Assembly (NCBI GenBank): GCA_963666205.1 | Contig: OY762654.1 | Location: forward strand, 646,611 to 710,610 | DNA from: Synergistales bacterium | GTDB taxonomy: Bacteria; Synergistota; Synergistia; Synergistales; JAFGMB01 | Direction of reading: 5' to 3' | Length of the DNA stretch: 64,000 bases | Shown here: one piece after another, positions 1 through 64,000 of the stretch | Layout: each line of letters opens with the position of its first letter | How positions within the stretch are numbered: position 1 is the first letter of the stretch | Translations under genes and position numbers: made by a program | The notes under the pieces: generated by a model | What the model was told of the DNA's origin: nothing | Databases searched by the model: none | Seen by the model: only the letters and a program-made list of their open reading frames with translations

Positions 1-496
1 CCTCTGTCGTAATGGGCGGATCATCATCCACAATATCAAGGGTACCCGGGTCTCCTGTAAGGTCTATTGTACTTTTGACATTCGGCCGAAGTTCTAACTC
101 CCCAACCGCGGCCAGTCCGGAGGGTACCGAATAAACAACATCAAGGACCTGATCGGAACTGCTTATTCGAAGGGCAGAACCAATATTATCAACTGTGGGT
201 ATTTCGTTGAAAACAGTTCCAAAATCTGAAGAGGTATTTGGAATTCCCAGGCTCGCAGCCAGAACGGGGCCGTTCAATATCGTGAATACCATTTCTCCCC
301 TCTGGCGTGCTGCTGTAAGATCAGTATCAAGCTCATAATGACTGAGAAAGGCAGAGAACAACCCAATTACGGAACCCATTATGATAAGACCGACCACAAT
401 GACGATAAGGATCTCCACAAGAGTAAAACCATCCTTGCGCAGTCCCTTGTAATCCTTCATCTTGATAACAGAAGATTGCCTAAAGTAGGAATTCAT
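1..496 (-). CDS. Minor pilin/pseudopilin with prepilin-type N-terminal cleavage/methylation domain (PilW-like); C-terminus lies beyond the window
   Basis: Hand translation from ATG at 496 (GAGGTGAGG RBS upstream): MNSYFRQSSVIKMKDYKGLRKDG|FTLVEILIVIVVGLIIMGSV... This is a class-III G|FTLVE leader plus a hydrophobic helix. The frame stays open to position 1, so it is absent from the ORF track. Confidence 0.7.
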   Translation of the reverse strand, partial: MNSYFRQSSVIKMKDYKGLRKDGFTLVEILIVIVVGLIIMGSVIGLFSAFLSHYELDTDLTAARQRGEMVFTILNGPVLAASLGIPNTSSDFGTVFNEIPTVDNIGSALRISSSDQVLDVVYSVPSGLAAVGELELRPNVKSTIDLTGDPGTLDIVDDDPPITTE

Positions 497-505
497 AGCC
501 TCACC

Positions 506-874
506 TCAATCTAAGACTTCATTGTCCGCAAACTCGCTTATTTCCCTCTGAATGGTAAAGCTAGAATTATCACGCAACACACCATCCCAGGTAACGATCA
601 TAGTAACATTCTTTGAATGGGAATCTTCAGACACAGCCCACGACCTGGTATAAATGCCTGCCTGATCACTCGAAGTAACTATGGTGTCATAATCTCCTGC
701 TTCAAGAACATCCAGCCGTTCCGACCCAAGCATTACGGCTTTCTCCTTCTCATAGGTATGTACCATCAGTTGCGAAGAAACTATAAAAGTTGAAGCAATC
801 GCAAAAAGTGCAATGACAAGCAGGACCAGAGCAATCAATACTTCTACAAGACCGAAACCAGCTTTCCTCTTCAT
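506..874 (-). CDS. Minor pilin with prepilin-type N-terminal domain (PilV-like)
   Basis: MKRKAG|FGLVEVLIALVLLVIALFAIAS: prepilin leader with Glu at +5 and a hydrophobic helix. 122 aa. The stop lies 9 nt before the next pilin gene start. Confidence 0.7.
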   Translation of the reverse strand: MKRKAGFGLVEVLIALVLLVIALFAIASTFIVSSQLMVHTYEKEKAVMLGSERLDVLEAGDYDTIVTSSDQAGIYTRSWAVSEDSHSKNVTMIVTWDGVLRDNSSFTIQREISEFADNEVLD

Positions 875-1181
875 GGTACAACTCTCCCGATCATGACAAG
901 ACCTCTTTTCTTAGGAGCATACTGAACCTATCCTGATGGAAACGCTTAAGAACACCCTTTCCTAATCTCCAATTACTACACAAGAATATAACTATGTATT
1001 TAGTATATCTTAACTTTAAAGCAACTTCTAGTTCCAACATACTATAGCTAATGGGCCAGATAGCACAATTGATATGGGCCTTATGGTGGGTTATTACATT
1101 TACAAGATAAATCCTGCTGATGTTCGGCATGATACAATACATCTTCAGTGTAACTAAAAGGAACATCAGGGAGGAGATTCA

Positions 1182-1376
1182 TTGTCTGGAACGGAAAAAG
1201 TTAATCTAAGACCTGGTTTAAAAGTGAAAATAGTACAGAAACAGGACCAGAGATCAGGAAAACTGACTGAAGGCATTGTAAAGGATCTGCTCACAAAAAG
1301 CTCTCATCATCCACATGGGATCAAAGTGCGTCTGAATAACGGAATAGTAGGAAGGGTTAAGGAAATACTTGGATAG
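1182..1376 (+). CDS. ywbE: YwbE-family small protein (DUF2196)
   Basis: 64 aa with ...GLKVKIVQKQDQRSGKLTEGIVKDLLTKSSHHPHGIKVRLNNGIVGRVKEIL, the characteristic YwbE family pattern. TTG start. Confidence 0.7.
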   Translation: MSGTEKVNLRPGLKVKIVQKQDQRSGKLTEGIVKDLLTKSSHHPHGIKVRLNNGIVGRVKEILG

Positions 1377-1419
1377 AAATGTAATCAGGGTACCCATTAA
1401 CTATCTCACAAGGGATAAC

Positions 1420-1516
1420 CAGGTTCGAGTCATGTCTGATTGAATATAATATAAAAAAAGACGATCAGGAAATCTGACCGTCTTGTCATATTCTGGCTCC
1501 TCGGGCAGGACTCGAA
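1420..1516 (-). repeat. Direct repeat copy 1 (97 bp, identical to 1679-1775): tRNA-Asn 3' end plus downstream terminator
   Basis: CAGGTTCGAGTCATGTCTGATTGAATATAATATAAAAAAAGACGATCAGGAAATCTGACCGTCTTGTCATATTCTGGCTCCTCGGGCAGGACTCGAA occurs twice, offset by 259 bp. Confidence 0.9.
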
Positions 1517-1544
1517 TCCGCCAGCTGGCGGATTAACAGCCACC
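1494..1544 (-). pseudogene. Truncated tRNA-Asn (3' portion only: anticodon loop to CCA)
   Basis: The reverse complement reads ...GGTGGCTGTTAATCCGCCAGCTGGCGGATTCGAGTCCTGCCCGAGGAGCCA. The 3' acceptor/T-loop and the CTGTTAA anticodon loop match the intact tRNA-Asn at 1753-1828. There is no 5' acceptor or D-arm, and the T-stem is disrupted by a TCCGCCAGCTGGCGGA palindrome. Confidence 0.75.
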
Positions 1545-1678
1545 TACTTCCAGTATAGATTTACGGATAGACTCCCGACCTCGGAATGTCTTAAGCTGTA
1601 TTTCCCTTTTCATAGCCTCTGAACGAGTAGGATATTCCTCCTGATACTCCAAAGACAGCAGTTGGAGTATCCCATGAG

Positions 1679-1775
1679 CAGGTTCGAGTCATGTCTGATT
1701 GAATATAATATAAAAAAAGACGATCAGGAAATCTGACCGTCTTGTCATATTCTGGCTCCTCGGGCAGGACTCGAA
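1679..1775 (-). repeat. Direct repeat copy 2 (97 bp, identical to 1420-1516)
   Basis: Base-for-base identical to copy 1. It overlaps the 3' end of the intact tRNA-Asn and its terminator. Confidence 0.9.
1711..1742 (-). terminator. Rho-independent terminator of the tRNA array (duplicate copy at 1452-1483)
   Basis: Minus strand: AGACGGTCAG-ATTTC-CTGATCGTCT followed by TTTTTTT, directly 3' of tRNA-Asn. Confidence 0.7.
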
Positions 1776-1828
1776 CCTGCGACCTAGTGGTTAACAGCCA
1801 CCCGCTCTGCCAATTGAGCTACCGAGGA
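1753..1828 (-). tRNA. tRNA-Asn (GTT)
   Basis: 76 nt. Reverse complement TCCTCGGTAGCTCAATTGGCAGAGCGGGTGGCTGTTAACCACTAGGTCGCAGGTTCGAGTCCTGCCCGAGGAGCCA. Cloverleaf pairs, anticodon loop CT-GTT-AA, encoded CCA. Confidence 0.95.
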
Positions 1829-1855
1829 ATATTGAAACATATTGTATATATTTAG

Positions 1856-1929
1856 TGGAGGCGGCACCCGGATTCGAACCGGGGATAAAGGATTTGCAGT
1901 CCTCTGCCTTACCACTTGGCTATGCCGCC
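1856..1929 (-). tRNA. tRNA-Cys (GCA)
   Basis: 74 nt. Acceptor GGCGGCA/TGCCGCC, anticodon loop CT-GCA-AA, T-loop GGTTCGAATCC, CCA encoded. Confidence 0.95.
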
Positions 1930-1946
1930 AACAAATTTTCAGGTAA

Positions 1947-2021
1947 TGGAGCGGAAAACGGGATTCGAACCCGCGACCCCAACCTTGGCAAGGTTGTGCT
2001 CTACCGCTGAGCTATTTCCGC
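1947..2021 (-). tRNA. tRNA-Gly (GCC)
   Basis: 75 nt. Acceptor GCGGAAA/TTTCCGC, anticodon stem CAACC/GGTTG with loop TT-GCC-AA, CCA encoded. Confidence 0.95.
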
Positions 2022-2043
2022 CCGTCATTTATCGTTATCAAAA

Positions 2044-2119
<76 letters not shown>

Positions 2120-2140
2120 TCAGTGATAAGGACAAATAAA

Positions 2141-2217
2141 TGGCGGGGCTGACGAGACTCGAACTCGCGACCTCCGGCGTGACAGGCCGGCGCTCTAACC
2201 GACTGAGCTACAACCCC
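2141..2217 (-). tRNA. tRNA-Asp (GTC)
   Basis: 77 nt. Acceptor GGGGTTG/CAGCCCC (one G-U pair), anticodon stem CCGGC/GCCGG with loop CT-GTC-AC, CCA encoded. Confidence 0.93.
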
Positions 2218-2253
2218 GCATTGCAAAGATTATCAATGTCCTGCTTTAAACAA

Positions 2254-2328
2254 TGGTGGGCGGAACAGGGTTCGAACCTGTGACCCCCTGCGTGTAAGGC
2301 AGGTGTTCTTCCGCTGAACTATCCGCCC
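2254..2328 (-). tRNA. tRNA-Val (TAC)
   Basis: 75 nt. Acceptor GGGCGGA/TCCGCCC, anticodon stem CCTGC/GCAGG with loop CT-TAC-AC, CCA encoded. Confidence 0.95.
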
Positions 2329-2387
2329 TTATGCCCGCCATTACTGCCTTGACGCGAAGGATAGTATAACTAGGACTGCCTTTTATG

Positions 2388-3230
2388 TCAACACCTTTTT
2401 TCAAGGAATTTTATGGCATTTTCACCCAGGACCATTTCCTTCTGTAAATCAGTAAGGCCTGACTGTTCGAGTATTTTAACATATCTGTTACTTTTTAGTA
2501 TAGGGAAATCAGAACCATACAGGATCTTTTCTCCTATACCCGCACTGAATACCGAATCGAACATCCCCGATGTATAAAGCCATGGGGTTGCCGCGGTATC
2601 GTAGAATGTATTCTGAAGATACATTTTCATCTCCGGCATAAGCTCGTAAAGCCACAGGCCACCTCCCCAGTGAGCAAATATCACTTTTACTTCCGGATGG
2701 TTAGTACTGAAGGCGGCTGCTTCTTTCGGCCCTACGTCACCCTTCCCCCCGTATTCATGACCCACAGGCTCTGCCGAATGGAACATAAGAAACATTTCAA
2801 GTTCATCGACTAGCCCAGCTATTTTCCATGTCTGACGCATATCAGTAAGGTTAAAACCCTGGCCCTGGGGGAAAAGCTCCCCTATCCCTATAAAACCGGC
2901 CTCGGCGCATCTGCCTGCCTCTTCTTCCACTCCCCTGGAAATAGGGTTGACCACTCCCATACCCTTCAGCTTTCCAGGATATTGTCTGACAGCTTCCATG
3001 ACGTAGTCGTTACACTCCCGGCATAAGCCAATGTCATCAAAGGCGAATCCGAATATCCAGGACTGGTCAATGTTATCCTTCTCCATCTGTTCTATTACAT
3101 CTTCTGCCGTTGCCCACTTATGGACATTATTGGTTACAAGGGTTCGGAAGTGATCCTCCCTTTCAGCTATCTTTTCCCAGTTCTTTATTATTTCCGGGGG
3201 ATATACATGTACATGACAATCTATGACCAT
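2388..3230 (-). CDS. Metal-dependent amidohydrolase (Amidohydro_2 / TIM-barrel hydrolase family)
   Basis: 280 aa. N-terminal MVIDCHVHVYPPE (HxH metal motif), internal FHSAEP and FAHWGGG, C-terminal YGSDFP (Asp ligand). This is the typical amidohydrolase-2 layout. Confidence 0.7.
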   Translation of the reverse strand: MVIDCHVHVYPPEIIKNWEKIAEREDHFRTLVTNNVHKWATAEDVIEQMEKDNIDQSWIFGFAFDDIGLCRECNDYVMEAVRQYPGKLKGMGVVNPISRGVEEEAGRCAEAGFIGIGELFPQGQGFNLTDMRQTWKIAGLVDELEMFLMFHSAEPVGHEYGGKGDVGPKEAAAFSTNHPEVKVIFAHWGGGLWLYELMPEMKMYLQNTFYDTAATPWLYTSGMFDSVFSAGIGEKILYGSDFPILKSNRYVKILEQSGLTDLQKEMVLGENAIKFLEKRC

Positions 3231-3321
3231 CGAAGAGCCTCCAGATCTTTAAGTACAGATTTTACAAAACAACTTTTATTCTACTTCAGATTTCTTTGAA
3301 ATGGGAGAAAGGGAAATTGTC

Positions 3322-4026
3322 TTATTTTAATAACTGCTGTCTAAGCATCGTTACAAAATTGTGGGCAGCCCTTGCAGGTTCTGGAAGACGGTATTTTGTG
3401 CAGCAGGAAAGGACGATTTCAGGAGCCTGAACGATGGAAACCTTGTGACCGGGACTTATGTAAAGGGGACGAACGTTACTTCGGGTCCTGAGAACTGTGC
3501 CTATAATCTCTTCTCCATCATACAGGGGAACTCTGGCCCCCTTTTCGGATGGAACAGGTTCATGATTTCCCGTAAGACGGCTCTTGGCAACACCCACCGT
3601 AGGCTGGTCGATGGTTACCCCGAAATGGGATGCGAGGCCAAGGCGTCTCGGATGGGCAATCCCTGCTCCATCTACAAGCCATATATCCGGCATGTTCTGT
3701 AATTTTTCACAGGCATCCATGAGAACAGGGAGTTCACGAAAGGAAAGCAGCCCCGGAATGTAGGGAAAGGATATGTCTTTTACTGCATAAACCCTTTCCA
3801 CCACATTCCAGGTTCCGTATTCCATGATAATTATACCGGCCACGGCCATGGTTTCTTTACCGATACGAGAGTAGGACACGTCGGTACCAGCGATAGATAA
3901 TATCGAATGGATAGCAGATTGACTTAGATGGACGTTACAAGATTGTTTTTTTTGCTCTTCAATAGCCTCAATATAATAATCATTGATCTGCATCCAGCTA
4001 TAATCTCCTCCATCAGAAATATTCAT
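3322..4026 (-). CDS. nfi: Endonuclease V (deoxyinosine 3' endonuclease)
   Basis: 234 aa with the hallmarks AGTDVSY, GLLSFRELP and DGAGIAHPRRLGLASHFGV. Confidence 0.85.
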   Translation of the reverse strand: MNISDGGDYSWMQINDYYIEAIEEQKKQSCNVHLSQSAIHSILSIAGTDVSYSRIGKETMAVAGIIIMEYGTWNVVERVYAVKDISFPYIPGLLSFRELPVLMDACEKLQNMPDIWLVDGAGIAHPRRLGLASHFGVTIDQPTVGVAKSRLTGNHEPVPSEKGARVPLYDGEEIIGTVLRTRSNVRPLYISPGHKVSIVQAPEIVLSCCTKYRLPEPARAAHNFVTMLRQQLLK

Positions 4027-4128
4027 AAACTATCCCTGTCTATAGCGCTGATAGAAAAACAGAAAGGGGACCCAATAACACTCAGTCCCCTTTAGGTATG
4101 TAATTTAACTTAGTCGGATGGTGTAATC

Positions 4129-6798
4129 TTAATTCCGAACCCTCCAATAGACCTGAACAGTATCGGCGAAATCAGCAGATACATCACCTGAGTCCTCAGT
4201 TATACCGAACTCAATACCCAAGTCTTTGCTATAAACTGTACCATCTGTTTTAGGAATGTAAAGGACACCATCGGAACCAACGGTTGCCGCTACAAATTCC
4301 TCTCCAGGAAAATCAACATAATCACCATCTTCTCCCTCAGTAAGCTTAGTTGAAGCTCCGTTAACTTGTGAATCAAGAAGATCATCCATCTCTAAAGTAT
4401 AGAGTCTGCTCAAGCCAATACCATCTTCTGCAGTGGTACTATAAACAGCTAAATAGAGAACACCATCTAAAAAGAGAGGTGTAGCGACTAGTTTTTCGAA
4501 TTCATCAGCATTGGCTCCATTTCCCGTCTGAAGTTCAACTTCAAAAGAATCATCTATTTCAAAATTCCCTCCATCAATCCTGTCTTTTACCATTGTAACG
4601 GTTTCTCCAGCCTGCCCCTGAGCAGATTGAAAAGCCAGGATCTTTGGCTCATAATCTTCCGCCATATAATCACCCAAGGCTGACTCCATATCTAGAACAA
4701 ATAAATTTGTAGTATCGTGGGGGTTACTGGCGTTAAAATCTATTTCTAAAACAGCAGCCATGTAAGTATGTGTCTCTATTCCACTCTCACCCTGTTCATC
4801 AAAATAGGCAATGTCAAAATCCTGCAGAGGGGGAGCTGGATTTGTATTATGAGTTGAAATATTTGTTACAGTTGAAAAAAGTTTCCATGGATCATTCCCT
4901 GCCTGAATATTCCACAAATAACAGGACCCATTAGAAAGATAAACATAAACATCACTTAATACAGGTAACCCTCCATATTGATTAGGCTCTTTGGGATAGG
5001 CAGCAAGCATTCGGGTAGGATCCCAATCCTCAGCACTCCATTCACCATTCAGGATATACCACAAAGTCTCATCATTCCCGGAATATTGATCTGTAAACCG
5101 TTTATGCCCCTTAATATTACCTGTGAGCGGATCAAGATCATACCAGTGGTAATAATATGTTCCATAATCCTCATCATATTCCATGCCAACAATAAGAGCA
5201 TGCCAATCCAGGTTTCCCTTCTCTCCTGTCAGACCGATCAAAGGTCTGGCACAAACATAATCAAGGTAGAGATCACGAGGATTTGATGATGAGAAATTTT
5301 CTGATTCTTTATCTCTATCCCAGAAAATATTAGTTTGTTCCCATAAAAAGATCGGGTTGTCTGGATCAGTTACGTCAAATGCATATATGGCAAAGTTTTT
5401 CCCAACTTGATGAGCAGGTTCCAGTTCTTCTTCTGCCGGAGCCAGATTATAATCCTGGAGTTCCTCTCTCCACCCAGAAAGAACCTTATTCTTCAAATGG
5501 ATTCCCAGACCCGAAGTTCCGATGAGTATTCTTTTCCATTCTCCATCACTGCCATCTTCCTGGACATCATGAACAAATATGGGACCATCAAGGTTGGTCA
5601 ATCTGGGATAATACCCAAGGATTGCATTAAGGTTTTCCTGGTAAGGTGCAGTCCTTAATGCAGGTTCAGGAATCACTGCCCAATTTCGTTTGACGTATGG
5701 ATCTGTATCGGGATCATCTATGTCCAATTTGTTTAAAAGTCCATCATTGGTAGGAAGAAAAACTACAGGTTCATCTTCTGGCCAATCTTCTGGCAGTCCA
5801 TCAGGATCAACAAATCGGGTTATCCAATAGTTTGTCTTCCAAACAAGCAGAGGAGGAGCATGGCCTGAGTCCGCAAGGATTTCCCCAGCTTTAAGAGAGG
5901 TATCCGTCCCCTCAAGAAATGTATACCAGTTGATCAACCAATCAGTATAGAATTCCTGGTTCGCATAAAATTCCTCTGGTTCTCCTTCAGGATCTTCTTC
6001 ATCCTGAAAATAGAACCAGTTCTCCACATACTCCGGTGTAACGGATATATCTCTCAAGGTTGGTTTCATTCTGATACTTATAGATTCATTATCTTTTATC
6101 TTAATAAGATTCTCGTTATCTGTATCAAAAAACCTCAATCCATATCCTGTGTTTCCCAGTTCGTGATCAACTGCCAGGGTTGGAAAGGCGGTCTCATCTT
6201 CTTTCCTTAATACGTTAAGATTCCCTCCCCAGGCGGACAAGGAATTAGAAGGCTTAATAAAGGAAACCGATGCAATAACGTTCCTTCCTACACTGGTAAA
6301 GGAAAGAGGGGCGTTTGGTCTGTCTGATACTTCTGTCTGGTCTGGCCACAGGGGCCACATGGAAAGATCTGAAATAGCCGCATTCCCTTGATCTGGTGAA
6401 ACAACTATTTCAGTAATAGTTACAGAGATTGTAGCAGTGCTCATATGAGCACTGTGCTCGTTACCAACTCTTCCATTATCTTTCCGCCAATCAGTTACGG
6501 TATATTGGAAAGAGTCGGTACCAGAATAACCTGTGTCTGGAGTATAAACAACATAGCTACCTTCTGCACTAGCTGAACCATGTGAAGGATCTGAGCAATT
6601 AATAGCATAGAGTTCATCACCGTCAACATCTGTATCGTTACCAAGAACTGCGATAGAAACAGAATTATTCTCATAGGTTGTTGCAGTATCATCCTGTGCA
6701 ACTGGTGCAACATTTGCAGTAGAAATACCAGAAAGGGAAAAAAGCAGTGCTCCTAAAATGATGAATAAAGAGAACAGTAACTTCAGACAATTTCGCAC
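4129..6798 (-). CDS. Secreted PilY1/PilC-family type IV pilus tip-adhesin homologue with an N-terminal cadherin-like domain
   Basis: 889 aa. Signal peptide MRNCLKLLFSLFIILGALLFSLSGISTA. Residues ~30-105, VAPVAQDDTATTYENNSVSIAVLGNDTDVDGDELYAI...GTDSFQYTVTD, form a cadherin-like/VCBS-type module. Later motifs LPTNDGLLNKLD and NFAIYAFDVTDPDNPIFLWEQ resemble the PilY1/PilC propeller hallmark (yyALDVTdP..p.lLWE). It lies directly downstream of a PilX-like gene. Confidence 0.6.
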   Translation of the reverse strand: MRNCLKLLFSLFIILGALLFSLSGISTANVAPVAQDDTATTYENNSVSIAVLGNDTDVDGDELYAINCSDPSHGSASAEGSYVVYTPDTGYSGTDSFQYTVTDWRKDNGRVGNEHSAHMSTATISVTITEIVVSPDQGNAAISDLSMWPLWPDQTEVSDRPNAPLSFTSVGRNVIASVSFIKPSNSLSAWGGNLNVLRKEDETAFPTLAVDHELGNTGYGLRFFDTDNENLIKIKDNESISIRMKPTLRDISVTPEYVENWFYFQDEEDPEGEPEEFYANQEFYTDWLINWYTFLEGTDTSLKAGEILADSGHAPPLLVWKTNYWITRFVDPDGLPEDWPEDEPVVFLPTNDGLLNKLDIDDPDTDPYVKRNWAVIPEPALRTAPYQENLNAILGYYPRLTNLDGPIFVHDVQEDGSDGEWKRILIGTSGLGIHLKNKVLSGWREELQDYNLAPAEEELEPAHQVGKNFAIYAFDVTDPDNPIFLWEQTNIFWDRDKESENFSSSNPRDLYLDYVCARPLIGLTGEKGNLDWHALIVGMEYDEDYGTYYYHWYDLDPLTGNIKGHKRFTDQYSGNDETLWYILNGEWSAEDWDPTRMLAAYPKEPNQYGGLPVLSDVYVYLSNGSCYLWNIQAGNDPWKLFSTVTNISTHNTNPAPPLQDFDIAYFDEQGESGIETHTYMAAVLEIDFNASNPHDTTNLFVLDMESALGDYMAEDYEPKILAFQSAQGQAGETVTMVKDRIDGGNFEIDDSFEVELQTGNGANADEFEKLVATPLFLDGVLYLAVYSTTAEDGIGLSRLYTLEMDDLLDSQVNGASTKLTEGEDGDYVDFPGEEFVAATVGSDGVLYIPKTDGTVYSKDLGIEFGITEDSGDVSADFADTVQVYWRVRN

Positions 6799-6814
6799 AT
6801 TTAAACAAAGATTA

Positions 6815-7429
6815 TTAATGAATCATCACCACCATGGATTCGAGCTCGAAGCTCTTAGATCCATCCTTCGTTGACGCTGTAGAGCGAATGACAAAAGGAT
6901 GATATTTCAAACCAACACTTCCGCTGAAAGTCATTACACGGTTCGGATCTATTATCATGGAATAACCCCTTGGAACATCTATAGTGCCTCCACCATCCTC
7001 ACTGGCATCATACGGTAACCGGATTATGGGGAGATCACTGTTGTAGGTCTGACCTAAACCCATCTTATAATTACAATCAAGGATATCAACTGTCAGTTCT
7101 AGGTTTTGAGAGTCATAAATAGAAGTATCGGGTATACTGTCAATATTGCTGGCAACCAAATCAGGCTGGATCTTTGCCCTTATATCATCAAGGTCCCCAT
7201 TGTAAGTCTGCAACCCCACATACAAATCTTCACGCTCCTCATATAATCGAATTTTTCCCCATTCAATTCCGCTCTGGGCTGCGTCGTAGAGTTTCTGGTG
7301 ATCTATGGTAGCCTGGGAGGAACCAACATAGTTTGTTGTCATGTCCATTATCACTGCACTGATACCAATAATAACAACCATCAGAATAAGCACCATTCCA
7401 AGGGCAAAACCTTTTTGTTTTCGCATCAT
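6815..7429 (-). CDS. PilX-like minor pilin/pilus assembly protein
   Basis: I chose the start at MMRKQKGFALGMVLILMVVIIGISAVIMD (GAGGTG RBS 5 nt upstream) rather than the ORF-track start at 7462. The N-terminal hydrophobic segment lacks Glu+5, which is typical of the PilX_N family. The stop lies 16 nt before the PilY1-like gene. Confidence 0.55.
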   Translation of the reverse strand: MMRKQKGFALGMVLILMVVIIGISAVIMDMTTNYVGSSQATIDHQKLYDAAQSGIEWGKIRLYEEREDLYVGLQTYNGDLDDIRAKIQPDLVASNIDSIPDTSIYDSQNLELTVDILDCNYKMGLGQTYNSDLPIIRLPYDASEDGGGTIDVPRGYSMIIDPNRVMTFSGSVGLKYHPFVIRSTASTKDGSKSFELESMVVMIH

Positions 7430-7571
7430 ATAATCACCTCGAATAATGAGTATAAAGAACAAATGAAGATTCCTGACAATCTTCAGTTATATAACTTTCA
7501 CACATACAATAGACCATAGACTACGGTATTTTTTTTCAAAGTCCTTGATTTATTAAAAAATTAAAACCCAT

Positions 7572-7850
7572 TGACCTGCTCCCCGAAAAGTGGTCCAGTC
7601 GAAATGCGAAAAAGTTGTTAAAATTGGACCCATTGGGGAGGAAATGACATGAAGAAAAAAGATTTTCCGAGGAACAGATCATATCCATACTGAAAGAGAA
7701 CGAGGCTGGAATCCCGATCAGGGAACTAGCCAGGAAATACGGTTTTTGCGAACAGACCTTCTATAGATGGAAAAGCAAGTTCGGAGGCATGGAGGTAAGC
7801 GAAGCCAGGAAACTCACATTGAAAATGGACCTAATACAGGAGGCAGGTCA
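7572..7850 (+). mobile_element. Internally deleted IS3-family element (MITE-like, 279 bp) with terminal inverted repeats, a 4-bp target duplication and a frameshifted OrfA remnant
   Basis: Left end TGACCTGCTCCCCGAAAAGTGGTCCA. Right end (reverse complement) TGACCTGCCTCCTGTATTAGGTCCA. It is flanked by CCAT (7568-7571) and CCAT (7851-7854). The internal frame 7651-7815 reads ..KRFSEEQIISILKENEAGIPIRELARKYGFCEQTFYRWKSKFGGMEVSEARKL, the IS3/IS911 OrfA HTH domain. That frame has no in-frame ATG, and no OrfB is present. Confidence 0.7.
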
Positions 7851-8254
7851 CCATTAGTATCTTAATCGTAAAAAGAAATATTATATAGTCCTTTATTACT
7901 ATGTCGAGGAAATTGGCCTATTTCTACATTTCTAAGGCCCATTACACTTGCCATTTGAATCAAAAGTTTATGAGAAAAGGATTGATAACAGAAAAACCCT
8001 TCGGTTGCCCAAAGGGAAGTATAGACCCAATAAGCAGCCCGGCTGTCATAGTTAAAACACTTTAGACCCGCAGCTTTGCGTCACCACCTTTCGATGGTTT
8101 TGCCTATATAATTATACAATGTAACTCTAGGGCTTTAAGGGGGTTTGTCAATCACACTTTAGCAGTGTGAATATTCACTTTAAGGATGCAGAATCAACAT
8201 AGAGAAATCGGGGGGAATTTTAAAAAAGGAAAGATAACTGGTCTGTATAAATTC

Positions 8255-8290
8255 AAAAAAAAAAGGGGGTGGCTTTAAGCCACCCCCTTT
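8255..8290 (-). terminator. Rho-independent terminator downstream of rplL
   Basis: Minus strand: AAAGGGGGTGGCT-TAA-AGCCACCCCC followed by T10. Confidence 0.85.
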
Positions 8291-8307
8291 CATAAGCAAT
8301 GAAAGAA

Positions 8308-8685
8308 CTACTTGAGCTCGACTTCTGCTCCAACTTCTTCGAGTTTCTTCTTGAGCTCTTCAGCCTCTTCCTTGGAGACACCCTCTTTAATGGGCTTGGG
8401 AGGATTGTCGACAAGCTCTTTGGCTTCCTTGAGTCCAAGGCCTGTAAGCTCACGTACAACCTTAATGGTTGCGATCTTGTTTGATCCAACGGTCTTGTAG
8501 ATTACGTCAAACTCGGTCTGCTCTTCTTCAACAGCTGCAGCGCCAGGCATGGCACCCATCATGGGCATGGCAGCCATAGGGGCAGCAGCGGAAACACCAA
8601 ATCTGTCCTCAAGTTCCTTAACGAGCTCGGAAAGCTCAAGAACTGACATTTCTTCAATTGCCTTGATAAGATCTTCACGGTTCAT
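8308..8685 (-). CDS. rplL: 50S ribosomal protein L7/L12
   Basis: 125 aa. [36 protein letters not shown]...[19 protein letters not shown]...[18 protein letters not shown]. Confidence 0.97.
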
Positions 8686-8787
8686 AATATTTGTTTCCTC
8701 CTTAAGAAATCTTTCTTGGGTAATTTTGTATTTTCATATTGAAATCAGGCTGCGTAGAAAAGATATAGTTTTAAATATCCTTTATTC

Positions 8788-9321
8788 TCAAGCAGCGTCC
8801 TTTTCTTTCTTTTCCTTAAGCTGAGAGAGGCACGTAACAAGTCCCCTCTGGGGGCCGGAAAGAACTGTAACGAGTCCACGAAGAGGAGCCGCAATGGTAC
8901 CGACAACCTGTGCAATAAGCTGGTCTCTGGATGGAAGTTCTGCCAGGGCATTTACCTCATCGGCATTAAGAACTTTCTTTCCAAGGATTCCGCCTTTCAC
9001 TACAAGGGCCTTGTTCGTTTTTACCTTTGCAAAGTCTTCAAGAGCCTTTGCTACAGCTACAGGATCCTGGTAGGCAACTGTATAGACATTGGGACCAAGT
9101 GTAATTTCCTCTGGAACTGGAAGACCTTCTTCCTGAAGGGCCAGTCTCATAAGGGTGTTCTTGGAAACCTTCATTTCGCCGCCGGCTTCCCTGACCTTGG
9201 CACGGACCTCGGTTATCTGGGCAACAGTAAGTCCCCTGTATTCGCAGATAAATACTGCTTCAGTTCTACCTAACATTTCGCGAAGTTTCTGTACCTGTTC
9301 TATTTTATATTTTGCAGGCAT
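8788..9321 (-). CDS. rplJ: 50S ribosomal protein L10
   Basis: 177 aa. It lies between rplA and rplL. L10-type sequence (EYRGLTVAQITEVRAKVREAG...). Confidence 0.95.
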   Translation of the reverse strand: MPAKYKIEQVQKLREMLGRTEAVFICEYRGLTVAQITEVRAKVREAGGEMKVSKNTLMRLALQEEGLPVPEEITLGPNVYTVAYQDPVAVAKALEDFAKVKTNKALVVKGGILGKKVLNADEVNALAELPSRDQLIAQVVGTIAAPLRGLVTVLSGPQRGLVTCLSQLKEKKEKDAA

Positions 9322-9540
9322 TCGCTCACCTCCCTCCTGTAAAAAAATCTCCCGGGTCCACCAGGACCCGGGAGATCAGAAATCAATGATCGTCAGAGGA
9401 CACTACTCCTCTGACCGGGAACCTCGGTGGGTTGTATATATTAAGTGCTGGTGCACACCCGCTGTCTTCAGTTCAGTTAATATTTATTAAATTGTCAATT
9501 TGTAGAGGGTGCTTTCTTCCTCCGGCAAAAAATGCCAGGA
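9322..9540 (-). promoter_or_regulatory. rplJ (L10) leader with terminator/attenuator hairpin
   Basis: 219-nt untranslated gap between rplA and rplJ. A 13-bp hairpin ATCTCCCGGGTCC/GGACCCGGGAGAT (9347-9376) is followed on the minus strand by T7, immediately before the rplJ RBS GGAGGGAGG. This is the layout of the L10-L12 autoregulatory leader. Confidence 0.5.
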
Positions 9541-10248
9541 TCAGTCAACTATCTCTTTCTGCGCCACATTGGTATCGACCTTGATACCCACACCCATGGT
9601 GGGGGCAATGGCTATGCTCTTGATATATGTACCCTTTACAGCTGCCGGCCTGGACTTCACTATAGCAGCAAGCAGGGTTTTTGCATTTTCAAAAAGCTGA
9701 TCATTAGTGAAACTCTTTTTACCAACTGAATTATGAATAATGGCAAATTTGTCAACCCGGTATTCAACTTTACCAGCCTTGATTTCCTCTACGGCATGGG
9801 CAACATCAAAGGTAACAGTTCCGGTCTTTGCACTGGGCATAAGGCCCCGGGGACCAAGGACTTTTCCAAGACGACCAACGACCTTCATCATATCAGGCGT
9901 TGCTATGACTGAATCAAAATCAAGCCAACCTCCGCTGATCTTCTGGACCATGTCTTCTCCGCCAACGAAATCGGCCCCTGCTTCCTGGGCTTCCTTCATC
10001 TTCTCACCAGCCGCGATCACAAGTACCTTTTTAGTGATACCAGTACCATGTGGAAGTACTACTGTGCTGCGGACCTGCTGATCGGCATGCCTGGGATCAA
10101 CTCCAAGGCGAACATGTACTTCAAGGCTTTCGTCAAACTTTGCAGTTGCAACATCCTTGAAAAGTTCAATGGCTTCCCTAAGTCCATAAAGCTTGTTTGA
10201 ATCCACTTTTTCTACTGCTTCTTTGTATCTCTTACTCCGTTTTGTCAT
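9541..10248 (-). CDS. rplA: 50S ribosomal protein L1
   Basis: 235 aa. [16 protein letters not shown]...[23 protein letters not shown]... Confidence 0.97.
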
Positions 10249-10310
10249 GAGTTTTTCCTCCTCGTGGTACCAACGGGCTTTCGCCCTCCCACAGATAGTT
10301 CAAAGAACCT

Positions 10311-10736
10311 TCAGTCGACTATTTCGATGCCCATGGAACGGGCGGTTCCCTCGATCATCCTCATGGCTGCTTCTGTATCGTTGGCATTCAGGTCCTCTTT
10401 CTTGATCTCGGCGATCTCACGAACCTTGTCCCTTTTGATCTTGGCAACCTTGACCTTGTTAGGCTCCCCTGATGCACTCTCGAGACCAGCTGCCTTTTTA
10501 AGCAGGACGGCTGCTGGCGGGGTTTTGGTGATGAAAGAAAAACTTCTGTCAGCATATACTGTCAGAACTGCGGGAATTATCATCCCTGGCTGATCAGAAG
10601 TCTTGGCATTGAACTGCTTACAGAATTCCATAATGTTGACACCGTGCTGACCAAGTGCCGGCCCGACCGGAGGTGCCGGTGTTGCCTTACCTGCAGGCAA
10701 CTGAAGCTTGATCTGCGCAATAACTTTTTTGGCCAT
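10311..10736 (-). CDS. rplK: 50S ribosomal protein L11
   Basis: 141 aa. [44 protein letters not shown]... Confidence 0.97.
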
Positions 10737-10805
10737 TATCCTTTATCTCCTCTCGTAACTGCTGATACAAATTACATAAGCCCTTTTACAGGGCTGAATT
10801 TTATA

Positions 10806-11348
10806 CTAAAGCTTTTCCAACTCTGTATAATCTATTTCAACGAGTGTTTCTCTACCGAAAACGGTTACGGAGAACTTGATCTTTCCTTTTTCAGCATTGA
10901 TCTCCGCTACAGGGCCAACCTGTCCATCAAAGGGGCCACTCTTGACTTTAACGATGTCACCAGGCTTGAGATTGATCTCAAATTTCGGCTTGGCATGATC
11001 CTGGCCTATCTTGTTCATTATTTCCTTGACTTCTCTTTCGCTCAGTGGGATAGGATGATTGCCCGCTCCCACGAAACCTGTCACACCGGGAGTATGACGG
11101 ACCACATACCAGGACTGATCGGCAAGGCACATCTCAACGAGCACATAACTTGGGAAAAGCTTCCTTGTCACATGCTTGCTTTTACCATCCTTGACAAAAA
11201 GCTTATCTTCCAGCGGAACGAGCACATCAAAGATCTGATCTTCCATGCCCATTGTGGCTATCCTCTGCTCAAGATTGGCTTTTACTCTATTCTCATATCC
11301 TGCATATGTCTGTACAATGTACCAACGTCGCTCAGAACTTGATTCCAT
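10806..11348 (-). CDS. nusG: Transcription termination/antitermination factor NusG
   Basis: 180 aa. RWYIVQTYAGYENRVKANLE (NGN domain) and a C-terminal KOW (GDIVKVKSGPFDGQVGPVAEI). secE-nusG-rplK synteny. Confidence 0.95.
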   Translation of the reverse strand: MESSSERRWYIVQTYAGYENRVKANLEQRIATMGMEDQIFDVLVPLEDKLFVKDGKSKHVTRKLFPSYVLVEMCLADQSWYVVRHTPGVTGFVGAGNHPIPLSEREVKEIMNKIGQDHAKPKFEINLKPGDIVKVKSGPFDGQVGPVAEINAEKGKIKFSVTVFGRETLVEIDYTELEKL

Positions 11349-11438
11349 GCTTAAAAGGGGACCCGACTTGCGGCCCCCTCACCTCCCCCGCCAATAAAGT
11401 GGACTGTATGTTCATCTGAAAATACAATCTGGCAGTTG

Positions 11439-11618
11439 CTAGATCAACTTGGCGAATACCCCGGTGAGGGCTATATCAACTAAACCAAGATAGGCCGCCA
11501 CGAAAAGGGTAAAAGCTATAACAACCAGAGTCGAATACCAAACCTGCTGTCGGCCTGGCCATGTAACTTTTTTTAATTCAGCTCTTGCTTCTCTGATGAA
11601 GCTGAAGATCTTTCCCAA
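11439..11618 (-). CDS. secE: Preprotein translocase subunit SecE
   Basis: Hand translation (TTG start, AGGAGG 9 nt upstream): (M)GKIFSFIREARAELKKVTWPGRQQVWYSTLVVIAFTLFVAAYLGLVDIALTGVFAKLI. It is below the ORF-track size cut-off. Canonical position between tRNA-Trp/rpmG and nusG. Confidence 0.85.
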   Translation of the reverse strand: MGKIFSFIREARAELKKVTWPGRQQVWYSTLVVIAFTLFVAAYLGLVDIALTGVFAKLI

Positions 11619-11663
11619 ACTTTGCGGCCTCCTATTCTATTACATTAACTTTAAAAATAATTA

Positions 11664-11739
11664 TGGCAGGCCCGGCAGGACTTGAACCTGCAACCCCCGG
11701 TTTTGGAGACCAGTGCTCTGCCAATTGAGCTACGGACCT
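11664..11739 (-). tRNA. tRNA-Trp (CCA)
   Basis: 76 nt. AGGTCCGTAGCTCAATTGGCAGAGCACTGGTCTCCAAAACCGG..., anticodon loop CT-CCA-AA, CCA end encoded. Confidence 0.93.
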
Positions 11740-11760
11740 GCGAGCAGAGTACATTCTACA

Positions 11761-11910
11761 CTACTTGGTTTCTTTATGCAAGGTATGTTTCTTGCAGAAT
11801 TTACAGTACTTGCTCAATTCAAGTTTACCCTTCATGTTCTTTTTGTTAACTGAGGTTACATAATTCCTGCGTTTACACTCTGTGCACTGCAGGCCGATAT
11901 TATCTGCCAT
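11761..11910 (-). CDS. rpmG: 50S ribosomal protein L33
   Basis: Hand translation: [49 protein letters not shown] (49 aa, CxxC...CxxC zinc ribbon). Below the ORF-track cut-off. Confidence 0.9.
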
Positions 11911-11930
11911 AACTTTTCACTCCAAACGTT

Positions 11931-13130
11931 TTACTCAAGGATTTCGGTAACTACGCCGGCGCCAACGGTATGTCCGCCTTCACGGACTGCAAAACGAAGT
12001 CCCGGCTCCATGGCGATGGGAACTATAAGCTTGACTTCGAAGTTAGCGTTGTCTCCGGGCATTACCATTTCTACTCCCTCTGGAAGCTTGATCTCACCTG
12101 TTACGTCCGTGGTCCTGAAATAGAACTGAGGCTTGTATCCAGCAAAGAACGGGGTATGCCTTCCGCCTTCCTCTTTCTTCAATACATATACCTCGCCCTT
12201 GAACCATGTGTGAGGTGTAATGGATCCAGGCTTGGCCAGTACCTGGCCTCGCTCTACTTCTTCCTTGCCTACTCCCCTCAGAAGTACTCCTACATTGTCT
12301 CCTGCCATGGCATTGTCAAGGATCTTACGGAACATCTCAAGAGATGTGGCTACACTCTTGACTATGTCCGTCTTCATTCCGATGATGGCTACTTCCTCTC
12401 CAGCATTGATGACTCCTCGCTCTACCCTGCCCGTTACCACTGTCCCTCGACCCGTTATGGTAAATACATCCTCTATGGGCATAAGGAAAGGCTTGTCCAT
12501 CTCCCTGGCTGGCTCCGGAATGTAACTGTCACATGCATCCATAAGCTCCCAGATACACTTGGCTTCGGGAGTCTCCTTCGTTCCTTCGCTCTCAAGAGCC
12601 CTGAGAGCACTTCCCCTGACAACCGGAATGTCATCTCCAGGGAACTCATAGGCACTCAGAAGCTCACGCACTTCCATCTCTACAAGATCAAGAAGCTCTT
12701 CGTCATCCACCTGGTCTGTCTTGTTCATGAATACTACAAGGGCCGGCACATTAACCTGACGGGCTAGAAGTACATGCTCCCTCGTCTGGGGCATGGGTCC
12801 GTCCGCTGCACTTACCACCAGAATGGCTCCGTCCATCTGGGCCGCTCCAGTGATCATGTTCTTGATGTAGTCTGCATGTCCCGGACAGTCAATATGGGCA
12901 TAGTGCCTGTTATCTGTCTGGTATTCCACGTGGGCTATATTGATGGTTATTCCGCGCTCACGCTCTTCCGGTGCCTTGTCAATATCCTCAAACTTCGAAA
13001 AATCCGCAAGTCCAGCAGTCGCAAGACACTTCGTGATCGCCGCTGTTAGCGTTGTCTTTCCGTGGTCTATGTGACCTACTGTCCCTATGTTCAAATGCGG
13101 CTTCGATCTTTCAAATTTCGCCTTTGCCAT
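11931..13130 (-). CDS. tuf: Elongation factor Tu
   Basis: 399 aa. [33 protein letters not shown]...DCPGHADY...NKTD. Confidence 0.99.
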
Positions 13131-13236
13131 TTTCAGCTGACCTCCCTATACATATATATACATATATAGACCGCCCGTACTGGGCACTACGCTCAGAGAT
13201 TTTAACATATTTAACTGAAAACAAGAATAATACACG

Positions 13237-13266
13237 CAAAAAATCCGGAGCTCACACACTCCGGAC
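13237..13266 (-). terminator. Hairpin plus T-run between the tRNA cluster and tuf
   Basis: Minus strand: TCCGGAG-TGTGTGAG-CTCCGGA followed by TTTTTT. An extended -10 (TGTTAAAAT) follows further downstream, before tuf. Confidence 0.55.
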
Positions 13267-13286
13267 TTTTAATTATTTTGAAAAAA

Positions 13287-13362
13287 TGGAGCCGACTTCC
13301 GGACTCGAACCGGAGACCCCATCCTTACCATGGATGTGCTCTACCTACTGAGCTAAGTCGGC
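13287..13362 (-). tRNA. tRNA-Thr (GGT)
   Basis: 76 nt. Acceptor GCCGACT/AGTCGGC, anticodon stem CATCC/GGATG with loop AT-GGT-AA, CCA encoded. Confidence 0.93.
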
Positions 13363-13376
13363 CCGTTGTTAAGGAA

Positions 13377-13461
13377 TGGTGGTGGGAGAAGGATTCGAAC
13401 CTTCGTAGACGGAGTCGGCAGATTTACAGTCTGCTGCCTTTGACCACTCGGCCATCCCACC
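13377..13461 (-). tRNA. tRNA-Tyr (GTA)
   Basis: 85 nt with a long variable arm. GGTGGGATGGCCGAGTGGTCAAAGGCAGCAGACTGTAAATCTGCCGACTCCGTC..., CCA encoded. Confidence 0.93.
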
Positions 13462-13481
13462 ACTACTCAGCTTTGTTTTCA

Positions 13482-13557
13482 TGGAGCCGGCGATCCGACT
13501 TGAACGGACGACCTGCTGATTACAAGTCAGCTGCTCTACCAACTGAGCTACACCGGC
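13482..13557 (-). tRNA. tRNA-Thr (TGT)
   Basis: 76 nt. GCCGGTGTAGCTCAGTTGGTAGAGCAGCTGACTTGTAATCAGC..., anticodon TGT, CCA encoded. Confidence 0.93.
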
Positions 13558-13607
13558 TTGACGCTGGTTTATTATAGCGAGTCAGTTGTAATTGTCAACA
13601 GGATAAA

Positions 13608-13907
13608 CTAAATAATTTCTTCCGCATTATTCATTAGAACCTTTATACCGGCCCTACTGACATATGGATTTTTTACGAAGGATCTGAATTTTTCCTTAAA
13701 ACTGGAGATATCCTCATCTCCGCAGAAAATCATGAAAACCCAGTTCTTTCCAGGGAAAACATCGTTTCCCCAGTGAGTTTTCCCGGTCCGGATGTCCCTT
13801 CCGAGAACATTCTGCCACACTGTATAACCTGTGATCCCGTCATTATCAAGGATCTCCATCACTTCACCGGCTATACTTTCATTACAGAAGATCCATACCA
13901 TTTTCAA
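13608..13907 (-). CDS. Small P-II-like (GlnB-fold/DUF3240-like) protein translationally coupled to the RND pump
   Basis: 99 aa. The pattern MVWIFCNESIAGEVMEILDNDGITGYTVWQNVLGRD...NWVFMIFCGDEDISSFKEKF suggests two beta-alpha-beta units. The TTG start overlaps the RND gene stop by 4 nt (alternative ATG at 13901). The family assignment rests on pattern recognition only. Confidence 0.5.
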   Translation of the reverse strand: MKMVWIFCNESIAGEVMEILDNDGITGYTVWQNVLGRDIRTGKTHWGNDVFPGKNWVFMIFCGDEDISSFKEKFRSFVKNPYVSRAGIKVLMNNAEEII

Positions 13908-16900
13908 GATTTACCCGCCTCCCTGGCTTCTTCAAAACGGGGTTCCCGCCGTATTCTTTCCTCTATGATACTGTAAACAACGGGTATAAGAACAAGAGTT
14001 ACAACCATGGAAACCACCAGTCCTCCCATTACAGAAACAGCCAGAGGACGCCACATTTCTGCCCCCTGACCCTGGCTTAACGCCATGGGAAGCATTCCGA
14101 AAAAGGTGGTCAGGGTAGTCATAAGAATGGGTCTGAGCCTTCTTTCCCCTGCACTTATAAGGGCATCCCTCAATTTCTGTCCCCTGGCCCTGAGAAGATT
14201 GATGTAATCCACCAGCACTATGGCGTTATTGACCACTATCCCGATTAGCATTATAACGCCAAGCATTCCCTGAAGAGACATGTAAAGCCCTGTGGCAAGA
14301 TAAGCCATGACCACACCGGTAAGGGCAAAGGGGATACTGAACATTATCACAAATGGATCAAGGTAGGCCTCGTATTGCCCAGCCATTACCATATAGACAA
14401 GCAAGATCCCGAGAAGAACAAGATAGCCCATCTGGCGAAAGGCATCTCCCTGTTCCTTTATCTCTCCTCCGAATTCGATCCTGATCCCGGAGGGAGCTTC
14501 CATTCTATCAATGAATTTTTTTGCGTCTCCAGTTACCTGACCAAGGGACCTGCCTTGAACATTACCTTGAACAACTACATAACGCTGTTTGTTCTTTCTG
14601 TCTATCTGGGGTGGCCCAAGAGAATCTTTCACCTTCGCAATGGTGGAAAGGCGAACAAGGGAACCTGTGACTGAAGGGACAGTGATCCTGTCAAATATTT
14701 CAAGATCATTACGCTGATCCTCGCTCAATTGGACCCTTATGGGATAATCATCTTCATTATCCCAGAAGCTCTCACTGGTCTCGAAACCGTATAAATAAGT
14801 TCTCAGAGTTCCTGCTATGGCAGCTGTGTTAACTCCCATGAGAGCCGCCCTTTCCTTATCTATAGAAATCCACATCTCGGGCCTGCCCTGTTTCTGGCTT
14901 AGAGAAAGATCCACTGCCCCCGGGATCTTTGCAAGACCCTCCCTGACCTTATCCGCCACCTTCATAACCTGCTCCAGATCATCTCCATAGACTTCGATAT
15001 TCAGAGGTTTTGCTCCGAGAAAAAGAGATTTTATGGGCGAGGTTACCTGAACTGTCATCTTTTCGATCCCAGGTATGGCTCTCAACCATTTCCTTACAAG
15101 CTGGGCTACCTCAAAGGCTGATCGTTCACGGTCACCCTTATCCACAAGTTTCATTCCCACTGTTCCTATATTTGGACCGGATTCCTGTCCTGCTGCGACT
15201 GCGAAACCATCATCTCCCGAACCGTCATAACCATATACCGTAATTGCCTCAGGAATGTTATCTTCACTGAAACGTATGACCTTCCTTACAAGTTCATCTG
15301 TGGCTTCTACACGAGTCCCTTCAGGAAGGGTAAAGGTTATTTCCACATCTCCGGTATCCGGATCAGGGGTAAGTTCGGTACCTATAAACTTGAAACCGGT
15401 GAATGTCATCACCAGGAGGAGTATGGACATGGCAATTATTTTCTTCCTGTTGTTCAAAGCCCAGCCCAGGAGATCTGCATAACCTTTCTCCATCCTGGCA
15501 AGGCCCTTATCTGTAATACGATGGAGGAATGCATTGGATACATCCCTGTGGAAAAACCTGCTCGCCATGGTAGGTATGAATGACAGACTGACAAAAAGCG
15601 AAGCAACCACTGCAAGGACCATAACCACTGTGAGGGATGAGAAAAAGACACCCACCAGTCCGGAAATAAAGGCCAGCGGCAAAAGGACTACCGCTGTTGT
15701 AAGCGTAGATGCAATAAGCGCTGAACCAACCTCACCCGATCCCAGAACGGCGGCAATATGCTTTCTTTCTCCCTGTTCAATATGATGGATTATCTGATCA
15801 GTCGCAACAATTGAGTTATCCACCACCATCCCGGAGGCCACCGCAAGGGCAGAGAGAGTAAAGATATTGATCGTATAGTCAAGTTTCCCCATGGCAATGA
15901 AGGTAATGATCAACGAAAAGGGAATGGAACTGCATACAACAAGAGACGCAGGAAGCCGCTTGAGAAAGAGCCATGTCACAAGGAATACAAGCAGTATCCC
16001 TGCCAGGAGGGAATGGGTAAGATTACGAAGGGCCATTATTATGAAATCCGCAGTATCCATGGCAATATGATATTCCACACCACTGGGAAAAACGGTTGCC
16101 TCCATCTCCTTCAGTTTTTCGTGAATAGCCCTGGATACCTCTATTGTGTTTGCATCGCTGTTCTTCAATACAGCCATAAACAGAGCGGGCTGATCAAAGT
16201 GCCAAGAGTAGAGTTTCTGTTCCCTGTAGGTATCCCTGATATCAGCTACCTGAGACAGGTAAACAGCTTTACCATTGTTGGTGCCAATTACCAGATCTCC
16301 TATTTCCTCTACACTTGAGAAACGCCCCGGGACCCTCACATAATATTCGGTACTTCCCTGTTTCATGGAACCGGCAGGAATATTTACATTAGATCTCTCA
16401 AGGGCCCCGGTAACAGCTTGTGGTGGGAGATGAAGAGCTTCCAGCTTTTCCAGGTCAAGCTCGACCCTTATCTCCCTGTTCATACCTCCATATACCAGCA
16501 CTTTGCCCACTCCAGGGATCCTGGAGAGTTCTTCAATAACCACATCATCTGCAAAGTGGGCCAATCCCTGAAATCCTTTTTTGGTAGTAAGGGACATACC
16601 TATAACCGGAATGGCCCCTGATGTTATCTGCAATAGAACAGGTTCATCGATATCATCGGGCATTTCGGCCTTTGCCATGGGGATTATATCCCGCACATCA
16701 CCCGCCTTTACATCAAGATCTGTTCCCCATTTGAACTTAACTGTTACTACTGAAATGTTATCCAGTGATTTGGAATATATATCGTCTACTCCCTCTATTA
16801 AAGAAACATAATCCTCCATAGTCTTGGTCACCCGCTGTTCCACATCGCTTGCAGAAGCTCCGGGCCAGGGAACAATAATATTGATCATAGGAGGCTCAAT

Positions 16901-17017
16901 GTCGGGCAGCATATCCATTTTAAGGTGCATAAGGGAGATACTTCCTACCAGGATTATGGCCAGAAAGAACATGAGAGCTGCCACATGACGCCTGACGGAT
17001 ATTTCGGGCAGTTTCAC
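13904..17017 (-). CDS. RND efflux transporter, inner-membrane permease (AcrB/HAE family)
   Basis: 1037 aa. 12-TM/two-large-loop architecture. N-terminus ISVRRHVAALMFFLAIILVGSISL and conserved segments (VVDNSIV, VVNNAIVLVDY). Confidence 0.9.
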   Translation of the reverse strand: MKLPEISVRRHVAALMFFLAIILVGSISLMHLKMDMLPDIEPPMINIIVPWPGASASDVEQRVTKTMEDYVSLIEGVDDIYSKSLDNISVVTVKFKWGTDLDVKAGDVRDIIPMAKAEMPDDIDEPVLLQITSGAIPVIGMSLTTKKGFQGLAHFADDVVIEELSRIPGVGKVLVYGGMNREIRVELDLEKLEALHLPPQAVTGALERSNVNIPAGSMKQGSTEYYVRVPGRFSSVEEIGDLVIGTNNGKAVYLSQVADIRDTYREQKLYSWHFDQPALFMAVLKNSDANTIEVSRAIHEKLKEMEATVFPSGVEYHIAMDTADFIIMALRNLTHSLLAGILLVFLVTWLFLKRLPASLVVCSSIPFSLIITFIAMGKLDYTINIFTLSALAVASGMVVDNSIVATDQIIHHIEQGERKHIAAVLGSGEVGSALIASTLTTAVVLLPLAFISGLVGVFFSSLTVVMVLAVVASLFVSLSFIPTMASRFFHRDVSNAFLHRITDKGLARMEKGYADLLGWALNNRKKIIAMSILLLVMTFTGFKFIGTELTPDPDTGDVEITFTLPEGTRVEATDELVRKVIRFSEDNIPEAITVYGYDGSGDDGFAVAAGQESGPNIGTVGMKLVDKGDRERSAFEVAQLVRKWLRAIPGIEKMTVQVTSPIKSLFLGAKPLNIEVYGDDLEQVMKVADKVREGLAKIPGAVDLSLSQKQGRPEMWISIDKERAALMGVNTAAIAGTLRTYLYGFETSESFWDNEDDYPIRVQLSEDQRNDLEIFDRITVPSVTGSLVRLSTIAKVKDSLGPPQIDRKNKQRYVVVQGNVQGRSLGQVTGDAKKFIDRMEAPSGIRIEFGGEIKEQGDAFRQMGYLVLLGILLVYMVMAGQYEAYLDPFVIMFSIPFALTGVVMAYLATGLYMSLQGMLGVIMLIGIVVNNAIVLVDYINLLRARGQKLRDALISAGERRLRPILMTTLTTFFGMLPMALSQGQGAEMWRPLAVSVMGGLVVSMVVTLVLIPVVYSIIEERIRREPRFEEAREAGKS

Positions 17018-18105
17018 TCCCCGATCACCTCTACTTTCAGACCATCCCTCAGTTTCTCTGTAATGGTCGAGATCACCTTTTCATCAGGAGATAGTCCCTG
17101 GGGAATCTCCACCATATTTTTATCCTCGGTTCCAATTCTGACCACCCTACGTGAAACCTGATCTCCAGAGACAACAAAGAATTGGAATTCACCGGTTCCA
17201 GGAAGAGGTCTAACCACATCTTTTGGAATAGCCAGACCTTCATTAGACCCGGTTTCAATTGAAACCCTCGCAAAGGCACCAGGTTTAAGGATTCCTTCTG
17301 AATTTAGCATCACTTCTACCTGCCCTGTCCTTGTAACAGGATCCAATGTAGGAGAAAGGCGTCTAACCTTTGCCTCAAAAAGCCTCCCAGGAAGAGCATC
17401 AACGGTTATAGACACAGGCTGCCCCTTATTGATCCTGAAAAATGCAGACTCGGGAACTGAACCTGTAACCTTGACCTCGTCCTGCTGATTTATTATGAAT
17501 GAAGGGATCTGGGCTGAAGACGTATCTCCAGGATCAATATTTCTTTTACTTATGATCCCTGAAACAGGAGAATTGATCCGGTGATAACCAAGCATTAACT
17601 CCATCTGTTCAAGAGAAGCTTCGGCCTCCCTGACCTGACTAAGTGAGGCACAGTACTCCGCATCCACATGGTCAAAGTACTGCTGGCTTATGACCTGTTC
17701 TTTCAAAAGGTTCTTCATCCGCTTGTGATCACTCTTGAGGGTTTCACACTGAACTCTGGCCTTGGAGAGGAGAGCTTTCACCCTCTCCATATCCTGCCTT
17801 ACCAGACTATCGTCCACTACTGCAAGTACATCACCCGCGTTAACAGGATCTCCCTCTTCCACGTTTACCCTGAGGACTGTTTTTCCAGGAACTTTGCACA
17901 CCACCGCGGCCATGTTCTCCGGTCTTATTTCCGCTGTAAAGGAGACCGTTTCAATGAATCGATAGTTACAGGGTCTTACTACTTTCACTTTCGGAATTTC
18001 CACTTTCACTGTCTGTTTCTGCTGAATACCATGCTGATACCCTCGAAAAACAAGCAATGCTGCAAATGCTGCAACAATACTGAAAATGAAGAGGATCTTC
18101 TTCAA
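17014..18105 (-). CDS. RND efflux periplasmic adaptor (membrane fusion protein, HlyD/AcrA family)
   Basis: 363 aa. N-terminal anchor, lipoyl/coiled-coil/beta-barrel pattern (VNVEEGDPVNAGDVLAVVDD...; SPVSGIISKRNIDPGD). 4-nt overlap with the pump gene. Confidence 0.85.
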   Translation of the reverse strand: MKKILFIFSIVAAFAALLVFRGYQHGIQQKQTVKVEIPKVKVVRPCNYRFIETVSFTAEIRPENMAAVVCKVPGKTVLRVNVEEGDPVNAGDVLAVVDDSLVRQDMERVKALLSKARVQCETLKSDHKRMKNLLKEQVISQQYFDHVDAEYCASLSQVREAEASLEQMELMLGYHRINSPVSGIISKRNIDPGDTSSAQIPSFIINQQDEVKVTGSVPESAFFRINKGQPVSITVDALPGRLFEAKVRRLSPTLDPVTRTGQVEVMLNSEGILKPGAFARVSIETGSNEGLAIPKDVVRPLPGTGEFQFFVVSGDQVSRRVVRIGTEDKNMVEIPQGLSPDEKVISTITEKLRDGLKVEVIGE

Positions 18106-18117
18106 ACTCTCTTCCCC

Positions 18118-19500
18118 CTATTCTTCGACAAAGTAAGAATGCAGACCCAAAGCAAAGAGCAGATCAGCCCTGGATTGAAAGACATCGTAAACGGAATCCA
18201 CCAGCTGGTTGCGGGCGTTTATGAGGGCGACCCTGGAGTCGAGTACATCCAGGTTGGTTCCCACCTGGGACCTGTAACGGCGGAGGGCCATGCGGTAATC
18301 CTCTTCTGCGCTCTTCACCTGATCCTTTGCTACGGATACCCGCTGACCCGACGACCGGAGATTAAGAAGGGCCGTTGAAAGCTCCAGGCCTATCTGCTTT
18401 TTCAGGTCCTCTAACCGGTAGAGAAGTTCATCCGCTGCAGCCTTCGCCTCCGCTGACCTGGCCCGGCTCTGTCCTCCGTCATATAACTTCCAGCTGGCTG
18501 CTATGGAAACCTTCCAGTCATCCTGAAGTTCCGGGAAGAACTCATCATCCACCACGTAAGTCTCTCCCCTGAGCACCACCTGTGGACCGCCCTGTCCTGC
18601 GGCTGCCTTCGACAGGGCCAGGGCTGAGAGGCGGGACCTATCGAGGGCCTTAAGTTCAGGCCGGTTATCAAAGGCCGTTTCCTGAAGGTTCTGTGGTATT
18701 TCGAAACTGCCTGGGGATGTTTCTCCTTCGGGCAGTACATACCGATTCCTCAGATCCACTCCCACTGACCTCTCCAGGGCCGACCATGCCACATCCACGC
18801 TGTTGGCCCCTTTGATACGGTTGAGCTCGGAGTTGGAAACCTCCACCTGGACCCTCAGCACCTCGTTCTTTGCCACCACTCCATTTTCGAAGAAGAGGGT
18901 AACTTCCCTGAGATGTTCCTTTGCAAGGTTAAGGGCCTCCTCTGCAACTGACAGGCGGGCCCTCGCCCGCTGGAGGTTGTAGTAGGAAGTGTAAACATTG
19001 TTATCAACTGCCTGGTATGTCCTCCTCACCCTGGCTTTGACAGCTTCCAGCTCCAGGTCCTTTTCCTGGACGCTGTGTTTTACTGCCCCGCCTGTATAGA
19101 GGAGGTAGGTGAAGTTGAGGGCGGCCCTGTAGGTATCTTCAAAACCGTTGACAGCATTGCCCAGGTAGGAACCGTCTGTTCCATAGACCGGAAGTAAAGG
19201 TTCCTCTCCGCTCTTCTGGTATATAAGTTCCGTACCCAGGGAGGGATAGAGGGAAGACTTTGCCTGGTTCAGCTGTTCCTCCGACTGTTTCACCTGCTGC
19301 CGTGCTGCGGACAGTAACGGGTTGTTCTGTGAGGCCAGCTCAAGGGCTGTTTCAATGGTCAGAAGGGATAACCCTTCTGATGACCAGGCCTGACGGCCAA
19401 TAAAAAGGACCACAAAACAGCAGAGGAACAGGAAATAATGCCCTTTACTGGTACGCAGACAAAATGAATATATATTTGCCTTGCTTTTCTGCCCTTTCAT
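18118..19500 (-). CDS. Outer-membrane efflux channel (TolC/OMF family)
   Basis: 460 aa. Signal sequence plus two OEP repeats (LTIETALELASQNNPLL...; LDVLDSRVALINARNQL...). Confidence 0.8.
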   Translation of the reverse strand: MKGQKSKANIYSFCLRTSKGHYFLFLCCFVVLFIGRQAWSSEGLSLLTIETALELASQNNPLLSAARQQVKQSEEQLNQAKSSLYPSLGTELIYQKSGEEPLLPVYGTDGSYLGNAVNGFEDTYRAALNFTYLLYTGGAVKHSVQEKDLELEAVKARVRRTYQAVDNNVYTSYYNLQRARARLSVAEEALNLAKEHLREVTLFFENGVVAKNEVLRVQVEVSNSELNRIKGANSVDVAWSALERSVGVDLRNRYVLPEGETSPGSFEIPQNLQETAFDNRPELKALDRSRLSALALSKAAAGQGGPQVVLRGETYVVDDEFFPELQDDWKVSIAASWKLYDGGQSRARSAEAKAAADELLYRLEDLKKQIGLELSTALLNLRSSGQRVSVAKDQVKSAEEDYRMALRRYRSQVGTNLDVLDSRVALINARNQLVDSVYDVFQSRADLLFALGLHSYFVEE

Positions 19501-20105
19501 TTTTGTTCTCCTTCTGTTAACAGTTTATTGACAAGAAATCTCCAGAATTTTTTAACAAGTGCTGGATTTCTTTTGAATTGAAGATCCAGTAATAGGCCGT
19601 TGAATACGGCTTCAAGGAGAAGGATGAGTTCCTTTAGATCCAACTCTTCCCTGGATCTGCTGATATCCGGAGCAAATTCAGTTATCTTTGCGATAAGTTC
19701 ATTTATTGTTGAATCCAGAATATCTATAGCGATATCGGCAACTTCAGTATTCCCTCTCTGGGCTTCAACACTGATATGAAGCCATAACAGGGTATTTTCC
19801 CTGCTTGACAGGTGAAAATCGATGAGTCTTTCCCCTCTTTCAAGAAAGAACTGTTTCAGGTCTTTGTCCTGCAGATCCTCTTTTCGGGGAAACACGATCT
19901 TTTTTACATTAGCGGCTTCATTCTCCAGAACTGCCTTGAAGAGATCCCGCTTGCTTTTGAAATGCCAGTAAATAGCTCCCTTGCTAAGTCCGGTTTTTTT
20001 TGTAATGGAGTCCATACTTGTCGCATAATAGCCACGAGCAGCAAATTCTGAACGGGCAATATTCAGGATATGCAGTTTTGTGTTCCCTTCTTTATTTTTG
20101 TCCAT
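19497..20105 (-). CDS. TetR/AcrR-family transcriptional repressor
   Basis: 202 aa. N-terminal HTH ILNIARSEFAARGYYATSMDSITKKTGLSKGAIYWHFKSKRDLF. First gene of the efflux operon, with a 4-nt overlap to the tolC-like gene. Confidence 0.85.
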   Translation of the reverse strand: MDKNKEGNTKLHILNIARSEFAARGYYATSMDSITKKTGLSKGAIYWHFKSKRDLFKAVLENEAANVKKIVFPRKEDLQDKDLKQFFLERGERLIDFHLSSRENTLLWLHISVEAQRGNTEVADIAIDILDSTINELIAKITEFAPDISRSREELDLKELILLLEAVFNGLLLDLQFKRNPALVKKFWRFLVNKLLTEGEQK

Positions 20106-20190
20106 TGCTCCACCTCCCGACCGGTCAGTCTATAGTTATCTTAAATTAATACCGACTGACCGGTCTGTCAAGGTCAGTCGGTATTAATTT
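20106..20190 (-). promoter_or_regulatory. Efflux-operon promoter/operator region with nested palindromes (candidate TetR operators)
   Basis: GACCGGTCAGTC (20119-20130) and its reverse complement GACTGACCGGTC (20154-20165). A perfect 19-bp inverted repeat AAATTAATACCGACTGACC / GGTCAGTCGGTATTAATTT (20143-20161 and 20172-20190). A minus-strand TTGACA (20171-20166) sits immediately before an operator half-site. Confidence 0.55.
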
Positions 20191-20192
20191 GC

Positions 20193-20220
20193 AAAAAAAA
20201 GCTGCCCTGTGATGGGCAGC
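20193..20220 (-). terminator. Rho-independent terminator of mgtE
   Basis: Minus strand: GCTGCCC-ATCACA-GGGCAGC followed by T8, 19 nt after the mgtE stop. Confidence 0.8.
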
Positions 20221-20238
20221 AAGGAATCAGATATCGAG

Positions 20239-21588
20239 CTAAAGTACCAGAACATATCTGGCAATTTCAAAATAGACTATAAGTCCGAAGACGTCCACAA
20301 TGGTAGTTATAAAAGGACCGGACATTATAGCCGGATCTATCTTAAGCATTCGAGCAATGACCGGAAGAAATGCTCCTGCCAGATTCCCCAGAAGAACAAC
20401 CGCAATTATTGCGAGGGCTACAGTAATAGCCACCCCGCTTCCGGTACCCAGCATATAAGCCCTTCCCAGACCAAGGACAGCCAAGGCGCATCCAAGCATT
20501 AGACCTGTAATGGTCTCCCTTGCTATAACCTTCCAGATATCCTTCCATTCTATCTCGCCAAGGGTCATTCCTCGAATAACAAGCGTTGCTGCCTGGGTTC
20601 CTGCATTTCCACCTGTGCCTATTAGAAGGGGGATAAAAAATGTTAGCGAGACGACACTCTGGAGAGCGAATGAATACTTTTTTAATACTGTTGAAGTAAT
20701 AGTTTCTGTCAGGATACATATAAGAAGCCACATAAACCTTTTCCTGGCTATGGTGAACATATTTGCATCCATATAACTTTCTTCTACAGGCTGAATACCA
20801 GCCATTCTCTCAAAGTCCTCAGTGGCCTCTTCTTCCAGAATATCAAGAACATCATCAAAAGTAACTATTCCAACAAGTCTTTCCTCCCTGTCAACAACGG
20901 GAATAGCCTGCATATCATACCTTGACATCACTTGAGCAACTTCTTCCTGGTCTGTCTGGGTATGAACGTAGATCGGTTCATCCATTAGAGATGAAAGAGA
21001 TGTATGTGGTTCTGCCATTATCAGATCTTCAAGTTCAACTACCCCCTTGAGATGTCTCTTGGATTCCAGGACAAAACAGGTGTATATGGTTTCCTTGCTT
21101 CTGGCATTTTTCCGGATCCTATCTATGGCTTCCTCTGCGGTCATAGCTTCTTTCAGATCAATATACTCAGGTGTCATTATTCTTCCTGCTGAATCATCAG
21201 GATAGTTCAGGAGGGTATTAGCTACCTTCCTTTCATCTGGAGAAAGTTGAAGTAAGAGTTTTTTTACAGTCTTGGCAGGAAGTTCATCAAAGAGGGCTGT
21301 GCGGTCATCATCAGACATTTCTTCGATTATCTCCCGCATTTCTTCGTCTGTCGAATGATGAAGAAGTTCTTCCCTTTCTGGACCTTCCATCATTTCGAAA
21401 ACATCTATGGCAAGATCCTTTGGAAGAAGCCTGAAAAGAAGGACCCTGGTTACAGGCTGAAATTCATATAACATTTCAGCAATGTCAGCGGGTTCAACTG
21501 GAGAAAGGATTTCCTTGACCTTCCTGTAATCCTTCTTTTTCAGCAGGTCACTTATATCATGTAAAAGTTTCTCGAAATTATAAATCAT
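20239..21588 (-). CDS. mgtE: Magnesium transporter MgtE
   Basis: The start is moved to MIYNFEKLL (RBS GAAGGGAGAG upstream). MgtE N-domain, tandem CBS domains and a C-terminal 5-TM domain (GNAGTQAATLVIRG...; PFITTIVDVFGLIVYF). Confidence 0.9.
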   Translation of the reverse strand: MIYNFEKLLHDISDLLKKKDYRKVKEILSPVEPADIAEMLYEFQPVTRVLLFRLLPKDLAIDVFEMMEGPEREELLHHSTDEEMREIIEEMSDDDRTALFDELPAKTVKKLLLQLSPDERKVANTLLNYPDDSAGRIMTPEYIDLKEAMTAEEAIDRIRKNARSKETIYTCFVLESKRHLKGVVELEDLIMAEPHTSLSSLMDEPIYVHTQTDQEEVAQVMSRYDMQAIPVVDREERLVGIVTFDDVLDILEEEATEDFERMAGIQPVEESYMDANMFTIARKRFMWLLICILTETITSTVLKKYSFALQSVVSLTFFIPLLIGTGGNAGTQAATLVIRGMTLGEIEWKDIWKVIARETITGLMLGCALAVLGLGRAYMLGTGSGVAITVALAIIAVVLLGNLAGAFLPVIARMLKIDPAIMSGPFITTIVDVFGLIVYFEIARYVLVL

Positions 21589-21888
21589 TGGGGCATCTCT
21601 CCCTTCTTTATGGGAATACCACAAATCTGCACAAGGATAAATCCTCTGGAAATGAATATCCGTGAACAAAGTTGTAAAAAAGTACAATTTGATAGATCAA
21701 GGGGAGTGGCTTTCTGGGAATGACGCCACACCCGGCAGACGCCGGGCATGGGAATGAATAAAAGGATTAAGGGAACATGCCTGGAGCCTGGATTTACATT
21801 TCAGATTCGTAACTGCTACACAAAGGAACCGAGCCGCTTTCCATTTACATCTCCTTCTCGTTTTATGAAATATGAAAGAACAATATAT

Positions 21889-21933
21889 TAAAAAATAACA
21901 CACAGGGCGCCCTCTGTCGAGGTACGCCCTGTG
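21889..21933 (-). terminator. Rho-independent terminator after rpsI
   Basis: CACAGGGCG/CGCCCTGTG 9-bp stem (with an inner CCTC/GAGG extension), followed on the minus strand by TGTTATTTTTT. Confidence 0.8.
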
Positions 21934-21969
21934 ATATAGAACAAACCAGATTTCAGGAAAGTGCTTCTG

Positions 21970-22365
21970 TTAACGCTTGGAGTACTGGTAGCGCCCGCGG
22001 GCACCCTTGAGACCGAATTTCTTTCTTTCGACCATACGGGGATCTCTCGTAAGCATTCCAGCCTTTTTAAGTACAGGGCGAAGCTCTGGATTCAGCTTTA
22101 AAAGTGCACGAGCTATACCAAGACGAACTGCACCAGACTGACCGGTAAGTCCGCCTCCGCTGGTCCTGACAAAGACATCTACCTTACCTTCAATGCCAGC
22201 GACCTTCAGTGGTTCAAGCGCATGGGATTGCCAGGAAGACCTTGGGAAATAATCCTCAACTACTCTTTCATTGACAAGAATTTTTCCATCCCCGGGACGT
22301 ACCCGTACCCGAGCAAGGGCATTCTTTCTTCTTCCCGTTCCCCAATAATACGAAGGAGTCTGCAT
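21970..22365 (-). CDS. rpsI: 30S ribosomal protein S9
   Basis: 131 aa, ending ...KKFGLKGARGRYQYSKR. Confidence 0.97.
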   Translation of the reverse strand: MQTPSYYWGTGRRKNALARVRVRPGDGKILVNERVVEDYFPRSSWQSHALEPLKVAGIEGKVDVFVRTSGGGLTGQSGAVRLGIARALLKLNPELRPVLKKAGMLTRDPRMVERKKFGLKGARGRYQYSKR

Positions 22366-22386
22366 GTCTTTTAACCTCCCCTCAGC

Positions 22387-22815
22387 CTAAAAGTTAAACT
22401 CTACGGGCTTCTGAGCCGCGTGAGGATGGTTCGGACCTGCATAAACCTTGAGCTTAAGATGCATTTTCAGACGGTTTCTGGGAAGCATTCCCTTAACCAC
22501 ATGCTCAACAAGTTTTTCAGGCTTTTTCTCCATAAGGGTTCCGTAGGTTACAGTTTTAAGTCCACCAGGATGTCCACTGAAGTGGTGAACCACAGACTGT
22601 TCTTTTTTTCTTCCAGTAAGCTTCACCTTTTCAGCATTGACCACTATAACGAAATCTCCACAATCAACATGAGGAGTATATACCGGCTTATGTTTGCCCA
22701 TCAGGACCCTTGCGATCTGAACAGCAAGTCTCCCAAGAGGTTTATCTGTAGCATCCACGACATACCAGCTGCGCTCAACTGTTTCGCGTCTGGCCATGAA
22801 TGTTTTGTCACTCAT
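22387..22815 (-). CDS. rplM: 50S ribosomal protein L13
   Basis: 142 aa. [47 protein letters not shown]. Confidence 0.97.
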
Positions 22816-22988
22816 GGATTTTCACTCCTTTTAAAAAGATTATCCCTGTTACTCTGTTTATTTAAACAACCCTGGACACTCTCGCTCTTTTACAGCCTCT
22901 AACCAAAGGTATCACAAGGACGTGGCTGGGGTCCTCATAAATACATGGCCGATAAGAACAAGATCATACAAGGAATATATGCCGTAAA

Positions 22989-24032
22989 CTATTTCAATCT
23001 TTTCAGCTTGGGATTCTCAATGATTCCTGGTAATCTACCCCGTTTAGCTATGGGAATTCCATCTACCTCTTTAATATCCATGGTCATATCCCTGGGAGTA
23101 GCATGAGCGATATAACTACCAACACCAAAAGAATCAACACCTGCTTTGGACAGGATCCTAATCCTATCTGGATCAAGACCACCCGAAGCAATTATTTTTA
23201 CCTTATCATAACCCTTCTTGTCAAGTCTCCACCTTACCTCCCTGACAAGTTCAGGGGTTACTCCACCTCTTTCACCAGGGGTGTCAAGGCGAACACCCTG
23301 GAGACGATCTCCAAGAAGGTCTGCAACCCGGACAGACTCTTCTGTTTCATCCTTGAAAGTATCCACAAGTATTATTCTTGCTTCATCTTCAGGAAGAAAG
23401 GCATCATAGGTCCTGGCTAATTCAACAGTATCTCCTACAACAAGTATTGCCGCATGAGGTATGGTTCCCTTGGGCTCCAATCCTGCCATTTTGGCTCCCA
23501 GAACACAGCTGGCGGCAGAACAACCTCCTATTGCAACTGCAGCTCTTTCCATAACTGGAGCAACTGCAGGATGGACATGACGGGCACCGAAACACAGAAC
23601 AGGTTTGCCCTCCGCTGCTTCTACACATTCTCTGGCAGCAGTAGCCCATCCGGTAGAGCTTGCTAGCATTCCCAGAATGACCGTTTCATACATTCCGAAA
23701 TCTTCATAAGAACCTGTTATTCTAAGAACTACGTCCTTGGGCGCGAAGGAATCTCCCTCGTCAAGATGATCTATGACAAGGTCTTTTCCTTCAAGGAGGC
23801 GTAAAACCTCAGGGAGACCAGCAAAGATACCCTGGTTCCTTGTGAAGAATTCTGCTACAACTGGTGTATCCAGTTTTTTACACTGGCGAAGGACATCCCT
23901 TGTTTTTACGAAGTAGACATCAGTGGTCATTCCACTAAATATCTCTTCGTGGGTCGCGCTGAAAAATCGATCTTTCTCTACAGCGGTTGAATAGATGTCC
24001 TGAAGTGAATCAAGCCTTTTCCCATCCATCAA
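22989..24032 (-). CDS. Nicotinate phosphoribosyltransferase-family protein (archaeal-type NAPRTase/type II PRTase)
   Basis: 347 aa. TDVYFVKT..., GARHVHPAVAP, VRLDTPGERGG, IIASGGLD: the type-II phosphoribosyltransferase barrel pattern. Confidence 0.65.
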   Translation of the reverse strand: MMDGKRLDSLQDIYSTAVEKDRFFSATHEEIFSGMTTDVYFVKTRDVLRQCKKLDTPVVAEFFTRNQGIFAGLPEVLRLLEGKDLVIDHLDEGDSFAPKDVVLRITGSYEDFGMYETVILGMLASSTGWATAARECVEAAEGKPVLCFGARHVHPAVAPVMERAAVAIGGCSAASCVLGAKMAGLEPKGTIPHAAILVVGDTVELARTYDAFLPEDEARIILVDTFKDETEESVRVADLLGDRLQGVRLDTPGERGGVTPELVREVRWRLDKKGYDKVKIIASGGLDPDRIRILSKAGVDSFGVGSYIAHATPRDMTMDIKEVDGIPIAKRGRLPGIIENPKLKRLK

Positions 24033-24043
24033 GTATTACGTCC

Positions 24044-24274
24044 CTAGCCGGAGATCATTACCAATACGATCGATGTTACCATGAAAAGAGCAGAAAGGAC
24101 TACCGTAGTCTTGGTAAGACCCGTGAAACGCTGCCACTGACTCCCACCCATATCTGCCTGAGTGCCTCCTCCAAAAATTCCGGAGAATCCTCCCTGTTTT
24201 CTGTGCTGTAACATTACAACAGATATAAGAGCAACACAAAGAATAATGTGCGCTATCCCTAAAACCATTTTCAT
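24044..24274 (-). CDS. secG: Preprotein translocase subunit SecG
   Basis: Start at MKMVLGIAHIILCVALISVVMLQ (AGGAGGT 6 nt upstream). GGFSGIFGGG motif, two TM segments, 76 aa. Confidence 0.8.
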   Translation of the reverse strand: MKMVLGIAHIILCVALISVVMLQHRKQGGFSGIFGGGTQADMGGSQWQRFTGLTKTTVVLSALFMVTSIVLVMISG

Positions 24275-24315
24275 TCCTGCACCTCCTAAAAAAATAACCA
24301 TACGAGAACAGCTTG

Positions 24316-24909
24316 TTATTCTATCATAGAAAACTCCGCTAGCATATCCATTAAAGCATAAGAAGCTACAGCACGATGAGATATCCGGGTCTTTACTTCA
24401 TCTCCCAGTTCAGCAAAAGTCTTCTTGTAACCGGATGGTATAAAGATTGGATCATAGCCGAATCCGCACTGACCTGCGGGTTCTCTTGCGATCTCTCCCC
24501 AGCAATAACCTTCTGTGAGCCATAGACGGCTATCTTCGGGGAAAAACAGGGCAAAGGCAGCCACATATCGACAGCATCTGTCCTTTGATCCTTCAAGTCT
24601 TTTCAGTATGGTGAAATTCCTGAGACAATCATTAGATGCCAGTCGAGAAGAGTATATTCCAGGTTCCCACCCAAGAGCTCTGACCTCGATACCGCTATCA
24701 TCAGCCAGGGCAGGCATCCCTGAAAGTTCAGCCCAGGCAACAGCCTTGAGAATGGCATTCTGTGGATAAGACGTTCCTGTCTCATCCACATCCAGAGAAT
24801 ACCTGTCAGCACCGAATACAAGTTCAACCCCGATCTTTTTCAGAAGATCAGAGATTTCCCTGAATTTATGCCTGTTTCTGCTTGCAAACAGGATTCTGAA
24901 ATTCTTCAA
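24316..24909 (-). CDS. rdgB: Non-canonical purine NTP pyrophosphatase (RdgB/HAM1)
   Basis: 197 aa. [12 protein letters not shown]..., [18 protein letters not shown] motif. rph-rdgB synteny. Confidence 0.85.
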
Positions 24910-25654
24910 TGGCCTTTATTTCCACCTCCGATAGAGCTAGCACTTCTTTCTGTATTGAAACCAGTTGTTTTATTCCGTCTTCAGCGAGATTAAGCATCCC
25001 CGTTAATTCATCCCTGTTAAAGGTGTCACCCTCGCCTGTACCCTGGATTTCTATAAAACGTCCTAATTCGGTCATGATAACGTTAAAATCGACATCAGCC
25101 CGGCTGTCCTCCTCATAGCAGAGATCAAGGAGCACTTCTCCTTCTATTTTGCCGGAACTTACTGCGGCAACAAAGGTCTTCACTGGGAGGGTGTTGATGT
25201 CTCCCCTTTCCCAGAGAGTCCTGAGAGCATCAACAAGGGCGACAAAAGCGCCCGTTATGGATGCTGTCCGCGTACCTCCATCTGCCTGGATCACATCACA
25301 ATCAAGCCATATGGTCCGCTCACCGAGAGCGAACAGGTCTACGGAAGATCTGAGAGAGCGCCCTATTAGTCTCTGTATTTCGGAACTTCTTCCGTTGATG
25401 GTACCCCTTGAAGTGCTTCTGGGTGTTCTGACACCGGTAGAGCGTGGGAGCATGGAGTATTCTGCAGTTATCCACCCCTGGCCCGTACCTTTTAAAAAAG
25501 ATGGGACTTTGTCCTCTACCGAAGCTGTACAGATAACACGGGTATTTCCACAACTTATGAGCACAGAACCCTCAGCGTAGAGAGTATAATTCCTCTCTAT
25601 GCTGACTTTTCTTAATTCATCATAAGCGCGTCTGTCTATCCTTTCAAATTTCAT
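24866..25654 (-). CDS. rph: Ribonuclease PH
   Basis: Start at [15 protein letters not shown] (GGAGGAGGA upstream). [48 protein letters not shown]. Confidence 0.9.
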
Positions 25655-25688
25655 CCAATTTCCTCCTCCAAAAAACCGTACCTGTTCA

Positions 25689-26372
25689 TCAAGATGATGA
25701 AAGCTGCCAGGGAACAGAAAGGTCAACCGGATCTGCTCCAACAGGGACTCGACCCTCGATCATTATCCGGACCTTGGTAACAGGAGAAAAATTATCCACC
25801 ATTGTTCTCACTATACTTGTCATGACAATAGCGGCCCGTTCTTTTTCTATCTTCTGGAGCGATCGAAGAAAGGGTTCATTCAAGTCTAGATACAGTATCT
25901 CTCCATTTCTGAAAACATGCAGAACTTCAATATCCTTCTGTAAATATCCTGCAGAGACTCCCGCCGTAACCAGGCTGGATATGACCTTTTTAACATCATC
26001 CTCCATCAGACCAGAAAGTATGGGGACCTGTCTGGATGAGACACCTCCATCTGAAGGAACGTAAAGGTTAAACAGAATTTTTTTGGCAGGAATACCTGCA
26101 GAAACTTCCTGAGAGTTTTCTTTTGATATGAGATCTGCTGTTTCCATAGAATTGGATACCACGTCCTCCTGTACGACTATGTCCTTTTTCGTAAGGACCT
26201 TAAGTGCAAGGGAAGTACCACCATACCCAATACCGAAACAGACAATCACAAGGGATATCCAGGCAATAATCCTGAAAGGAAGAGGAGCCTTCAATGTCGA
26301 CTCCGATCTTCTTTTCTTTCTTGTTTTCAACACTTCCTTTTCGATATCAAACTGATCCTTTTCCTGTTCCAT
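25689..26372 (-). CDS. GerMN-domain membrane-anchored protein
   Basis: 227 aa. N-terminal TM segment and a C-terminal GerMN-like segment ([16 protein letters not shown]...[22 protein letters not shown]). Its position upstream of rph matches the Firmicutes gerM arrangement. Confidence 0.55.
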
Positions 26373-26471
26373 AAATAGCGGATATAAACTGAAAATTCAT
26401 TTCAGCCCTATCCAGACCCTCCTTTCGATAGCGACCTCGCATCATTAAACAAATTCTTCTCCTGGCTCGAA

Positions 26472-28097
26472 CTACATCTTTTCCAGGTATGCATAAATAC
26501 CTTCTGCAAGAGAAGCGGCAAGCTTTTCCTGGTAACTGGAGGATGCAAGAAGCCGTGCTTCTTTTTTTTCGGTGATAAATCCCGTTTCTATCAATATGGC
26601 AGGCATTCCCGCACCTCTAAGAACATAGAAAGGAGCCTGTGCTACACGCCTCATGGGAAGCCCCTTCCTTTTCCCTGAACTGAAGAGCACTTCTGCTACC
26701 TGGGTACTTTCATCGATCTTGGCATTCTGCTGCATATTACCCAGAATATTGAGAAGCATTCGTGTTTTTTTGTCTGAAGCCTGGATACTTTCAGCATTAC
26801 CATCTCCATTGGCAAGCTCCTTGTTCTCAATAAGGGCAAGTTGCATGGCATCCTTATCGGTAGGTAGGGCCATAAGATAGATCTCCATACCTGTGGCATG
26901 TCTTCCAGGGGGAAGGGCATTGGCATGAATGCTCACAAACATTGCAGCATTCCACTCATTGGCCAAATGGGTTCTCTCCTGAAGTCTGAGATAACTGTCT
27001 CCCGTTCTGGTAAGTCTTGCAGGTATGCCCCTTCGTGTCAGATGGGAAACTATTCGTTTCGATATCTGAAGATTTATATCCTTCTCTCTTATACCATTGG
27101 CTACCGCTCCAGGATCCTTCCCTCCATGGCCTGGATCAATAACAACAAGTTGAGAAGTTGCTGTACTGGAAATATTTTGTTTTCTGTCTTCCATGGATTT
27201 CCAATCTTTTAAAGTTGAAACAGGATTTTTTTGTACAGGATTTAACTGTCCGACCTTGTCCAGCATAAAATCGACAACCAGTCTTTGCGGATCTTCAAGT
27301 CTGAAGTGCTGCACATTAACAGATGCGTGGCTAAGACTCAGGATAAAGCTGCTTCCATAGTTGGTTACCCCCGCTTTCACTACTGACGGATAGGGGGAAA
27401 AGACATTGGCAGGGTTAAAGGAAGAAGAAAATGCGAATGGGATCTCCAGCCTGCCCGACAATGTTTTTATATCAGGAAAATCCTTTCCGGCAAGATCAAG
27501 AACAAGCCTCACCTTATCCTCATATTTCCCCCATCTGAGGTCTCTCAGTCTTGCACTGGGAGCCTTTATGACAGGTGTTTTGTCGTTTGTTGTTTCAACA
27601 GTCATCAAAGAACCTGCGATATTGTCATTTTGACCGGAAGGACTTATCGGACCGCCAGGAGAAGGATCACCCATTTCGGATCCTTTCCATGCTATAGACT
27701 GGCCTTTTCCCACCGAATTAAGAAGCATCTGCATTATTTTCAGAGCTGATCTTGAATCCATCCACCATCGCTGCCCATCAAAAGATGCAGGAGCTGCAAG
27801 CGGGACAAGCTGGACATTAAACCATACAGCAGCTGCATCTTTAACTACCTGCACCTTATCCTTCCCGACACTGATAACCAGAGTATCATCCTTGGGCTTA
27901 AGGTTAAATTCAAGTAATTCTCCCATCTTGCCCAGGGAAACAAAGACATTCCCGCCCCGGGAATCCACCGGAACTACTCCAAGTGATCTCCCATTCAGCC
28001 ACAGTTTCCAGCCTTCGGATGCAGAGTAAGAAGAAGAACAGAACAGAAAAAGGCAGAAAAACACCAGGAAGGAATTAAATACCAGCCGCCGCAACAT
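26472..28097 (-). CDS. N-acetylmuramoyl-L-alanine amidase (Amidase_3, AmiC-like) with N-terminal AMIN-like region
   Basis: Start assumed at MLRRLVFNSFLVFFCLFLF (signal peptide). C-terminal catalytic domain VVIDPGHGGKDPGA...FVSIHANA...GMEIY...ETGFIT. Confidence 0.8.
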   Translation of the reverse strand: MLRRLVFNSFLVFFCLFLFCSSSYSASEGWKLWLNGRSLGVVPVDSRGGNVFVSLGKMGELLEFNLKPKDDTLVISVGKDKVQVVKDAAAVWFNVQLVPLAAPASFDGQRWWMDSRSALKIMQMLLNSVGKGQSIAWKGSEMGDPSPGGPISPSGQNDNIAGSLMTVETTNDKTPVIKAPSARLRDLRWGKYEDKVRLVLDLAGKDFPDIKTLSGRLEIPFAFSSSFNPANVFSPYPSVVKAGVTNYGSSFILSLSHASVNVQHFRLEDPQRLVVDFMLDKVGQLNPVQKNPVSTLKDWKSMEDRKQNISSTATSQLVVIDPGHGGKDPGAVANGIREKDINLQISKRIVSHLTRRGIPARLTRTGDSYLRLQERTHLANEWNAAMFVSIHANALPPGRHATGMEIYLMALPTDKDAMQLALIENKELANGDGNAESIQASDKKTRMLLNILGNMQQNAKIDESTQVAEVLFSSGKRKGLPMRRVAQAPFYVLRGAGMPAILIETGFITEKKEARLLASSSYQEKLAASLAEGIYAYLEKM

Positions 28098-29436
28098 CTC
28101 GCACCACCAAAGTACATCCCCCGATATTTCCAAAGAACCGGAGGTCATTACCGATAATATCTATTTTATCAAGAAGCTCCAGGATGTTTCCCGCGATTGT
28201 CATACCTGATACAGGAGACCTGAATTTGCCATCCTCAATGAAGGTTCCCTTGATCCCGAGAGAAAAATCTCCGCTTACCGGGTCTATTGTATGGAGACCA
28301 AGGAGTTCAAGTACGTAGATAGCCTTTCCGGCTGATGAAACAATATTGTCATGGCTTGCAGTTCCTGGCACGATATACAGGTTGCTGATATCGACATCCG
28401 GAAGAGAAGAGATTCCCCTTGCGGCATTTCCTGTCGATACTACTCCATCTATTTTCGCGTATTTCAGATTGTATAGATATGATTGAACAACCCCGTCTTC
28501 AAGTATGACAGTGCGAGTGGTGGGACATCCCTCTCCATCAAAGGGGGATGAAGCCGCACCCCAGGGGATGGTACCGTCATCAATAAGGGTAACAGACCCT
28601 GCTGCGATCTTTTTGCCAAGACTTTCCTTAAGGAGGGATTTATTCTTGTGGATGTTAGGAGCAAGGAAGAGCTCTCCCAATACTTCTATGAATGAGGCGG
28701 TAGTTTCAGGATCAAGGAGTAGATCATACTTACCTGTAGGCAAAGGAGTACCGTCTAGAATAGCAAGGGTCCTTTGAACTGCCTGAGAAGAGATTTCACA
28801 GGGGTTAAGAGATGCCAGTAACCGTGATTCATCACCATAGCCTCCCATCTCCATGCCATTTTCGCCTTTGAGGACTACCGCTACTCCACAACTTGCTGAA
28901 CTGCCTCTGTACCAGCCAGAGAAACCGGAACTTGATAAATAAAGTATCTCACCCTGCCCATCCGCCCAGGATGCGCTTCTGACAGATTCCACTCGAGGAT
29001 CTGCCGAACGGGCTATTTCTGTCATTTGAGAACAGACTTCCATACGATACTCAGGATCGATCTTTTCTATCTCCGGATCTTCCATTTCCAGATCATAAGA
29101 TGGAGATGGACCATCATAAAGGCATATATCAGGGTCCGGCTCAGACACCCTGCAGTTGTTCCAGCTCCAATTGAGGAGGGAATCAAGATCATCCTTTTCC
29201 ATACTGCTCACATAGGCTATTCCCTGTCTTCCCTGTGAGTCTATTGTCCTCAGTCCAATACCAATACTATAGCCAGTTGTATTCTCTTCGGGTTGACCTT
29301 CCCTGAGGCTTAACAGATGCCCCCTCCTTGCACTGAAGAGGACATCTGAACCTATGGCACCCAGAACCCTGGACCTGTCAATAAGATAATGAGCCCTGTC
29401 TTCTACCTTATCTCGGGAAAAGAACTTCAAGACCAA
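28075..29436 (-). CDS. TldD/PmbA-family metalloprotease
   Basis: 453 aa, TTG start. C-terminal PmbA_TldD pattern (GFSGWYRGSSAS..., GDFSLGIKGTFIEDGKFRSPVSGMTIAGNILELL). Confidence 0.8.
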   Translation of the reverse strand: MVLKFFSRDKVEDRAHYLIDRSRVLGAIGSDVLFSARRGHLLSLREGQPEENTTGYSIGIGLRTIDSQGRQGIAYVSSMEKDDLDSLLNWSWNNCRVSEPDPDICLYDGPSPSYDLEMEDPEIEKIDPEYRMEVCSQMTEIARSADPRVESVRSASWADGQGEILYLSSSGFSGWYRGSSASCGVAVVLKGENGMEMGGYGDESRLLASLNPCEISSQAVQRTLAILDGTPLPTGKYDLLLDPETTASFIEVLGELFLAPNIHKNKSLLKESLGKKIAAGSVTLIDDGTIPWGAASSPFDGEGCPTTRTVILEDGVVQSYLYNLKYAKIDGVVSTGNAARGISSLPDVDISNLYIVPGTASHDNIVSSAGKAIYVLELLGLHTIDPVSGDFSLGIKGTFIEDGKFRSPVSGMTIAGNILELLDKIDIIGNDLRFFGNIGGCTLVVRDVAAAGI

Positions 29437-30460
29437 TATTGCACCTCTTTGGCTATGATATTGGCTGCCTGGATAACCTGTTCCCTGGATACATCAATAT
29501 GAGTTACAAGCCGGAAACGGCCAGGTTCTACACTGTTGAACTGTACTCCCTTGAGAAACAGGAACTCAGGAACTTGTCTTCATCAAGGGAAGAAGGGGTC
29601 TTGAAGAAGACCATGTTCGTGCTTTGGGGACTTTCTTCGACTTCTATCCCTGTATCGGCAAGGATACCAGCCATCATAGCGGCGTTACAATGATCTTCTG
29701 CGAGCCTTTCAATATTGTTTTCAAGAGCATAAAGGCCCCCTGCTGCAATAATACCAGCCTGACGCATTCCCCCACCTACTTTTTTACGCCAGTAACGTGC
29801 CTCATCAATGAAAGTCGAAGATGCACATATCAGTGAACCGACAGGTGCTCCCAGTCCTTTGGAAAGACATATCTGAACGGAGTCGACATGGGTGGTATAC
29901 TCATCAGCACCAACATTCCATGCGGCCGCTGCATTGAAGATCCTGGCACCGTCAAGGTGAATTGCAAGACCCATTTCCCTTGCCCCATCCGCAACTTCCT
30001 GAAAAGTTGAAGGAGAAACAGCTATGCCTCCTCCTTTATTATGGGTGTTCTCCAGGCATAGAAGTCTTGCGGGAGCGAAGTGGACATTGGCGGGTCTGCA
30101 CCAGTGAGAGATATCTTCGAGTGAAGGAATCCCCTGGCTGTCATTTACTGTGAGGGGAAGGATACCTCCAAGGGCGGACATCCCACCTGCTTCATAGTAA
30201 TAGATGTGGCTCTTCTGCCCCAGAATAGCTCCATCTCCAGGAGAGCAATGGGTCAGGAGGGAAACCAGGTTGCCCATGGTACCCGAAACGACAAAAAGGG
30301 CGGCCTCTTTACCGGTCAGAGCTGCTGCTTTTTCTTCAAGAGCAATGACGGTCGGATCCTCTCCATAAACGTCATCTCCAACTTCAGCCTCGTACATGGC
30401 TTTGCGCATTTCTTCACCAGGTTTTGTGACTGTATCACTTTTCAGGTCTATAACTGCCAT
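29427..30460 (-). pseudogene. ltaE: Low-specificity L-threonine aldolase, frameshifted by an 8-bp tandem duplication
   Basis: The N-terminal 310 aa (IDLKSDTVTKPGEEMRKAM..., SGTMGNL, CLSKGLGAPVGS with the PLP lysine) end prematurely at 29528. The conserved C-terminus GVQFNSVEPGRFRLVTHIDVSREQVIQAANIIAKEV continues in another frame to the stop at 29427. CAGGAACT is present twice in tandem (29559-29566 and 29567-29574). Deleting one copy restores a 341-aa ORF. Confidence 0.75.
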
Positions 30461-30683
30461 GTCAATCTCCCCCTGTTCAGAAATTTAAAGGTTTAACTGC
30501 ATAAGGAATTCCGAATGATTTTAACACAAGGATCAAGAAAGTAACTCCGCAGATATTGTATGACAGGCAAAAAGAGATAACAACTGCCTTCTTTCAGGTT
30601 CCCAATTTATATATCCCCAACACATTTACTTATAGAAAAGTAGCTCTCATTCTATTTCGGGGCTGTAATACTGCTCCCCTGAT

Positions 30684-31511
30684 CTAAAGAGTGACATTCA
30701 ATCGGGCCCATGGAAGAAAATCGTCCCTCACCAGCATCCCAAGATCGGTTCCCTGCCTGTTGTTGCCATGGAAATCAGTTCCGGCTGTAGGAAAAAGATC
30801 CATTCGAGATGCCACCTGGAGATACCGGAGGATGGCCTGAGAACTATAACCAGGATATACACACTCCATTCCCCATAAACCCATCTCCTTCAATTCTGCA
30901 AGAATAGAGAGGAGGCTTTCCTCATCCAGGGTAGTCTGTGAAGGATGAGCAAGGACAGGAAGTCCTCCTGATTGAGTAATAGCGTCTATGCATTCCCGGG
31001 GAGAAAGTTTTACTCTGTCAACATAAGCAGAAGCCCCTCTTGCCAGATATTCCATGAAAGCTGCATGCATATTTCGGGAATATCCTTTTCTGACAAGGAT
31101 CCTGGCAAAATGGGGTCTGGCTATAACATCCCCCCCAGCTTCTCTTAGGAGTTCCTCATAGCTGATCTTTATACCCTTCTGAAGGAGTTTTTCCAGTATG
31201 ATCCGGTTTCTTTCATTCCTGTGACATCTGAGTGCTGCAAGTTTTTCTTCCAGCGCTGAAGTATCTTTCCCGATCCGATACCCCAGGATGTGTAATGTAG
31301 AGGGGTATCGGGCAGAAAGCTCCACGCCCCTTATCCCTTTTATGCCATGTTTAATGCAGGCCCTGCTAAAATCATTTAAACCATCGAGAGTATCATGATC
31401 GGTAAGGCTAAGGACACTTATCTTCTTTTTTTTTGCCCGGATAACAAGCTGTAATGGGGAAAGGGTACCATCTGAATAAGTGCTGTGGGTATGAAGATCT
31501 ATTACCATCAT
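30684..31511 (-). CDS. PHP-domain phosphoesterase (TrpH/YciV-like)
   Basis: 275 aa. MMVIDLHTHSTYSDGTLSP..., LSLTDHDT..., HPS..., GTDFHG. Confidence 0.75.
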   Translation of the reverse strand: MMVIDLHTHSTYSDGTLSPLQLVIRAKKKKISVLSLTDHDTLDGLNDFSRACIKHGIKGIRGVELSARYPSTLHILGYRIGKDTSALEEKLAALRCHRNERNRIILEKLLQKGIKISYEELLREAGGDVIARPHFARILVRKGYSRNMHAAFMEYLARGASAYVDRVKLSPRECIDAITQSGGLPVLAHPSQTTLDEESLLSILAELKEMGLWGMECVYPGYSSQAILRYLQVASRMDLFPTAGTDFHGNNRQGTDLGMLVRDDFLPWARLNVTL

Positions 31512-31547
31512 CTTGCCAGGACTCCTTATCGAGAAATATGAATCACA

Positions 31548-32090
31548 TTACCATTCCTGTCTATGAAGGACATCTCCCTGAAGGGTTATTATCCTGATTT
31601 CCCTGTCCGTTAATGTGGCAACGCTCTCAGGATCACGTCCTTTGGGGAGGCTTGCCGAACCGGGATTCAGGTATGTGATCTCATTTTCCACAATTAGAGA
31701 AGCAACATGGGTATGTCCGGTAATAACAAGGTGAGGTTTAAATTCCATGGCAAGACTCCTGATTTTTGAAAAATCAGTACCATGGGATACCAGGATAAAT
31801 CGACCTTGCCACCAGATAGTGACAAAAGGAGACAGGAGAGGCCACTTTATAAGGTCCTGGTCCACATCAGCATCACAATTTCCCCTGGCTATCAGAATTG
31901 GAACTTCAGATCTATTCATGGCTGCAGGTAAGGCAAGAGTGTCATACCCTTCCGTAATAACATTTTTCGGACCATGGTAAAGGATATCTCCACAATGTAT
32001 CACTGCCTCTACGTCAGTCCATATATTCCATGCTTTTTTCCAGGCGCTCAGACTTCCATGAGTATCAGAAATAACACCTATAGTATTCAC
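31548..32090 (-). CDS. YfcE/MJ0936-family metallophosphoesterase
   Basis: 180 aa. GVISDTHG, HCGD, GNCD, TGHTH motifs. Confidence 0.75.
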   Translation of the reverse strand: MNTIGVISDTHGSLSAWKKAWNIWTDVEAVIHCGDILYHGPKNVITEGYDTLALPAAMNRSEVPILIARGNCDADVDQDLIKWPLLSPFVTIWWQGRFILVSHGTDFSKIRSLAMEFKPHLVITGHTHVASLIVENEITYLNPGSASLPKGRDPESVATLTDREIRIITLQGDVLHRQEW

Positions 32091-33136
32091 TTTTTCTTCT
32101 TTCCCCCTTTCCAGATAGAGATAATATCCCTTAAGACTGCATAAGCAGTTTCTCGAGAACCTGCTCCTGCTCCTTTAACACATACCTCTCCAAGGGTATC
32201 TGTAAGAAAAAGAGCTCCATTTGTTACACCCGAAACAGAATGGAGGGGATGGTTGGACGGCAGGACTGAAGGTCGAACCCTGATTCTCAAAGTTCCATTA
32301 TCCCTTTCAACACAAGCAACCAGTCGGACTGATCCACCAAATCTCTGGGCTTCTTCGAACATCCTGGGACTAACAGAACGAATCCCCTTTACCTCCATTT
32401 CTTCGAATGGAATGTAGGGAGCTCCCATAACAGCCTGGGCAACTATGGATGCCTTCACGGCCGAATCCCAGCCATCAACGTCCAGTACAGGATCCGGTTC
32501 GGCATATCCCCTCCTCCTTGCCTCAAGAAGGGCATCATCAAAACCGGACCCATTAGACATAAGGCCAAGAATGTAATTGGATGTACCGTTTACAACCCCT
32601 TCAAAACTCTGTATCTCACAACCACAGAGACATTCGCTGGCAAATGAAAAAAGAGGCGTTCCTGCCATTACAGTACCTTCGAAAAGGCACTTTACGCCCT
32701 TGGAAAAAGCCAGTTCACGGATTTCATGAAAATAGTGAAAGATGGGACCCTTGTTTGAAGTCACCACATGCTTTTCTCTTTTCAGTGCTTTCTCTAAGAA
32801 GGAAAAAGCTGGCTGACCGCTTTCGATCTGGAATGGAGTTGTCTCTACAAGAAGATCATATTCCCCATCCGAAAGGAGATCTTCTACAGTCAGGCCCACA
32901 GAGAAACCGGATTGAGATGAAGAGTCCACTCTTCCTGTAAAGTTCTCTGACCTGAGAAGGGACCCGAGTTCAAGCCCGGATTCTTTGTAGACAGTACCTT
33001 TTGATCTGGTCCCGACTCCAACAACAGACAATTCGAGGTCGAACTTTTTTTTCAGAAGGTCACGCTTGGAATCTATCAATGCAACAAGGTTGTGTCCCAC
33101 ATTTCCAAAACCCAGAAGCAATATTCTAAAGGACAT
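32087..33136 (-). CDS. hom: Homoserine dehydrogenase
   Basis: Start at MSFRILLLGFGNVGHN (Rossmann motif, GGGGGAG RBS upstream). Catalytic-domain motif GVVNGTSNYIL. Confidence 0.85.
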   Translation of the reverse strand: MSFRILLLGFGNVGHNLVALIDSKRDLLKKKFDLELSVVGVGTRSKGTVYKESGLELGSLLRSENFTGRVDSSSQSGFSVGLTVEDLLSDGEYDLLVETTPFQIESGQPAFSFLEKALKREKHVVTSNKGPIFHYFHEIRELAFSKGVKCLFEGTVMAGTPLFSFASECLCGCEIQSFEGVVNGTSNYILGLMSNGSGFDDALLEARRRGYAEPDPVLDVDGWDSAVKASIVAQAVMGAPYIPFEEMEVKGIRSVSPRMFEEAQRFGGSVRLVACVERDNGTLRIRVRPSVLPSNHPLHSVSGVTNGALFLTDTLGEVCVKGAGAGSRETAYAVLRDIISIWKGGKKKK

Positions 33137-33322
33137 TAAAAAGATCTCCCCCTTGTAATTCGGGTTGGGAAAAAACATTTTATGATTGATAATGGAAAAT
33201 ATGGTAATCTATGTATCTGCTTGATATGGGTTATATCCTATTATATAGACAATAGGATCACAATAAAGTTAATCTTTTAGCAAGCCCTTTTGTTTTCATA
33301 GTGGATAAAGGAGGAATTTACA

Positions 33323-33697
33323 TTGAAGGAATTAGACAAGGGCTCCGAAGAATTGTTTGAAGACTGTAAACGGATTATAGACTCTACAAGCCTCGTTACT
33401 GCCCGGATGATAGAGTCTATTGTGAGAAATTCCCAATTGGCAAGTTCCACTACACCAGAAATGCTGGAGATGTTCCAGAGTTGGCTGAAACTTGTTTCCG
33501 GCGAGGTTATCAGAAATATCGGAAATGATCCAAAAGATATCAATATAGAGGAAACCGCAGGCCGAATAGGTCTTACCTCGGCAACGCTCCTGTCTCTCCT
33601 GTTATATCTTCACCGGAATGGAAGTATAAAGATCTCCGGAATAACCATTGAAAGGGAGTCAGGAGACAATACGGAGATATGTCACGATCTGATATAG
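33323..33697 (+). CDS. Hypothetical protein, possible winged-helix DNA-binding C-terminus
   Basis: 124 aa. TTG start preceded by AAGGAGGA. ...IEETAGRIGLTSATLLSLLLYLHRNGSIKI resembles a wHTH recognition segment. I recognise no family. Confidence 0.4.
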   Translation: MKELDKGSEELFEDCKRIIDSTSLVTARMIESIVRNSQLASSTTPEMLEMFQSWLKLVSGEVIRNIGNDPKDINIEETAGRIGLTSATLLSLLLYLHRNGSIKISGITIERESGDNTEICHDLI

Positions 33698-33744
33698 AAT
33701 AACGAATGGGCCGATTACGATGATCGGCCCATTCGTTATTCTAT
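33694..33744. terminator. Perfect 22-bp hairpin between convergent genes (bidirectional terminator candidate)
   Basis: ATAGAATAACGAATGGGCCGAT (33694-33715), 7-nt loop, ATCGGCCCATTCGTTATTCTAT (33723-33744). It overlaps the stop codon of the plus-strand ORF. Confidence 0.7.
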
Positions 33745-33760
33745 ATTTTAAACAACCAGT

Positions 33761-35155
33761 TTATACAAATAGACTATTTACAGGACCAGCACCGCTGTAG
33801 AAATCAGCCATTTTGGAACGGATATCAGTGGGGGTAGTCACCATAAGCTCAATATTCAGGCCTGTAAAAGTACGAAGTTCATCAATAGCGAGAAGATTAA
33901 GTGGTTCAGCTATCGCTATCCTGAGAATGGAATTACCCTCTATTGAAAGGGGTATTACTTCCAGCCTTTGAGCAAGAATTTGCGGAACAAGGTTAAGGGC
34001 TTCAGGAGAAGGCCTGTAATGTCCCAGAGATATCATGGGTAGCCCAAGTTGGGCGCTTATTGCCCTTGCAAGCTGTTTTTCGGTTATTACGCCGTTTTTG
34101 ATAAAGATGTCACCAAGACGCATCCGGTTGACCCTTTGCTCTTCTAATCCATCATTAAGCTGACTACGGGTGAGAACACCATCATTCATAAGCAGATCTC
34201 CAAGAAGAGCCCCTTTCTGGGTTATTCTCTCGGAAATAAGCCCCTCCATTTCAATAACCCTGTAGAACCTGGGTAATTCCCTTCTCAAGGCTGAGGGGAG
34301 AGCCAATACATACTCAATATTGCATTGGGTGAGTGTTCTAAGCTCTTCTACTGCAGAAGCGCTTAAAAGATTGGAGACAGCAAGCTGTAATACATTACCC
34401 TGCAAAACAGAGAGAGGCAGGACTGCATATTTTTCAGCAAAGGAACGGGGAACTTTTTTTAATGCTGGTGGGGAAGGTTCATGGCTGGCAAGGAGAACCA
34501 TGGGAATGTGCAATTGTCTACTCATGGCATCCGTGAGTTGAAGTTCATTTATCCATTGATGCTCAACTATTATCTCACCCAGTTTTTTACCTGAGGTTTT
34601 CTGTTCTTCAAGGGCCATATTAAGCTGTTTTTCTGATATAAGGCCAGCAGTAAAAAGAACCTCGCCGAGACGAAAGCTTTTTTCAGATTCAAAACTGGCA
34701 TGAGCACAGTTCTTGAGCCTGTAAAACCTGTCTATAGCAGCTTTGATATCAGAACAGGTCGCTACAGCAAGTTCTACCTCAAGACCGGTTATAAGGTGGA
34801 TTTCATCAATCGCGAGCACATTAAGTGGTTCCGAGATGGCAATTCTGAGCTTGCTTTCATCTAATATCTCGATAGGAAAGATATCCAGTCTTTCTGCCAC
34901 ATTGCTGGGTATAAGTTCTATGGCGGCAGTTTCAGGTATTATTTCCGGAAGACTTATGAATGGAATAAAAAGCTGTTGGCTTATCCCTTTCATAAGGCCA
35001 ATTTCAGAAATCCATCCATTGGAAACAAGGATTTCCCCAAGGCGTTTTCGTGTTGTTTTCTGTTGGGTCAAAGCCGAGTCCAGCTGGGCTTCAGTTATCA
35101 GACCGTGAGCTACAAGGACACTCCCCAGAAGATTACTTTTACCATGATAATCCAT
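33761..35155 (-). CDS. Stand-alone protein made of three tandem T2SSE_N/MshEN domains (putative c-di-GMP receptor); no ATPase domain
   Basis: 464 aa = 3 x ~150 aa repeats. Each repeat has paired 24-residue motifs separated by 5 residues, e.g. LLGSVLVAHGLITEAQLDSALTQQ-KTTRK-RLGEILVSNGWISEIGLMKGISQQ. Each repeat ends ...IPL...L.IA..EPLN.LAIDE....TG...E......DI......FY. Confidence 0.75.
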   Translation of the reverse strand: MDYHGKSNLLGSVLVAHGLITEAQLDSALTQQKTTRKRLGEILVSNGWISEIGLMKGISQQLFIPFISLPEIIPETAAIELIPSNVAERLDIFPIEILDESKLRIAISEPLNVLAIDEIHLITGLEVELAVATCSDIKAAIDRFYRLKNCAHASFESEKSFRLGEVLFTAGLISEKQLNMALEEQKTSGKKLGEIIVEHQWINELQLTDAMSRQLHIPMVLLASHEPSPPALKKVPRSFAEKYAVLPLSVLQGNVLQLAVSNLLSASAVEELRTLTQCNIEYVLALPSALRRELPRFYRVIEMEGLISERITQKGALLGDLLMNDGVLTRSQLNDGLEEQRVNRMRLGDIFIKNGVITEKQLARAISAQLGLPMISLGHYRPSPEALNLVPQILAQRLEVIPLSIEGNSILRIAIAEPLNLLAIDELRTFTGLNIELMVTTPTDIRSKMADFYSGAGPVNSLFV

Positions 35156-35428
35156 TAGGTCAACCTCTCTCCTCTGTAATATACCGATACAGCCAGACAG
35201 TACATATTTTCTTTTTATCAGTTAATAAGTATATCACTTATTTCCGACACTCGTTAAATGATATTAATATGTGAATATTAAGCAATATATAATATATAAC
35301 TAGTTAGAAAACAAGGGGAGGAAAGAACAGAGACAAAGAAGACTTTTCAATTATTCCAGGGAAAGATCGGGAATAGGGAATCCTGAAAAGACTGGACCAG
35401 ATATCATGTTTACCATAAGAAAAAGACC

Positions 35429-35544
35429 TCTGGCAGCGACCTACTCTCCCACGGATACCCTCCGCAGTACCATCGGCGCTGGAGGGCTTAACTGCCGGGT
35501 TCGGCATGGAACCGGGTGTACCCCCTCCGCTATTACCACCAGAG
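35429..35544 (-). rRNA. rrf: 5S rRNA, distal copy (ends approximate)
   Basis: Reverse complement TCTGGTGGTAATAGCGGAGGGGGTACACCCGGTTCCATGCCGAACCCGGCAGTTAAGCCCTCCAGCGCCGATGGTACTGCGGAGGGTATCCGTGGGAGAGTAGGTCGCTGCCAGA. Helix I pairs. Confidence 0.9.
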
Positions 35545-35595
35545 ATCTTCTAAAAGAAATCAGCACTTAAAGTTGTGTAAAAAGCAAAAAAGGTT

Positions 35596-35710
35596 TCTGG
35601 CAGCGACCTACTCTCCCACGGATACCCTCCGCAGTACCATCGGCGCTGGAGGGCTTAACTGCCGGGTTCGGCATGGAACCGGGTGTACCCCCTCCGCTAT
35701 TACCACCAGA
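35596..35710 (-). rRNA. rrf: 5S rRNA, proximal copy (ends approximate)
   Basis: Same sequence as the distal copy, 167 bp upstream. It is flanked by an extended processing stem GGTTTCTGG/CCAGAAACC. Confidence 0.9.
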
Positions 35711-35780
35711 AACCTTATTTAAATCTATACCCGTACGGGTCAAGACAGAAGAACAAGGTGTTTTACTTAAATCAGTAGAA

Positions 35781-38776
<2,996 letters not shown>

Positions 38777-38903
38777 ACATTCTACTGATTTAAGTAACTT
38801 CACCTATTCTGCTGTCAAGGTCCTGTACGGGCAGTTCTTATAGACAGGTAAAAGAAAGAATAACTCACCATCATTTCGTGTTACATAAGCCCCTGAGGGC
38901 TCT

Positions 38904-40443
<1,540 letters not shown>

Positions 40444-40529
40444 TCCTGTCTGGCTCGCTCTTCTTTCTCTTCCTGCCTATAAAACTGTCAAGGTTCTTGA
40501 AACCGCGCTCAGTCGTGCAGCGCTCGGGT

Positions 40530-40557
40530 ATAATATCATTTTTAAAATAGAAGTCAA
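40530..40557 (-). promoter_or_regulatory. Candidate sigma70-type rRNA operon promoter
   Basis: Minus strand: TTGACT (40557-40552), 16-nt spacer, TATTAT (40535-40530) with TG at -15/-14, ~90 nt upstream of the 16S 5' end. Confidence 0.5.
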
Positions 40558-40966
40558 GACCTAAACTGTCTTTTTCTTTACATAGTTGTAATATTTTCAG
40601 CACCCTTTCAGGTCACTCATTGCTACTGGGTACTATATGTCCTTGTGAATACTGGTTTTTTACACATTATTACTACCCTTTCAAATTATACGACCTATCC
40701 GGTTTTCTTTATGAAAATCTCGTGCACGAATCCTTCTAGCACTAATTAACATGTTAACGATTGACATGTTTTCGATAGAATGCAATTATATGATTAGTTG
40801 TATATTTGTATAGTCAACTTTTCTTCATACCCATCCTTAATATGTAAACTTCTTTTCATTCTTTTCTAGCCACATCCTGAATTCCGGGAGGTGATAGAAC
40901 TTACCGTATTTCCAGGGGGAAGTATTTCGGGGTTGAAAACAAGTATTACTAGAAAGGAAGGGGAAA

Positions 40967-42598
40967 ATGAATAAGAGATCTTTTCTGATAATTGCGCTGT
41001 TTGTATGTCTGACTATTATCACGTCCGGTGTTGGTATGGCAGCTGATGCTCCTAAATATGGAGGAGTACTGAAATGGCGGGAAATAAATGACCCACCCAA
41101 GGGCGATCCGGCAATGGCTACTGACACTGTATCCAGCAGGATGATACTTTGTATCTTTGATACTCTTGTTGAGAACCATCCTGATGGAGAGGGCATCCTT
41201 CCAGCCCTGGCCGAAAGTTGGGAAGGTAATGAAGACGGCACAATCTGGAAGTTCCACCTACGTAAAGGTGTAAGATTCCAGAAAGAACACATGGGAAAGC
41301 CTACAGAGAATAAAGGAAGAGAAGTTAAAGCAGCTGACTGGAAATACTCCTTCGAAAGGCTCGTCCATGTAAATTCACCGAGAGCATATTTCCTGGACAT
41401 GCTTAAGGGATACCAGGATTTTGTTGATGGCAAGGTTCAGGAATGGACTGGTATCAAAGTAATTGATGACTATACCCTTCAGTTTGAACTGGAATATTCC
41501 TTCGCCCCCTTTGTTTCAGTCCTTGCCTATAATTCCTTTATGGTGATCCCCAAAGAAGATGCAGATAAATGGGGCAAGGATTTTAATTTCCACCCCATTG
41601 GAACAGGTGCTTTCGTTCTGGATAAGTGGGAACATGATCAAAAAGTGGTTCTTAAGAGAAACCCCGATTACTGGAGAAAAGATGCGGATGGAAACGCTAT
41701 GCCCTATCTTGACTCGGTGGAAATAATGGTCATTCCCGATAACACTATAGCTTATCAGGAGTTTAAAAAGGGTAATATTGATGCCTTCCCTGATTTCCCG
41801 GATGAATTCTACGTTGAAGCAAAGGAAAAGTTCGGGAACTTATTCCAGGAACGACCATGGGTAGGTACCTATTATTATGGATTCAACAACAGCAAACCAC
41901 CATTTAAAGATAATAAAGATCTCCGTCAGGCCTTCAACTATGCAGTTAATAGGGAACTTATCAGCGAGCTTGTCCTGGAAGGTCGTTATTCTGCCGGTAA
42001 AGGCGTTCTTCCTCCGGGTATGCCCGGATATAACAAGGACCTGAAGGGGTATTCCTTCGATCCGGTCAAGGCAAAGACTCTCCTTGCAGCTGCTGGATAT
42101 CCAAATGGGATAGAGGTCGAACTCCAGGTTAACAACAACCCAAGACACAGAGCTGTAGCGGAGGCTATACAGGCTCAGCTTATGGATCTTGGAATCAAAC
42201 TCAATCTCAAGATCCTCGACTGGGGCGTCCATCTTGATATGTGCGAAAGAGCTGAAACCCAGATGTTCCGCATGGGTTGGGTAGTTGACTACATGGACCC
42301 GGATAATTTCCTCTTTGTACTGCTTCATTCTGACAATCACGGGGCAAAAGGAAATTATTCATTCTACAAAAACCCGGAAGTAGATAAGCTTCTTGCTGAA
42401 GCTCGAATAGAGACTGACTGGAACAAGAGGATGTCTCTTTACCGGAAAGCCGAGCAGATGATCGTGGAAGATGCTCCCTGGATATTCCTTTTCCACTACT
42501 CCACCAGTCTTCTTGCCCAGGAGTGGGTCAAGGGTATTTACCTCCCAGCAATGGGTGATTATTATACTGCCCTCTACAACGTCTGGATAAACAGGTAA
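40967..42598 (+). CDS. Peptide/nickel ABC transporter substrate-binding protein (SBP family 5, OppA/DppA-like)
   Basis: 543 aa. Signal peptide MNKRSFLIIALFVCLTIITSGVGMAA. SBP_bac_5 pattern (YGGVLKW..., RKGVRFQ..., FVLDKWEHDQKVVLKRNPDYW). Confidence 0.88.
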   Translation: MNKRSFLIIALFVCLTIITSGVGMAADAPKYGGVLKWREINDPPKGDPAMATDTVSSRMILCIFDTLVENHPDGEGILPALAESWEGNEDGTIWKFHLRKGVRFQKEHMGKPTENKGREVKAADWKYSFERLVHVNSPRAYFLDMLKGYQDFVDGKVQEWTGIKVIDDYTLQFELEYSFAPFVSVLAYNSFMVIPKEDADKWGKDFNFHPIGTGAFVLDKWEHDQKVVLKRNPDYWRKDADGNAMPYLDSVEIMVIPDNTIAYQEFKKGNIDAFPDFPDEFYVEAKEKFGNLFQERPWVGTYYYGFNNSKPPFKDNKDLRQAFNYAVNRELISELVLEGRYSAGKGVLPPGMPGYNKDLKGYSFDPVKAKTLLAAAGYPNGIEVELQVNNNPRHRAVAEAIQAQLMDLGIKLNLKILDWGVHLDMCERAETQMFRMGWVVDYMDPDNFLFVLLHSDNHGAKGNYSFYKNPEVDKLLAEARIETDWNKRMSLYRKAEQMIVEDAPWIFLFHYSTSLLAQEWVKGIYLPAMGDYYTALYNVWINR

Positions 42599-42679
42599 AT
42601 TCAGTAATTGCACTCAATTACAGGAGGACGGTAATACCGTTCTCCTGGCCTTTTCCATGAAAAAGCACAAAAGAGAGGC

Positions 42680-43615
42680 GTGATCAGAATGCTTTCTTAC
42701 ATTATAAGAAGACTTCTCTATACTGTCCCGGTGATCTGGGGAGTTGTAACGGTAGTATTTCTTTTGATGGCTGTTGTCCCAGGGGATCCAGCCAGAATTA
42801 TGATGGGACAGAGAGGAGATCCGGAAACCCTTGCCCGAATAAGATCTGATCTGGGTCTGGATCTTCCTATTCACCAACAGTATTTCCGTTTTTTAAAGGA
42901 AGTTGCAAAAGGGGATTTCGGAACATCCTACAGGACAAACCAGAAAGTTTCCCATGCCATCGTCGAAAGATTTCCTGCTACATTCCGACTTGCCTTCTGG
43001 GCCATGATATTCGCTTCAACAATCGGAGTAACGGCCGGCATCCTATCAGCGGTAAAACAATACTCATTCTTCGATTATTCTGCCATGTTCTTCGCGATAG
43101 CAGGTGTTAGTGCGCCGGTTTTCTGGGTTGGGCTGATCCTCCTTTTCATATTTGCCTATAACTTGAATTTCATTCCGGGGGTCGGATATGGAGATGGAAG
43201 TGTCCTGTATCTTATACTTCCGGTTATAACCCTGGGTGTCAGACCTGCTGCTCTTATTGCCCGTCTTACCCGTTCCTGCATGCTGGAAGTACTGAACCAG
43301 GACTACATAAGAACTGCTCGAGCAAAGGGATTAGGAGAAAAAACAGTGATCCTAAAACATGCTCTTAAAAATGCCATGATCCCTGTCATCACGATAATAG
43401 GCACTCAACTTTCCGCTCTTCTCTCCGGGGCAGTTCTTACAGAGACTATTTTCGCATGGCCCGGAATAGGCCGTCTTGCTGTTGAAGCACTGGTAGCAAG
43501 AGATTTTCCAATGATCAGAGGAACGGTTATTTTTATGGCTCTCATTTTCCTTGTCGCAAATATCGCAGTAGATATCTCTTACGGCTTCATTGACCCAAGG
43601 GTCAGATACAGCTAG
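42680..43615 (+). CDS. Peptide ABC transporter permease (OppB/DppB)
   Basis: 311 aa. YIIRRLLYTVPVIWGVVTVVF N-terminus and the EAA-loop region YIRTARAKGLGEKTVILKHALKNA. Confidence 0.9.
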   Translation: MIRMLSYIIRRLLYTVPVIWGVVTVVFLLMAVVPGDPARIMMGQRGDPETLARIRSDLGLDLPIHQQYFRFLKEVAKGDFGTSYRTNQKVSHAIVERFPATFRLAFWAMIFASTIGVTAGILSAVKQYSFFDYSAMFFAIAGVSAPVFWVGLILLFIFAYNLNFIPGVGYGDGSVLYLILPVITLGVRPAALIARLTRSCMLEVLNQDYIRTARAKGLGEKTVILKHALKNAMIPVITIIGTQLSALLSGAVLTETIFAWPGIGRLAVEALVARDFPMIRGTVIFMALIFLVANIAVDISYGFIDPRVRYS

Positions 43616-43620
43616 AGGTT

Positions 43621-44523
43621 ATGATCATGGGCAAAGGGAAAAATAACAACAGCACCAGACATGGTAATTTATGGTATGAAGCCTGGCTCAGATTTAAAAG
43701 GAACAGGCTTGCCATGGTAGGATTGATAATGGTCATATCCGTAATTCTGATCGCCATTTTTGCACCCTACATAGCCCCTTATGATCCATTCAAACAACTG
43801 ATCTGGACAGAGGGTAAAGCCATCAAACTCGCACCACCAAGTTATTCTCACTTAATGGGGACTGATTTCTACGGAAGGGACGTTCTAAGCAGAATAATTT
43901 TCGGAGCAAGGATATCTCTTCAGATAGGTATCTTTGCTACCATTGTCTCCCTTCTTATAGGAGTTCCTCTTGGTGCCCTTGCAGGTTACTTCCCGGGTTG
44001 GGTGGACGACATGATATCATGGCTCATCAATGTGGTTTTTGCCTTTCCCTTCATTCTCTTTGTCCTGGCCGTAGTAGCGGTATTCAAAAACCCCAGCATG
44101 ATAGTTATCTATCTGGCCATAGGACTTGTAACATGGGTACAGATCGCTCGAGTCGTGAGAGCCCAGTTCATCTCCCTCCGTGAAAGAGAATTTGTCGAAG
44201 CAGCAAGAGCTCTAGGTCTTCCAACCTGGAGAATAATCTTTATTCACATTCTACCTAATGCGCTGGCACCTGTAATCGTTCAGGCAACTCTGGGCATGGG
44301 AAGTATCATAATGATAGAAGCCGGACTTGCATTTCTCGGATTCGGTGCTCAACCCCCAACTCCAAGCTGGGGACTGATGATATCCATAGGACAGAAATTC
44401 CTTGCTACAGGGCACTGGTGGTGGGCTATTTTCCCTGGTCTGGCAATTATGTATACTGTGCTGGCCTTTAACTTCCTGGGTGACGGTCTACGGGATGCCC
44501 TTGATGTGCGCTTGAAGAGGTAG
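43621..44523 (+). CDS. Peptide ABC transporter permease (OppC/DppC)
   Basis: 300 aa. LMGTDFYGRDVLSRIIFGARISL and FVEAARALGLPTWRIIFIHILPN. Confidence 0.9.
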   Translation: MIMGKGKNNNSTRHGNLWYEAWLRFKRNRLAMVGLIMVISVILIAIFAPYIAPYDPFKQLIWTEGKAIKLAPPSYSHLMGTDFYGRDVLSRIIFGARISLQIGIFATIVSLLIGVPLGALAGYFPGWVDDMISWLINVVFAFPFILFVLAVVAVFKNPSMIVIYLAIGLVTWVQIARVVRAQFISLREREFVEAARALGLPTWRIIFIHILPNALAPVIVQATLGMGSIIMIEAGLAFLGFGAQPPTPSWGLMISIGQKFLATGHWWWAIFPGLAIMYTVLAFNFLGDGLRDALDVRLKR

Positions 44524-44532
44524 GTGGCTCAA

Positions 44533-45528
44533 ATGACATTACTGGAAGTCAAGAACCTCAAAACATATTTTGATACTGACCGAGGCACTGTGAAGGCGGT
44601 AGATGACGTTTCTTTCTGTATCAACCCAGGGGAAACACTTGGTATCGTTGGCGAGTCTGGCTGCGGGAAAAGTGTAACTTCCCTCTCCATCATCCAGTTA
44701 GTTGCTAAACCCGTTGGAAGAATAGCTGGAGGAAAGGTCCTTCTGAAAGGAAAGGATCTCCTTCAACTTTCAGAAGACCAGATGCAGTCCATAAGAGGAA
44801 ATGATATTTCAATGATCTTCCAGGAACCGATGACAAGCCTTAATCCAGTCTTCACAATAGGCGATCAGATAGTTGAACCATTAACTCTCCATCAGAAACT
44901 ACGAAAAAAAGAGGCTAGAGAAAAAACAATAGAAATGCTGAAAGTTGTCGGTATCCCTAACCCCGAACGAAGGGTTGATGAATATCCGCATCAACTCTCC
45001 GGCGGACAAAGACAAAGAGCCATGATTGCAATGGCCCTGGCATGTAATCCAGCCCTTCTGATAGCAGATGAACCGACTACAGCTCTCGATGTAACAGTAC
45101 AAGCCCAGATCCTTGAACTTATGAACAACCTTAAGAAAGAGTTTAATTCAGCTATAATGCTTATTACTCATGACCTTGGAGTTATTGCTGAAACAGCCCA
45201 GAGAGTTGTAGTGATGTATGCTGGCAAAGTGGTCGAAGAAGCTGAAGTAGTCGCTCTTTTCACATCTCCGCGACATCCCTACACAAAAGGCCTTCTAAGA
45301 TCCATTCCAAAACTGACTGAAGAAAGGGAAAGACTTGATGTCATAGAAGGAATAGTCCCTAATCCCCTTGATTTCCCCTCTGGATGCCGGTTTCACAATA
45401 GATGCCCCCATTGTTTTGAAAAATGCCGAGCAGAGGAACCTCCCCTCTATCTGCTTAAAGGGCAAAGAACTGTACGATGCTGGCTATTTGAATCATCTTC
45501 AGACAAGGCTGGTGATGAAGATGATTAA
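44533..45528 (+). CDS. Peptide ABC transporter ATPase (OppD/DppD)
   Basis: Start at ATG 44533 ([18 protein letters not shown]) or GTG 44524. Walker A GESGCGKS, signature LSGGQRQR, Walker [14 protein letters not shown]-terminal oligopeptide-type Cys motif. Confidence 0.9.
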
Positions 45529-46504
45529 ACCCGGAAATGATTATCTGACAGTAACAGGATTGAAAAAATATTTCCCCATCAGGAAGGGGATCTTTAAAAA
45601 GACAATAGGGCATGTTCATGCTGTAGATGATATTTCCTTTTTCGTCAGAAAAAGAGAGACCCTGGGGCTGGTCGGAGAATCCGGCTGCGGTAAAACGACT
45701 GCAGGGAGAACCCTGCTTCATCTTTTGGAGCCCACAGAAGGTCAGGTATATTTCCGCGGCGAGGACGTAGCGCTTCTACTTGCAAAAGACCCAGCAAAGA
45801 TCAGACGTAATATGCAGATAATCTTTCAGGATCCCTATGGAAGTCTCAATCCGCGGATCACTGTAAGAGATATTGTAGGAGAAGCTGTTAAATATCATGG
45901 TCTTTACAAGGGAAAAGACCTTGATAATTATGTTGCTGAGGTCCTTCAGAAATGTGGTTTGAGGCCTGAACATCGATTTCGATATCCACATGAATTTTCA
46001 GGTGGGCAGAGACAGAGAATAGGGATCGCAAGGGCCCTTGCACTCAAGCCCAGGTTCGTAGTCTGTGATGAACCCGTATCAGCACTGGATGTTTCCATTC
46101 AGAGTCAGATTCTGAACCTTCTAAATGATCTCCAGGAGGAGATGAATCTTACATATCTTTTCATTTCCCATGATCTCTCTGTAGTTAAACATATTTCAGA
46201 CAGGATAGCCATTATGTACCTGGGAAAGATCGTTGAACTTGCTGCAAAAAAAGAGTTCTTTGCAAATCCGCTTCACCCATATACCCAGGCGTTGCTCTCT
46301 GCGATTCCCATACCGGATCCGACCATGAAAAGCACCAGGGTTATTCTTGAAGGAGATGTCCCTTCTCCTGCCAATCCACCATCGGGCTGCACTTTCCATA
46401 CAAGATGTCCCTACGCTATGAAAAGATGCAGAACGGAGGAACCCAGATTTGAGAATCAGGGGAATGAACATTTTGTTACATGTTTCCTGCATCAGAATGA
46501 CTGA
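45515..46504 (+). CDS. Peptide ABC transporter ATPase (OppF/DppF)
   Basis: Start moved to [20 protein letters not shown] (14-nt overlap with the upstream gene); the ORF-track start 45368 lies inside oppD. Walker [28 protein letters not shown]. Confidence 0.9.
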
Positions 46505-46778
46505 ATTTATCCGGGGGATGGTGCAATTTCATCCCCTTCAGACTTCCAGTTATTATCAAATAATCACCAGATATTTACTCTTTCTCATAACAGCTTTTTT
46601 AAACTTTCTCCTCGGGCTCGAACAATTATTCTTGTTTCCTCTTGTAATGAAGATCTATAAGGGCCTTCACGTTCTTTTTAAAGGGAAATATGGCTTGACA
46701 GGTATCTGAAATAGAATAATAGAGGGCACTCCGCAAAGGATTTACACCTTCAAATTAAGGTTCTATAGCAATTGAATA

Positions 46779-46804
46779 TAAAAAAAGCTCCCCTTCCGGG
46801 GAGC
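46779..46804 (-). terminator. Rho-independent terminator of proS
   Basis: Minus strand: GCTCCCC-GGAA-GGGGAGC followed by TTTTTTT. Confidence 0.85.
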
Positions 46805-46832
46805 AATAATACAGGATATAGAAAATGGAATA

Positions 46833-48272
46833 TCAGTACGATCTGGCAAAAATAGCCATTTTAGCGTTATCCTTACCGGTGAAGAAGCACTTTCCTGTAG
46901 AAGTATCCTCCAGCGGGAAACAGCGGACGGTAGCACCTGTTTCCTCTTTGATCTTCTTTTCTTCAGCAATTCCGCCTGCAAAATAGGCTTTAAGAAAACC
47001 TCCACTGGTCTCAAGGACGGATTTGAATTCTGCAAAATCAGAAACCTGAAAAGTATTGTCATTTCTGAAATTCAAGGCCCTGTTATAAAGATCATTATGG
47101 ATCTGTTCCAGAATTGCGGGAACGGAAGTTTCGACATCAGAGATGGGTAACAGCATCTTTTCCCGGTTATCCCTTCTAACTGCAAGGACAGATCCCTGCT
47201 CCAGATCCCTTTCTCCAAGTTCCAGTCTAAGGGGAACTCCTTTCTGGAGATGTCTGAAGAAACGATCTCCAGGTCTCATATGGAATTCGGTATCTACAAC
47301 TACACTTCTCGAACCCAGAACATTATTAAGCCTGTTCGCCAACTCCGTTGCTGAAGGGAGAATACTGTTGTTCAGTTTATTTTCATCTTTGCTTATTGGT
47401 ATTATAACTACCTTAACAGGAGCAACTCTGGGAGGAAGGATCAGTCCGTCATTATCTGAGTGGGTCATTATTAAAGCACCGATAAGCCTGGTTGAAACAC
47501 CCCAGCTTGTTGTCCATGCATATTCCAGATCGAGGTTCTGGTTCTGGAACTGTATTTCAAAGGCTTTAGCAAAGTTCTGCCCCATGAAATGGCTTGTCCC
47601 CGACTGAAGTGCCTTTTTATCGCTCATCATTGCTTCACATGTAAATGTGTTCTCTGCACCGGGGAAACGTTCCCCTTCTGATTTTTCGCCTGCAATGACA
47701 GGGAGTGCAAGTATCTCAGTCATTATGGTCCTGTAAACTTCAAGCATTTTAAGCGTTTCTTCCAAAGCCTCTTTTCTGGTGGCATGGGCTGTATGGCCCT
47801 CCTGCCAGAGAAATTCAGAAGTCCTCAGGAAAAGTCGGGATCTTTTTTCCCACCTCATAACATTTGCCCACTGATTGATAAGTATGGGAAGATCTCTCCA
47901 GGACTGAACCCATTTGCTATACATATGCCCGATAACAGTTTCCGATGTGGGACGGATCACAAGGGCTTCCTCCAGCTCTTCACCTCCAGCATGGGTTACA
48001 ACTGCGCATTCAGGAGCAAAACCTTCAACATGCTCAGCCTCTTTTTCAAGAAATGAAATTGGTATCAGAAGTGGGAAATAGGCGTTAACATGGCCGGTTT
48101 CCTTAAAAGCTTCATCAAAATATTTCTGTATGGATTCCCATATGGAATAGCCTGTAGGACGAATAACCATACAGCCACGTACCGGAGCGTAATCTGCAAG
48201 TTCCGCCGTTCTGATAACGTCCAGATACCATTGGGAATAGTCCTGTTCTTTAGGTGTTATATTTCTAGCCAT
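46833..48272 (-). CDS. proS: Prolyl-tRNA synthetase, archaeal/eukaryote-like type
   Basis: 479 aa. No bacterial INS editing insertion. Class II motifs (FRDE-like LRTSEFLWQEGHTAH, GTSHFMGQNF). The C-terminal domain ends ...AIFARSY (terminal Tyr). Confidence 0.92.
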   Translation of the reverse strand: MARNITPKEQDYSQWYLDVIRTAELADYAPVRGCMVIRPTGYSIWESIQKYFDEAFKETGHVNAYFPLLIPISFLEKEAEHVEGFAPECAVVTHAGGEELEEALVIRPTSETVIGHMYSKWVQSWRDLPILINQWANVMRWEKRSRLFLRTSEFLWQEGHTAHATRKEALEETLKMLEVYRTIMTEILALPVIAGEKSEGERFPGAENTFTCEAMMSDKKALQSGTSHFMGQNFAKAFEIQFQNQNLDLEYAWTTSWGVSTRLIGALIMTHSDNDGLILPPRVAPVKVVIIPISKDENKLNNSILPSATELANRLNNVLGSRSVVVDTEFHMRPGDRFFRHLQKGVPLRLELGERDLEQGSVLAVRRDNREKMLLPISDVETSVPAILEQIHNDLYNRALNFRNDNTFQVSDFAEFKSVLETSGGFLKAYFAGGIAEEKKIKEETGATVRCFPLEDTSTGKCFFTGKDNAKMAIFARSY

Positions 48273-48299
48273 TCTTCCGCCTCACAATCAAAAGGATTT

Positions 48300-48344
48300 C
48301 GAGAAAAGGATACTGGCAAAAAGAACTCTTTTGCCAGTATCCTT
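48300..48344 (-). terminator. 16-bp perfect hairpin downstream of the patatin-barrel gene / upstream of proS
   Basis: AAGGATACTGGCAAAA (48306-48321), 7-nt loop, TTTTGCCAGTATCCTT (48329-48344), then TTTTCTC on the minus strand. Confidence 0.65.
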
Positions 48345-48412
48345 ATGTTCATTACTCCTAAAGGATATTTGACATTTTAGTCGTTTTTTACTCTACAATG
48401 CAAGTATCCCTT

Positions 48413-50497
48413 CTAATACCTTAACGGACAACTTTCCCACAGGGGGTTGCCCAGAGCAAACCCAAGGGTAAAATCATTCTCTTCGTTCCAGAGAATCAGA
48501 AACTTGCCATCAAAAAAATATCCTGGAACAGAGAATCCAAGACCTGCCTCCCATACCTCAGTAATACCTTCCCATTCATCATCCCAGGCATATCCATATC
48601 CAGCCATAAAATCAGCAGTCAGCCTACCCCACCAACTGGAAAAAAGCTCTTTCCTCAATACGATGTTTGTCCATGCCATTCTTTCTGCTCTTACGGGGTT
48701 ATCAGCATAACTATATAATTCTTCACGAGCACCAAGATAGACAGAAAGATCAGGATTTGAAAGATCCCCTTCAGCAAAACCAGCCCGGAATGCAGAAGAC
48801 CACTTATCTGAAAAACAAGATGCACTTGTAAATTCTGTTCTCATAACAGGCTCATCCATGTCAGGCCACCAGATACAACTGGTAAGGTTCATCCCCTTCT
48901 TCTTATCCTTATCAAAAGTATCGATGGAGGCAAAGAATAAGGGTCCCCAGAATGAGTTATCAAAATCATCCAGAGTATTCAATTTAAACACCAATCCCAG
49001 CCCTAGATCGAAAAGACCAGCCTTGAATATACGGGAGAGGACCATGCTATAATCTTCCCATTCAAGAAATGGGGAATTCGAGGGGGTCAGGTCCCATTTC
49101 TCAGCTGCCAGGGACAGGTTCCAACTCCCATAATCATCAGCCGAGGACATGTAATCCAGGCCAAGACCCCACTGATCTCCTATTCGAAGATCCAGCAACA
49201 GTTTATCACCATAATTGATGTAATCCCTATGGTTCAGATTGAACCTCAACCAGCGGTTGGAATGAAGGTTGGTGGCATATCCACCCATTTTTATTTCATA
49301 GGCAGCTTTTCTCTGAACTTCCAGAACTACCCTTACTTTATTTTCCGATTCTTCTATGTAATATTCTACCGAAAAAACATCATCCCTGGATTTCAGGTCA
49401 TTGCAGGCAACACGTATTTTCCCGGTATCTACAGGAAGGCCTATCCAATCACTATATTTTTTCTCAAGCTCTGTTTTAATCACCGGAGGGAATCCCCTGA
49501 TCTTTATTTCATCAACTATCTTTGCTATGAGGGGTCTTGCGCACTCCAGAGGGGGAGCCTGCTGAACAAGTTTTAGAATAAGCGGGATATCATCTTCTAT
49601 GGCGATCCTGCCAGCATGAATGATCTCTGATGATCTCGCAACATCCAGAAGTGGAATATCTTCATGTATATCCGGCCTGATAACTATTTCTGCAGTAGCG
49701 ATTTCCCTGTCTATATTCTGCATTGTCATGATCGTAATGGATTGATCGACCACGTCTATGATGGACCTGAGGTTATTTCTCATGAGAAGCGGACTTGTCA
49801 CATTCACCGCTATCACAGGATAACCAGGGAATAGTTCTCGAGCTGTTGAGACGGGCATATTTGATACCAGGCCCCCATCTACAAGCAGTTTCCCCTCTAT
49901 TGGCCATGGTTCAAATATGGCAGGAATAGCCATTGATGCCCGCATGGCAGAAGCAAGACTTCCCCGCCTTAGAACTACCTTTTTACCAGTTTCAAGATCT
50001 GTTGCTATCGCAGCAAAGGGAATACAAAGGTTATTAAAATTTACAACATCTACATTCAATGCAAGCTGGGCAAATCTATCAAGTAACTCGACTCCAGATT
50101 CACTTCCCAATGGCCCAGTGATCTGACCTTTTTCATTGAGAGATATCCAGGGCAATCCCCCCGCAGAGAGCTGCTCTCTTCCCAGTGCAACAAAAATCCT
50201 TTCAGATGGGTGGCTTAAAAGAGCGGTCAGATCTGTTCCTGAAATTATATCTCTGAGTTGTGATGCCTTATAACCGCTGGCATATAGACCTCCGATTATC
50301 GCTCCTATACTGGTACCAACGATCCCGGCAACGGGAATATTATTCTCTTCAAGGACTTCCAGAACACCAATATGAGCAAGCCCCCTGCTTCCTCCACCAG
50401 AAAGGGCAAGGACAACCCCCCCTTGTGCATAAAGAGAAGAAGTACACAGATGAATTACCAGAAGAGACAGCATAAAACAGCCGGATAGAGATCTCAA
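48413..50497 (-). CDS. Patatin-like phospholipase fused to POTRA plus Omp85-type beta-barrel (PlpD-like, type Vd autotransporter architecture)
   Basis: 694 aa. Signal peptide; GGGSRGLAHIG (oxyanion), GTSIG (GxSxG), LVDGGL (catalytic Asp). POTRA-like IVDEIKIRGFPPVIKTELEKKY...VRVVLEVQRK. An aromatic-rich C-terminal region with alternating pattern ends in ...PLRY. Confidence 0.75.
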   Translation of the reverse strand: MRSLSGCFMLSLLVIHLCTSSLYAQGGVVLALSGGGSRGLAHIGVLEVLEENNIPVAGIVGTSIGAIIGGLYASGYKASQLRDIISGTDLTALLSHPSERIFVALGREQLSAGGLPWISLNEKGQITGPLGSESGVELLDRFAQLALNVDVVNFNNLCIPFAAIATDLETGKKVVLRRGSLASAMRASMAIPAIFEPWPIEGKLLVDGGLVSNMPVSTARELFPGYPVIAVNVTSPLLMRNNLRSIIDVVDQSITIMTMQNIDREIATAEIVIRPDIHEDIPLLDVARSSEIIHAGRIAIEDDIPLILKLVQQAPPLECARPLIAKIVDEIKIRGFPPVIKTELEKKYSDWIGLPVDTGKIRVACNDLKSRDDVFSVEYYIEESENKVRVVLEVQRKAAYEIKMGGYATNLHSNRWLRFNLNHRDYINYGDKLLLDLRIGDQWGLGLDYMSSADDYGSWNLSLAAEKWDLTPSNSPFLEWEDYSMVLSRIFKAGLFDLGLGLVFKLNTLDDFDNSFWGPLFFASIDTFDKDKKKGMNLTSCIWWPDMDEPVMRTEFTSASCFSDKWSSAFRAGFAEGDLSNPDLSVYLGAREELYSYADNPVRAERMAWTNIVLRKELFSSWWGRLTADFMAGYGYAWDDEWEGITEVWEAGLGFSVPGYFFDGKFLILWNEENDFTLGFALGNPLWESCPLRY

Positions 50498-50803
50498 GAT
50501 ATCACTCCCTCGTGCCAGTTCAGGGGGTAATGAATTTATTTTACAAGACCATTTTAACTTAGCAAATCAATGAAAACAAACATTTCCTTTTTCAGCTTTT
50601 TTAAAGTTCTGGAGGACATGAAAGGTTTGACAGTTATCTGTTTATCTGGAAATACATCAGTTTCAATAAATTTACAGATTTTTTACAAAGACTCCTGCTG
50701 ATCCGGATGTAAAAGGGAGAACACAGGAATTCAGTCTTTTTCAGAAGAAGTTATATGCTGGAGGAGGGAATGGTTTCAGGACTCCATTTAACCAAAAGGT
50801 TTA

Positions 50804-52201
50804 TCAGGGTTTTTCCTTTCCATCCCATTCATTCTTCAATCTCTGGACAATTTGGGGGAAATCCCTGATGATCTGAAAAAAACGCAGACCTATAAGGTTA
50901 AGCTTTGAAGAAGAAGACTCTACAGGTTCCTCCCCTGCAAGTTCTATAACAGGAGATTTCGGTCGGGCAAGGACCTGACTCGGATAAACACTTCTATGCC
51001 CACAGACAAAGAAGGAGGTAATGCACGAGATAGCCGCCATAGCGGCTATTTTCCCACCAAACAGTTCAATGGCCATTATAGTAGCAGCGATAGGAGTATT
51101 GGCACATCCGGAAAGGACAGATACAAAACCAAGGGGACCATAAAGAAGGGGACTCAATCCAAAGATTGACGCAAAGGTTATACCGGAAGTGGCACCTATA
51201 AAGAATACTGGAGTGACAATTCCACCACTGCCCCCACAGCTGAGGGTAATACTTGTAAATATGGACTTCCAGAGGAAACTCCAGAATGGAACGGTACCTC
51301 CGGTAAGAGCCGCATCGATGGTTTCTGTCCCAAGGCCAAGATACCTGTTACCAAGAAAAAGAGTAAGACCCAGAATTGTAATGGAACCAACCAGAGCTTT
51401 GGAAACAAGGCCGCCCTTCATCCTCTTAAAAAGGAACTCGAAGAATCTGAGTATCTCGATATGCATGAAAGATACCATTCCAAAAAACACACCTGCAATT
51501 ATAAGCCACATGAAAGAGGGAGCGGAAAGAGAAGGAATGATAGTTTCAGGAAGGGAATAATATGTCATTCCCAGTTTTTCTGCAACATGGTAGGATACGA
51601 CACCGCTGATAAAAGACGGCAACATGACATCATAGTACATCTGCCCGATATAGAGCACTTCAAGGCCAAAAACAGCCCCGGCTATCGGGGTTCCGAAAAC
51701 TGCTGAAAAACCAGCTGATATCCCGCATATAACAAGTTTTTTCCTATCAGTCTCATTAAAGCCCATAAAGTCGGCGAGACTTGACGTAAGACCTGCTCCG
51801 ATCTGCGCAGCAGGACCTTCCTTGCCGGCAGAACCACCAACTGCAAGTGTAATTATTGTAGTAACAAGCTTTACTGGAATAACTTTTATATCGATTCGAC
51901 CTGCTCGCTTGTGGATGGCCTCAATAACCTTTTCAGTTCCATGTCCCCTTGCTTCCGGGGCAAAATACCTGATGCTCAAGGTAGTAACAATAATGCCAAC
52001 GGGAAGAAGAAGATAGACCGAATGGGCTGGGAGATTCTTCACAAAATCAATGGCAAATTCAAGATTGTCAATAAAGAAAGCGGTCATTGTCCCTACCAGG
52101 GCTCCTGCAACCACAGCCATTATCAACCATTTAACAAGTGCATAAGTTAAAATAAATTCTTCTTTCATCACATGACCGATCTTATGTTTCAGCAGTACCA
52201 C
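50804..52201 (-). CDS. ClC-family chloride/proton channel-transporter
   Basis: 465 aa (alternative start MKEEF at 52168). Selectivity motifs GSAGKEGP and FGTPIAGAVFGLE. ~10-12 TM segments. Confidence 0.85.
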   Translation of the reverse strand: MVLLKHKIGHVMKEEFILTYALVKWLIMAVVAGALVGTMTAFFIDNLEFAIDFVKNLPAHSVYLLLPVGIIVTTLSIRYFAPEARGHGTEKVIEAIHKRAGRIDIKVIPVKLVTTIITLAVGGSAGKEGPAAQIGAGLTSSLADFMGFNETDRKKLVICGISAGFSAVFGTPIAGAVFGLEVLYIGQMYYDVMLPSFISGVVSYHVAEKLGMTYYSLPETIIPSLSAPSFMWLIIAGVFFGMVSFMHIEILRFFEFLFKRMKGGLVSKALVGSITILGLTLFLGNRYLGLGTETIDAALTGGTVPFWSFLWKSIFTSITLSCGGSGGIVTPVFFIGATSGITFASIFGLSPLLYGPLGFVSVLSGCANTPIAATIMAIELFGGKIAAMAAISCITSFFVCGHRSVYPSQVLARPKSPVIELAGEEPVESSSSKLNLIGLRFFQIIRDFPQIVQRLKNEWDGKEKP

Positions 52202-52368
52202 TCCGATTTGAATTGAAAAGATTTGATTCTGCAGATTCAGTATTACACAGTAACCCTATCGAGATATAACATTCTTTCATCACGTAAACATTAGGAATAT
52301 TATCACAATAGGGACCTAAACCAAAGGGAAGAGAACAGGTTTATTCTAAAAATACAAAAAATAAGAGG

Positions 52369-52821
52369 TTATACGGATATTACTAGAGCATTCAGCACTA
52401 TTTTCCATGCGGCAAGATCATCTATCTCTCTTGGTGGCAACTGGAGGGAAATGGGTATAAGTTTCCTTATACCTTTGGGAGGATGGAGTTTCCAATAAAG
52501 AGACCTGGCTCCAAGGGTTGTGCCATACTCCGATACAATTCGGGGAATATACCCCTTACTTTGTAAAAGGCCAAGATAGAAATTAGAGTATGTACCTCCT
52601 CCAAGGATGATCTCCGGTTGAAAAACATCAGGAAGGCTATCAATAAAACCTTCGACAACGAAAGGTTTTAACTCATACCAGTTCGAATTCTCCAGAATAA
52701 TAATAAATTCCTCAAAATCACTCCGGGAAATAATTCCTGAGAGAAGGAGTTCTCCCTTTCCAGAAACAAAAGCCCAACCGACCTTGAAAGTTCCCGGATC
52801 GATGCCTAGGTAAATATTCAT
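52369..52821 (-). CDS. Divergent YqgF/RuvX-like RNase H-fold nuclease (putative)
   Basis: Start at MNIYLGIDPGTFKVGWAFV (ATGA overlap with the upstream stop); the ORF-track start 52887 lies inside the upstream gene. C-terminal EYGTTLGAR...IDDLAAWKIV resembles the YqgF DE.(T/S)T..A / D..AA..IL motifs. Confidence 0.4.
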   Translation of the reverse strand: MNIYLGIDPGTFKVGWAFVSGKGELLLSGIISRSDFEEFIIILENSNWYELKPFVVEGFIDSLPDVFQPEIILGGGTYSNFYLGLLQSKGYIPRIVSEYGTTLGARSLYWKLHPPKGIRKLIPISLQLPPREIDDLAAWKIVLNALVISV

Positions 52822-53720
52822 TTCCCTAGTGTACTTGCCCATCTGGGATAAAGCCAGAACCACTGCTCCGGGTAAAGCTTTATCCATGTACTCAGGATGT
52901 CATTACATACTTCTGTTGATCTCTCAACATCCTCTCCGAAGGGTTTCCCTTCCGGATCTTCAAGGGGAGGCAGTATATGGATATCATGGTGGATATGATC
53001 TTCCTTCCTCACTATAAAAACAGGAAGGACAGGACATCCCAGTTTATGGGCAATCTTCACCGGACCATAGGGAGTACTTGCAGGCAGGTCAAGGAAAGGA
53101 ACGACGACTCCCTTTTCCTTGGCATCCTGATCAATCAGGATGCCAAGGATCTCTCCTCTTCGAAGACACTGGATGGCGCTTTTCAGGCTGAAACCCTTGC
53201 TGATAGTTTTCACACCCAACTTATTTCTTGTTTCAATGATAAGATCAGTGATCCTGGGATCTCTCTGCCGGGCACCAATGGCATTCATGGGAAATCCTCG
53301 TTTTGCAACGCTGGCTGCAAGCAATTCCCAGTTTCCGAAATGGGCAGTCAGGAAAATGACACCCTTTCCCTTTTTCATTGCTTTTACAAGGTTGTCCTCT
53401 CCATGGAAGGTTACAAGCTCCTCAATGTTCTCAGTTTCTGACATCCGGAGAATCTCTGCTACTGAACGCCCAAGATTAGCATATGATTCTCTGACGATCT
53501 TTCTAGCCTTTGTCACACCTGTTCCCAGGGCCATTACAGCATTCTTTTCAGCTTTATCAACTTTTGTTTTGCTCAGGATCCATAACAGCACCCCCATATC
53601 TGCTCCGACCCTTATGGAAAAGAAGCCCGGCAACTTTACAAATATGAATTTCAAAACATTGACAGTAATCCAAGTAAACTCCATTTTAAGTTTCAAGTTG
53701 TTTCCTCCTTTAACTTCCAT
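52818..53720 (-). CDS. Lipid A biosynthesis (Kdo2-lipid IVA) late acyltransferase family protein (LpxL/HtrB-like)
   Basis: 300 aa. N-terminal anchor, LTAHFGNWELL (H-x4-E acyltransferase motif), PYGPVKIAHKLGCPVLPVF. Confidence 0.75.
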   Translation of the reverse strand: MEVKGGNNLKLKMEFTWITVNVLKFIFVKLPGFFSIRVGADMGVLLWILSKTKVDKAEKNAVMALGTGVTKARKIVRESYANLGRSVAEILRMSETENIEELVTFHGEDNLVKAMKKGKGVIFLTAHFGNWELLAASVAKRGFPMNAIGARQRDPRITDLIIETRNKLGVKTISKGFSLKSAIQCLRRGEILGILIDQDAKEKGVVVPFLDLPASTPYGPVKIAHKLGCPVLPVFIVRKEDHIHHDIHILPPLEDPEGKPFGEDVERSTEVCNDILSTWIKLYPEQWFWLYPRWASTLGK

Positions 53721-53802
53721 GATTATTATAGCTAAAGGTTTTGATTATGGGGCAAAATCGAGATATACTTAAATTATCAGAATATTTGGGAGGTAGTGCA
53801 TT

Positions 53803-54612
53803 ATGCTTACAAGAATACTTTACCCTGTGGATCTGACGCCTCTGTCACAGAAAGGGCTTCAATGGGTTGCCAACCGTGTCTTAAGGGAAAGTTCTGAAAT
53901 GGTTGCGGTTCATGTAGTAAACCCTGTTGTTGCAGGAATGGATACTCCCAGATACGTTCATGACGCAGAGATAAGTCTGGACACTCTATGTCAGACCGTC
54001 ATTCCCGACCATATCCACTATAAAATAATAGCTGTTGCCGGGGAACAAATGGATATTTTACCACGAATAGCCCATTCGGAAAAATGTACCTTTGCCATAC
54101 TGCCAGTCAGAAAAAATGAAGACATAGTTCCCCTTGTAAGACATATGGCCATTCCCCAGTTCCTTCTAAAGACAGAAGAAGGAGATCTACCGGAAGAAGA
54201 TGTGTTCAACCGTATAGTGATGGCTGTTGATCTATCCCCTGACAGGACAGATATTCTTATTAGCAAGATGAAAGACCTTCTTTCGGGATCATCAGTCAAT
54301 TCAGAAATAACGCTCCTTCACGGGGTGCCACTGGAAGAAGCACAAGGCTCCCAGATCCTCGTTAACGCCGCGGAAGAAGCGCTTCATGAGGTTGAGAACA
54401 CGCTGAAGACATGGAACAGTTCTACTGTATCAGAACTGCTGAGCGGCCAGCCGGAGGAAGAACTTCCCCGGAGGATCAACGAGATCCATCCTACACTTCT
54501 CGTTGTGGGGCTTTCACTACATGGTGAATTATGGCAGCTCATACTGGGAAGCACAGCCATTGCTCTGATAGAAAATACGACATGCCCGGTGCTTATAATT
54601 CCCACTTCTTGA
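53803..54612 (+). CDS. Tandem universal stress protein (two USP domains)
   Basis: 269 aa. Two ~135-aa halves, each starting ...ILYPVDLTP / IVMAVDLSP. The second half ends LLVVGLSLHGEL...GSTAIALIENTTCPVLIIP. Confidence 0.75.
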   Translation: MLTRILYPVDLTPLSQKGLQWVANRVLRESSEMVAVHVVNPVVAGMDTPRYVHDAEISLDTLCQTVIPDHIHYKIIAVAGEQMDILPRIAHSEKCTFAILPVRKNEDIVPLVRHMAIPQFLLKTEEGDLPEEDVFNRIVMAVDLSPDRTDILISKMKDLLSGSSVNSEITLLHGVPLEEAQGSQILVNAAEEALHEVENTLKTWNSSTVSELLSGQPEEELPRRINEIHPTLLVVGLSLHGELWQLILGSTAIALIENTTCPVLIIPTS

Positions 54613-54660
54613 CAGCATACCCCCGCTTGGTATAATACCCCTAAAGGGTATTATCAGGAG

Positions 54661-55119
54661 GTGGATTTGTTGTTAAGGACAGGTTCAGCAGTTTTATATC
54701 TTGCTGTTATAACTTTAGGATTGAAGTTTCCATTGCTGGGAATACTTGTTTTCGGGATTCTCGGCGTAATGGTTCTGGCAGGTCGAAGAAAGAAATGGTG
54801 TTCAAGTTACTGCCCAAGGGGGAGTTTCCTTGATCTTCTTATTTCCAGGATCTCACCACGAAAACCCATACCACGGTGGTTCTTCGGCAAATTTTCGCGA
54901 TATTCTGCCCTCACCATTTTTATTACTATATTCCTGTTACAGCTCTGGCGGGGACAGTTCTTTTTCGGATGGCCCGATAATGGATTAATACAACTGGGCA
55001 AGATATTTGTCAGGATGTGCATTATATCCTCCGGTGTAGCCATTCCCCTGGCTCTATGGAAAAATCAGAGAACGTGGTGTTCCTTGTGCCCGGTAGGAAA
55101 CCTTCTCAGAAGGATATAG
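54661..55119 (+). CDS. Membrane protein with two Cys-x3-Cys-Pro motifs (4Fe-4S binding-domain family)
   Basis: 152 aa, GTG start. Hydrophobic segments plus CSSYCPRGSFLD and CSLCPVGNLL. Confidence 0.5.
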   Translation: MDLLLRTGSAVLYLAVITLGLKFPLLGILVFGILGVMVLAGRRKKWCSSYCPRGSFLDLLISRISPRKPIPRWFFGKFSRYSALTIFITIFLLQLWRGQFFFGWPDNGLIQLGKIFVRMCIISSGVAIPLALWKNQRTWCSLCPVGNLLRRI

Positions 55120-55140
55120 GCTTGCAAATCCCATGCAGCA

Positions 55141-55183
55141 ACAAGAGGAGGGCGAATTCTTCAGGAATTCGCCCTCCTCTTGT
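55141..55183. terminator. Perfect 19-bp hairpin between convergent genes (bidirectional terminator)
   Basis: ACAAGAGGAGGGCGAATTC (55141-55159), loop TTCAG, GAATTCGCCCTCCTCTTGT (55165-55183), then TTTTAT on the plus strand. Confidence 0.8.
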
Positions 55184-55193
55184 TTTATGCGTC

Positions 55194-56006
55194 TCAGGAT
55201 ACCTGGTCATCAAAGGAAAGCTTTATAACCGCTTCAGAATTAATGACCCTGAATGTGAAGGACTCTGTCACGAACAGTCTTACTTTCTCTGTCGTTCTGC
55301 TGTGGTATCCTATGGAATAATCCTGGCCAATTATCATCTCCATATCGCCACCCCTGGTTGAGACCAGATAGGACTGATCAATGGAAGGAGAAAGGATTAC
55401 ACCTCCATCCGCAATCGATTCTATCCTTTTTTTCAGGGGATATCCCTCTGATTTGCTCAGAATCATATGCCAGAGATCTTTATCTGCTACAAGGGTATAT
55501 GGCCCTTCGACCGAATCTGAATCAAATTTGATCACGGCTCTTGAAAGAAGATCAACTACTCTGTTTCTGGAGCCGGAAATGATGTTCTCTTCCGCTACAG
55601 CAGAGATACCCTTTATAAATGCTGTATCCAGACCATTGTAAATGGTTTCTTCCTCGAAAAGAGCCATTTTACGGACAGCCTTTTCCAGACCTGAAAGATC
55701 GGGATCCTTTGATCCCCTGGAAATATTATCGAGCTCCCATACATCAAGCTCAAAAAAAGCGCGACCTTCTACAAGAGGCATAACCTGGTGTATGCCATAC
55801 TGGACCCCATCTTCTTCCTGATCAGGGGGAACGGATAGTCGACCCATGGAAGTGGCTGCATAATCCCAGCCGAAAGGTCCTCTTACATCTATAAATTTCC
55901 TTGCCGAAAGGTTGGATCTGAGTATTCTCGATGCCTGGAGATCTATCTCTCCCCACGCCTCCTCAGTTATATTAGAAACTGTCCTTTTAAGGATGTCCAT
56001 ATACAT
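55194..56006 (-). CDS. Family 1 encapsulin nanocompartment shell protein (linocin M18-like)
   Basis: 270 aa. MDILKRTVSNITEEAWGEIDLQASRILRSNLSARKFIDVRGPFGWDYAA... is collinear with the T. maritima encapsulin N-terminus (LKRS..PLT..QW.EID..A......L.GRKFVDV.GP.GW.YAA). Confidence 0.85.
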   Translation of the reverse strand: MYMDILKRTVSNITEEAWGEIDLQASRILRSNLSARKFIDVRGPFGWDYAATSMGRLSVPPDQEEDGVQYGIHQVMPLVEGRAFFELDVWELDNISRGSKDPDLSGLEKAVRKMALFEEETIYNGLDTAFIKGISAVAEENIISGSRNRVVDLLSRAVIKFDSDSVEGPYTLVADKDLWHMILSKSEGYPLKKRIESIADGGVILSPSIDQSYLVSTRGGDMEMIIGQDYSIGYHSRTTEKVRLFVTESFTFRVINSEAVIKLSFDDQVS

Positions 56007-56031
56007 TCCCTCCTTTAGCTATACAGTACGC

Positions 56032-56382
56032 TTATTTAAGACTCCCTATATTAAGGCTCCCACCAGATACTGGCCTACTATCCGTTGCAGCTTCAGTATC
56101 TTCTATCTCTGTAACCGGAACAGAAGTAAAAAGGTACGTACGTAATTCATCTTCCCATGCAGGCATATTTCTTCGAAGCCATTCTATTACCATACAGGCA
56201 TGTTCTATTTCTTCATTACGGTTATGCTCAAGAATGGCCTTGAGCGTTGGATCCTGGGTTGTAGCTACTCGCTGATGATACCAGTCCACAGCTTCAATCT
56301 CTTCTTTAAGGCTGTTTAAGGCACGAGAAAAATCTCTGTCCTGTTGATTGAGCTCTTCCGCAGGTTCATTATATGCTGACAT
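56032..56382 (-). CDS. Encapsulated ferritin-like protein (EncFtn/Flp cargo) with C-terminal targeting peptide
   Basis: 116 aa. Ferritin-like di-iron residues (EEIEAVDWY..., NRNEEIEHACMVIEWL). The flexible tail ends GGSLNIGSLK, which matches the encapsulin cargo-loading peptide consensus (G-S-L-x-I-G-S-L-K). It lies 25 nt upstream of the shell gene. Confidence 0.8.
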   Translation of the reverse strand: MSAYNEPAEELNQQDRDFSRALNSLKEEIEAVDWYHQRVATTQDPTLKAILEHNRNEEIEHACMVIEWLRRNMPAWEDELRTYLFTSVPVTEIEDTEAATDSRPVSGGSLNIGSLK

Positions 56383-56433
56383 TCATATCCCTCCTCATCA
56401 GAAATATTATTTTTAATGCAAGATATGGACAAT

Positions 56434-56461
56434 ATTATATCGCGACAGAGTATTAATTCAA
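56434..56461 (-). promoter_or_regulatory. Candidate promoter of the flp-encapsulin operon
   Basis: Minus strand: TTGAAT (56461-56456), 16 nt, TATAAT (56439-56434), ~50 nt upstream of the flp ATG. Confidence 0.55.
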
Positions 56462-56524
56462 AGTTTGACTCGATAAACCCCTTAACATCAGGCTAGTTGA
56501 CTAGAGGAATGTGAGGTGTATTTT

Positions 56525-57703
56525 TCAGGAACGGGAACTGAGCATTTTTTCCAATCGGTCTATCCTGAAATAGATCAGATCATCAATAAATTGCACGTGG
56601 TTGAGGGGATTACCGGACATACCAAAGAGATGGGAGGGGCAATTACATTCATATGTTCCAAAACAGGGAATTGACCATTCTGCTATGCTGGAAATAGCAC
56701 TGACAAGGGCACCTTCCAGGTTATCCGCTGTGCGGATAGGTATGATTGTAACAATATCTGCCTTATTTCTCAGATAGTCTATATGCCAAGACAAGTTTGT
56801 TCTTTTTCGACGATGTCTTTCCATCATTGAATCAAGATTTTTCTCCTCAGATTGCACGTAGACATAGAAACCTTTCCTGAAATCAAGCTCTCCCAGACTT
56901 CCTACCGTTTCCTTAATGTCATGTTTCAACTCAAGTATAACCATGTAGCAACCCCTGTCGCCGGAATCCTGCTCATATATATTCCATGGAATTTCAAGCT
57001 CTTTTACCTCATTGTTCAGAAACAGATTATAATCCCATGAAACTGAAACGGCTCTGATCCTGATCACGTTGCGGTTTTTGAAAAGTACTTCTGCAAAGAG
57101 GGGATCAGTATGATATTCAGGGAGGAAAAATTCCGGCTCGGGGGAATGCACGAGGAAAAGAACAGAAACCTGATATCCCTTTCTTCCGAGGACAGCCAGT
57201 TCACTGACATGCCTGACAGCCCTTCTGGAAGGTGCATCTGGAAACATGGCTATTCTTTTCCCAAAGAGGGAACAGGATTTCACCTCAAGAATCATTTGAT
57301 TTTCTTCCCCCTCTAAAAGAAAATCAAAACGACTTTTTCCCAGGGTATACTCCTGTCTGATTACATGATAATTTACTAATGAAGGTATCCTTTTATTGTC
57401 GAGGAGCCAGCGGACAGCATGGTTAGATGTATGAGTGTTAAGCATTACAGTAGTGCCCTTCTTTTTTATACCTATCAGAGTATAACCTGTAGTTCTAGTT
57501 CTGGAGGGCTGATTAATTGAAAGTAAAACAGGGGACCCTGGAAATAGCAACTCCCAGAGCCTGCCGGGATTAGGAAGAAATACCTTTATCAGAGAACCGT
57601 TCAATTCACATTCCACAAGGAATCTGTTAATACGTCTGAGGAAGATGGATTCAACTACATTTTCGGTAGATGCAACTCTGAATACTGTGTCAGAAGGATA
57701 CAT
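56525..57703 (-). CDS. sfsA: Fusion protein: SfsA (OB + PD-(D/E)xK nuclease-like) N-terminal part and DUF123 (GIY-YIG superfamily) C-terminal part
   Basis: 392 aa. Residues ~15-240 match SfsA (RRINRFLVECELNG, SRFDFLL, ILEVKSCSL, FPDAPSRRAVRHVSEL). Residues ~250-392 match DUF123 (GCYMVILEL..., GFYVYVQSE..L..M.ERHRRKRTNLSWHIDYL). Confidence 0.75.
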   Translation of the reverse strand: MYPSDTVFRVASTENVVESIFLRRINRFLVECELNGSLIKVFLPNPGRLWELLFPGSPVLLSINQPSRTRTTGYTLIGIKKKGTTVMLNTHTSNHAVRWLLDNKRIPSLVNYHVIRQEYTLGKSRFDFLLEGEENQMILEVKSCSLFGKRIAMFPDAPSRRAVRHVSELAVLGRKGYQVSVLFLVHSPEPEFFLPEYHTDPLFAEVLFKNRNVIRIRAVSVSWDYNLFLNNEVKELEIPWNIYEQDSGDRGCYMVILELKHDIKETVGSLGELDFRKGFYVYVQSEEKNLDSMMERHRRKRTNLSWHIDYLRNKADIVTIIPIRTADNLEGALVSAISSIAEWSIPCFGTYECNCPSHLFGMSGNPLNHVQFIDDLIYFRIDRLEKMLSSRS

Positions 57704-57752
57704 GGGATAATATCTTATTTTTTCAGTATTATTATGAAAACAGGATTGATGA

Positions 57753-58214
57753 TCATTTACATATCAGTCTGGCTACTAATGGTACTGTTAACAAAACGAT
57801 TATTATCCTTATGACGTGGAAAAGTATAACTACCGGAGCATTTGCCCCCAATTCAGCAGCAGCCAGGCCAAGGCCTGAAAGACCTCCCGGGGGCATGGCA
57901 AAAAGAGCAGTGAAAAGATCTATCCCAAGATAACGGGAACATAACCAGGCTAACAGAATACTGAAACCAAGAAGGATAAAACTATAGCATACCGCTATAG
58001 GAACGATCGACGGCAGAGTTTTCATGGTTGAAATATCAGAACTTGCAACAATAACATAGGCTACCAGCATCTGGGTCACTATAGAAAGGATCCTTGTATT
58101 ATGGGACGGGACCCCTGATATGGCTTTATATAAAAGGCCTGCTATCAAACCACCTACAAGTACCCCTGCAGGAACTTTCATTACAAGACCTGAAAGACCT
58201 CCCAGAAAAACCAT
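57753..58214 (-). CDS. AbrB-family (PF05145-type) membrane protein, single-repeat form; start uncertain
   Basis: I prefer the start at MVFLGGLSGLVMKVPAGVLVGG, because the mmd-operon terminator hairpin (58328-58349) lies inside the longer 208-aa ORF. C-terminal FAMPPGGLSGLGLAAAELGAN motif. Confidence 0.5.
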   Translation of the reverse strand: MVFLGGLSGLVMKVPAGVLVGGLIAGLLYKAISGVPSHNTRILSIVTQMLVAYVIVASSDISTMKTLPSIVPIAVCYSFILLGFSILLAWLCSRYLGIDLFTALFAMPPGGLSGLGLAAAELGANAPVVILFHVIRIIIVLLTVPLVARLICK

Positions 58215-58317
58215 GACCGGCTGGAATATTTTCTTCAATTCAGAACCTCCACTATCTGACCAGAATCGGAAGATTTTCTTCAGTGGATCAAAAACGATGT
58301 AAAATTCTGTTCCGGCA

Positions 58318-58349
58318 ATAAACACAAAAGGGCTCCCTGAAGAGCCCTT
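58318..58349 (-). terminator. Terminator of the methylmalonyl-CoA decarboxylase operon
   Basis: Minus strand: AAGGGCTC-TTCAGG-GAGCCCTT followed by TTGTGTTTATT, 46 nt after the mmdB stop. Confidence 0.65.
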
Positions 58350-58394
58350 AAATAATACCCTAACTTTTGAGAAATACAACTTATGAGATTATCT

Positions 58395-59513
58395 TCAGCT
58401 CAACAGAGTAAGCATAACCCCGGCAGCGACGGCAGTACCGATTACTCCGGCCACATTCGGACCCATGGCATGCATGAGGAGGAAATTGCTGGGGTTCTCC
58501 TGCTGGCATATTCTCTGGACCACCCTGGCGGCCATGGGGACGGCACTCACTCCTGCCGCTCCTATCATGGGATTTATCTTTCCCCCGCTTATTATCTTCA
58601 TAAGCTGGCCGAAGAGGGTTCCTCCGGCGGTGCTGAAGATGAAGGCCACCAGTCCCAGAAGTATTATCTTCAGAGTTCCCAGGGTCAGGAAATATTCGGC
58701 ACTCATTGTGGCTCCTACCGACAGTCCGAGGAAGATGGTGGTGGCATTGAGTATCTCGTTCTGGGCCGCCTGGTTGAGCCTTTCCGTAACTCCGCATTCC
58801 CGGAGAAGGTTGCCGAACATGAGCACTCCTATGAGGGGTACACTTGCCGGCAGGATAAGGCCGGCTGCTATGGTGCATATGACGGGAAAGAGCACTCTCT
58901 CAAGCTTGCTAACAGGACGGAGATTGTCCATCCTTATGGCACGGTCCTCCTTCGTGGTAAGCATCCTTATCACGGGCGGCTGAATGAGGGGCACCAGGGC
59001 CATGTAGCTGTAGGCCGCCACCGCTACGGCTCCCAGTATCTGGGGTGCCAGCTTGATGGTCAGGTATATGCTCGTGGGACCGTCCGCTCCTCCTATGATG
59101 GCTATGGAGGCTGCTTCCTTCACGCTGAAACCGAGCATGAGCGCTCCGAAGAGGGCTATGAATACTCCCAGCTGCGCCGCCGCTCCAAGAAGAAAGGTTA
59201 TGGGGTTGGCCAGAAGGGGCGCAAAGTCCGTCAGCGCTCCCACTCCCATGAAGATTATTACGGGATATATCTCGTGCTGGGTTCCGAAAAATATGTAATA
59301 CAGAAATCCGCCTTCGTCCATTATCCCCGACAGAGGCAGGTTAACAAGGAGGCATCCGAAGGCTATGGGTACGAGCAGAAGGGGCTCGAATCCCTTCCTT
59401 ATGGCCAGGTAGAGCATGACGAAGGCCACAAGGAGCATGGTGATGTTACCTCCACTTATGCCGGCAAAGCCGGATTCGTTCATTATCTTGACAAGTGCTT
59501 CAAAATATACCAT
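58395..59513 (-). CDS. mmdB: Na+-translocating decarboxylase beta subunit (MmdB/OadB/GcdB family)
   Basis: 372 aa polytopic protein. IAFGCLLVNLP, IGGADGPTSIY, MGPNVAGVIGTAVAAG: the OAD_beta family pattern. Confidence 0.9.
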   Translation of the reverse strand: MVYFEALVKIMNESGFAGISGGNITMLLVAFVMLYLAIRKGFEPLLLVPIAFGCLLVNLPLSGIMDEGGFLYYIFFGTQHEIYPVIIFMGVGALTDFAPLLANPITFLLGAAAQLGVFIALFGALMLGFSVKEAASIAIIGGADGPTSIYLTIKLAPQILGAVAVAAYSYMALVPLIQPPVIRMLTTKEDRAIRMDNLRPVSKLERVLFPVICTIAAGLILPASVPLIGVLMFGNLLRECGVTERLNQAAQNEILNATTIFLGLSVGATMSAEYFLTLGTLKIILLGLVAFIFSTAGGTLFGQLMKIISGGKINPMIGAAGVSAVPMAARVVQRICQQENPSNFLLMHAMGPNVAGVIGTAVAAGVMLTLLS

Positions 59514-59584
59514 AGGGGCGTTTCTCCCTCCTTTGTCCTCTTTCCTGTTTCCCAGTCCGGTAACTGGTTAAAGGGGAGGGACTT

Positions 59585-59992
59585 CTAGCCTATCACTAAC
59601 AGAAGGTCTCCGGTGTTTACGGAGTCACCGTCATGTGCCCTTACTTCCTTCACTGTGCCGCCGGCGGGAGCAAGTATCTCGTTCTCCATCTTCATGGCTT
59701 CCAGAACCAGAAGAAGATCCCCTGCGTTCACCGCTGCTCCACTCTGGACAACCACCCTCAGTACCTTGCCGGGCATGGGGGCGGATATCTCCGTTCCCTC
59801 TACGGGGCCTGCCGGTGCCGGCGCTGCTGCTGGTTTGGGGGCAGGAGATGCTGCCGGCGCCGCTGCTGGTGCCGCTACTGCTGCCGTAACTGGTGCTGGG
59901 CTCGATGATGCGGGTGCACTGCTGCCTCCGAGTTCTTCCACTTCTACTTCGTAACTCGTTCCATCTACGGTCACTCTGTATTTCTTTGCCAT
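59585..59992 (-). CDS. mmdC: Biotin carboxyl carrier subunit of the decarboxylase (MmdC)
   Basis: 135 aa. Ala/Pro-rich linker and a biotinyl domain with LLVLEAMKMENEI (biotinyl-Lys motif). Confidence 0.88.
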   Translation of the reverse strand: MAKKYRVTVDGTSYEVEVEELGGSSAPASSSPAPVTAAVAAPAAAPAASPAPKPAAAPAPAGPVEGTEISAPMPGKVLRVVVQSGAAVNAGDLLLVLEAMKMENEILAPAGGTVKEVRAHDGDSVNTGDLLLVIG

Positions 59993-60025
59993 CTTATCTT
60001 CCTCCCGGACTTCCCACCTATGTTG

Positions 60026-60057
60026 GATTTTAGATTTTAGATTTTAGATTTTAGATT
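60026..60057. repeat. 7-bp tandem repeat (GATTTTA) x4.6 in the mmdD-mmdC intergenic spacer
   Basis: GATTTTAGATTTTAGATTTTAGATTTTAGATT read directly. Four perfect units plus a partial one. Confidence 0.95.
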
Positions 60058-60153
60058 AAGGCCATTCAGAAACGCTGAAAACATTCAAACAGTTTAAAAC
60101 GTTTATATCCTTCGATCAGTCTGTCCCAGGGGGGGCAGTTTAATTCCCCGTCC

Positions 60154-60588
60154 TCAGGCCTTCCTCTTCCAGGGGTCCTTTACCATTCCCTGGTAGTTCT
60201 CCAGAAGGGCACTGGCCCTCCAGCCTCCTGAAAGAGTTCCCCTTACCCCACTGCCTGCGGGCGTTATGCTCTTTATCCTTACTGCCCTGCCTGTGGAGGC
60301 GAGGATGGCTGCACTTATGGCCGCTGCCAGCTTCCCTCCTTCAGGGGTCGACGGCGCTCGGGATGATACCTCTGCTGCCGGGCTTTCCTTCGGGGGGGCT
60401 GACTTTACCCTTTCCCCTCCCCTGGGGGGGGTGACTCCCTTATTACCCATTCCTCCTCCGAGGGCTGCCAGATACTTCACACAGTAGATAATGAGGGTCA
60501 GTCCTCCAAGTACCAGAAAGACCGTAGAAAAGGCTATGAGGGCGAGGCTCAGGGCCCCTCCTATTCCGTTGCTGAACTGGTTGCCCAT
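60154..60588 (-). CDS. mmdD: Decarboxylase small membrane-anchor subunit (OadG/MmdD-like)
   Basis: 144 aa. A single N-terminal TM (LSLALIAFSTVFLVLGGLTLIIYCV), a Pro/Ala-rich linker, and a position between the alpha and biotin-carrier genes. Confidence 0.6.
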   Translation of the reverse strand: MGNQFSNGIGGALSLALIAFSTVFLVLGGLTLIIYCVKYLAALGGGMGNKGVTPPRGGERVKSAPPKESPAAEVSSRAPSTPEGGKLAAAISAAILASTGRAVRIKSITPAGSGVRGTLSGGWRASALLENYQGMVKDPWKRKA

Positions 60589-60614
60589 GGTGTGTCTCTC
60601 TCCTCCCTCGTCCC

Positions 60615-62174
60615 CTACTGGGGCATTACGGAATGTTTCTTCCGGGGCAGGCTTTCCCTCTTGCCTTCCGTGGCCTTGAGGGCTTCGTAGATCTCACCTC
60701 GGGTCTCTTCCGGAAGGATAACCCTGTCTACCAGTCCTCGCTTGGCTGCCTGGTAGGGGTTGGCAAAGGCTTCCCTGTATTCATCTATCTTCTGCTGCCT
60801 CTCTAGCTGCTGGTCCGCCGCTTTCTCGATTTCCTTACGAAATACTATGTTCGCGGCTCCTTCGGCTCCCATAACGGCTATCTCTGCCTGGGGCCAGGCA
60901 AGTACCATGTCAGCTCCAAGGGCCTTGCTGCACATTCCCAGGTAGGCTCCTCCATAGCTCTTCCGAAGGACTACCGTGATCAGGGGTACTGTGGCTTCGC
61001 TGTAGGCGTAAAGAAGCTTGGCTCCATGCCTTATAATACCGCCCCATTCCTGCGCGGTACCGGGTAGATAGCCGGGTACGTCCACAAAGGTCACTATGGG
61101 TATGTTGAAGGCATCGCAGTGGCGGATAAAACGGCTGGCCTTGTCTGAACAGTCTATGTCCAGGCAGCCTGCCATGTTGCTGGCCTGGTTGGCCACTATG
61201 CCCACTGCTTTCCCTCCGATCCTTCCGTAACCGGTGACTATGTTCTTCGCCCAGAGAGCCTGCACTTCAAAAAAACGGCCATCGTCAAGCACTCTCTTCA
61301 GTACTTCATGAACATGGTAACTCTTGTTCGGGTTCGTGGGCACTATGTTCCTGAGTTCCAGATCCCTCCGGTAGGGATCGTCATCGCTCTCCTTAACGGG
61401 CGCATCCTCCATGTTGTTGGAGGGCAGGTAACCAAGTACTGTCCTTACCTGTTCAAAACATTCCTGCTCGCTCTTCGCAAAAAAATGGGCGTTCCCGCTG
61501 CGGCTGTTGTGCGCCATGGCTCCGCCTATCTGTTCGCTGGTAACTTCCTCTCCCGTGACCGCCTTGATCACGGCGGGCCCCGTTATATGCATTATCCCCG
61601 TCTTGTCCACCATGAAAATGTAGTCCGTCAGCGCTGGACTGTAAACAGCACCTCCCGCTGTGGGACCTACTATCACTGACAGCTGGGGAATTACTCCGCT
61701 GGCTATGGTGTTACGGTAAAATATACCACCGTATCCGTCCAGTGAATCCACCGCTTCCTGGATCCTCGCTCCTCCACTGTCGTTGATGCCTACTACAGGG
61801 GCTCCGTTCCTCATCGCAAGGTCCATTACCTTCCAGATCTTGTGGGCATGCTTCTCTCCCAATGAACCTCCCAGTACAGTGAAATCCTGGCTGTATACGT
61901 ATACCGGACGACCTTCCACTGTCCCCCAGCCCGTCACTACTCCGTCCCCGGGATATACCTTGCTCTCCATTCCAAAATGGCTGCAGCGGTGCTCCACAAA
62001 TTCGTCTATCTCTATAAAACTGCCTGCGTCAAGTAATAGCTCTATCCTCTCCCGCGCCGTCAGCTTACCCTTAGACTTCTGCTTCTCTATCGCCCCGGGA
62101 CCGCCTCCCTCGCGGACCTGCTCTCGCTTCGCCTCCAATTGCTCACATAGTTCGTCTATATGCCTCTCCGACAT
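60615..62174 (-). CDS. mmdA: Methylmalonyl-CoA decarboxylase alpha subunit (carboxyltransferase, PccB family)
   Basis: 519 aa. Carboxyl_trans domain (GKLTARERIELLLD, INDSGGARIQE, GPTAGGAVYSPALTD, RKSYGGAYLGM). Confidence 0.92.
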   Translation of the reverse strand: MSERHIDELCEQLEAKREQVREGGGPGAIEKQKSKGKLTARERIELLLDAGSFIEIDEFVEHRCSHFGMESKVYPGDGVVTGWGTVEGRPVYVYSQDFTVLGGSLGEKHAHKIWKVMDLAMRNGAPVVGINDSGGARIQEAVDSLDGYGGIFYRNTIASGVIPQLSVIVGPTAGGAVYSPALTDYIFMVDKTGIMHITGPAVIKAVTGEEVTSEQIGGAMAHNSRSGNAHFFAKSEQECFEQVRTVLGYLPSNNMEDAPVKESDDDPYRRDLELRNIVPTNPNKSYHVHEVLKRVLDDGRFFEVQALWAKNIVTGYGRIGGKAVGIVANQASNMAGCLDIDCSDKASRFIRHCDAFNIPIVTFVDVPGYLPGTAQEWGGIIRHGAKLLYAYSEATVPLITVVLRKSYGGAYLGMCSKALGADMVLAWPQAEIAVMGAEGAANIVFRKEIEKAADQQLERQQKIDEYREAFANPYQAAKRGLVDRVILPEETRGEIYEALKATEGKRESLPRKKHSVMPQ

Positions 62175-62217
62175 GGCCTTCGCATTCCTCCTTATAGTAG
62201 GAAATATTTACCTTTTG

Positions 62218-62634
62218 TTATTGCTTTTCCATGGGTCTCTCCGAAATTTCAAGAAGAACCCCTCCACTAGCCTTGGGATGGACAAAAGCAATCCGGCATC
62301 CGCCGGCACCAAGCCTTGGTACTTCATCAATAAGTCTTACTCCCTTTACCTTAAGATCAGCCAGCGCTTTTTCTATATCATCAACCCTGATAGCGATGTG
62401 ATGGATTCCTTCACCTTTTTTCTCAATAAATCGAGCAACCGGACTATCTTCGGCCGTGGGTTCCAGAAGTTCAATTTCAGTGTCCAGTAGAGGAAGAAAA
62501 GCTGTTCTAACCTTCTGTTCCTGAACTTCTTCTATGCCATGACACTTTATTCCCATGGCTCCTTCCCAGAATTCCAGAGAATCTTCAATGCTTTTTACTG
62601 CAATTCCGATATGATCAACAACAGTTGGGTTCAT
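62218..62634 (-). CDS. mce: Methylmalonyl-CoA epimerase (VOC/glyoxalase fold)
   Basis: 138 aa. VDHIGIAVKSIEDSLEFW..., GEGIHHIAIRVDDIEKA..., FVHPKASGGVLLE. Confidence 0.85.
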   Translation of the reverse strand: MNPTVVDHIGIAVKSIEDSLEFWEGAMGIKCHGIEEVQEQKVRTAFLPLLDTEIELLEPTAEDSPVARFIEKKGEGIHHIAIRVDDIEKALADLKVKGVRLIDEVPRLGAGGCRIAFVHPKASGGVLLEISERPMEKQ

Positions 62635-62814
62635 TATTAGCCCTCCATTAAAATTAATTGAAAGATATTTTACTCATATCAATGCATAGTAATAGTAACA
62701 GATATCATAAAAAATACATATTTTCAGAATGCTAATATTCCAGATATCCATTACGTCATAATTATATTTATAGTTATTTCAATATGTATACTATTTATAT
62801 TGTCTACTCTCCAT

Positions 62815-62848
62815 ATAAAAATAGCCACCATATATACCTGGTGGCTAT
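62815..62848 (-). terminator. Terminator downstream of the USP gene
   Basis: AGCCACCA/TGGTGGCT 8-bp stem (62823-62846), followed on the minus strand by ATTTTTAT. Confidence 0.6.
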
Positions 62849-62878
62849 TTTCCTGTAAAAGAAGTCCTGTCTCCGAGA

Positions 62879-63337
62879 TCAGAAAACATCAAGTCCCGGT
62901 CTGTATATAAGAACCGAGCAATTGGAATAACGAGCAACATTTGCAGCTGTACTGCCCACAACCAGTCTTTCAATGGTACTCTGGCCTCTATATCCAATTA
63001 TTATCAGATTATAATTTCCCTCTTTTGCGCATCTGATGATAACATCAGATGGACTTCCTTCTTCGATAATAATCTCGTGGGACCTGTCTGCACAGTGAGG
63101 CATCGACTCCCCGGCTTTGTGGATGTAATATTTTATTTTCTTTCTTGCGATTTCGGAGATCTCAACATCAAGCTCAGGAGGAAGCCAGGGCTCATAACCT
63201 TTCCAGAGGGTGGGATGGGGAAGAACATGGATGAAGTTCGTTTCAACATCGAGTCTGTAAGATAGCGAGCAGGCATAAGCGATAAGTTTGTCCGACATTT
63301 TACTTAAGTCCACAGCAACGAGGATTTTTTTGGGCAT
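62879..63337 (-). CDS. Universal stress protein (single USP domain)
   Basis: 152 aa. MPKKILVAVDLSKMSDK... and ...LIIIGYRGQSTIERLVVGSTAANVARYSNCSVLIY. Confidence 0.75.
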   Translation of the reverse strand: MPKKILVAVDLSKMSDKLIAYACSLSYRLDVETNFIHVLPHPTLWKGYEPWLPPELDVEISEIARKKIKYYIHKAGESMPHCADRSHEIIIEEGSPSDVIIRCAKEGNYNLIIIGYRGQSTIERLVVGSTAANVARYSNCSVLIYRPGLDVF

Positions 63338-63484
63338 TCATATTCACTCCTTTCCGCAATTAACAATCCCTATCCTTTCTTTATAATATTATACTACTGT
63401 AGCTCAGTAAATAGTCAAGATGAAATATTTCTCAGATTCTTTTAAAATAGATCCGATCTGAAAAATTCGGGAGTGATGCTTAAT

Positions 63485-64000
63485 ATGGAAATCAAAGTAC
63501 CTTTCATAATACTGAACATTTTCTTCGGAACCTGCATGGGGTCATTTCTTAATGTAGTAGCATTCAGAACTCTTGAGGACAGATCCTGGTGGGGGAAAGA
63601 ACGGTCAAAATGCCCGAAGTGCGGGAATTTACTGAAATCGAAAGACCTTATACCCCTCTTATCTTACATCTTCCTGAGGGGTAGATGCCGATACTGCAAC
63701 ACCAAGATCCCAAGGAGGTATTTTCTGATCGAACTGACTGGTGGAGCAATTGGCGGACTTCTTGCATGGAGGTGGGGTGTATCATATGCAACGATTCTGG
63801 CCCTGATGACGGCATACGGTCTGCTCCTCAGCGGGATAACAGATTTTTTTTCAGGTTATATCTACGACTTGTATGCACTTATCATAGGTATCGCCGGGCT
63901 AGTCCTGAGACTGCCTGGTGGATGGGTTTCCCTGGTGGATGGAATTGAAGGGGCACTTCTCGGTTTTGGTGTCATCGCAATAATAATTCTATTAAGCCGT
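63485..64000 (+). CDS. pilD: Prepilin peptidase / N-methyltransferase (A24 family, PilD), 3' end beyond window
   Basis: Hand translation from ATG 63485: MEIKVPFIILNIFFGTCMGSFLNVVAFRTLEDRSWWGKERSKCPKCGNLLKSKDLIPLLSYIFLRGRCRYCNTKIPRRYFLIELTGG...SGITDFFSGYIYD... It has the CxxC...CxxC zinc motif and the first catalytic-Asp region. The frame is open to the window end, so it is absent from the ORF track. Confidence 0.85.
   Translation, partial: MEIKVPFIILNIFFGTCMGSFLNVVAFRTLEDRSWWGKERSKCPKCGNLLKSKDLIPLLSYIFLRGRCRYCNTKIPRRYFLIELTGGAIGGLLAWRWGVSYATILALMTAYGLLLSGITDFFSGYIYDLYALIIGIAGLVLRLPGGWVSLVDGIEGALLGFGVIAIIILLSR

Follow-up and report, generated by a model that had tools for sequence, protein, structure and literature searches.

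The window analysed here, a stretch of 64,000 nucleotides from a Synergistales bacterium (contig OY762654.1), carries a reverse-strand gene whose product joins two nuclease folds in one polypeptide. The N-terminal half is SfsA, the sugar fermentation stimulation protein A, and the C-terminal half is a DUF123 domain; to our knowledge, both are widespread nuclease-fold families without an established cellular role. The gene, its domains and the neighbouring features are located as follows:

56525..57703, reverse strand: SfsA-DUF123 fusion gene, a complete ORF of 392 amino acids plus stop, with an ATG start
57443..57640, reverse strand: SfsA_N OB-fold domain, residues 22-87 (PF17746, E=1e-18)
57038..57430, reverse strand: SfsA PD-(D/E)XK nuclease domain, residues 92-222 (PF03749, E=6.9e-33)
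56954..57037, reverse strand: inter-domain connector, residues 223-250, with conserved columns W223, L227, I238-P239-W240 and D249
56618..56953, reverse strand: DUF123 (GIY-YIG-type) domain, residues 251-362 (PF01986, E=1.1e-14)
56528..56617, reverse strand: C-terminal helix 'NP...F...L..FR.dRLE', residues 363-392
56434..56461, reverse strand: promoter-like TTGAAT-16-TATAAT between the fusion gene and encFtn, matching the consensus at 10/12 positions
56032-56382: EncFtn, confirmed downstream of the fusion gene
55194-56006: family-1 encapsulin (Enc), confirmed downstream of EncFtn

The reading frame is open throughout, with no stop codon or frameshift separating the SfsA and DUF123 halves, and its translation contains all the peptides quoted by a previous sequence-only reading of this DNA (NRFLVEC, SRFDFLL, EVKSCSL, FPDAPSRRAVRHVSEL, GFYVYVQSE and ERHRRKRTNLSWHIDYL). 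The covalent fusion of a complete SfsA (OB fold plus PD-(D/E)XK) with DUF123 that was proposed in that reading is borne out by the Pfam and NCBIfam HMMs, and recovery of both families, suggested there as a check, was obtained above cutoff in each case. In particular, the protein scores 156.9 bits against the TIGR00230 sfsA equivalog (cutoff 126.45) and 55 bits against DUF123 at residues 274-360 (cutoff 25), the DUF123 score of the close relative P0002 being higher, at 82 bits. Homologues of 380-395 aa are collinear with the query over 93-100% of its length, so that the fusion is not an assembly artefact; likewise, since the solved SfsA chains are only 231 and 234 aa long, the C-terminal extension of about 150-165 aa is genuine. 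The AF2 model of the whole protein (mean pLDDT 94.9, pTM 0.91) predicts a compact and rigid fold, with a five-strand region in the SfsA_N part, strands and a helix at high pLDDT in the connector, a DUF123 domain at pLDDT 93 and a C-terminal helix spanning residues 370-389. The connector, as the alignment shows, is specific to the fusion subfamily, and P366, F372 and R380 of the C-terminal segment are near-invariant, including in relatives without GIY-YIG motifs.

The likeness to known SfsA proteins (COG1489, TIGR00230; 4DAP of E. coli, 4DA2/4DAV of P. furiosus) is carried by the N-terminal 225 residues: canonical SfsA ends at about 231-234 aa, whereas the window protein adds the connector, DUF123 and the C-terminal helix. 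Foldseek matches the model, its OB-fold domain included, to PfuSfsA with DNA (4dav_A; E=1.5e-24, TMt 0.90, rmsd 2.2) and to 4dap (E=6.7e-21, TMt 0.88), and both solved SfsA sequences align to the window protein by profile with E~1e-46. The ID-EVK signature is the SfsA motif as defined in PMC1189080. The corresponding D...E-V-K motif of the PD-(D/E)XK fold is complete (D127, E140, V141, K142), and the codons of the catalytic D127 (57323-57325), E140 (57284-57286) and K142 (57278-57280) were checked; 236 full-length homologues show little or no variation at these three residues. Judged by its residues, the SfsA active site of the window protein is intact.

The fusion had been presented as an unusual architecture, SfsA normally being about 230 aa long; this view did not hold, as a large subfamily is visible in public Pfam annotations. 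The SfsA + DUF123 combination, whose spread the sequence-only reading proposed to check, is widespread. All of the 120 best database relatives carry PF17746, PF03749 and PF01986, and 294 representatives of 50%-identity clusters are found at E<=1e-30; full-length representatives (360-430 aa) make up 117 of the best 150 listed, that is, at least 117 clusters at 50% identity. Full-length matches occur in at least 80 species genomes (Nitrospirota, Syntrophales, Thermodesulfovibrionia, Synergistota and others). The fusion is common in anaerobic bacteria, and the window gene is by homology a genuine member of this large 'long SfsA' subfamily, whose members are annotated solely as 'DNA/RNA nuclease SfsA'. 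A literature search, confined to one library, returned no paper naming both DUF123 and SfsA, and the fusion is not mentioned in the GIY-YIG survey PMC1564403 or in the PD-(D/E)XK surveys PMC1189080 and PMC3424549.

The DUF123 half presents a different picture. Y253, Y282, R296, H297, H307, D309, E330, C353, C355 and H358 are kept, among them the tyrosines of the GIY and YIG motifs (Y253 and Y282). Seven positions differ from the family consensus: G284Q, A286E, R293M, K302T, C/H331G, S351Y and D352E. Three of the replaced codons are of special relevance for the site:

56852-56854, reverse strand: codon of G284Q
56825-56827, reverse strand: codon of R293M
56711-56713, reverse strand: codon of C/H331G

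The replacement of GSA by QSE noticed from the sequence was correct, the window reading YVYVQSE and not Y-x-Y-V-G-S-A. The suggestion drawn from it, that the catalysis of the domain could be altered, remains plausible; what fell short was the extent, for the exchange of GSA for QSE understates a change at seven near-invariant positions, including R293M and C/H331G. These positions are 78-88% conserved among the fusions (in the 236 full-length homologues, G284 is found in 207, A286 in 194 and R293 in 201), and among 16 stand-alone DUF123 proteins there is no variation at six of the seven (G, R, K, C, S-D), while A286 is conserved at >=90%. Five of the seven deviations are shared by the independent relative P0001 (90% identity), which rules out sequencing error, and the next relatives carry the consensus residues, so that the changes in the window protein and P0001 are derived.

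As regards function, M293 stands opposite R27 of I-TevI, the essential Arg on helix 1 (R27 in I-BmoI as well), in an hhalign match of 20 columns at 61% probability, to which the likeness of the motif YVGSA..R..RH is added; several GIY-YIG enzymes no longer cleave when R27 or any other core residue is mutated (PMC2853131). E330, conserved in 206/236 homologues, is present and, from where it lies in the helix following strand 3, may correspond to E75 of I-TevI, the metal-binding Glu. In the Cys/His cluster, C353, C355 and H358 are present, position 331 is Gly and S-D has become Y-E, so that of the four putative ligands three remain. Also present is the Arg-rich helix ERHRRKR, and its R296, R298 and R299, which share the helix with position 293, might compensate for R293M. 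When PDB sequences were searched with the DUF123 profile, all matches were spurious (E>1), and no DUF123 structure was found among them.

Degeneration of this kind recurs in the family. An eight-residue SfsA core is complete in the window protein and in 110/117 clusters; the 12-residue GIY/DUF123 core is complete in 54/117, and at least five of its residues are gone in 36 clusters. The degenerate C-terminal domains are still recognised as DUF123 homologues by hhalign (97% and 72%), and the domain stays full-length even where degeneration is complete. Comparison of the homologues thus points to repeated loss of the GIY-YIG motifs across the fusion family. It had been argued that a covalent fusion implies action of both domains on the same substrate; this argument is weakened, since in about half of the clusters the SfsA site is kept and the GIY-YIG signature partly or wholly gone. 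An invariant SfsA site beside an often degenerate GIY-YIG site marks the SfsA activity as the indispensable one and DUF123 as accessory. In a comparison of the window with L001, the SfsA part has a dN/dS of 0.18 and the DUF123 part one of 0.27, with 0.10 for Enc, 0.10 for EncFtn and 0.17 for Usp as controls. The C-terminal domain is under purifying selection (dN/dS 0.27), a ratio that does not indicate the purpose of the constraint.

The reading that we favour, with a probability of roughly 60%, is that the window gene encodes an SfsA nuclease with a degenerate GIY-YIG domain serving as a structural or binding module, and that it is a stand-alone gene with no coupling to encapsulin. The 'long SfsA' protein would consist of the SfsA nuclease, the conserved connector, a DUF123/COG1833 GIY-YIG-type domain with its Cys/His cluster and the C-terminal helix; its host here is a member of the Synergistota resembling Acetomicrobium. 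In the window lineage the GIY-YIG site is probably catalytically crippled, as Met stands in place of the R27-equivalent Arg, Gln in place of the Gly of YVG and Gly in place of one putative metal ligand. Cleavage of nucleic acid would consequently be left to the PD-(D/E)XK site of SfsA, and the C-terminal domain may persist to hold the substrate in place, either as a structural module or by binding nucleic acid. The many relatives whose GIY-YIG site is intact would probably make two incisions on one DNA substrate, in the manner of UvrC or Endonuclease III-DUF123. The gene itself would be a stand-alone gene of housekeeping type.

The alternative that best withstands the evidence, unlikely as we consider it, is that both nuclease domains of the window protein are active in dual-incision or structure-specific cleavage, the substitutions having retuned specificity and R296/R298/R299 having taken the place of R293. 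The ten retained residues, the purifying selection on the DUF123 domain and the Arg-rich helix are consistent with it. However, the R27-equivalent Arg is invariant in stand-alone DUF123 and R27A is inactive in characterised GIY-YIG enzymes (PMC2853131), the seven near-invariant positions have changed together within one short lineage, and a putative metal ligand is gone; moreover, the many independent complete losses of the motifs in the family suggest that catalysis by the GIY-YIG domain is dispensable.

A broader proposal, speculative and rather improbable in our judgement, is that SfsA-DUF123 is a widespread, undescribed dual-incision repair or structure-specific nuclease of anaerobes, with an obligatory SfsA site and an optional GIY-YIG site, and with a split into two alleles in Acetomicrobium. 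If it were true, the Acetomicrobium alleles would be a crippled GIY-YIG form (the window and P0001) and an intact form imported by recombination (L008 and L092), amounting to a natural on/off experiment able to reveal the role of SfsA.

Decay of the C-terminal half, with the gene on its way to a plain SfsA or to a pseudogene, seems highly improbable. Radical substitutions are indeed concentrated in the DUF123 half, the dN/dS of which exceeds that of the SfsA half, and a frameshifted copy is known at another locus (L088), but the ORF is intact both in the window and in P0001, a ratio of 0.27 is far from neutral and the AF2 prediction for the domain is confident. In addition, the connector and the C-terminal helix are fully conserved, and the domain persists at full length even in fully degenerate relatives.

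Very doubtful is the idea of a mobile or conflict nuclease, either homing-endonuclease-like or anti-phage, whose divergent alleles would reflect diversifying or selfish dynamics. A GIY-YIG domain is a typical feature of homing endonucleases (PMC1564403), and two alleles that differ by about 37% in protein lie within flanks that are 95-100% identical. The second allele, however, is 84% identical to L003 and simply the orthologue found in a neighbouring lineage, as ordinary homologous recombination would explain; the putative breakpoints lie at about 56,650 and 58,200 of the window. A defence or phage origin was sought with PADLOC and PHROGs and rejected, as neither gave a match; the fusion gene is single-copy in the window, its dN/dS is well below 1, and the genes that recur beside it in 78 distant loci have housekeeping roles, none of them being an integrase or a defence gene.

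The position of the gene next to the encapsulin operon had been put forward as a possible functional signal, with the caution that any link was speculative. The caution was well placed and the signal was not substantiated. The separate TTGAAT-16-TATAAT site noted earlier ahead of the encapsulin genes was confirmed; its TATAAT box is kept in 7/8 related loci within a spacer otherwise 55% identical, and this promoter-like site is the putative start of a separate encFtn-enc transcription unit. The link was examined by tblastn with EncFtn, Enc, AbrB, Usp and Fer4_5, together with neighbour clustering and Pfam, over 9 close and 78 distant loci. EncFtn and Enc adjoin the fusion gene in the 9 close loci, all of one Synergistota clade, and in none of the 78 distant loci, for which flanks of at most 6 kb were fetched; a neighbour family is shared by at most about 25% of the distant loci examined, and those that are shared are housekeeping. 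The C-terminus of EncFtn reads ...GGSLNIGSLK, which we take to be a cargo-loading-type peptide; the fusion protein ends in FRIDRLEKMLSSRS (...RLEKMLSSRS), with no cargo-loading peptide. Coupling of the fusion protein to the nanocompartment, as cargo, regulator or co-transcribed partner of EncFtn/Enc, would find favour in its location directly upstream on the same strand with a gap of 142 bp and in the order AbrB-fusion-EncFtn-Enc in the 9 related loci, down to 49% protein identity, but in those loci conservation extends over the entire 10-kb block (Usp, acyltransferase, CLC, patatin, ProRS), which argues for shared ancestry rather than an operon, and with the distant loci, the conserved -10 box ahead of encFtn and the loading-type tail on EncFtn also against it, coupling is scarcely credible. 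Comparison of the 9 close and 78 distant loci largely rules the link out, and the arrangement is clade-specific synteny, not functional coupling.

The practical outcome for the window is thus negative, in that the fusion gene should not be counted in the encapsulin system. Under the favoured reading of an SfsA nuclease with a degenerate second domain, a suitable annotation would be 'SfsA family nuclease with C-terminal DUF123 (GIY-YIG-like, probably inactive) domain'. The window protein is ordinary to mildly interesting, a member of a common subfamily with a degenerate second site; the fusion at large, being common and predicted to be rigid, could make a well-behaved target for biochemistry and structure work.

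Among known systems, the nearest to the C-terminal half is stand-alone DUF123 (COG1833, 'Uri superfamily endonuclease'), of about 130-150 aa and mainly archaeal, whose members pass the Pfam GIY-YIG threshold (PF01541). The domain is shared, as are the motifs G.Y...Y.YVGSA...R..RH...K...WHIDYL...EC...FGsSDC.C.SHL, whereas in the window protein it sits behind SfsA and has seven conserved positions substituted. A general SfsA-DUF123 partnership, in the sense of a Rosetta-stone test, found no support: an SfsA-like match lies near stand-alone DUF123 in 2 of 80 metagenome loci, against 78 without, and one of the two (L161) is itself a fusion while the other (L170) is an opposite-strand neighbour. 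Such rarity further weakens the same-substrate argument drawn from the fusion. Recurring neighbours of stand-alone DUF123 are NifH-like, DUF371, CutA1, U32 peptidase, PurF and ThiI-like genes, which is methanogen housekeeping synteny. L088, seemingly stand-alone, is the frameshifted fusion, L089 is a true bacterial stand-alone DUF123, and in Methanobrevibacter (L090/L091) the neighbours of the stand-alone genes are HerA-like and DEAD helicase genes in opposite orientation.

UvrC, in which a GIY-YIG and an RNase H-like endonuclease share one polypeptide, likewise unites two nuclease folds and offers a precedent for dual incision, and COG1833 clusters nearest the UvrC lineage (PMC1564403). The window protein differs from it in having no UvrB-binding or HhH domains, another second nuclease fold and no GIY-YIG Arg, so the resemblance would be one of working principle, by analogy. 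In Endonuclease III-DUF123 of Methanococcales (MJ0613, MMP0538), DUF123 is likewise C-terminal to a DNA-processing enzyme, and that fusion is the basis of a proposed two-cut repair mechanism (PMC1564403). There the partner is a glycosylase/AP lyase, whereas in the window protein it is a PD-(D/E)XK nuclease with an OB fold, and the SfsA fusion, in contrast to that of Endonuclease III, is bacterial and far more widespread.

In the ORF listing of the window, the fusion gene is one 392-aa ORF (56525..57703, minus strand) in which all the peptide strings quoted for an SfsA-DUF123 fusion are present, so that the proposal of two domains in the same ORF is borne out. Moreover, both families are recovered by HMM searches, SfsA and DUF123 each by Pfam and SfsA also by NCBIfam, where the fusion protein scores 156.9 bits for the sfsA equivalog TIGR00230 (cutoff 126.45).

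Domains of the fusion protein (Pfam)
Residues 22-87: SfsA_N (PF17746), E=1e-18
Residues 92-222: SfsA RE domain (PF03749), E=6.9e-33
Residues 274-360: DUF123 (PF01986), E=1.1e-14, 55 bits against a cutoff of 25

As the solved SfsA chains have only 231 and 234 residues, the fusion protein carries about 165 extra residues; the fusion is real and chance is ruled out. The GIY-YIG membership of DUF123 is based on published fold recognition, PF01541 scores, hhalign to I-TevI and the Pfam clan. Specifically, DUF123 belongs to Pfam's GIY-YIG clan, stand-alone DUF123 proteins exceed the PF01541 GIY-YIG threshold (25.8-27.3 versus 22.6 bits), and hhalign pairs I-TevI residues 15-34 with the YvYvGSA..L..R..RH segment. 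Fold-recognition work likewise places DUF123/COG1833 in the GIY-YIG superfamily (PMC1564403).

A search of 5.8 billion proteins gave 2465 matches, and PF17746, PF03749 and PF01986 occur together in all of the best 120, the ones whose architecture was read (44-90% identity; 372-427 aa, except for a 256-aa contig fragment). These are named, where they have a name, 'sugar fermentation stimulation protein A' or 'DNA/RNA nuclease SfsA', and the named ones come from MAGs of Nitrospirota, Syntrophales, Syntrophobacterales and Thermodesulfovibrionales. Of 1.84 billion cluster representatives scanned exhaustively with HMMER, 294 scored E<=1e-30, with lengths of 360-430 aa in 117 of the best 150, and scanning a single genome for each GTDB species yielded at least 580 confirmed candidate loci. 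In all the best 80 of the latter the match extends to residue 383 or further; they belong to Nitrospirota, Syntrophia, Syntrophorhabdia, Thermodesulfovibrionia and Synergistota, a few being labelled Bacillota, Chloroflexota or 'Ca. Hakubella'. The shared three-domain architecture and wide spread imply that SfsA-DUF123 is a large subfamily already visible in databases. A literature search found no paper naming both 'DUF123' and 'SfsA', the fusion is not mentioned in the reference surveys of the two nuclease superfamilies, and the sole COG1833 fusion given in the GIY-YIG survey is Endonuclease III-COG1833 (PMC1564403). The window protein is, in other words, ordinary within a subfamily that is common yet unstudied.

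The state of the two active sites was read from 236 full-length homologues aligned with MAFFT. SfsA residues D127, E140, K142, D156, R161, H165, H198 and D200 are essentially invariant and all present in the window protein, including the D...EVK motif (D127, E140, K142; PMC1189080). The DUF123 half deviates at seven near-invariant positions.

Substitutions in the DUF123 half (consensus residue among 236 homologues)
G284Q: G in 207
A286E: A in 194
R293M: R in 201
K302T: K in 205
C/H331G: C or H in 191
S351Y: S in 185
D352E: D in 195

Among stand-alone DUF123 proteins (n=16), six of these positions are invariant, and at least 90% of the proteins keep A286. The substitutions are real and derived in a short lineage, since the relative P0001 (90% identity, independent assemblies) also has Q284, M293, T302, Y351 and E352, and the next relatives (55-64% identity) carry the consensus at the changed positions; E286, G331 and V334 occur in the window copy only. 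The sequence-only reading correctly noticed QSE in place of GSA (G284Q, A286E), but R293M tells more, as hhalign places M293 opposite I-TevI R27. Mutation of any one of the four critical GIY-YIG residues Y17, R27, E74 and N87 abolishes cleavage, and R27A serves as the standard inactive mutant (PMC2853131). Y253, Y282, R296, H297, H307, D309, E330, C353, C355 and H358 are kept. On these alignments, the second (GIY-YIG) active site is degenerate in the window copy.

The AlphaFold2 model, built on a 37-sequence alignment, has a mean pLDDT of 94.9 and a pTM of 0.91, and indicates a compact multi-domain body, not beads on a string. In Foldseek searches, residues ~1-235 match the DNA-bound P. furiosus SfsA 4dav_A (E=1.5e-24, TMt 0.90) and also E. 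coli SfsA 4dap, with NucS/EndoMS as weaker matches. Some of the family's most conserved positions lie in the connector (W223, L227, I238-P239-W240, D249) and in the C-terminal helix (P366, F372, R380).

Constraint was estimated by Nei-Gojobori dN/dS between the window and the homologous locus L001.

dN/dS, window versus L001
SfsA part: 0.18
DUF123 part: 0.27
Enc: 0.10
EncFtn: 0.10
Usp: 0.17

Purifying selection thus still acts clearly on the DUF123 part, though in somewhat relaxed form. Of 117 full-length cluster representatives, 110 have the whole 8-residue SfsA core and just 54 the whole 12-residue GIY/DUF123 core; 36 lack five or more positions of the latter core, with the SfsA site invariant, and lie among cluster representatives P0121-P0270 (e.g. 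P0168, P0169, P0153, P0157). Two proteins with a strongly eroded core have no Pfam DUF123 match; their tails are still homologous to DUF123 (hhalign 97% and 72%) and both retain the PiRt strand and the NP..F..L..R.dRLE helix. Keeping the domain while losing its GIY-YIG signature is hence a recurrent theme, of which the window protein represents an early or intermediate case.

A second, divergent allele is found in L008, an Acetomicrobium hydrogeniformans MAG (Synergistota) and the closest genome locus to the window (flanks 95-99% identical), and in L092, from an independent metagenome. From ~56,600 downstream, both match the window at 95-100% identity, against only 51-69% over the fusion gene together with the 3' part of the AbrB-like gene, ~300 bp of which is missing in L008. 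This segment is 85-93% identical to L003, a locus whose flanks are just ~60-80% identical to those of the window.

Divergent segment
Window ~56,650-58,200; L008:1-1567; L092:1-1434; L003:1-1821

Fusion proteins are 63% identical between window and L008 and 84% between L008 and L003; for Enc the values are 99% and 72%. The pattern looks like a ~1.5-kb recombinational replacement in L008/L092, which would bring a consensus GIY-YIG-site allele into the same species background. A MAG chimera as the source of this allele is unlikely, because it was found in two independent datasets.

The neighbouring genes, assigned by Pfam/NCBIfam, raise the question of a link with encapsulin.

55194-56006: family-1 encapsulin gene (Enc), downstream of the fusion gene
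56032-56382, minus strand: EncFtn gene, downstream of the fusion gene
Upstream of the fusion gene: AbrB-duplication membrane protein gene

Nine related loci, down to 49% fusion-protein identity, keep the order AbrB-fusion-EncFtn-Enc-(Fer4_5)-Usp-acyltransferase-...-CLC-patatin-ProRS, which is whole-block synteny. Within the flanks examined, EncFtn, Enc, AbrB and Usp are absent from all 78 loci of other lineages, and no neighbour family recurs in more than about one in four of the distant loci examined; recurrent ones are DUF3568, rhomboid, an SLOG/LOG-like protein, a RumA-like methyltransferase, MotB, TraB, an MFS transporter, PilZ and Ffh. The TTGAAT-16-TATAAT site reported as a promoter between the fusion gene and encFtn is present (56461..56434, minus strand); it is the top promoter-like match of the region (10/12), where such sites are no commoner than expected by chance. 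Seven of 8 related loci retain its TATAAT box (56434-56439), the spacer being otherwise just 55% identical. EncFtn ends in ...SGGSLNIGSLK, which resembles a family-1 encapsulin cargo-loading peptide, and the translated C-terminus of the fusion protein has no such tail. Neighbourhood comparison, the conserved box and the missing tail leave the encapsulin link unsupported: the fusion protein is unrelated to encapsulin. The earlier interpretation is partly right: the fusion and the altered DUF123 motif stand, the fusion is common, and the tie to encapsulin, which the earlier reading treated as speculation, is unsupported. PADLOC and PHROGs gave zero matches. A gene for a small Fer4_5-domain membrane protein (54661-55119, plus strand) sits between the encapsulin and Usp genes; tblastn finds no match to it in L003, L006 and L007, of the same syntenic clade.

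Other features of the window are the following.

1756-2328, minus strand: cluster of six tRNA genes
8030-8114, minus strand: c-di-GMP-I riboswitch aptamer, 79 bits
9333-9489, minus strand: L10 leader
13290-13557, minus strand: cluster of three tRNA genes
35428-40442, minus strand: bacterial rRNA operon (16S-23S-5S-5S), with tandem 5S genes (35428-35543, 35595-35710) and a 16S-23S spacer of just 135 bp, no tRNA being reported within
58395-62174, minus strand: apparent Na+-translocating decarboxylase set, read from translations alone (372-aa polytopic membrane protein, small membrane protein, 519-aa carboxyltransferase, and 135-aa biotin carrier with Ala/Pro-rich linker and AMKM motif)
58383-59588, plus strand: long antisense ORF overlapping the first gene of the decarboxylase set, probably spurious

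A partnership of separate SfsA and DUF123 genes, in the Rosetta-stone sense, finds no support, 78 of 80 stand-alone-type DUF123 loci having no SfsA in the available flank and housekeeping genes as recurrent neighbours. Among individual loci, L170:5001-6709 carries SfsA and stand-alone DUF123 genes on opposite strands, separated by ~760 bp, and L161:4248-5423, which encodes a 391-aa fusion, came up in the search with a profile built from stand-alone (mostly methanogen-type) DUF123 proteins. In Methanobrevibacter (L090/L091:4001-8420) a 163-aa ORF and the genes for a HerA-like ATPase (DUF87/HerA_C) and a DEAD/DUF5814 helicase face the stand-alone DUF123 gene in convergent orientation. At L088:3346-4549 the fusion gene is broken by a frameshift, with its SfsA part left uncalled and the rest called as a 182-aa 'DUF123' protein; fragments of this kind probably account for many of the short 'DUF123-only' entries that databases name SfsA.

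Taking as established the architecture, the intact SfsA site, the compact predicted fold, the likeness to DNA-bound SfsA, the GIY-YIG substitutions and the continued constraint, we propose that the window protein would act on nucleic acid via its OB fold and PD-(D/E)XK site, with a putatively non-cutting GIY-YIG domain kept as a structural or binding module. For the consensus relatives it is plausible that the GIY-YIG site makes a second incision, by analogy with UvrC or with the mechanism proposed for EndoIII-DUF123 (PMC1564403).
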